Source of the DNA: Candidatus Diapherotrites archaeon CG10_big_fil_rev_8_21_14_0_10_31_34
GTDB lineage: Archaea; Iainarchaeota; Iainarchaeia; Iainarchaeales; 1-14-0-10-31-34
Length of the DNA: 21,908 bases
Direction: 5' to 3'
NCBI GenBank assembly: GCA_002763225.1
Contig: PFAI01000009.1
Location: 4,228-26,135 of the forward strand
Below are positions 1 through 21,908 of this stretch, piece after piece. The translations under genes and the position numbers were made by a program. Within the stretch, counting starts at the first letter, position 1. Every line of letters starts with the position of its first letter. The notes beneath the pieces were generated by a model. The model ran no database searches and was not told the DNA's origin. It saw only the letters and a list, made by a program, of their open reading frames with translations.

Positions 1-1
1 A

Positions 2-124
2 ACTGACTGGATTCACTTGGATATTGCTCCAAGCGCATTTAATCATGAAAAAGAATCAGAATACTGTGCTAAAGGCGGGACAGGATTTGGAGTAAGATTA
101 ACAATAGAATATTTAAAAAAATAA
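2..124 (+). CDS. pepA: Leucyl aminopeptidase (peptidase M17), C-terminal end only
   Basis: Frame 2 reads TDWIHLDIAPSAFNHEKESEYCAKGGTGFGVRLTIEYLKK* (TAA 122-124). W.HLDIA and G.TGFGVRL are the conserved C-terminal M17 motifs. Truncated by the window edge. Confidence 0.85.
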   Translation, partial: TDWIHLDIAPSAFNHEKESEYCAKGGTGFGVRLTIEYLKK

Positions 125-173
125 AACATTAAAAGAAACAAAACATTAAAAGAAACAGAATATTTAAAGAAAT
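106..173 (+). repeat. Four-unit 17-bp tandem repeat in the convergent pepA/ORF177 junction
   Basis: agaatatttaaaaaaat (106-122), aaaacattaaaagaaac (123-139), aaaacattaaaagaaac (140-156), agaatatttaaagaaat (157-173). The two middle units are identical. Confidence 0.6.
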
Positions 174-176
174 AAA

Positions 177-641
177 TTATTTTCTCTTCTTTTTTTTTGT
201 TTTAGTTAATTCTTTGCGAACGTTCCTGACTCTGTCATTGATTTCTTTTTTATGAGAAAATAATTTAATTATTTTTGCTATTCCTGTAAAAAGCGGTTTA
301 AGCAAATAAACTGCCCCCATTGCTTTATAAAAAATCAGGTAAGGGACAAAAGAAAGAATGTAAATAAACTTGTTTTTAATAAATTTTTCTTTGTTAGGGG
401 AAATTAAATAATGATTAATTAAATCAACTGCAAGAATAAAAATCGCAAGATAATCAATTATTTCAAGTGCAACAAGAAACTCTTCAGAAAAATGCACTTG
501 AAAAACATAATGAGCTATTTCAAATAAGCCGACAATCATGATTACAGCCAGAGAACCTTCAGCAGTCAGTTTCCATTTAGCCATGAGCTTTAAAGGAATC
601 AATCCATTAAACTTTTCTTTTGCTTTATTTTTTATTTTCAT
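177..641 (-). CDS. Small 4-TM membrane protein resembling the S1-S4 part of ion-transport (Ion_trans) proteins, without a pore domain
   Basis: 154 aa. LEIIDYLAIFILAVDL...NKEKFIKNKFIYILSFVPY resembles the S2-S3 pattern. No TVGYG/pore segment. Basic tail. Confidence 0.5.
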   Translation of the reverse strand: MKIKNKAKEKFNGLIPLKLMAKWKLTAEGSLAVIMIVGLFEIAHYVFQVHFSEEFLVALEIIDYLAIFILAVDLINHYLISPNKEKFIKNKFIYILSFVPYLIFYKAMGAVYLLKPLFTGIAKIIKLFSHKKEINDRVRNVRKELTKTKKKKRK

Positions 642-704
642 GCACTAAAATAAAAGATTCTAGACTTTAAAACAATATCTAATAGAAAACAAAAAAAGGG
701 ATAT

Positions 705-713
705 TTTAATATA
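705..713 (+). promoter_or_regulatory. Putative archaeal TATA box of the HerA-like gene
   Basis: TTTAATATA preceded by purine-rich AAAAAGGG (BRE-like), about 35 bp upstream of ATG 747. Confidence 0.35.
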
Positions 714-746
714 ACCTTAAACATATTTCTTTAGTAAAGTGATTAA

Positions 747-3700
747 ATGGAAAAAGAAAACCAAGAAATTGAAGAAACAGAAGAACCAAGACCAATTGAA
801 GATGAAAGAGTAAAAAAAACAATTGTAAAAGAAGACATTGATATTTTTGATGAAGTGTTTGAAGGAAAAAAAGAAAAACACTCAGAAGAAGAAATAGAAA
901 ACAAAGTAATTCAAAAAGAAGAAACAGAAAAAGAAACAAACGAAGCAGAAGAAGAAATAAAAGGAACAAAAGAAACAGAAAAACTGATTTTAAAGAAAAA
1001 ATCCAGAAAAACCAGTGAAGAAAAAGAAGCAGAAGAAAATGAAGAAACTGAACAAACAGAAGAAGTTCAAGAAGAAAAAACTAAAACAAAAAAATCAAAA
1101 ACTGATTCTCTGACAAAAAAAAAGAAAGAAAAAAAGAAAGCAAAATCAAATTATGAAAAAAAAGAGTTAACAGAAAAAGAAAAAAGTTTGCTTGAAGAAA
1201 CAGAAAACGATGAACTAAATTTAGATGAAATGCCGGAAAGAACTGAAGTAAAAAGAACAATAATGGAAAACGCACTCAAAATGAGTGAAAAAGAATTCGA
1301 TGAATTTGATGAAGAAGAAATTGATGGAATAGAATATTATTCAGGAGACAAAAAATTTACTTTAGCAGAAGAACAGGCAAAAGAAGCAGCAACAATTTCA
1401 GGTTTTGAATTAAGTTTTTTAGAAAACGAGGAAACAGGAAATGCTTTTATTGGAAGAAAAAAAAGTGTTTTTGAAAAATATCAGGAAAAAGCATCATTAT
1501 TTATAGGAAAAGTAGATGAAGAAGAAAAAAACGGAAAAAATATTTTATTGGATTCATTAAATCCTCATGTGGTTTTTGTCTGCGGAGCAAGAGGTTCAGG
1601 AAAATGTGTTACAGGAGATACTTTAATAACATTAGAAAATGGAAAATGCATTGAAATTAAAGAATTGTACAGATACAATGAGCCTGTTTTTGGATTAAAT
1701 GAAAAACTAAAGATTCAGCCATTAAAAAAAGATGAATTCTTTGAAAGAGAAGTAGAAAAAATCCTTCAAGTAAAACTTAGAAGCGGGAAAGAAATTAAAT
1801 TGACTCCAGAACACCCTTTGCTTACAATTAATGGATGGAAACCAATACAAGAATTAAAAGAAAGGGCAAGGATTGCTACGCCAAGAAAAATCCCTGCATT
1901 TGGAAACAAACAGATGAAAGAAAACAAAGTAAAAATATTAGCTTATTTGATAGCTGAAGGCCATTTAGGAAACCAGTTTGTTTTGTTCACAAACGCCGAC
2001 AATAAAATAATGAACGAATTTAAAGAAAGTGTTTATGCATTTGACTCAAACCTGAAAATGCTTCCACACGGGAAATTTTCAGTAAGAGTTTCACAAATAA
2101 AAAAAGAAATGGATTTAAGCAATGTCGTCAGAAATGGGCAAGGGCAATTTACTTCCACAGGATATGTTGTTGCACAAAAAAGTTCTCTGATGAAATGGCT
2201 TGAAGAAATAGAATTATATGAAAAAAGAAGCCACAACAAATTTATTCCAGAAGAAATAATGGAATTAGAAAAAAAGCAAATCAGCATTTTCTTAAACAGA
2301 TTGTTTTCTTGTGACGGAACAATACATAAAATAAACAAAACCACAAACTGGCAAATTTCTGTCTGCACTGTTTCAGAAAAAATGTCAAAACAAATACACC
2401 ATCTATTATTGCGTTTTGGAATTTTATCAAAAATAAGACACAAAAAAACAAAATTTAATGGAAAAATAGGAAATGCATTTGAAATAATAATAAATGCAGA
2501 AAATGCATTAAAATTCATTCAAGAAATAGGTTTTTTTGGGGAAAAAAAAGAAAAACAAAAAATTGCATTAAAAGAAATGAAAGAAAAAAACAGGAACCCA
2601 AATGTTGATACAATCCCAAAAGAAATCTGGAAAGAATTCAAGCCAAAAAACTGGCATCAGATGGGAAGAGATTTTGGTTACAAACAAATAAAATCAATGT
2701 ATAATACAGTCAATTACGCGCCTTCAAGAGAAAAATTAAATAAAATGGCTGAAATTGAAGGAAACAAAAAAGTTCAAGAAATAGCAAACTCTGATATTTT
2801 CTGGGATGAGATAACTGAAATAAAAGAAATAAATGAAAAAACAAAAGTCTATGATATTAGTGTCCCTGAATTCCACAATTTTTTGGCTAATGACATAATA
2901 ATTCACAACTCATATGTTTTAGGAGTGTTAGCAGAAGAACTGGCTTTGAAAAACAAAGACATTGGAATGATTGTAATTGACCCGATTGGAGTATTTTGGT
3001 CAATGAGATTTCCAAACAAAGAACTAAACGAAGTAGCAAAATTAAGTGAATGGAATTTAATGCCTCAGGGACTGGAAAACATTAAAGTGTTTATTCCTGA
3101 AGGAATTAAATCAGAGGTTCCAAAAAACACTTTTGATGCAACTTTTTCAATTCAGCCTTCTCTTTTAACAGCAGAAGACTGGTGTCTGACTTTTGGAATG
3201 GAAAGATTTGGTCCGGCAGGATTGTTATTAAGCAAGGTATTAAAAAAATTAGAGCATGGATTTAAAGCAGAAGGAAAATATATTAAAGCAAAAAAAGGAA
3301 ATTTTTCTTTAAATGAAATAGTTTATTGTCTGGAAAAAGATGAAGAATTAAATTCAAGAGAAAGAGGATATAAACAGGATTCAATTCGTGCATTAGTTTC
3401 AAGACTGGAAGCAGCAAAAAGCTGGGGAATTTTCTCTGAAAAAGGAACTCCTTTAGGAGAATTAAGCAGGGAAAACCAGCTGACTATATTAGACACAAGC
3501 TTTTTGGAAGACGGGGTAACTGCATTAGTAATAGGAATAATTGCAAGAAGATTACTGGCTGCAAGAAAGATTTCAACAAGAAAAGAAGCAGCAAAAAAAT
3601 TCAAGAAAAGCCTGGATGAAATGCTTGAAATGGATATACCTCCTACCTGGCTGTTTATAGATGAAGCACACACTTTAATTCCATCAGGAAATGTAAATAC

Positions 3701-5135
3701 TCCTGCAACCTCTGCTTTAGTTGAATACGTAAAACAAGGAAGACGTCCAGGTTGTTCTTTAGTGTTTGCAACCCAACAGCCTTCAGCAATTGATACAAGA
3801 GTTTTATCCCAATTAGATATTTTGATTTCACATAAACTTGTTTTTGATGATGACATTAAAGCAATCTTCAAAAGAGTTCCTTCAATTGTTCCAGGAAAAT
3901 ACAAGAAAAGCAGTTTTATCAGAACTCTTTCAGTTGGAACAGCATTAGTTGCAGACAGAAGAGAAGAAACTTCAAGAGCATTTGTAATGAATATTCGCCC
4001 AAGAATGTCACAGCATGAAGGAAGAGACGCAGAAACAGCTGAAGCAAAAACCAGCATTTCAGAAAACGATGTATTAAAGTTGTCAGCTGAAATGATTTGG
4101 AGAAAAATACAGGAAGGCCCATTAGAAATGGATAAAGTAAATATTTTAGTTGATTCATTAAACGGAAAATACTCTGCAAAAGTAATGCTTTCATCTGTGT
4201 TAGATGAATTAGAAGAAAGAGGAGCAGTAATTCAGGCAGACAAAATTTTCATTAAAGGAAAAGAATTAATTGAAGAAGAAGAAGAAATGGAAACAGAAGA
4301 AGAAAGATATGAAAAAGAAGTGGAAAAAGGGTTAAGAGAACAGGATGAAATGAAAGAAAAAGGAATAACCGGAACAGGAATAAAAGAAATTGAAGAAACA
4401 GCAAAGCCATTAAAAGAATTAAGTTTAGCAATAAAAATAGATGAAGAAAGTATAAGAAAAATTGCAGACAAAAAAAGAAAGAAAAAAACACTTGGTTTTA
4501 TTGGAAGCGAAGAAAGAATTAAAGGAATAATACTGAATTTTGAGCCAATCTATAAAATAAAAGTAAATGATTTTGACTTGAAAAAAGAATTTGTTTCAGT
4601 TGAATGCTTTGTTAATGGTTTGACAGGAGAATTACTGCATTTTGACGGAAAACAATTCATTGAATCAAAAGGGTTTACTAAAACAAGTTCTTTAACCAAA
4701 GACGAATCACTTGTATTAAGGAATTTACTGCAGAAAAAAATGTTAAAACAAGTACTTGAAAAAAACCCTGAATTATCTGAAGAAAAAGCAAAAAAAATTG
4801 TTTCAAGCCTGGCAGAAAAAGGCTTTCTGAAAAAAGAAAAAAAAGAAGGAAAAATACAATACTCTTTAAATCAGGAAATGGATCTGCCTTCAAGCCTGAG
4901 AATGAAATTGATTAACTCTGTAAGCAATTGTTCTTTCACTGAAAATATGATTAATAATGCAGTAAAAGAAAAGTTTTCAATAGAAGAAATAAACTCAATG
5001 GCAAAAGGGTTATGGTCTAATTCAGTTGTAAAAAAAACAGAAAAAATCTTTCGCCCAGTTTACTACATAACTCTTGAGGATAATGGAAAAGAAAGACTTT
5101 TGAAAATTGACGGAACAACAGGACAGGAAATTTGA
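747..5135 (+). CDS. HerA/DUF87 (FtsK-HerA superfamily) P-loop ATPase, intein-containing, with acidic N-terminal extension and C-terminal wHTH/PepSY-like modules
   Basis: PHVVFVCGARGSGK|S Walker A (split by the intein), IVIDPIG, Walker B LFIDEAH, GRRPGCSLVFATQQPS typical of HerA-like ATPases. About 1027 aa after splicing. Confidence 0.85.
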   Translation: MEKENQEIEETEEPRPIEDERVKKTIVKEDIDIFDEVFEGKKEKHSEEEIENKVIQKEETEKETNEAEEEIKGTKETEKLILKKKSRKTSEEKEAEENEETEQTEEVQEEKTKTKKSKTDSLTKKKKEKKKAKSNYEKKELTEKEKSLLEETENDELNLDEMPERTEVKRTIMENALKMSEKEFDEFDEEEIDGIEYYSGDKKFTLAEEQAKEAATISGFELSFLENEETGNAFIGRKKSVFEKYQEKASLFIGKVDEEEKNGKNILLDSLNPHVVFVCGARGSGKCVTGDTLITLENGKCIEIKELYRYNEPVFGLNEKLKIQPLKKDEFFEREVEKILQVKLRSGKEIKLTPEHPLLTINGWKPIQELKERARIATPRKIPAFGNKQMKENKVKILAYLIAEGHLGNQFVLFTNADNKIMNEFKESVYAFDSNLKMLPHGKFSVRVSQIKKEMDLSNVVRNGQGQFTSTGYVVAQKSSLMKWLEEIELYEKRSHNKFIPEEIMELEKKQISIFLNRLFSCDGTIHKINKTTNWQISVCTVSEKMSKQIHHLLLRFGILSKIRHKKTKFNGKIGNAFEIIINAENALKFIQEIGFFGEKKEKQKIALKEMKEKNRNPNVDTIPKEIWKEFKPKNWHQMGRDFGYKQIKSMYNTVNYAPSREKLNKMAEIEGNKKVQEIANSDIFWDEITEIKEINEKTKVYDISVPEFHNFLANDIIIHNSYVLGVLAEELALKNKDIGMIVIDPIGVFWSMRFPNKELNEVAKLSEWNLMPQGLENIKVFIPEGIKSEVPKNTFDATFSIQPSLLTAEDWCLTFGMERFGPAGLLLSKVLKKLEHGFKAEGKYIKAKKGNFSLNEIVYCLEKDEELNSRERGYKQDSIRALVSRLEAAKSWGIFSEKGTPLGELSRENQLTILDTSFLEDGVTALVIGIIARRLLAARKISTRKEAAKKFKKSLDEMLEMDIPPTWLFIDEAHTLIPSGNVNTPATSALVEYVKQGRRPGCSLVFATQQPSAIDTRVLSQLDILISHKLVFDDDIKAIFKRVPSIVPGKYKKSSFIRTLSVGTALVADRREETSRAFVMNIRPRMSQHEGRDAETAEAKTSISENDVLKLSAEMIWRKIQEGPLEMDKVNILVDSLNGKYSAKVMLSSVLDELEERGAVIQADKIFIKGKELIEEEEEMETEEERYEKEVEKGLREQDEMKEKGITGTGIKEIEETAKPLKELSLAIKIDEESIRKIADKKRKKKTLGFIGSEERIKGIILNFEPIYKIKVNDFDLKKEFVSVECFVNGLTGELLHFDGKQFIESKGFTKTSSLTKDESLVLRNLLQKKMLKQVLEKNPELSEEKAKKIVSSLAEKGFLKKEKKEGKIQYSLNQEMDLPSSLRMKLINSVSNCSFTENMINNAVKEKFSIEEINSMAKGLWSNSVVKKTEKIFRPVYYITLEDNGKERLLKIDGTTGQEI
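1605..2909 (+). mobile_element. Intein with LAGLIDADG homing endonuclease (435 aa, residues 287-721)
   Basis: Block A CVTGDT after GSGK; block B LTPEHPLL; LAGLIDADG motifs ILAYLIAEGH and FLNRLFSCDG; blocks F/G VYDISVPEFHNFLANDIIIHN followed by +1 Ser. Removal restores GARGSGKSY. Confidence 0.95.
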
Positions 5136-5152
5136 TTTTTTAAGTGAAAAAA

Positions 5153-5800
5153 ATGCCTAAAACAACAGGCCTAAAAATTTTCAAGCCAAAAAAAATTGGT
5201 TTACACTCCATCAGAAAAGCTTTCAGAGACCTAAATAATAAATCAAAACCAACTGCAAAACTTGTTTTAAGGGACTGGCACAAAAGAACTGTTTTTGCTA
5301 TTTCTCCCGCAATGACTGCAACGGCAAGAGAATTCAAAACCAAAGAAGATGCAGTAAAATACACAAAAAACCAAAGAAAAGTAGAAAAAACAATAACGGA
5401 ATCAAATCCTAAAACATTTAAATTGCAGCCAGTTCAGTTTTTAGGAAGAAAAGAAAAAATTTTATTGGAAAGGGTTTATCATGGGCCAAGCTTCATTGAA
5501 TTCTATTTCAAAAGAGGCAGATATTATAAAAACATCAAAAGAAGACTGAAAGAAAAAGGAATTGATTTAAATAAAGAAGAAAATTTTATAAGAGTAAGCC
5601 GCAGCATTGAAAAAACTGAAAAAGAATTACAAAAAATACTGATGAAAACAGATTTATTGTATTCATCAAAACCGGAAATCCTGATTGACTTTAAAAGCGA
5701 TAATTTTCTTTTTCTGGACTTTAACCCAAAAACAAACAAAGTTTTGCTGACTTTCATTGACTTTGATAAACTGGGTTCAATCAGGACCTGGGGGAAATAA
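5153..5800 (+). CDS. Basic hypothetical protein with protein-kinase-like catalytic motifs
   Basis: ATG 5153 follows GTGA-A6 (the ORF track starts at GTG 5144). IDFKSDNFL fits DxKxxN, LTFIDFD is DFG-like, LLERVYHGPS is hinge-like. Confidence 0.5.
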   Translation: MPKTTGLKIFKPKKIGLHSIRKAFRDLNNKSKPTAKLVLRDWHKRTVFAISPAMTATAREFKTKEDAVKYTKNQRKVEKTITESNPKTFKLQPVQFLGRKEKILLERVYHGPSFIEFYFKRGRYYKNIKRRLKEKGIDLNKEENFIRVSRSIEKTEKELQKILMKTDLLYSSKPEILIDFKSDNFLFLDFNPKTNKVLLTFIDFDKLGSIRTWGK

Positions 5801-5812
5801 AAATAAAAATCA

Positions 5813-7483
5813 TTATTTCACTGAATCAATTATTGCTTTAGCCAGTTTTACCGGGTCATGCCTTATTAAGTCAACTTTTTCCCATAAAACTCTTTTTTTA
5901 TCAGGGTCAATTGCTTCAATTAAATCAGTTCGGATTACTTTTGTTGCATTTAATTCGTTTTCATTCAAGTCATCTTTAACCAAAAAAGATTTTTCTTTTT
6001 CATATAAATCTAAAATTCTTTTGTCCGGAACAGTTGAATTCACTAAAACAAAATCAAGGAATTCCAATGGAAGAATTTCATTTAATGCATTCAAATAATC
6101 TGATGCCTTAAAATTTGGTGTCTGGTCAGGCTGGGTAACAATATTTAAAACAAAAACTTTTTTTGCCTTGGTTTTCCTTATTGCATCATTTAAATCGGAA
6201 ATTAAAAGATTTGGGGTAATGCTTGTATAAAAACTTCCAGGAGCCAAAACAACTAAATCTGCTTCTAATACTGCCTGAACTGCTTCAATACATGCTTTTG
6301 GTTCAGGAGACAAAAAAGTTTTCTTAATTTTTTTTCCTGCAAGTCTTACATTAAATTCTCCTTCAGCTTTTGTTCCGTCAACAAATTCAGCACACAAATT
6401 AACATCATCTAAAGTTGAAGGAACAACTTTTCCTTTGATTGCAAGAATTTTTGATACCTGCTTTAAAGCTAACTCAAAACTTCCTTCAAGCTTGGTTAAA
6501 GCTGCAATAAAAAGATTACCAAAAGAATGACCGTTTAATTCACTTTCACCAGAAAAACGGTATTGAAAAAGTTTTTTCATTAATTCTTCTGAATCACTTA
6601 AAGCCACAAGACAGTTTCTGATATCTCCTGGAGGAAGAATATGCAGTTCTTTTCTGATTTTTCCTGAACTCCTTCCGGAATCCATTACAGTTACAATTGC
6701 AGTAAGATTTGAAGTATAATTTTTTAAGCCATTCAAAAGAATTGGAAGACCTGTTCCGCCTCCAATTGCAACAATTTTTTGTTTTGATCCATTAGCTTTT
6801 TTTTCAAGAGAATTAATTGCATCAAATAAATCAGAGATTTTGTTGATCGAATAATCTGGTTCCTCTAAAATGTTTTTTGGCTTGACTTCAGAAAACCTTC
6901 CATGCAATAATCTGACTGAATTCATTCCAAGCATATTAGCTATCCTTATTTCTGAATGAATTCTGTCGCCGACAGAAACAACTTCTTTTGGCTTTAAATT
7001 AAATCTTTTTAACACTTCCGTGAAAAAATCTTCTTTTTCAGGGCCAGTCTCAACATCATGAATAAAGATTTCATCAAACAAATATTCAATTTTTAATAAT
7101 TCAATTTTTTTTTGCTGTCTTTTGGTTATTCCAGAAGTAACTAAAATTAATTTAATTTTTTTTTCTTTTAATGTTTCTAACAATTCTTTTGCTCCGGAAA
7201 ACAAATGAATTTCTTCAACTAAATCAGAATTATATGCTTCCAATGCTTTTTTTACTATTTCATCTTTATTTTTTTCTGAATATTTCTCAGAAATAATTTG
7301 AAAAACATTTGAAGTGGGATTTAATTCATTTAATTTTTTTTGTTCTTCAATTAATTCGTTTTCTGAAAGAGTTATTCCTGCTTTAACCATTGCTTTTGCT
7401 GCACGCTTTCTTGCATTATTTACCAAAAGGCCTGTACAGTCAAATAAAGTGTCATCCAAATCAAATATTACTGCTTTAATCAT
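5813..7483 (-). CDS. Fusion of HAD-superfamily hydrolase (subfamily IA) and YvcK/GlmR (UPF0052, CofD-related) domain
   Basis: N-half: IFDLDDTL, VTSG, VGDRIHSEI. C-half: IVAIGGGTGL, VTVMDSGRSSG, LPPGDIRNCLVALS, GHSFGNL, PGSFYTSITPNLL, IRHDP. One continuous frame. Likely start ATG 7483 (alternative GTG 7492). Confidence 0.9.
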   Translation of the reverse strand: MIKAVIFDLDDTLFDCTGLLVNNARKRAAKAMVKAGITLSENELIEEQKKLNELNPTSNVFQIISEKYSEKNKDEIVKKALEAYNSDLVEEIHLFSGAKELLETLKEKKIKLILVTSGITKRQQKKIELLKIEYLFDEIFIHDVETGPEKEDFFTEVLKRFNLKPKEVVSVGDRIHSEIRIANMLGMNSVRLLHGRFSEVKPKNILEEPDYSINKISDLFDAINSLEKKANGSKQKIVAIGGGTGLPILLNGLKNYTSNLTAIVTVMDSGRSSGKIRKELHILPPGDIRNCLVALSDSEELMKKLFQYRFSGESELNGHSFGNLFIAALTKLEGSFELALKQVSKILAIKGKVVPSTLDDVNLCAEFVDGTKAEGEFNVRLAGKKIKKTFLSPEPKACIEAVQAVLEADLVVLAPGSFYTSITPNLLISDLNDAIRKTKAKKVFVLNIVTQPDQTPNFKASDYLNALNEILPLEFLDFVLVNSTVPDKRILDLYEKEKSFLVKDDLNENELNATKVIRTDLIEAIDPDKKRVLWEKVDLIRHDPVKLAKAIIDSVK

Positions 7484-7517
7484 TTCAACCACACAATTTA
7501 AGCAAATTCATTTTCCA

Positions 7518-7994
7518 TCACTTGAAAAACTTGCTCATCACCAATTCATTTTTGTTATCATAATAATGGTTTTTTAATAATGCATCTTTTTCTAAACCCA
7601 TTTTAGTGTAAAAAGAAATTGCTCTTTCATTGTCTTCATGAGTAAACAAAAAAAGTTTTCTAAGCTTTTCTTTTTTAGAAGAAAAAAATTCTTTTGCTTC
7701 TGATTCAACAAAATCAAATAATTTTTTTGCAATTCCTTTTCCTCTGAATTCTTTTGAAACTGCAATTCTGTCTAATTCAATTAAACCATGCCTTGGCAGT
7801 CCTTTCATTGCCCAGGAAACCAAACCAATTACTTTCCCCTGGCTTTCGGCAACAATAAAACTCCAGCCTTTAGCTGTTTCATTCCTGAAAACTTGAATTC
7901 CTTCTTCAACTGATTTAATGCTATAGCCTTGCTCTAAAACTTTTCCAATTCCTTGTGAATCTTTTTCCTCTGCTTTCCTTAGATTTATTTGCAT
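7518..7994 (-). CDS. GNAT family N-acetyltransferase
   Basis: Acetyl-CoA motif IAVSKEFRGKGIAKKL, NERAISFYTKMG, and a RimI-like tail HYYDNKNELVM. Confidence 0.9.
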   Translation of the reverse strand: MQINLRKAEEKDSQGIGKVLEQGYSIKSVEEGIQVFRNETAKGWSFIVAESQGKVIGLVSWAMKGLPRHGLIELDRIAVSKEFRGKGIAKKLFDFVESEAKEFFSSKKEKLRKLFLFTHEDNERAISFYTKMGLEKDALLKNHYYDNKNELVMSKFFK

Positions 7995-8019
7995 TTAAAT
8001 CACTTAATTAATTATTTTA

Positions 8020-8208
8020 CTAACTAACTTCTTTTATAAGTTCTTTTAAAAAAAGTTGAGTTTGTCTTCCTTTTTTTGTTAATTTAAAATTCTCGCTCAG
8101 TAAATTGCTTTCTTTCAGTTCTGCTTTTATCCAGCCTGAAGTTGTTGGTTGTTTTCCCAACAAAAATTTTACTGTTCCTGTGTCACTCAATCTTTCAACA
8201 AAAACTTT
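8020..8208 (-). pseudogene. Possible winged-helix gene remnant or small ORF
   Basis: Open frame KVFVERLSDTGTVKFLLGKQPTTSGWIKAELKESNLLSENFKLTKKGRQTQLFLKELIKEVS*. The only start is TTG 8190. FKLTKKG resembles a wHTH wing. Confidence 0.35.
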
Positions 8209-8251
8209 TTAATTTAATGGTATGGCTATTTACTTGATTTCTAGGCAGGTC

Positions 8252-10012
8252 TTATTTGACAGTGCAAACTTTTGCAAGATTTCTTGGCTTGTCAGGGTTT
8301 CTCTCCAAAAAGACTGCAGTATGAAATGCAAGCAACTGCAAAGGAGGAATTAAAATTAAAGGAAACAAAAGCTCTTTAACTTTAGGTATTTTAATAAAAA
8401 AATCAAATACTGGGTTTTCTTCATCTCCTATTCCAACAATAAATGCTCCACGAGATTTTGCTTCAATTGCATTATTAATTGTGTCAGAAAAAACTGAGTC
8501 TTTTGGCGCAACAACAATAACTGGAACTCCATCTGAAATCAAAGCTAAAGGGCCGTGCTTTAAGCTTCCGGCAGGAAAAGCTTCTGCATGAATATAAGAA
8601 ATTTCTTTCAGTTTTAATGCAGCTTCCAATGCAAGAGGATAATTCAGGCTTCTTCCAATAAAATAAACATCTTTAACTGACTTGAATTTTTCTGAAAGAA
8701 ATTTAATTGAATTTTTGTTTAATTCAATTGACTGCTGCATTTTCAAGAAAACTTTTTTTAGTTCAGTTAAAGCTGAATCAAATTTTCCTGCACAGGAACT
8801 TGCAAGCAAATACAATAAAGCTATCTGAGAAGTAAAAGCCTTGGTTGAAGCAACACCAATTTCTTCACCGCAATTCAAATAAATTACTTTATCGCTTGCT
8901 CTTGCAAGAGAAGAATTAAACACATTAACCATTGAAACAATTTTGAATCCCTTCTTTTTTGCTTTCTTCACTGAATCCAATACGTCTGCAGTTTCCCCGC
9001 TCTGAGATAAAGCAAAAATCAAAGAATTTTTTGGAAGAAAATCCACTTGATAAGGGAATTCAGATGCATCAATTACCTGAGGAAAAATTCCAGATATTCT
9101 GGAAAAAAATTCTTTTCCAAACAACGAAGCATTAAAAGAAGTGCCGTTAGCAATAAAAAAAACACTTGAATTTTTCATCATCAAAAAAATTTCATTAAAA
9201 ATTTTTTTTTCCTGCTCCAAGGCATTCCTTAAAACAAAAGGCTGTTCCATTATTTCTTTTAACATGAAATGAGAATACTTTAGTTTTCCTGAAGAAGTTA
9301 CATCAGATTTAACTTTAAGGATTTTTCTTTCAACTTTATTTAAATCAAAATCAAAGCACTGAAACTTGTTTTTTGAAATTAAAGCAATGTCTTTGTCTTC
9401 CAAAAAAACAAATTTATCAGTAAAAGAACTCAAAGGAATCTGGTCTGAAGCCGCAAAAATTCCTTTATCAGAGATTCCCAAAAGCAAAGGGCTTTCATTT
9501 TTAACTGCAATCAGTTTATCTGGTTCATCCGAAGAAAAAACCAGTAAAGAAAAACTTCCTTTTAAAACAGAAACAGATTTTGAAACAGAATGCAATAAAT
9601 CCATTCCTTTAGATAAATTTTCTTCAATTAAATGCAATACTACTTCAGAATCAGTTTCAGAACAAAAATTATGGCTGCAAAGCTCTTTTTTCAGTTCAGA
9701 AAAATTTTCTATTATGCCGTTATGAACCAAAGTAAGCTTGTTGCCGGCAGAAACATGAGGATGGGCATTAACTTCATTAATTTTTCCATGAGTAGCCCAG
9801 CGGGTATGGCCTATTGCTAAACCGGATTTAATTTCCTGAATTTTTTTTGGGATACCATTTATTTCTCCCACAGCTTTAAAAAAAGTAATTTTTTTGCCAG
9901 AAAGAAAAGCAACTCCCCAAGAATCATATCCACGGTATTCAAGTTTTTTTAATGCACCAGTAATTATTTTTCCTTTAATTGGTTCTCCTATGAAGCCGAC
10001 TATCCCGCACAT
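8252..10012 (-). CDS. glmS: Glutamine--fructose-6-phosphate transaminase (isomerizing)
   Basis: GTG start, MCGIVG (catalytic Cys1), LEYRGYDS, GHTRWATHG, HNGIIEN, SQSGETAD, VASTKAF, ALKLKEISYIHAE, DKPRNLAKVCTV. Confidence 0.98.
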   Translation of the reverse strand: MCGIVGFIGEPIKGKIITGALKKLEYRGYDSWGVAFLSGKKITFFKAVGEINGIPKKIQEIKSGLAIGHTRWATHGKINEVNAHPHVSAGNKLTLVHNGIIENFSELKKELCSHNFCSETDSEVVLHLIEENLSKGMDLLHSVSKSVSVLKGSFSLLVFSSDEPDKLIAVKNESPLLLGISDKGIFAASDQIPLSSFTDKFVFLEDKDIALISKNKFQCFDFDLNKVERKILKVKSDVTSSGKLKYSHFMLKEIMEQPFVLRNALEQEKKIFNEIFLMMKNSSVFFIANGTSFNASLFGKEFFSRISGIFPQVIDASEFPYQVDFLPKNSLIFALSQSGETADVLDSVKKAKKKGFKIVSMVNVFNSSLARASDKVIYLNCGEEIGVASTKAFTSQIALLYLLASSCAGKFDSALTELKKVFLKMQQSIELNKNSIKFLSEKFKSVKDVYFIGRSLNYPLALEAALKLKEISYIHAEAFPAGSLKHGPLALISDGVPVIVVAPKDSVFSDTINNAIEAKSRGAFIVGIGDEENPVFDFFIKIPKVKELLFPLILIPPLQLLAFHTAVFLERNPDKPRNLAKVCTVK

Positions 10013-10160
10013 TAAACAATAATGCCGGTTAAACTTTAAAAACAGGCTATTAAAAGAAAAACAAAAGCAGAAAACAAAGGTTTAAAAATAAAAACAAACC
10101 ATTAATAATAAAAAGTTAATAACACTATAATGTTTTTAATAATGGTTCAGGGGAAAATTA

Positions 10161-11069
10161 ATGGAAGAAAAAATTTTTGATGATCCGGAAAAATTAAAGC
10201 CATTGCTTTCCAAAACCGGCTGGAAAATTTTTCAGTTATTGAATGAAAAAGCTTATTATTCTGCAGAAATAGCAAAAAAGCTGGGATTGCATGAACAAAA
10301 AGTGTATTATTACATTAATCAGCTGAAAAAAAATAATTTGATTGAAGTTGAAAGAACTGAAGAAAAGTTTGGGGCACTAGCCAAATACTTTAAAGCAAAA
10401 TTTAATGCAGTTTCTTTGATTGCAGGAGAAGAAAAAAGAAAAGAATTTGAGGTAAGCGGAAAAGAAAAAAAACTGGATAAAAAACTGGAAGAATTTTTTT
10501 CTCCGTTTATTGAGAAAGGAAAATTTAATGCAAAAATTGTTGTTGGGTCCCCTGACCCTCACGGAAGCTTTAAGGCAAGGGCAAGAGATGCTTTTCTGGC
10601 AGTGGAATTAAGCGCTTTTTTTGGTTCTCTTTCAAAAGAATTAAGGTATCCAATAGTTTTTTTGGATACAGAAATTGATTCACTGAAAAACGAGAACAGC
10701 AATTTGATTGTGATTGGAGGGATTTTAACTAATACTTTAACTAAAACAGTTAACTCTAAACTGAATGCAGGATTTATTCCTTTTGGGGGGAGATGGATTA
10801 TTCAGTCAAAAGCATCAAAAAAAGAGTTTAACGAAGATGCAGTTGGTTTTATTGAAGTAATAAGGCATCCTTTTTTTGCCAGAAAAAAAATTATGGTTAT
10901 TGCAGGAAACAGAAATGCCGGAACAAAAGCAGCAATAATTGCATTGGTCAGGCATTCAAATGAAATAGCTAAACCAAACTTTTTTAACGAAAAACTCCAG
11001 TCAAAAATAGTTGAAGGAATTGACTTGGACGGAGACGGCAAAATAGATAATGCTGAAATAAAAGAATAA
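10161..11069 (+). CDS. ArsR-like wHTH transcriptional regulator with C-terminal alpha/beta domain (S-layer-C-like) and DxDxDG motif
   Basis: YSAEIAKKLGLHEQKVYYYINQLKKNNLIEV HTH; IVVGSPDPHG; NLIVIGG..TN; IMVIAG; DLDGDGKID at the end. Divergent from glmS. Confidence 0.75.
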   Translation: MEEKIFDDPEKLKPLLSKTGWKIFQLLNEKAYYSAEIAKKLGLHEQKVYYYINQLKKNNLIEVERTEEKFGALAKYFKAKFNAVSLIAGEEKRKEFEVSGKEKKLDKKLEEFFSPFIEKGKFNAKIVVGSPDPHGSFKARARDAFLAVELSAFFGSLSKELRYPIVFLDTEIDSLKNENSNLIVIGGILTNTLTKTVNSKLNAGFIPFGGRWIIQSKASKKEFNEDAVGFIEVIRHPFFARKKIMVIAGNRNAGTKAAIIALVRHSNEIAKPNFFNEKLQSKIVEGIDLDGDGKIDNAEIKE

Positions 11070-11101
11070 ATATTTTAAGCAGTAATGCGTATTATGAATG
11101 T

Positions 11102-11437
11102 ATGACAGCAGGATTAACTCAAAGGCAGGCAGAAGAAAGAAAATTAATGCAGAAAAACCCTCATCTGCTTGATGTGCTTTTGGCAAAAGAAAGAACAATT
11201 GAATCAAAGCTTAGGACTACTTTGGCTGTTATTAACACTTCAGCTGCAGTCGGGGCATTTGGTTTTGCTTTAATCAAGTTTTTTGAAGGAAATGAACTGG
11301 CAACAGATTTAGGCTGGTTTTTGCTGTTTTGTGCTTTGATTATTGCTTTATATGGAGTAAAAAGGTTTATTCATTATCGTTATGAATCAGATTCAATCAA
11401 AAAGCACAGGGCTGACTTGGCTGATCTGGTTGAGTGA
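11102..11437 (+). CDS. DUF202 (YidH-like) small membrane protein
   Basis: LAKERT..S.LRT motif followed by two TM helices. Confidence 0.75.
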   Translation: MTAGLTQRQAEERKLMQKNPHLLDVLLAKERTIESKLRTTLAVINTSAAVGAFGFALIKFFEGNELATDLGWFLLFCALIIALYGVKRFIHYRYESDSIKKHRADLADLVE

Positions 11438-11477
11438 AAATCAAAAAACGCATAGCTGATTTGGGTGAGTGAAAAAA

Positions 11478-11756
11478 ATGGAATTAAGCGAATTTACTGC
11501 TAAAAGCTGTATGAGTAAGACAGCATGCGAGTTTCTGCCTAAAAAAAAAACTGAATTAAATTTAGAGAAAGTAGCTGAAAGCTTAAGAAAAAATGAAGTA
11601 TTGGTTGATATTGAAACGCCTTTTGTTTTGATTTTAAAGTTCAAAGGAAAAAACATTTCTTTATTCAAAAGCGGAAAAATAATAATAAAAGAAACTCCGG
11701 AAGAAAAAGAAGCAAAAAAAATCGCTGAAGCTTTAATGAAAAAAATTGAAGAATAA
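11478..11756 (+). CDS. Small conserved alpha/beta protein resembling the C-terminal domain of long ThiF/MoeB proteins
   Basis: LNLEKVAESL...TPFVLIL...ISLFKSGKIIIK...EEKEAKKIAE pattern. ATG 11478 follows GTGA-A6 (the ORF track starts at GTG 11469). Confidence 0.5.
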   Translation: MELSEFTAKSCMSKTACEFLPKKKTELNLEKVAESLRKNEVLVDIETPFVLILKFKGKNISLFKSGKIIIKETPEEKEAKKIAEALMKKIEE

Positions 11757-11840
11757 AGGAAAAAAAGCAGAACATCAGGTTTAAATATGAGTTTTGACTT
11801 ATTAGCTTTAATTAATTTAATTTCGTGAGATGAAATTTAA

Positions 11841-12437
11841 ATGGATTTAACAAATATTTTTTCATTATGGAAAAATGCTGTAATGAATCCTAAAGAAACT
11901 TTTGTAAAAGAAAAAGCAAATGCTTCTGTAGGAATAGGAATTCTATACTATTTTATTGCATTTCTAATTTCAGGACTTTTAGGGATGTTAGGGCTTTTCA
12001 TCAACATTGGAACGGCTATAACAGTTACTGGTGCGGGGGTAGTAATTGGTGCAGCAATTGTTGGCTCAATATTAACTATTATTGGACAAGGAATTTTATT
12101 CATTATAGCTAAACTTTTAGGAGGAAAAGGAACAATAATACAGCAATATTATTTGGTTGCATTATATGCTGCGCCTTTAACAATATTGTCTTCAGTAATT
12201 TCTCTAATTCCATTAGTAGGGTTACTTTCATTACTAATTGGGCTTTATGAACTTTATTTGCTTTTACTGGTTTTAACTGAAGTTCACCAGTATGGAATGG
12301 GAAAAGCTGCTTTAACAGTATTCTTGCCGGCAATAATAATATTGATTTTATTGGTCATCATACTTGGAGCAGCAGTAATATCAATATTAGGCGCAGTAAG
12401 TTCTGGAAGTACTTCAGGTTTAGTTGGATTAATCTAA
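11841..12437 (+). CDS. Yip1-domain membrane protein
   Basis: NPKETF, AKLLGGKG and YAAP motifs with about five TM segments. Confidence 0.8.
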   Translation: MDLTNIFSLWKNAVMNPKETFVKEKANASVGIGILYYFIAFLISGLLGMLGLFINIGTAITVTGAGVVIGAAIVGSILTIIGQGILFIIAKLLGGKGTIIQQYYLVALYAAPLTILSSVISLIPLVGLLSLLIGLYELYLLLLVLTEVHQYGMGKAALTVFLPAIIILILLVIILGAAVISILGAVSSGSTSGLVGLI

Positions 12438-12495
12438 CTAAACTTTTCTTTTTTTTTTAAAAAGCTTTAACTAGCTTTAGCACTAAAAATCTTAT

Positions 12496-13626
12496 ATGAA
12501 GTCTTTTGTTATCGGAAGAATAGAAGGAATTCAGGTTGAACTGCATTCAACTTTTGTGTTTTTTATTTTGTTTTTGTTTGGATTGCTTGCAGTTTTTGAT
12601 CCGGTTAATTTACTTGGAAGCATAACTTTAATTGTTTTTTTGTTTACTTCAGTTTTTTTTCATGAATTAAGTCATTCAATTGTTTCAATCAGCAAAAGAA
12701 TTAAAGTAAAAAAAATCATTTTGCTTCCGATTGGAGGAATGGCTTTAACAGACAATTTTCCGGATAAGCCAATAGATGAGTTCCTGATTTCAATTGCAGG
12801 GCCATTATTTAATTTTGCTGTAGTAATAGTTTTAGTTATTTTAGTTAGTTTATTTGATTTCATTCCTTTTCCATGGGATTTCATTGAAAACAGATTGAAT
12901 CTTGATTTTAGTTTAATGCATTACCCTGTTTTTGCTTTAATGTATGTTAATTTAATTTTAGGAACATTTAATTTATTGCTTCCGGCACTTCCATTAGACG
13001 GAGGAAGAGTCTGGCGTTCATTGCTTGCAATGAAATTCGGAAAAACCAATGCAACAAAATTTGTTTCCATGATAAGCAAAATAATTGCATTAATTTTATT
13101 TGTTTTTGCAGTTTTTTTTGGCGGAGGAATAATTCTGGCAATAATAGCAGTATTCATTTATTTTGCTTCAAAATACGAAAACGACTTGCAGCAAATGAAA
13201 TCAATTTTAACCGGAATAACCCTAAAAAGCATAATAAAAGAAGAAATTCCTTTGCTTCAAAAAAACCTGAATTTAAAAGAATTATTTGATTTAATGCAAG
13301 AAGAAAATGTTTTTGCATTTGTAATCAAAGAAAAGCAATTAAAATACATTGATTTAGAATTAATTAAAAAAGTCAACCAAAAAAATTGGGGCAAAACAAA
13401 GGCTTCAGAGATTTCTGTTGTACTTCCATTGATTCCTGTTTCAGCTAAAGCAGAAAAAGCAATGGAATTATTTATGGCAACAAACTTTGAGTTAATCGGA
13501 GTTCACTCAAACGGAAAACTTGCAGGAGTAATTGAAAAAAAAGAAATGCAGGAATTGTTTGAATTAGCAAAAGCAAAAAAGAAAAAAAATAAAGACAGCA
13601 GGACTGAAACTGTTCCGGCAGTTTAG
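12496..13626 (+). CDS. Site-2 protease (peptidase M50) with degenerate C-terminal CBS-like region
   Basis: FFHELSH (HExxH), LLPIGG, ISIAGPLFN, NLLLPALPLDGGRV. Soluble C-terminus ending KLAGVIEKKEM. Confidence 0.9.
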   Translation: MKSFVIGRIEGIQVELHSTFVFFILFLFGLLAVFDPVNLLGSITLIVFLFTSVFFHELSHSIVSISKRIKVKKIILLPIGGMALTDNFPDKPIDEFLISIAGPLFNFAVVIVLVILVSLFDFIPFPWDFIENRLNLDFSLMHYPVFALMYVNLILGTFNLLLPALPLDGGRVWRSLLAMKFGKTNATKFVSMISKIIALILFVFAVFFGGGIILAIIAVFIYFASKYENDLQQMKSILTGITLKSIIKEEIPLLQKNLNLKELFDLMQEENVFAFVIKEKQLKYIDLELIKKVNQKNWGKTKASEISVVLPLIPVSAKAEKAMELFMATNFELIGVHSNGKLAGVIEKKEMQELFELAKAKKKKNKDSRTETVPAV

Positions 13627-13697
13627 TGCGGTGCACGCCATAAAGGCGTGCTAGCGCAACTTTATGTTGCGCATCGTGCTCAAACGGCGAAACGTTT
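13625..13697. other. GC-rich T-shaped (three-way junction) structure plus a hairpin directly upstream of tRNA-Ser
   Basis: Arms gcacgcc-ataaa-ggcgtgc (13633-13651) and gcgcaac-tttat-gttgcgc (13654-13672), closed by agtgcggt/atcgtgct with G.U pairs. Then caaacg-gcgaaa-cgtttg. Confidence 0.65.
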
Positions 13698-13781
13698 GCA
13701 GGGATGGCAGAGCGGTTAAATGCACCGGTTTCGAAAACCGGAGTCTGAAAAGACGCGGGAGTTCGAATCTCTCTCCCTGCG
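13698..13781 (+). tRNA. tRNA-Ser (anticodon CGA)
   Basis: Acceptor GCAGGGA/TCCCTGC; anticodon arm CCGGT-TTCGAAA-ACCGG; long variable arm GTCT-GAAA-AGAC; T-loop GTTCGAATC; discriminator G; CCA not encoded. Confidence 0.95.
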
Positions 13782-13811
13782 TAAACCCGCTTTCGTGCTG
13801 GTGTAACGGAA

Positions 13812-13840
13812 TACTTTGCCCTATCTTTGATAGGGCGGTA
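13812..13840. terminator. Stem-loop downstream of tRNA-Ser
   Basis: tgccctatc-ttt-gatagggcg core, extendable by tac/gta. Terminator or processing role is inferred. Confidence 0.4.
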
Positions 13841-13932
13841 ATATTTATAGAGGATTAAAAATTCTGAGCTACTTTTAGAAAGAGAGCACATCATCTAAAG
13901 ATTAAATAATGTTCTTCAATAATTATTAGTTT

Positions 13933-15381
13933 ATGCAGGAAAAAAAAACAGCACTATTTTTGATTTTGATTGTATTGATTGGATTAGGGTTAAGGTTTGC
14001 TCCGGTAATGCTTTTTGGCACCCAGATGAGCTATGATGCGCCATACCATCAAAGAATAGCAGAAAAAGTTTTTGAATTAAAAGAAATTCCTTTAATGGAT
14101 GAAAGCATGGGGGGAAGAGCAAACATTTATCCTCCGTTATACAGTGTATTTCAAAACATAATGCATTATGCTACCGGCTTTGATTTCTTTTTTTTGGGGA
14201 TGATTTTACTGCCAATTATTTCTTTGCTGGCAATCTTAACTGTATTTGTTTTTGTCAGAAAATATGCCGGAACAAGAAAAGCATTACTTGCAGCTTTTCT
14301 GACGGCAATTAGTTCTTCTTTGATTGCATATGCTTTTGACAGTCCGGAAAACTTTGTTTTCTTTTTTCTGCCGGCAGTAATTCTTTTATTTAATGAAAAC
14401 AAAGGAAAACTGGGGGCAGTAATTTATGCAAGCGGGTTGCTTTGGAATTACCTGATAATAATTGCTTCAGTTATTCCATTGATTTTTTATTTAAGGAAAA
14501 AAATCAAAGAATTAATTTATGTCGGGCTTGGATTGCTTCTTACAGTAATTTATTATTTTGTTTTTCACGGGGAAAGCGTTTTCTATAATCAGGACATTAA
14601 TTTAGCAATGGATTTTGTTTCTTTAAGTTTTAAACCGGCTTTTTTTGTTTCAGTTTTAATCAGTTACCTGCTGATTATTCCATTGATTTATTTTATCTGG
14701 AAAAACGGTTTAAACAAGAAAGCGGATTACTGGAAATACTTTATTTTTTTGAGTTTAATTTCTTTAACAACTGTTTTCTTGACTCCTTTTTTGAGGGCAT
14801 GGGAACAAATAAAGTTTTTGTCTTTGAGTTCAATTATAGTTTTAGCATGCATTCAAGTGTTTGACAAAAAAGTAAAAATTTATGCAGGAGTTTATGTTTT
14901 AATTTTGTTTTGTTCTTCTTTGGTGATGTGCTTTCAGGGATTTTATCCAAGCACCATGAAACAGGATTTTAGTTCAATGAAATTCCTGGAAGAATTCACT
15001 GAAAAAGGAAGCATTTTAGCCGAGCCAAGCTTTTCAGAGCACATGAGAAATACAACTGGATTAAATGAAAGGATTTTAACTTCACTTTATTTTGAGAACA
15101 CAGGAAAAAATTCTTTTCTAAAAGAAAGCCTGAATTATTTAACTTTTCAGGAAATAGAAAACGAAAAAGAGTTTTTTGAGAAAAGCGATTTAAGGTTTAT
15201 TGCATTAAATTTTGAAGATAAGGCCACAAGAAACACAGACAAAATAAAAGAAAAAGAAACATTTAACAAAATTTACTCAATGAAATATTACAGAAAATGC
15301 TTAATCCAGAATAAAATAATTGGGTATACTTGCGGATGGAATGAAACAGAAGTATTAGAATACAATGAATATGGAAAATGA
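13933..15381 (+). CDS. GT-C-fold (STT3/AglB- or ArnT-like) multi-pass membrane protein
   Basis: First-loop motif SYDAPYHQR...GRANIYPPLY resembles the STT3 D.YYH.R...YPP motif. Many TM helices and a soluble C-terminal domain. No WWDYG. Confidence 0.6.
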   Translation: MQEKKTALFLILIVLIGLGLRFAPVMLFGTQMSYDAPYHQRIAEKVFELKEIPLMDESMGGRANIYPPLYSVFQNIMHYATGFDFFFLGMILLPIISLLAILTVFVFVRKYAGTRKALLAAFLTAISSSLIAYAFDSPENFVFFFLPAVILLFNENKGKLGAVIYASGLLWNYLIIIASVIPLIFYLRKKIKELIYVGLGLLLTVIYYFVFHGESVFYNQDINLAMDFVSLSFKPAFFVSVLISYLLIIPLIYFIWKNGLNKKADYWKYFIFLSLISLTTVFLTPFLRAWEQIKFLSLSSIIVLACIQVFDKKVKIYAGVYVLILFCSSLVMCFQGFYPSTMKQDFSSMKFLEEFTEKGSILAEPSFSEHMRNTTGLNERILTSLYFENTGKNSFLKESLNYLTFQEIENEKEFFEKSDLRFIALNFEDKATRNTDKIKEKETFNKIYSMKYYRKCLIQNKIIGYTCGWNETEVLEYNEYGK

Positions 15382-15433
15382 GCAATCGAAAACAAGAAAT
15401 AATCTTTCAAACAACAATAACTCTGTTTATTTC

Positions 15434-15557
15434 AGTACGACCGAAAGTCGTACTTTTGGTTAAACCCTTTGAAAAAGGTTTTGCTGAAACAGTTTTTTTT
15501 GTTCAACCTTTTTTTTAAAAAGGTTGTTTTGGTAAAGCTTTTTGAAAAAAAGGTTTT
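15434..15557. repeat. Perfect hairpin followed by three related palindromic units directly upstream of tRNA-Gly
   Basis: agtacgac-cgaaa-gtcgtact (15434-15454). Units at 15462-15481, 15504-15526 and 15534-15557 share AA(C/G)C-T-run-A-run-GGTT, each preceded by TTTTG(G/T)T. Confidence 0.7.
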
Positions 15558-15628
15558 GCGTCTATGGTCCAGTGGTAAGATGTAGGCTTCCCAAGCCTAA
15601 GTTGCGGGTTCGATTCCCGCTAGGCGCA
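15558..15628 (+). tRNA. tRNA-Gly (anticodon CCC)
   Basis: Acceptor GCGTCTA/TAGGCGC; anticodon arm TAGGC-TTCCCAA-GCCTA; T-arm GCGGG-TTCGATT-CCCGC; discriminator A; CCA not encoded. Confidence 0.95.
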
Positions 15629-15631
15629 TAA

Positions 15632-15718
15632 TCAGAGATTACAGCCAAAGGCAGTAATAAGCTGAGGGTTATCCGGATTTCCTCTTCTTAACTTAAAATT
15701 ACATCCACAGAATTTCAT
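15632..15718 (-). CDS. Putative 28-aa Cys-containing micropeptide
   Basis: MKFCGCNFKLRRGNPDNPQLITAFGCNL*, preceded by AAGGTG-tttaaa-ATG (SD-like). Not in the ORF track. Confidence 0.35.
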   Translation of the reverse strand: MKFCGCNFKLRRGNPDNPQLITAFGCNL

Positions 15719-15754
15719 TTTAAACACCTTAAAAAAATAAAAAAAAGAAAAGAA

Positions 15755-15892
15755 TTAATTTGCTTTTTTTAGCTCTTTAATTCTTTCTTCAACGCCTTTA
15801 GTTTCTTTCTCTAAAGAGTCCTTGTAATCATTCAGCATTTCAAGTTTTTCCTCTTTAGAAATGAATTGTCTAGGAGTACAACATCCACACAT
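15755..15892 (-). CDS. 45-aa coiled-coil protein, DUF5320-like
   Basis: MCGCCTPRQFISKEEKLEMLNDYKDSLEKETKGVEERIKELKKAN*, with strong SD AGGAGGTG upstream. Not in the ORF track. Confidence 0.8.
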   Translation of the reverse strand: MCGCCTPRQFISKEEKLEMLNDYKDSLEKETKGVEERIKELKKAN

Positions 15893-15957
15893 AACAACAC
15901 CTCCTAAAAGAACCAATACAACAAAAGATTTAAATAATATTAGGCTTGCCTAATAAA

Positions 15958-16776
15958 TTAGTTTTCAACAAGTTTTTCTATTTCTTTTGATGGGCCAAAA
16001 ATATTGATTGAAAAAGAAGTAATTTTGATTTGAATTGAAGAAAAATAGATTTTAATGCTTTCATTTTGAGGGTAATTCAGAGAAAAAGCAAAAGAAAAAA
16101 AATCTGAAAGATGCTCTTTTTTCAGGGAAAAATTTGGTTTCTTGGATTTAACTGAAAACTTTTCTGAAATTAAGTCAAAAACTGTTTCAGGGCATTCAAC
16201 AAAAAACTCATTTAAACCAAAAGAAGAAAAAAACAAAGAAATTTTTTTAACTGATGACCTGTCTTTTGGAAGAGAAACAGAATCATTGAAATTCAGTTTT
16301 TTTAGCGAATCAATCTGTTTTGACAGAATCTTTGAAAGATAAGTCAGATGTTTTATTTTAACATTTGCAAGAGAATTCATTTTATTTAAATCAGAAACAT
16401 AAAATAAAGCTGAAGTTCTTGCATCCCTTAACAAGTCTGGGTTATTTTTTGATTTTTCAATTACCAAATGCAGTTGTTCTACAATTGAATCCAGTTCATT
16501 GATTTTTTTTGGAGAAGAAATAGAAGTGTTTAATTTCATTAACAATTTGTTTTTCATTTCAAAAGAAATAGATGAATTTCCTTTGTCTGTAATGAAATAA
16601 AAGTTGTCTTTCTTTTTCAGCAAACCAAAAGAAACTGCATCTTTTAGTGTTCTGGAAAGAGAAGCACGGGCCGAATTGATTGAACCAAAATCTGAAGCAG
16701 TCTTTCCCAGCAGGGAATTATATGTTATTCCTGGAGACTGCTTAATCATTAACAAAATTCCATTTCTTGCAGTCAT
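15958..16776 (-). CDS. Hypothetical protein with N-terminal winged helix
   Basis: ILLMIKQSPGITYNSL...SLSRTLKDAVSFGLLKKKDNFYFITDKG. Likely start ATG 16776 rather than 16842. Confidence 0.65.
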   Translation of the reverse strand: MTARNGILLMIKQSPGITYNSLLGKTASDFGSINSARASLSRTLKDAVSFGLLKKKDNFYFITDKGNSSISFEMKNKLLMKLNTSISSPKKINELDSIVEQLHLVIEKSKNNPDLLRDARTSALFYVSDLNKMNSLANVKIKHLTYLSKILSKQIDSLKKLNFNDSVSLPKDRSSVKKISLFFSSFGLNEFFVECPETVFDLISEKFSVKSKKPNFSLKKEHLSDFFSFAFSLNYPQNESIKIYFSSIQIKITSFSINIFGPSKEIEKLVEN

Positions 16777-16876
16777 GTTAATTAAAAGGTTTTTGGAAAA
16801 TAAAAATGTTTTGGGGGAGAAATCAACAAAAAATCCATACAAAACAAATAAAAAGGAAAGATTCCTTTATATTAAA

Positions 16877-17659
16877 ATGATTAAATCTTTGATTGAATCA
16901 GTTTTGATGATATTGAAAAAACCTGTGGTATTGCTTGCAGGAATTGTATTTATTTTAATTGACTTTATTTTCAGGTATGTGGTTGAAGACCAGGCAATTG
17001 AAACAGTTTTCAGTTTTCTGAATTTTTCAAACTACCCGTTATTTGAACTGCAAAAAATGCCTTTTCAGTTAATTGCAAGTTACCCAAGCGAATTAATTTT
17101 TGTCGGATTATTTTTAATTATAAGTTCAGTTATTTCCACAATGATGTCTGTTTCGCTTGCAAACTATGTTTTTGAAAAAAACAAATCAATTACTTCTTCA
17201 ATAATGTTTTCAGTTAAAAACCTGATGAAAATAATTTTATTAGTATTGTTTTTTGGCTTGATTTTTGTTTTTTCTGCAATAGTTTTATGGATTGTGGCAT
17301 TGTTTGCTTTTGCAGCAGGATTTCTCGGAGCAATAATCTTGCTTTTAGTAATAGTTTTTATGGGATTTGTGTTACTGCATTTTGTTTTTGTTCCGGCATT
17401 AATCGGAAAAGGATTAAACATCAAAAAAGCATTCAAAGAAAGCTGGAATTTTTCAGGGAAAAACTTTTTTTCAGTAATATTGTTGTTAATCGGCATAGCA
17501 TTAATTGATTTTGTATTAAGCCAGATTTACATTATAATTTTAAACACAGATTTCGGAGAAAACGAATTAATGATTATAGTTGAAATGATTTTTACTTTAA
17601 TAATTTTAACTTATACTAACATAGTTTTTCCTTTATTCTATTTAAATAAAAGCAAGTGA
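16877..17659 (+). CDS. Multi-pass membrane protein of unknown function
   Basis: About six TM helices and a FVPALI...IKKAFKESW motif. Start moved to ATG 16877 because the ORF-track start overlaps the opposite-strand gene. Stop abuts smc. Confidence 0.7.
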   Translation: MIKSLIESVLMILKKPVVLLAGIVFILIDFIFRYVVEDQAIETVFSFLNFSNYPLFELQKMPFQLIASYPSELIFVGLFLIISSVISTMMSVSLANYVFEKNKSITSSIMFSVKNLMKIILLVLFFGLIFVFSAIVLWIVALFAFAAGFLGAIILLLVIVFMGFVLLHFVFVPALIGKGLNIKKAFKESWNFSGKNFFSVILLLIGIALIDFVLSQIYIIILNTDFGENELMIIVEMIFTLIILTYTNIVFPLFYLNKSK

Positions 17660-17664
17660 AAAAA

Positions 17665-20457
17665 ATGTCTTCAGTCAGAATCGGCAAACTAAGGTTAAAG
17701 AACTTCAAGTCTTTTAAACAGGCAGTTATTCCATTCAGCAAAGGTTTTACAACAATTGCCGGAAGCAATGGATCAGGCAAGAGCAACATTTTGGATGCAA
17801 TAATGTTTGTTTTGGGAATGACTTCACTGAAAATGATGAGAGCATCAAAGTTAGTGGATTTGGTTAATAATGAAGCAAAAGAAAGCTATGGATTAGTTGA
17901 AGTCGAATTAAACCAGCCAGACAAAAAATACCTGCTTTCAAGAACAATAGACAAACAAGGAAAATCAGTTTACAGGATTGACTCAAAAAGAGCCACATTA
18001 AATGAAACAATTTCTTTGCTGACTGAGTTAGGGGTCAGCGCAACAGGATATAATATTGTTGTGCAAGGAGACGTAACTAAAATAATTGAAATGAATCCAG
18101 GGCAGAGAAGAGAAATAATAGATGATTTGGCTGGATTAAGCGAATTTGACCACAAAAAAGATGAATCAATTAAAGAATTAGAAAAAGTAAACACTAAAAT
18201 AAAAGAAGTAAATATTGTGTTAAAAGAAAGAGAAACTTACTTGGAAGAACTGGAAAAAGAAAGAAAAGCCGCAATAGAATACCAAAACTTAAATAAAGAG
18301 CACAAGCAGGTTAAAGCAACAATTTTAAGAAAAGAAATAAAAAAAATCGAAGAAAACATGAAAGAACATAAAGGAAAAATAGATAAAATAAAAGAAAAAA
18401 TTGAATTAGCTCAAAAGAAAAGAGAAGAAATAGAAAAAGAAGAAAAAGAATTAACAGACAAAATAGAAGAAATCAACAACAAAATAATTGAAGCAAAAGA
18501 AAAAACTTATTCCGGAGTGGGAATGGAAATAGAAGAAACAAAATCAGAGAAAAAAATAACAGAAGAAAGGATTAACTCAAAAAAAGAGCAAATTAACAGG
18601 CTGAAAAACAGGATTCATTCAATCAACGAAAAACAGTTAAAAGAAAAAGAAAAACAGGAAAACCTGAAAAAAGAATTAGAAGAAATAAAAGAAAAAATTA
18701 ATAATGCTGAAAGAGAAGTAAAAGGAAAAGAAATAAAAGCAGAAGAAGAACAAAAAAGAATTGAAGAAATAAAAGAAAAAATAACTGAAATAGAACAGGA
18801 GTTAGAGAAAAAAAGCGCATTATTAGAAAGAGAAAAAGAAAGGTTTTACAGCAAAAAAAGCGAAGGAGAAAAACTGGAAAAAGAAATCAAAATGCATTCA
18901 GGTTTCCTGAAAGAAATCCAGGAAGATTTAAACAATCAGAAATTAAAGGAAAAAAGCGTTTCATTAAAAGCAACAGAAAAAAAATTAAAGGAAATGGAAA
19001 AAGAACTGGATGAAATAGAAAAAAATAATCCAAAAATAAAAGAAGAAATCGGCAGACTGAAAGTAATTAAAAACAAAATAGAAAAAGAAATCAAAGAAAT
19101 TCTGCTTACATTAGATGAATTAGGGAGCATGGAAAGAGAAGAAAAAATAATTAAAGAAAAAAACAAAGCAGAAAATTCATTAGAAGAAGCAGTAAAAGAA
19201 AAAGAAAAAATAAATGAATTGCTTGAAGGAATAAAAAACACAAGAGAAGAAACAAGAAAACAATTAAATGAATTCAAAGAAGAAATTAAAAGTGAAAGCA
19301 GGCTGATTCAGGAAGTTAATGCTGAAAAAGTTTTACTGGAAAAAATGAAATTAAAAAAAGAGTCAATTAAAGAAAATTTAAATACAAAAGAAGAAAACAA
19401 AACTGATTCAGGAACAGAAATAAATGAAATAGAAGAAGAAATACTTAAAACAGAAAAAACAATTGGTTTAGAAGAAGAAAAAATAACTGAAATAGAAAAA
19501 AAAATAAAGAATCTGACTATTGAACTGGAAAAACAAAACAAGCAAAGCCATTTATTTTATGAAGAAAAAGATAAAGTGAACAAAAAAATTGAAGAAATAA
19601 AAGAAAAAAAGCATAAAAATGACGCAAATATCTCAAAATTTTCAAGAGAAGAAAATGAAGTGAGAATTGATAACTCAAAAAATGAGGTAAGGATTGCTGA
19701 TTTAAGCGAGGAAATAAAAGGATTTGAAGAAATAGAATTAATTACAGGAAAAGAGTTAGGGGAATTAAAGGAAAGACTTGGAAGAATAGAAAAAAGGATT
19801 ACTGAATTAGGCGCAGTAAACATGAAAGCAATTGATTCTTTTGAAGGGCAAACAAAAGAATTAATTGAAATAAAAGAAAAATCAGAAAAACTTGACCAAG
19901 AAAGAATTGCAGTACTTGATATGATTGAAAAAATTGAGATTAAAAGGGCTACGGCTTTTATTGACTGCTTTAACCAGGTGAACGAGCATTTTAAGAAAAC
20001 ATTTTATTCTTTAGGAGAAAAAGAAGGAACACTGAAATTGACTGACGAAGCAGACATAAATAACTCTGGATTGTTAATTGAAGCAAAATATGACCAGGAA
20101 AAAATGATTAATATTGATTCAATGAGCGGAGGAGAAAAAACTTTAACTGCATTGGCATTTCTGTTTTCAATTCAGCTGTTCAGACCTGCTCCATTTTATA
20201 TTTTTGATGAAGCAGATGCAGCATTAGATAAAACTAATTCATTAAAGTTAAGCAAAATGATTGCAGAAGTATGCAGGAAAAGCCAGTTTATTGCAATAAC
20301 TCATAATGATTCACTGATAAAAGAATCTAACCAGATTATTGGAGTAACATTAAATGAACAAAAAAGTTCTGTAATTGGATTAAAATTAAAAGAAAAAATT
20401 GAACAGGAAAATTTGGAAGAAAAAAAAGAACCAGCAGAATCAATTCAGACAAGCTGA
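17665..20457 (+). CDS. smc: Chromosome segregation protein Smc, short form without a recognisable hinge
   Basis: NFKSF, GSNGSGKSNILDA, MRA, VVQGDV, LGAVNMKAI, signature MSGGEK, PFYIFDEADAALD, QFIAITHN. About 930 aa. ATG 17665 (alternative GTG 17656). Confidence 0.9.
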   Translation: MSSVRIGKLRLKNFKSFKQAVIPFSKGFTTIAGSNGSGKSNILDAIMFVLGMTSLKMMRASKLVDLVNNEAKESYGLVEVELNQPDKKYLLSRTIDKQGKSVYRIDSKRATLNETISLLTELGVSATGYNIVVQGDVTKIIEMNPGQRREIIDDLAGLSEFDHKKDESIKELEKVNTKIKEVNIVLKERETYLEELEKERKAAIEYQNLNKEHKQVKATILRKEIKKIEENMKEHKGKIDKIKEKIELAQKKREEIEKEEKELTDKIEEINNKIIEAKEKTYSGVGMEIEETKSEKKITEERINSKKEQINRLKNRIHSINEKQLKEKEKQENLKKELEEIKEKINNAEREVKGKEIKAEEEQKRIEEIKEKITEIEQELEKKSALLEREKERFYSKKSEGEKLEKEIKMHSGFLKEIQEDLNNQKLKEKSVSLKATEKKLKEMEKELDEIEKNNPKIKEEIGRLKVIKNKIEKEIKEILLTLDELGSMEREEKIIKEKNKAENSLEEAVKEKEKINELLEGIKNTREETRKQLNEFKEEIKSESRLIQEVNAEKVLLEKMKLKKESIKENLNTKEENKTDSGTEINEIEEEILKTEKTIGLEEEKITEIEKKIKNLTIELEKQNKQSHLFYEEKDKVNKKIEEIKEKKHKNDANISKFSREENEVRIDNSKNEVRIADLSEEIKGFEEIELITGKELGELKERLGRIEKRITELGAVNMKAIDSFEGQTKELIEIKEKSEKLDQERIAVLDMIEKIEIKRATAFIDCFNQVNEHFKKTFYSLGEKEGTLKLTDEADINNSGLLIEAKYDQEKMINIDSMSGGEKTLTALAFLFSIQLFRPAPFYIFDEADAALDKTNSLKLSKMIAEVCRKSQFIAITHNDSLIKESNQIIGVTLNEQKSSVIGLKLKEKIEQENLEEKKEPAESIQTS

Positions 20458-20644
20458 AAAAAGCTTTAAAAAAACAATTCAAAAAGAAGCTGAAAAAAAA
20501 GAAACAAAAAAAGAATTGAAGAAAATACAGGCAATTTTAAAAAAAATCAATAAAAAAAAAGGAATCAGTTCAAAAAAAAAGAATAAAATCAAAAAAAACG
20601 GAAAAGGAATAAAAAAAAAGTATTCAATAAAAAAACACAACAAT

Positions 20645-20709
20645 AACCAAATTCAAAAAAAAAGCAATTAATAAAAAAAACACGCAAACAACCAAATTCA
20701 AAAAAAAAG
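20645..20709 (+). repeat. Exact 20-bp direct repeat in A-rich intergenic DNA
   Basis: aaccaaattcaaaaaaaaag at 20645-20664 and 20690-20709. Confidence 0.6.
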
Positions 20710-20751
20710 AAAGTATTTAATAAAGAAATACTCTTATTAAGTAGGAAGTTT

Positions 20752-21908
20752 ATGGCTAAAAAAATTCATTTAATTTCAGTTTTGTTTTTTTTAATTTTAT
20801 TTAATTCAGTTTTTGGCTTACCTGTAAGCAGTTGCAGTCAAACTTTAAGCAGTAATGGAACTTTATATGAGTTAACTGGAAATATTTCAAGTTCTTCTGG
20901 TTGTCTGACTATTTCTGAAAACAACATTGTTTTAGACTGTCAAAATCATTCAATTACTCATTCAACCGGAACAAGAGGTTCTTGAGTTTATGTTTCAGGA
21001 AATAATGTGGAAGTAAAAAATTGTATAATTAATGATGGGACTGCTCCTGGTCCTGGAGTAGGAGATGATTGGAGAGCAGGAATAAGTGTTGATGGAGACT
21101 ATGCTCATTTGCATCATAATACAATTTCAGTTCAAGGTTATTCTGGCAGAGGAATTGTTACTTCAAGACAAAGTGAATTAAATATAATTAATGACAATAC
21201 AATTACTGGAAATGCAGACCAAATCAGAAGTTTATGGATAGTGCGTTCTGCAGAAGTTTTTAATAACACTATTTCTGTTACTGGTTGTAATGGAATTGTT
21301 GATTTAGGAACAGAATATGGACAGTATTATCCTGAAAGTGTTTTCAATATTTATGATAATACTTTTAATCCAACAAAAGTTGGTTGTCCTTCTGGAGGCT
21401 CTAGATCTTGGGGGGTTTCAATTCCAATTAATGCTGATTTTTACAATAATATTGTTAATGGAATAGATTTAGATGAATATCCAAACGGAGGGACATTATC
21501 AACAGTTAATGTTGGGAGTAACAGCAAAATCCATGATAATGAAATTAATATTGATGGCTGGAATGCAAGAGGAATTTATTTTGAAGAAAACCCTCCTACA
21601 GAAAATGTTGAAATATATGGTAATACAGTATTATCTTATGACACTCATGCTGATGATTCTGATGGAAGTCCTTTAAGAGTCAGATCAGGATTAAACATTA
21701 GTATTCATGACAATGTCTTTAAGTCAGTTTATAACACTAAAACTGCAATGGTTTTTGGTGCTTCTCCTGCAATGCGTGTTACAGGAGAAATTTATAACAA
21801 TACATTTAGTGGACGAATAGGAATATTTTTTTATGACCAGACAATTGAAGGACCTGACATCCATCATAATACTATTTATTCAACTTACCATAAAATTCGA
21901 GTAAATTA
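20752..21908 (+). pseudogene. Secreted right-handed parallel beta-helix (PbH1/NosD-like) surface protein interrupted by one in-frame TGA; runs off the window
   Basis: Signal peptide MAKKIHLISVLFFLILFNSVFG, then CLTISENNIVLDCQNHSI, TGA at 20983-20985. The same frame stays open to 21908 with repeated I.xNxI motifs (HHNTIS, NDNTIT, FNNTIS, HDNEIN, YGNTV, YNNTF). Confidence 0.85.

What the first reader, a model, noticed from the sequence alone, without database searches (positions are those of the whole stretch)
5813..10012. glmS + GNAT + HAD::GlmR fusion: candidate GlmM/GlmU-independent route to UDP-GlcNAc
Seen: three co-oriented genes, glmS, a GNAT and a HAD-YvcK/GlmR fusion. The GNAT and the fusion are only about 30 bp apart, and no glmM or glmU is in the window. 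Established: GlmS makes GlcN-6-P. The eukaryotic pathway then uses a GNAT (Gna1), a mutase and a uridyltransferase. Firmicute GlmR/YvcK binds UDP-GlcNAc, modulates GlmS and has been reported to uridylate GlcNAc-1-P. Some HAD enzymes are sugar phosphomutases (beta-PGM, PMM). Inference: the four domains map onto the four steps Fru-6-P > GlcN-6-P > GlcNAc-6-P > GlcNAc-1-P > UDP-GlcNAc, giving a compact alternative amino-sugar module. Caveats: the GNAT has a RimI-like tail, the HAD looks like a subfamily IA phosphatase, and glmS is 257 bp from the GNAT.
Basis: partly seen in the sequence, partly recalled or inferred. Interest (0 to 1): 0.8.

Follow-up and report, generated by a model that had tools for sequence, protein, structure and literature searches.

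The report
Variant archaeal UDP-GlcNAc operon, swapped enzymes
A tiny-genome archaeon keeps glmS, a small acetyltransferase and a HAD::YvcK fusion exactly where its relatives keep glmS, glmM and the GlmU acetyltransferase half, which points to a differently built route to the essential sugar donor UDP-GlcNAc and offers a way to test what YvcK/GlmR proteins do.

Summary
glmS (8252-10012), a 158-aa GNAT (7518-7994) and a 559-aa HAD::YvcK fusion (5813-7492) lie co-oriented on the minus strand.

Relatives carry one of two cassettes between the same flanks (HTH gene, HerA): glmS-glmM-LbH acetyltransferase, or glmS-GNAT-HAD::YvcK. In 215 genomes of the phylum, YvcK occurs in 48, bacterial-type GlmM in 57, and both in 0.

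In four relatives the GNAT slot holds a true GNA1-family enzyme (glucosamine-6-P N-acetyltransferase). The window's RimI/SpeG-like GNAT is therefore very probably its functional analogue, giving a eukaryote-order route.

Not supported:
- The HAD domain resembles sugar-phosphate phosphatases (PH1655, NANP), not beta-phosphoglucomutase.
- The genome keeps one phosphohexomutase paralogue that scores close to the archaeal GlmM cut-off.
- It also keeps stand-alone nucleotidyltransferases.
- 26 of the 48 YvcK genomes have no glmS.

The fusion belongs to the GlcNAc-phosphate/UDP-GlcNAc branch, but its chemistry remains open: mutase plus uridyltransferase, uridyltransferase plus phosphohydrolase, or sensor plus valve.

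I found no paper on this operon. Earlier notes of this scan describe the same theme in other genomes.

The parts
8252..10012 (-). glmS, glutamine--fructose-6-phosphate aminotransferase (586 aa)
   Evidence: TIGR01135 659.1 bits against a cut-off of 418; two SIS domains plus GATase. Belongs to GlmS 'type 2' in the tree.
7995..8251 (-). 257-bp spacer between glmS and the GNAT, specific to this genome
   Evidence: Relatives have 5-30 bp here. There is no other copy in the genome, and its 56-codon ORF is not conserved. AT-rich stretch just before the GNAT start; a possible internal promoter is inference only.
7518..7994 (-). GNAT acetyltransferase (158 aa), candidate glucosamine-6-phosphate N-acetyltransferase. 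Not a GNA1-family member.
   Evidence: PF00583 61.1 bits; RimI 51.1, below its cut-off of 86.4. AF2 model pLDDT 95.6. Nearest structures are uncharacterised GNATs, RimI, SpeG, PaiA and Ard1. Orthologues occur only in fusion genomes, 12 of 215. The slot is filled by GNA1-family genes in 4 relatives.
6818..7492 (-). HAD domain of the fusion (about residues 1-225)
   Evidence: PF13419 and PF00702. D11, D13, T15, G175 and D176 are invariant in 13 fusion proteins. Nearest solved proteins: PH1655 160.8 bits, NANP about 80, beta-PGM about 35.
5813..6784 (-). YvcK/GlmR (CofD-fold) domain of the fusion (about residues 237-559)
   Evidence: TIGR01826 345.9 bits against a cut-off of 196. 247 bits to B. 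halodurans YvcK, PDB 2o2z. D271, N428, Y497 and R544 align with D38, N196, Y265 and R301 of that protein; S272 stands in place of D39.
10161..11069 (+). Divergent HTH plus S-layer-like-domain gene (302 aa): conserved upstream flank and candidate regulator
   Evidence: PF05124 55.1 bits; weak TrmB/HTH matches. Lies divergent to glmS in both cassette types.
747..5135 (+). HerA-like ATPase with an intein: conserved downstream flank, convergent. A boundary marker, not part of the pathway.
   Evidence: Pfam intein, LAGLIDADG and HerA_C. Follows the fusion in group A and the LbH gene in group B.

Best explanation
The three genes are an operon for a variant, eukaryote-order route to UDP-GlcNAc in a DPANN-type archaeon.

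Proposed steps:
- GlmS makes GlcN-6-P (shown by family membership).
- The GNAT acetylates GlcN-6-P to GlcNAc-6-P. This is inferred: it occupies the slot that true GNA1-family genes occupy in sister genomes, and it tracks glmS.
- HAD::YvcK acts on the branch from GlcNAc-phosphate to UDP-GlcNAc. Together with the GNAT it stands in the place that glmM plus the LbH (GlmU-C) acetyltransferase hold in relatives.

Most likely division of labour:
- The YvcK domain binds UDP-GlcNAc and/or uridylylates GlcNAc-1-P, as reported for Firmicute GlmR.
- The catalytically intact HAD domain handles a sugar phosphate or PPi.
- The single remaining phosphohexomutase paralogue and the stand-alone NTP transferases may share the mutase and uridylyl steps.

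Sub-claims and my odds:
- GNAT is the GlcN-6-P acetyltransferase: about 0.7.
- The fusion has a catalytic role between GlcNAc-6-P and UDP-GlcNAc: about 0.45.
- Exact mapping, HAD = mutase and YvcK = uridyltransferase: about 0.2.
For: Cassette swap at one chromosomal place:
- Group A reads HTH - glmS - GNAT - HAD::YvcK - HerA.
- Group B reads HTH - glmS - glmM - LbH - HerA. GlmM scores 553-617 bits against a cut-off of 447.55.
- HerA lies within 2 kb after LbH in 10 of 13 group-B loci, and the HTH gene lies upstream in 6 of 13.

Counts over 215 genomes of the phylum:
- glmS in 107, GlmM in 57, YvcK in 48.
- glmS with GlmM in 56; glmS with YvcK in 22; GlmM with YvcK in 0.
- Within family f20, 21 of 23 genomes have YvcK. 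The single GlmM genome (G086, glmS-glmM-LbH) lacks it.

The LbH half of archaeal GlmU is found in 14 of 41 relatives and full-length GlmU in 2, none of them fusion genomes.

The linkage is more than inherited order:
- The cluster sits on two deeply split GlmS types; the context label needs at least 2 changes on well-supported branches.
- G088 has the order fusion-glmS-GNAT.
- The GNAT slot alternates between the window type and the GNA1 family inside both f1 and f20. G085's slot gene hits GNA1 structures at E 1.6e-18 to 7e-10.

Of the 22 genomes with glmS and YvcK:
- 15 examined plus 2 judged by coordinates have glmS-GNAT-fusion.
- G212 has glmS-HAD-GlmU-YvcK.
- 2 are not adjacent and 2 are split by assembly.

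Other lineages also join YvcK, with or without HAD, to pathway genes:
- yvcK-HAD-phosphohexomutase in L054 and yvcK-phosphohexomutase-IMPase in G029.
- yvcK-phosphohexomutase-glmS in L099.
- yvcK-HAD-NTP/LbH in L206 and yvcK-glmS in L192, L196 and L200.

Residues of the YvcK domain: D271, N428, Y497 and R544 are invariant and align with D38, N196, Y265 and R301 of B. halodurans YvcK. The equivalents are the residues needed for uridyltransferase activity and UDP-GlcNAc binding in GlmR (passages read in PMC10128056 and PMC13046274).

The organism needs UDP-GlcNAc-derived sugars: it has a PseC-type aminotransferase next to a NeuD/PglB-type acetyltransferase.
Against: - The window GNAT is not a GNA1 by sequence or fold. 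No GNA1 appears at E <= 0.01 or among the rows listed.
- Only 12 of 215 genomes carry this GNAT type.
- The HAD domain is nearest to phosphatases; beta-PGM is far.
- A phosphohexomutase paralogue is present in 19 of the 22 glmS+YvcK genomes and could be the GlcNAc-phosphate mutase.
- NTP transferases are present.
- 26 of the 48 YvcK genomes have no glmS. 29 glmS genomes have neither GlmM nor YvcK. The fusion is therefore neither strictly coupled to glmS nor the only alternative to GlmM.
- The second Asp mutated in the catalytic mutants of GlmR (D39) is Ser/Thr/Ala in this family.
- Fusion-HerA adjacency is also conserved without any obvious functional reason, so this group keeps gene order well.
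- Related genomes are not independent. The number of separate swap events may be as low as two or three.
- In bacteria YvcK and GlmM coexist (G216).
- Bacterial HAD::YvcK fusions are not next to glmS (L177).
Confidence: 0.55

Rival explanations
1. Sensor-and-valve or regulator reading. The pathway enzymes are GlmS, the GNAT, the phosphohexomutase paralogue and a stand-alone NTP transferase. HAD::YvcK is not a pathway enzyme. Its YvcK domain senses UDP-GlcNAc and may activate GlmS as B. subtilis GlmR does. Its HAD domain is a sugar-phosphate phosphatase that drains excess GlcN-6-P or GlcNAc-6-P.
For: - The UDP-GlcNAc-binding residues Y497 and R544 are invariant (residue roles from passages in PMC10128056 and PMC13046274).
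- The HAD domain is nearest to sugar-phosphate phosphatases, including N-acylneuraminate-9-phosphatase.
- D39 of the proposed catalytic pair is not kept.
- The phosphohexomutase paralogue and NTP transferases are present.
- GlmR-GlmS stimulation is reported for B. subtilis (PMC7525490 and PMC6171935: search listing and start of abstract only).
Against: - 26 of the 48 YvcK genomes have no glmS to regulate.
- A mere regulator would not be expected to exclude GlmM completely (0 of 215 with both) or to sit in the glmM-LbH cassette position.
- Group B manages without any YvcK.
- L. monocytogenes GlmR did not bind its GlmS (passage in PMC10128056).
Confidence: 0.28
2. HAD is an N-acetylhexosamine phosphomutase (GlcNAc-6-P to GlcNAc-1-P), and the fused YvcK domain is the uridylyltransferase. 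The three genes then carry all four steps.
For: - The cassette GNAT + fusion replaces glmM + LbH, which together convert GlcN-6-P to GlcNAc-1-P.
- In G212 a HAD gene sits between glmS and glmU, where glmM normally sits, with yvcK after it and no GlmM in the genome.
- The fusion persists in genomes without glmS, and in some with no phosphohexomutase found: G217, where it lies beside a GT2/chitin-synthase-like gene, and G144.
- Uridyltransferase activity is published for GlmR (PMC10128056: abstract and passages).
- HAD and YvcK are joined in both orders, or are adjacent genes.
Against: - The HAD is phosphatase-like. Beta-PGM scores only about 35 bits, and TIGR01990 scores 41.6 against a cut-off of 189.
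- From my own knowledge, the only known C1-cap HAD mutase makes the beta anomer, whereas UDP-GlcNAc needs alpha.
- Phosphohexomutase genes lie next to yvcK-HAD in L054 and next to yvcK in G029 and L099. That fits better with YvcK working after a classical mutase.
- D39 is not kept.
- 19 of 22 glmS+YvcK genomes keep a phosphohexomutase.
Confidence: 0.2
3. Hitch-hiking. The adjacency is inherited gene order without shared function. The GNAT is a protein or polyamine acetyltransferase, for example one that acetylates the YvcK domain, and the fusion does something unrelated to hexosamines.
For: - The GNAT resembles RimI, SpeG and Ard1.
- Gene order is generally well kept here; fusion-HerA is conserved too.
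- B. subtilis GlmR is lysine-acetylated (passage in PMC13046274).
Against: - GNA1-family genes in the same slot.
- Permuted order in G088 and two GlmS types.
- The GNAT follows glmS, not the fusion: 11 fusion loci without glmS have no GNAT, with L186 the one exception.
- Repeated, independent YvcK links to pathway genes in other lineages.
Confidence: 0.07

Closest known systems
Eukaryotic hexosamine pathway (GFA1 - GNA1 - AGM1 - UAP1)
   Same: Order of steps: acetylation at the 6-phosphate stage by a GNAT-fold enzyme directly after GlmS/GFA1. Sister genomes carry true GNA1-family genes in this very slot.
   Different: The window's GNAT is not a GNA1-family member. No UAP1/UDPGP-family match was returned in the genome, but that search also found nothing in any control genome, so it is uninformative. 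A HAD::YvcK fusion has no counterpart in the eukaryotic pathway.
Bacterial/archaeal GlmS-GlmM-GlmU route, here present in relatives as the operon glmS-glmM-LbH half
   Same: Same glmS, same chromosomal place and flanks, same end product expected.
   Different: No bacterial-type GlmM (207.8 bits against a cut-off of 447.55) and no LbH GlmU half in this genome or in any fusion genome searched. GNAT + HAD::YvcK stand in their place.
Firmicute GlmR/YvcK (B. subtilis, L. monocytogenes; CuvA in mycobacteria)
   Same: Family membership: TIGR01826 345.9 bits, and 247 bits to PDB 2o2z. The residues equivalent to D38, N196, Y265 and R301 are kept. Link to UDP-GlcNAc synthesis.
   Different: - Fused to a HAD domain.
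- D39 is replaced.
- No yvcJ/whiA operon context.
- Excludes GlmM in this phylum, whereas Firmicutes have both.
- Present in many genomes without glmS.
Alternative bacterial UDP-GlcNAc routes with split or missing GlmU (NagU preprint, bioRxiv 10.64898/2026.06.23.733835)
   Same: Same idea that GlmU halves are dispensable or replaced. The preprint (abstract and section 15 read) notes species with only the GlmU N-terminal half and an 'unidentified acetyltransferase'.
   Different: - That work concerns a UAP-like uridyltransferase in bacteria.
- It names neither a GNAT nor HAD::YvcK.
- Its supplements were not seen.
HAD-IA phosphatases PH1655 (2hoq), N-acylneuraminate-9-phosphatase and TM1254; beta-phosphoglucomutase
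   Same: Fold and catalytic motifs. The nearest solved relatives are phosphatases, one of which acts on an N-acetylated amino-sugar phosphate.
   Different: PH1655 is uncharacterised. Beta-PGM, the only mutase of this cap type (my own knowledge), is distant. None of these proteins is fused to YvcK.

Membership tests
GlmS (TIGR01135) | Score over the curated cut-off; N-terminal Cys amidotransferase domain plus two SIS domains | tested here: met
   659.1 bits against a cut-off of 418; two SIS stretches; GATase_6; starts MCGIVG.
GNA1 (glucosamine-6-phosphate N-acetyltransferase family) | Sequence or fold closest to solved GNA1 enzymes | tested here: not met
   The window GNAT has no GNA1 chain at E <= 0.01 and none among the rows listed by Foldseek. 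As a control, the slot gene of G085 hits GNA1 chains at 1.6e-18 to 7e-10.
GNAT superfamily | GNAT fold with the acetyl-CoA loop (R/Q-x-x-G-x-G/A) | tested here: met
   PF00583 61.1 bits. F-R-G-K-G-I-A at residues 82-88, with G85 and G87 invariant. Model pLDDT 95.6.
RimI (TIGR01575) | Score over the curated cut-off | tested here: not met
   51.1 bits against a cut-off of 86.4.
YvcK/GlmR (TIGR01826) | Score over the curated cut-off | tested here: met
   345.9 bits against a cut-off of 196, residues 240-556.
YvcK/GlmR (TIGR01826) | Residues whose mutation removes uridyltransferase activity (Bs D38 D39; Lm D40 D41 N198) | tested here: inconclusive
   D271 and N428 are kept and invariant. The second Asp is S272, and Ser/Thr/Ala across the fusion family. 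Residue roles come from passages in PMC10128056 and PMC13046274.
YvcK/GlmR (TIGR01826) | UDP-GlcNAc-binding residues (Bs Y265, R301) | tested here: met
   Y497 and R544 align with Y265 and R301 of 2o2z and are invariant in 13 fusion proteins.
CofD proper (TIGR01819, F420 synthesis) | Score over the curated cut-off | tested here: not met
   27 bits against a cut-off of 257.
HAD superfamily | Catalytic motifs: DxD nucleophile/acid, Thr/Ser, acidic motif IV | tested here: met
   D11, D13, T15, G175 and D176 are invariant in 13 fusion proteins. Motif II (TSG at 119-121) was read from the alignment. The motif III Lys/Arg near residue 150 is assigned only tentatively.
beta-phosphoglucomutase (TIGR01990) | Score over the curated cut-off; nearest solved relatives are beta-PGM | tested here: not met
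   41.6 bits against a cut-off of 189.4. In the profile search beta-PGM scores about 35 bits, against PH1655 at 160.8 and NANP at about 80.
GlmM in the genome (TIGR01455 / TIGR03990) | A gene over either curated cut-off | tested here: not met
   The single phosphohexomutase (contig C7) scores glmM 207.8 against 447.55, Arch_GlmM 397.2 against 439 and PgmG 477.9 against 600. The assembly is 81% complete, but five same-genus genomes (90-96% complete) give the same result.
GlmU in the genome (TIGR03992 / TIGR01173) | NTP-transferase domain joined to, or accompanied by, the LbH acetyltransferase domain | tested here: not met
   Only N-half-like NTP transferases: best Arch_glmU 167.2 bits, model positions 2-177. 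The only hexapeptide protein is NeuD/PglB-like.

The most novel reading that the evidence does not exclude
HAD::YvcK is a bifunctional enzyme that takes GlcNAc-6-P all the way to UDP-GlcNAc. A HAD-type N-acetylhexosamine phosphomutase, or a phosphatase-based bypass of the mutase step, would be fused to a CofD-fold uridylyltransferase. With GlmS and a non-GNA1 GNAT this would give a complete route independent of GlmM and GlmU. It would also show that catalysis, not regulation, is the ancestral job of the YvcK/GlmR family.
Probability: 0.2. Interest if true: 0.9.

Novelty: new variant of a known kind. Interest (0 to 1): 0.72.

Why it matters
UDP-GlcNAc is the entry point to cell-envelope glycans in all domains of life, and the GlmS-GlmM-GlmU route is usually taken as the prokaryotic rule.

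Here the two genes after glmS have been exchanged at one chromosomal position, and the two versions never co-occur in 215 genomes. This gives three things:
- A candidate for a new GlcN-6-P acetyltransferase family.
- Evidence for a eukaryote-order pathway in archaea, including true GNA1 homologues.
- A direct, testable handle on the disputed biochemical role of YvcK/GlmR (regulator or uridyltransferase) and of its recurrent HAD partner.

It also bears on how host-dependent DPANN cells obtain envelope precursors, because many keep the fusion but have no glmS.

Tried and rejected
- Wider YvcK context. Of 80 genome loci with up to 7 kb of flank, only 1 had glmS nearby. YvcK-glmS adjacency is therefore not general.
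- A 301-genome scan of the phylum of G216 gave about 420-aa YvcK without HAD in 284 of 301 genomes. It was costly and did not help with the fusion question.
- The metagenome scan aimed at planctomycete-type fusions returned only four long fusion-type loci: L177, L178 and L186 full-length, and L206 split into adjacent yvcK and HAD genes. L177 and L178 have no glmS or GNAT beside them.
- Search for GNAT fusions to longer proteins: none found, which is weak evidence. The GNAT family found by the word-based search is small, 25 proteins.
- HAD as pyrophosphatase. Soluble PPase (PF00719) was not found in G000 or in five relatives of both groups. Membrane H+-PPase is present in four of five genomes, again from both groups. 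Neither discriminates between the groups.
- UDPGP/UAP family in the own genome: no match, but the control genomes gave none either, so the result is uninformative.
- The 257-bp spacer is not repeated and its small ORF is not conserved.
Whether they bind stays open.
- One family scan failed on wrong coordinates. The question was settled with an ORF list and pairwise comparison.
- PMC9829697 (passages read) had nothing on archaeal GNA1.

Full report
**Observation**

The window (G000 contig C25, 30% G+C; assembly 1.04 Mb, 81% complete) carries three co-oriented minus-strand genes.
- glmS, 8252-10012: TIGR01135 659 bits.
- A 158-aa GNAT, 7518-7994: PF00583 61 bits; RimI only 51 bits against a cut-off of 86.
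- A 559-aa fusion, 5813-7492. It joins a HAD domain (residues 4-225) to a YvcK/GlmR domain (residues 240-556: TIGR01826 346 bits against a cut-off of 196; true CofD 27 bits).

The gaps are 257 bp (glmS to GNAT) and 25 bp (GNAT to fusion). None of the other 13 larger ORFs scanned is a GlmM or a GlmU.

**The rest of the genome**

- There is one CofD-family gene, which is the fusion.
- There is one phosphohexomutase, on contig C7. It scores PgmG 478 against 600, Arch_GlmM 397 against 439 and bacterial glmM 208 against 448.
- There are three sugar-1-phosphate NTP transferases without an LbH domain, one of them GalU, plus an IspD-like gene.
- The only hexapeptide protein is NeuD/PglB-like and lies beside a PseC-type aminotransferase.
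- No GNA1-type GNAT is present: best tblastn E 0.11.

**Relatives: two cassettes at one place**

Among 41 relatives, 11 carry the full-length fusion. Ten of these show HTH - glmS - GNAT - fusion - HerA.

The other glmS-bearing relatives show the tight operon glmS - glmM - LbH. GlmM scores 553-617 bits against a cut-off of 447.55, and the LbH protein matches positions 217-393 of archaeal GlmU.

That operon lies between the same flanks. HerA is convergent within 2 kb after LbH in 10 of 13 loci, and the HTH gene is divergent upstream in 6 of 13. The two genes after glmS have therefore been exchanged in place.

**Counts in a 215-genome sample of the phylum**

| Feature | Genomes |
|---|---|
| glmS | 107 |
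| YvcK | 48 |
| bacterial-type GlmM | 57 |
| window-type GNAT | 12 |
| any phosphohexomutase | 125 |

- 56 of the 57 GlmM genomes have glmS.
- 22 genomes have glmS and YvcK.
- 29 have glmS with neither GlmM nor YvcK (18 of them in family f2).
- No genome has both GlmM and YvcK.
- In family f20, 21 of 23 genomes have YvcK. The one GlmM genome (G086, glmS-glmM-LbH) lacks it, and its GlmS groups with f20-type GlmS (that branch has support 86, below the strong-support mark).
- GlmM genomes mostly have two phosphohexomutases. 19 of the 22 glmS+YvcK genomes have one (G095 shows two fragmentary matches), and 3 incomplete ones have none detected.

Kin are not independent, so these counts overstate the number of separate events.

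**More than inherited order**

- The cluster sits on two deeply split GlmS types: family f1 on one, families f20 and f9 on the other. The context label needs at least two changes on strongly supported branches.
- G088 has the order fusion - glmS - GNAT.
- The GNAT slot alternates between two unrelated GNAT types inside both f1 and f20.
  - The window type is found in G000-G005, G007, G016, G027, G084, G088 and G103.
  - A GNA1-family type is found in G008, G082, G085 and G097.
  - The G085 gene hits solved glucosamine-6-phosphate N-acetyltransferases at E 1.6e-18 to 7e-10. The G008 and G082 genes are 56% identical to it, and the G097 gene aligns with it.
- Either GNAT type is found beside the fusion only where glmS is present. 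Eleven fusion loci without glmS have none. The one exception, L186, keeps a 41-residue glmS remnant.

This is the strongest argument that the window GNAT acetylates GlcN-6-P. By sequence and fold it is RimI/SpeG/Ard1-like, not GNA1.

**The fusion**

The family is large. Of the 120 best hits listed, 119 carry both HAD and CofD domains. Records are named from DPANN archaea and from Planctomycetota/Brocadiia at about 50% identity.

HAD and YvcK also occur in the reverse order or as adjacent genes (L054, G144, L206).

YvcK, with or without HAD, recurs beside pathway genes in other lineages:
- A phosphohexomutase in L054, G029 and L099.
- GlmU-like genes in L206 and G212.
- glmS in L192, L196, L200 and L099.
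- In G212 the order is glmS - HAD - GlmU - YvcK, in a genome where GlmM was not found.

The HAD motifs are intact. The domain profile is closest to PH1655 (160.8 bits), N-acylneuraminate-9-phosphatase (about 80) and phosphoglycolate phosphatase (71). Beta-PGM reaches only about 35 bits.

The YvcK domain keeps D271, N428, Y497 and R544. These align with D38, N196, Y265 and R301 of B. halodurans YvcK. S272 stands in place of D39.

According to passages read in PMC10128056 and PMC13046274:
- D38/D39 (Lm D40/D41) and N198 are needed for the reported GlcNAc-1-P uridyltransferase activity.
- Y265 and R301 are needed for UDP-GlcNAc binding.
- Almost nothing is known about archaeal homologues.

26 of the 48 YvcK genomes have no glmS. 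For some no phosphohexomutase was found either (G217, G144, family f31). In bacteria YvcK and GlmM coexist (G216), and a planctomycete-type fusion locus has no glmS nearby (L177).

**Reading**

- Shown: a conserved operon, an in-place alternative to glmM-LbH, GNA1 homologues in the GNAT slot, and a catalytically intact HAD fused to a YvcK with conserved ligand residues.
- Inferred: GlmS, then the GNAT (making GlcNAc-6-P), then the branch served by HAD::YvcK.
- Still open: which protein moves the phosphate and which adds UMP. The kept phosphohexomutase paralogue and the NTP transferases are the conservative candidates. The cassette logic, G212, and the persistence of the fusion without glmS favour a catalytic role for the fusion. 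The phosphatase-like HAD and the lost D39 favour a sensor/valve or auxiliary role.
- My odds: variant operon as stated 0.55; regulator/valve 0.28; full four-step mapping 0.2 (this overlaps the first); hitch-hiking 0.07.

**Known work**

Six searches found no paper on this operon, on a HAD-YvcK fusion, or on GNA1-order synthesis in DPANN:
- GlmR/uridyltransferase/UDP-GlcNAc.
- YvcK/archaea/GlmS.
- DPANN/UDP-N-acetylglucosamine/GlmS.
- GNA1/archaea.
- YvcK/haloacid dehalogenase.
- Woesearchaeota/N-acetylglucosamine/phosphoglucosamine mutase.

The NagU preprint (abstract and section 15 read) notes bacteria with only the GlmU N-terminal half and an unidentified acetyltransferase. Its supplements were not seen.

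Earlier notes of this scan describe the same theme in other genomes: glmS-GNAT-HAD::YvcK operons in DPANN, a YvcK::phosphohexomutase fusion, and a HAD::GNAT fusion. I treated them as leads. My cassette, count and GNA1 results were obtained independently here.

**Verdict**

This is a real and conserved new variant of the UDP-GlcNAc pathway. It is unproven, and partly contradicted, for the mutase and uridyltransferase assignments.

Noticed in passing
window 747-5135 (+): The HerA-like ATPase carries an intein with a LAGLIDADG domain (about residues 288-721). In most relatives the match skips these residues, so the intein is absent there. It appears to be present in G007, G087 and G097.
   Followed up: partly
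window 7995-8251: The 257-bp spacer between glmS and the GNAT is unique to this genome; relatives have 5-30 bp. It holds an unconserved 56-codon ORF and an AT-rich stretch before the GNAT start.
   Followed up: yes
window 10161-11069 (+): A gene with an HTH plus an S-layer-like C-terminal domain lies divergent to glmS in both cassette types and even in another order (G212). It is a candidate regulator of the hexosamine operon.
   Followed up: partly
window 11469-11756 (+): A 95-aa ORF with a weak single TBP-repeat match (PF00352, 25.6 bits), conserved in same-genus genomes. It looks like a half-size TBP-like protein.
   Followed up: no
L186:5269-5412: On a 533-kb metagenome contig only about 41 N-terminal residues of glmS remain between the HTH gene and an intact GNAT-fusion pair. 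This looks like a recent loss of glmS.
   Followed up: partly
G009, G040 and other family f2 genomes: 18 of 22 genomes of family f2 have a high-scoring glmS but no GlmM and no YvcK. Most also lack a phosphohexomutase (found in 6 of 22). In G009, a single contig 94% complete, no NTP transferase was found either. What they do with GlcN-6-P is unexplained.
   Followed up: no
L144:9122-9811 (G039): A beta-PGM-family HAD (TIGR02009 146.7 bits against a cut-off of 153) sits between glmS and glmM in a genome that also has full-length archaeal GlmU. This is another HAD inside a hexosamine operon.
   Followed up: no
G003:C70:9727-11400 (L011/L044): In this same-genus genome the fusion gene has one in-frame TAA. 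A public 367-aa protein with only the CofD domain, on a contig of the same length, may correspond to it (P0013). The gene may be split or broken.
   Followed up: no
own genome C7 (L002:544-1911 and 1956-2957): The single phosphohexomutase paralogue lies divergent to a GalT-like hexose-1-phosphate uridylyltransferase (TIGR00209 103.8 bits against a cut-off of 102.1).
   Followed up: no
L053:4899-6143 (G217): In a Woesearchaeota genome where neither glmS nor a phosphohexomutase was found, a family-2 glycosyltransferase with chitin-synthase similarity lies about 850 bp from the fusion on the opposite strand, with an ScpB gene between them.
   Followed up: partly

Follow-up and report, generated by a model that had tools for sequence, protein, structure and literature searches.

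A conserved archaeal Smc protein with neither a recognisable hinge nor a zinc hook

The archaeon Candidatus Diapherotrites archaeon CG10_big_fil_rev_8_21_14_0_10_31_34 (host genome, G000) encodes an Smc protein that lacks both the hinge that marks the family and the hook carried by relatives. The gene lies in a stretch of 21,908 nucleotides (the window), the sequence of which is free of any N, and comparisons with relatives confirmed that the protein is a real, selected and lineage-wide orthologue of hinged Smc.

Results and Discussion

The smc gene and its product

The smc reading frame is intact, and the ATG start at 17665 agrees with the starts in close relatives. Residue numbers given here are counted from the GTG at 17656 (the 933-aa version). 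The features of the gene, together with the gene directly upstream, are as follows.

16877..17659, + strand: upstream membrane-protein gene of ~260 aa; it immediately precedes smc, and the two are probably co-transcribed
17665..20457, + strand: smc, intact; 930 aa from ATG 17665, 933 aa from GTG 17656
17674..18150, + strand: N-terminal ATPase head half (Walker A at nt 17761, MRA at 17836, Q-loop at 18064)
18151..18927, + strand: N-terminal coiled-coil strand with neck, joint break at about residues 282-288, and arm (predicted helices 161-284 and 289-423; KTYSG-type joint motif conserved)
18928..19122, + strand: predicted apical hairpin module, residues 425-489, where a hinge or hook would be; candidate dimerisation surface (AlphaFold2 model, hydrophobicity, dN/dS, no hook or hinge hits)
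19123..19800, + strand: C-terminal coiled-coil strand, joint and neck (AlphaFold2 models; SKNEV anchor at residue 675)
19801..20388, + strand: C-terminal ATPase head half (LGAVN, signature at nt 20122, Walker B/D-loop at 20185, H-loop at 20296)

The original prediction, made from the sequence of the window, had described heads of the Smc type, and the motifs it named are all in place. The N-terminal half carries the Walker A motif GSNGSGKS at residue 36, MRA at 61, QGDV at 137 and DDLAGL at 156, and the C-terminal half carries LGAVN at 718, the signature MSGGEK at 823, PAPFYIFDEADAALD at 844 and ITHN at 881. Between DDLAGL and LGAVN lie 556 aa that are 45% E+K and contain neither Cys nor Trp. 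Inspection of these 556 aa revealed no GX6GX3GG hinge motif, and both AlphaFold2 models showed the arm as purely helical, which bears out the description of an arm devoid of cysteine, hinge motif and hydrophobic globule.

The assignment to Smc was supported by profile and structure searches. The best NCBIfam model was TIGR02169 (SMC_prok_A) at 532 bits, under its cut-off of 729, and the best solved relatives were the heads of Pyrococcus Smc (5xei, E 4.9e-90), with Rad50 far behind at 8.9e-17. Foldseek also matched the predicted model to 5xei, with its long antiparallel arm, neck and joint. Three other identities were ruled out: Rad50 by the NCBIfam scores (<=90 bits for its models), the type of the heads and the absence of Cys in the arm, the true Rad50 of this genome being encoded separately on contig C24 with its own CPVC hook; ASRP (NF045487) by a score of 110 bits where the cut-off is 300 and by the lack of CxxC; and RecN (TIGR00634) by 57 bits against 408 and the 556-aa arm.

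A single Smc-type gene was detected in the host genome, which is 81% complete, so that a partner may have been missed. The scpA and scpB genes lie ~4 kb apart on contig C22, not adjacent to smc. ScpA was found in the host genome and in 8/8 family relatives, and ScpB in all nine family genomes (8/8 relatives plus the host). The Smc N-head gave one match per genome in 8/8 family genomes, and the hinge was found in 0/8. Position in the Smc trees (which comprised rows of this phylum only and were rooted on hinged members), locus and single copy all identify the protein as the orthologue of hinged Smc. It presumably binds ScpA; according to the accessible text of PMC7055376, archaeal ScpB need not bind ScpA.

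Absence of hinge and hook

As the original prediction had expected, the Pfam SMC_hinge model (PF06470) did not match the protein even at E<=1, and neither did Rad50_zn_hook, while SMC_N matched. In a control, one hinged and one hooked relative matched their respective domains. With a hinge HMM made from the sequences of 13 hinged relatives, all 18 hookless proteins scored <=1.5 bits; the globular inserts in families f2 and f31 likewise go undetected by this HMM, and by HMM alone a very degenerate hinge remnant could thus have escaped notice. An HMM of 32 Iainarchaeales Rad50 hooks recognised 67/67 hooked Smcs at 16.8-56.4 bits and left 18/18 hookless Smcs at <=7.2 bits and the 13 hinged ones at <=9.7 bits. 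A search of the host genome for a free-standing hinge or a second Smc found neither, and a weak PF06470 match on contig C45 (12.9 bits) was below the cut-off.

The protein falls ~185-250 aa short of most of the hinged relatives (1115-1178 aa in 11 of the 13, one intein discounted), in line with the shortening that had been noted. To date, no hinge or globular apex has been found in it, and its close relatives are not full-length either.

Conservation and selection in close relatives

All seven complete family relatives (48-78% identity) are 921-935 aa long, have a head-to-head arm of 549-552 residues and contain no CxxC; in an eighth, G005, smc is split over two contigs. The loss is thus lineage-wide, with 7/7 complete relatives hookless and hinge-less, and not a one-off. 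A homologue search with the arm only (residues 260-600) returned four close relatives and nothing further.

Selection was assessed by dN/dS against four congeners, and the values, which are rough because synonymous sites were near saturation (pS 0.35-0.67), were <0.45 in all seven regions of the four pairs: 0.07-0.14 in the N-terminal head half, 0.05-0.11 in the C-terminal head half, 0.14-0.43 in the neck and arms overall, and 0.13-0.19 in the apex versus 0.15-0.43 in the flanking arm. These ratios indicate purifying selection on an intact frame, apex included. That the apex is missing through an error of assembly or through decay of a single allele has a negligible probability, given seven complete relatives with the same arm length and no CxxC, and given a frame that is intact and under purifying selection.

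Predicted structure of the arm tip

AlphaFold2 modelling with a hookless-only alignment placed a helix at residues 425-457, a turn at 458 and a second helix at 459-489; the hairpin is set off by helix breaks at 424 and at 490-491, and its pLDDT is 76-81. With a mixed alignment the turn fell at 454-459, where pLDDT was 48-64. The arm is thus predicted to finish in a bare helical hairpin, a helix-turn-helix near residue 458. The sole proline of the 556-aa arm, residue 459 (nt 19030), had been suggested to lie near the fold-back and is indeed next to the turn predicted at 458, or within that at 454-459. This proline is not conserved, as the arm of homologue P0002 contains none.

The apical module was more hydrophobic than the remaining arm in 17/17 hookless proteins, with an excess of ~0.05, versus 0.26 against 0.25 for the same comparison in 48 hooked proteins. 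The best-conserved hydrophobic stretch of the mid-arm is 461-490, and the conserved positions of the module are mostly compatible with an ordinary heptad core. Tip length differs by up to ~18 residues between hookless proteins. A two-copy complex prediction for residues 365-560, based on a hookless alignment of 21 rows, scored 0.01 (mark 0.42) and speaks neither for nor against pairing. When hookless tips were compared across branches, two homology comparisons were weakly positive; a stricter anchored test was unconvincing, with 0/7, 2/7, 3/8 and 5/8 of the hookless tips amongst the top three ranks, versus 1, 4, 1 and 8 of 48 hooked ones.

Apex states across the phylum

Amongst the best 120 homologues, none has a hinge, 100 have a single mid-arm CxxC and 20 have neither (one of these being a fragment). 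Those relatives that bear a name are Ca. Diapherotrites/Iainarchaeum. The Smc N-head was detected in 194/215 genomes of the phylum, as was ScpA (194/215, including 58/58 near-complete genomes). PF06470 was found in only 19 of the 215, namely in 17 of the 19 genomes of sister orders and in 2 of the 196 of Iainarchaeales. The two Iainarchaeales cases are genomes G014 and G152; in G152 the match is on a 1.6-kb contig, and the Smc of that genome itself is hooked.

In a set of 74 Smcs of the order, from genomes picked for family spread and not at random (three families lie outside it), a Rad50-like hook with CxxC is present in 59 proteins from 21 families, both hook and hinge are missing from 11 (families f1, f5, f17, f22 and f26), a small non-coil insert is present in three (f2 and f31) and a hinge in one (f7). 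Part of the f5 gene sequence is masked by N, and its complete sister protein P0092 agrees with the hookless state. The globular inserts of f2 and f31 were considered as shrunken hinges, a reading supported neither by the hinge HMM nor by hhalign (probability <=0.2%). Rad50 keeps its hook in 31/31 proteins examined, including those of genomes with a hookless Smc. The original prediction of a lost hinge therefore holds as far as the absence of the hinge is concerned, but the history is not that of a simple deletion: most of the order has a hook at this place, and the host family lacks the hook too.

One downstream gene family borders hinged, hooked and hookless smc genes (49/80 stretches, 7/11 hookless), which indicates that the three forms occupy one locus. 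In the host genome itself a different gene lies downstream of smc. The upstream membrane-protein gene was found beside smc in 55/80 stretches, namely 11/11 hookless, many hooked and no hinged; its clusters are unlabelled or labelled UPF0259-like or DUF7847-like. A query with this gene, in a search run without a positive control, gave no match in five hinge- or insert-bearing genomes.

Evolutionary history of the apex

Profiles of the Rad50 and Smc hooks are in register over 20 residues either side of the CxxC, with column correlations of 0.59 and 0.61 at zero shift and <=0.31 at other shifts. The simplest reading of this register is that the hook was captured from Rad50. In a quick RpoA1 tree, the hinged G014 was the first branch in the order. 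Hooks with the standard geometry occur in G013 and G021, which also branch deeply.

The Smc head tree, which comprised 55 of 102 rows, required eight changes for its 14 hookless rows, at least two of them forced by strongly supported branches. Hooked and hookless rows are interleaved within one strongly supported clade, and monophyly of the 32 hooked rows was rejected (p 4.8e-6). A single origin of the hookless state was likewise rejected on the head tree (AU p 9.2e-5), yet it is compatible with the RpoA1 tree when strongly supported branches alone are considered. The hook lies 207-210 residues past the joint in most full-length hooked proteins, and this constant position favours one gain followed by several losses. 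The history was thus likely one of a hinge replaced by a hook from Rad50 and the hook then lost more than once, the order of these steps being our inference. It may also be that the apex moved by recombination, or that there was an intermediate without a hook.

Arm length

In Bacillus, Smc is functional only when the length of its arm fits a period of ~91 residues, both for the hinged protein and for one given a Rad50 hook by engineering (PMC5344682, cited here from the accessible portion of the paper). The joint-to-anchor length is 389-407 aa in 17 hookless proteins from separate branches versus 460-469 in most hooked ones, and relative to the hooked form (~467) each strand of the host Smc arm is reduced by ~38 residues. 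If the tips meet end to end as hooks do, this shortening would be off the 91-residue period, and in Bacillus terms it would fall in a non-functional gap (PMC5344682, same portion). If instead the 65-residue hairpin is the clasp, the arm proper would be ~70 residues shorter and nearer the short viable class, although this is speculation. Natural short-hook Smcs have strands of 114/168 and 116/170 residues versus 208/259, so that each strand is shortened by roughly one period; for others the values are 104/168 and 98/150.

How the arms may be joined

Models of SMC function differ on the role of the hinge, which is variously a dimer clasp, a DNA entry gate or a DNA-binding foot. In the host archaeon, the Smc heads and ScpA would likely form a kleisin-closed, chromosome-folding ring, in which the two arms may be joined by helix-on-helix packing of the predicted 65-residue apical hairpins, with further contacts between the arms along their length; loop extrusion by this ScpA-closed ring would be a further step. 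We hold the chances of a ScpA-closed ring with arms joined by apical hairpin packing and arm contacts to be about even, and it is likely that the arms pair in some way that has not been described. An apical clasp is favoured by a module that is bounded by kinks, constrained and slightly more hydrophobic (in all 17 proteins), and disfavoured by a hydrophobic excess that is small and mostly that of an ordinary heptad core, and by the variable length of the tip. For Bacillus Smc, the accessible text of PMC5344682 reports that dimerisation at the apex is essential, its loss being lethal, whereas the fold of the apex is not. Hook and hinge are interchangeable in Rad50 as well (PMC6969161, in the part available), and arm-arm (rod) contacts help hinge-less Bacillus Smc to dimerise (PMC5526789, likewise).

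As the main alternative, the apex may be open, with tips that do not pair stably and with ATP-driven head engagement, a ScpA bridge and weak rod contacts producing a clamp or a transient ring able to take up DNA with no closed hinge. The original prediction had offered both options, a RecN-like apex and action without a closed hinge, and either may apply to the host Smc. No known dimerisation domain was detected, the hook has apparently been lost several times as a dispensable part would be, and an arm off the 91-residue period, to which hinged, hooked and short-hooked forms keep, is to be expected if the geometry of the tip no longer counts; the rod contacts described in the available part of PMC5526789 point the same way. 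We nevertheless regard an open apex as rather unlikely, because losing hinge dimerisation is lethal in Bacillus (PMC5344682, accessible text), hookless lengths are clustered at 389-407 and show no drift, and constraint on the apex is at least that on the arm. A drift in function, from loop extrusion to DNA bridging, repair or a segregation scaffold, could also have let the apex degenerate stepwise in small genomes. The taxonomic order has several states of the apex (a hinge, reduced globular inserts, a hook, a short hook or nothing at all), which would suit such decay, as would genomes of ~1 Mb. Heads, joint and ScpA/ScpB have all been kept, however, and the shortening of the short-hook arms is about one superhelical period, a constraint linked to chromosome loading in Bacillus, which makes a simpler role improbable. 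More improbable still is that the tips are clamped by a separate protein, such as the product of the membrane gene upstream or some small protein not yet recognised: the upstream gene stands beside 11/11 hookless, many hooked and no hinged Smcs, but a clamp would be superfluous for hooked Smcs, none of the neighbouring genes is confined to hookless loci, and no free-standing hinge was found in the host genome.

With the apical clasp still the preferred arrangement, a broader account can be proposed in which several lineages, after exchanging the hinge for a Rad50 hook, dropped the hook and retained a kleisin-bound condensin with either a new hairpin clasp or no closed apex. We put this account forward tentatively, at slightly less than an even chance. 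If it is true, neither the hinge, nor its DNA-binding surface, nor the arm-length period would be needed for an SMC motor. The arm tip could be a new dimerisation module.

Comparison with known systems

Prokaryotic Smc-ScpA(B) (TIGR02169; Pyrococcus 5xei, 5xns and 4i99) shares with the host system the heads, neck, joint and long antiparallel arm, as well as a single smc copy, encoded ScpA and ScpB, and the locus that holds the hinged Smc in sister orders. The host Smc differs in lacking PF06470, in being ~185-250 aa shorter, in scoring below the TIGR02169 cut-off and in its predicted bare hairpin. RecN also has neither hinge nor hook and dimerises via its coiled-coil apex. Unlike the host protein, RecN is bacterial and has short arms, different heads and no kleisin. 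Rad50/SbcC and ASRP are hinge-free ATPases of the SMC superfamily too, but have a zinc hook and different heads; ASRP, ClsN and Sph are hooked and form a separate clade, according to the accessible part of PMC9389158.

Proteins of this kind are already in print: an SMC clade without hinge or CXXC, apparently replacing the regular SMC, has been described in marine Actinomycetes (Sussfeld et al. 2025, PMC12153180, accessible portion). That clade is bacterial and comes from a metagenomic gene cluster, the accessible portion of the paper names no kleisin or hook-bearing intermediate, and the likeness drawn here is one of description. The host Smc nests among archaeal hooked and hinged Smcs, which suggests an origin independent of the Actinomycetes clade. 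A search of the literature, mostly of freely readable main texts and not of supplements, which could list such proteins, found no hinge-less or hook-bearing Smc described for Iainarchaeota or DPANN; the word 'hook' is absent from the main texts of PMC8665677, PMC11344861 and bioRxiv 2024.01.07.573240 as far as these were accessible. The archaeal series of hinge, hook and none was likewise not found in the literature covered.

The engineered Smc(Zh) chimera of Bacillus subtilis (Burmann et al. 2017, PMC5344682, accessible text) combines Smc heads and arms that work hinge-free. The hooked Iainarchaeales Smcs are its natural counterpart, with a similar length period, and the host Smc departs from both in lacking the CxxC and in being ~38 aa per strand shorter. 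Within this one archaeal order, the same Smc exists in natural forms under selection that have a hinge, a hook, a short hook or neither, each of them accompanied by ScpA. Since the 65-residue apex could be built into the B. subtilis chimera and its arm-length assay, both already available, the role of the hinge can be put to a direct test.

Apex and arm length of Smc relatives

The Smc proteins of two families carry a conserved, small, non-coil insert at the apex, the arm tip at which relatives bear a hinge or a Rad50-like CxxC hook.

Family f2 (loci L127, L128, L282-L286), mid-region: apical insert of ~100 aa
Family f31 (loci L126, L287-L294), mid-region: apical insert of 40-60 aa

At these loci, a hinge was not detectable in the Smc mid-region and CxxC was absent. 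Judged by eye, the insert resembles part of a hinge; its comparison with the hinge by HMM and hhalign gave no significant match. A partial hinge match was obtained at locus L149, on a contig of 1633 bases (G152:C241) that is possibly mis-binned, and the Smc of that genome (G152) is itself hooked.

Length variation was also observed in the arm. The short hook-bearing Smcs of families f4, f24 and f30 (loci L132, L134, L151, L152 and L179; proteins P0027, P0032, P0037, P0066 and P0094) have a total length of 772-825 aa, with the arm reduced by ~90-110 residues per strand, which is near the arm-length period of ~91 residues reported for engineered Bacillus Smc (PMC5344682). The Rad50 frames of the order, including those at loci L196-L226, fall mostly into two length classes, ~680-720 and 775-805 aa.

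In several relatives (L124, L147, L227 and L228; P0050, P0095 and P0101), the Smc frame is 1500-1780 aa long and contains a large insert in the N-terminal head. Intein and LAGLIDADG domains are listed by Pfam for the three proteins P0050, P0095 and P0101, and in the Smc of L124 the insert splits Walker A.

Genes adjoining smc and elsewhere in the window

Two neighbours of smc were followed across 80 DNA stretches fetched around smc genes of hinged, hooked and hookless relatives.

16877-17659, + strand: membrane-protein gene directly 5' of smc
15958-16842, - strand: divergently transcribed gene near smc

The membrane-protein gene, whose product is UPF0259- or DUF7847-like according to language-model features, keeps its place in 55 of the 80 stretches and adjoins no hinged Smc among them. 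The divergent gene, for which no Pfam family scored above cut-off, is kept near smc in 34.

Three further genes of the window were noted.

21007-21908, + strand: Asn/Gly-rich open frame continuing past the window end
747-5135, + strand: HerA-like ATPase of 1462 aa (Pfam)
5813-7492, - strand: 559-aa protein

The Asn/Gly-rich frame, which had no match in Pfam, gives the impression of possibly encoding a beta-helix surface protein. The N-terminus of the HerA-like ATPase is long and acidic, and the protein also contains an intein that bears a LAGLIDADG domain. The 559-aa protein, labelled from motifs, we take to be an apparent fusion of HAD hydrolase and YvcK/CofD-like domains.
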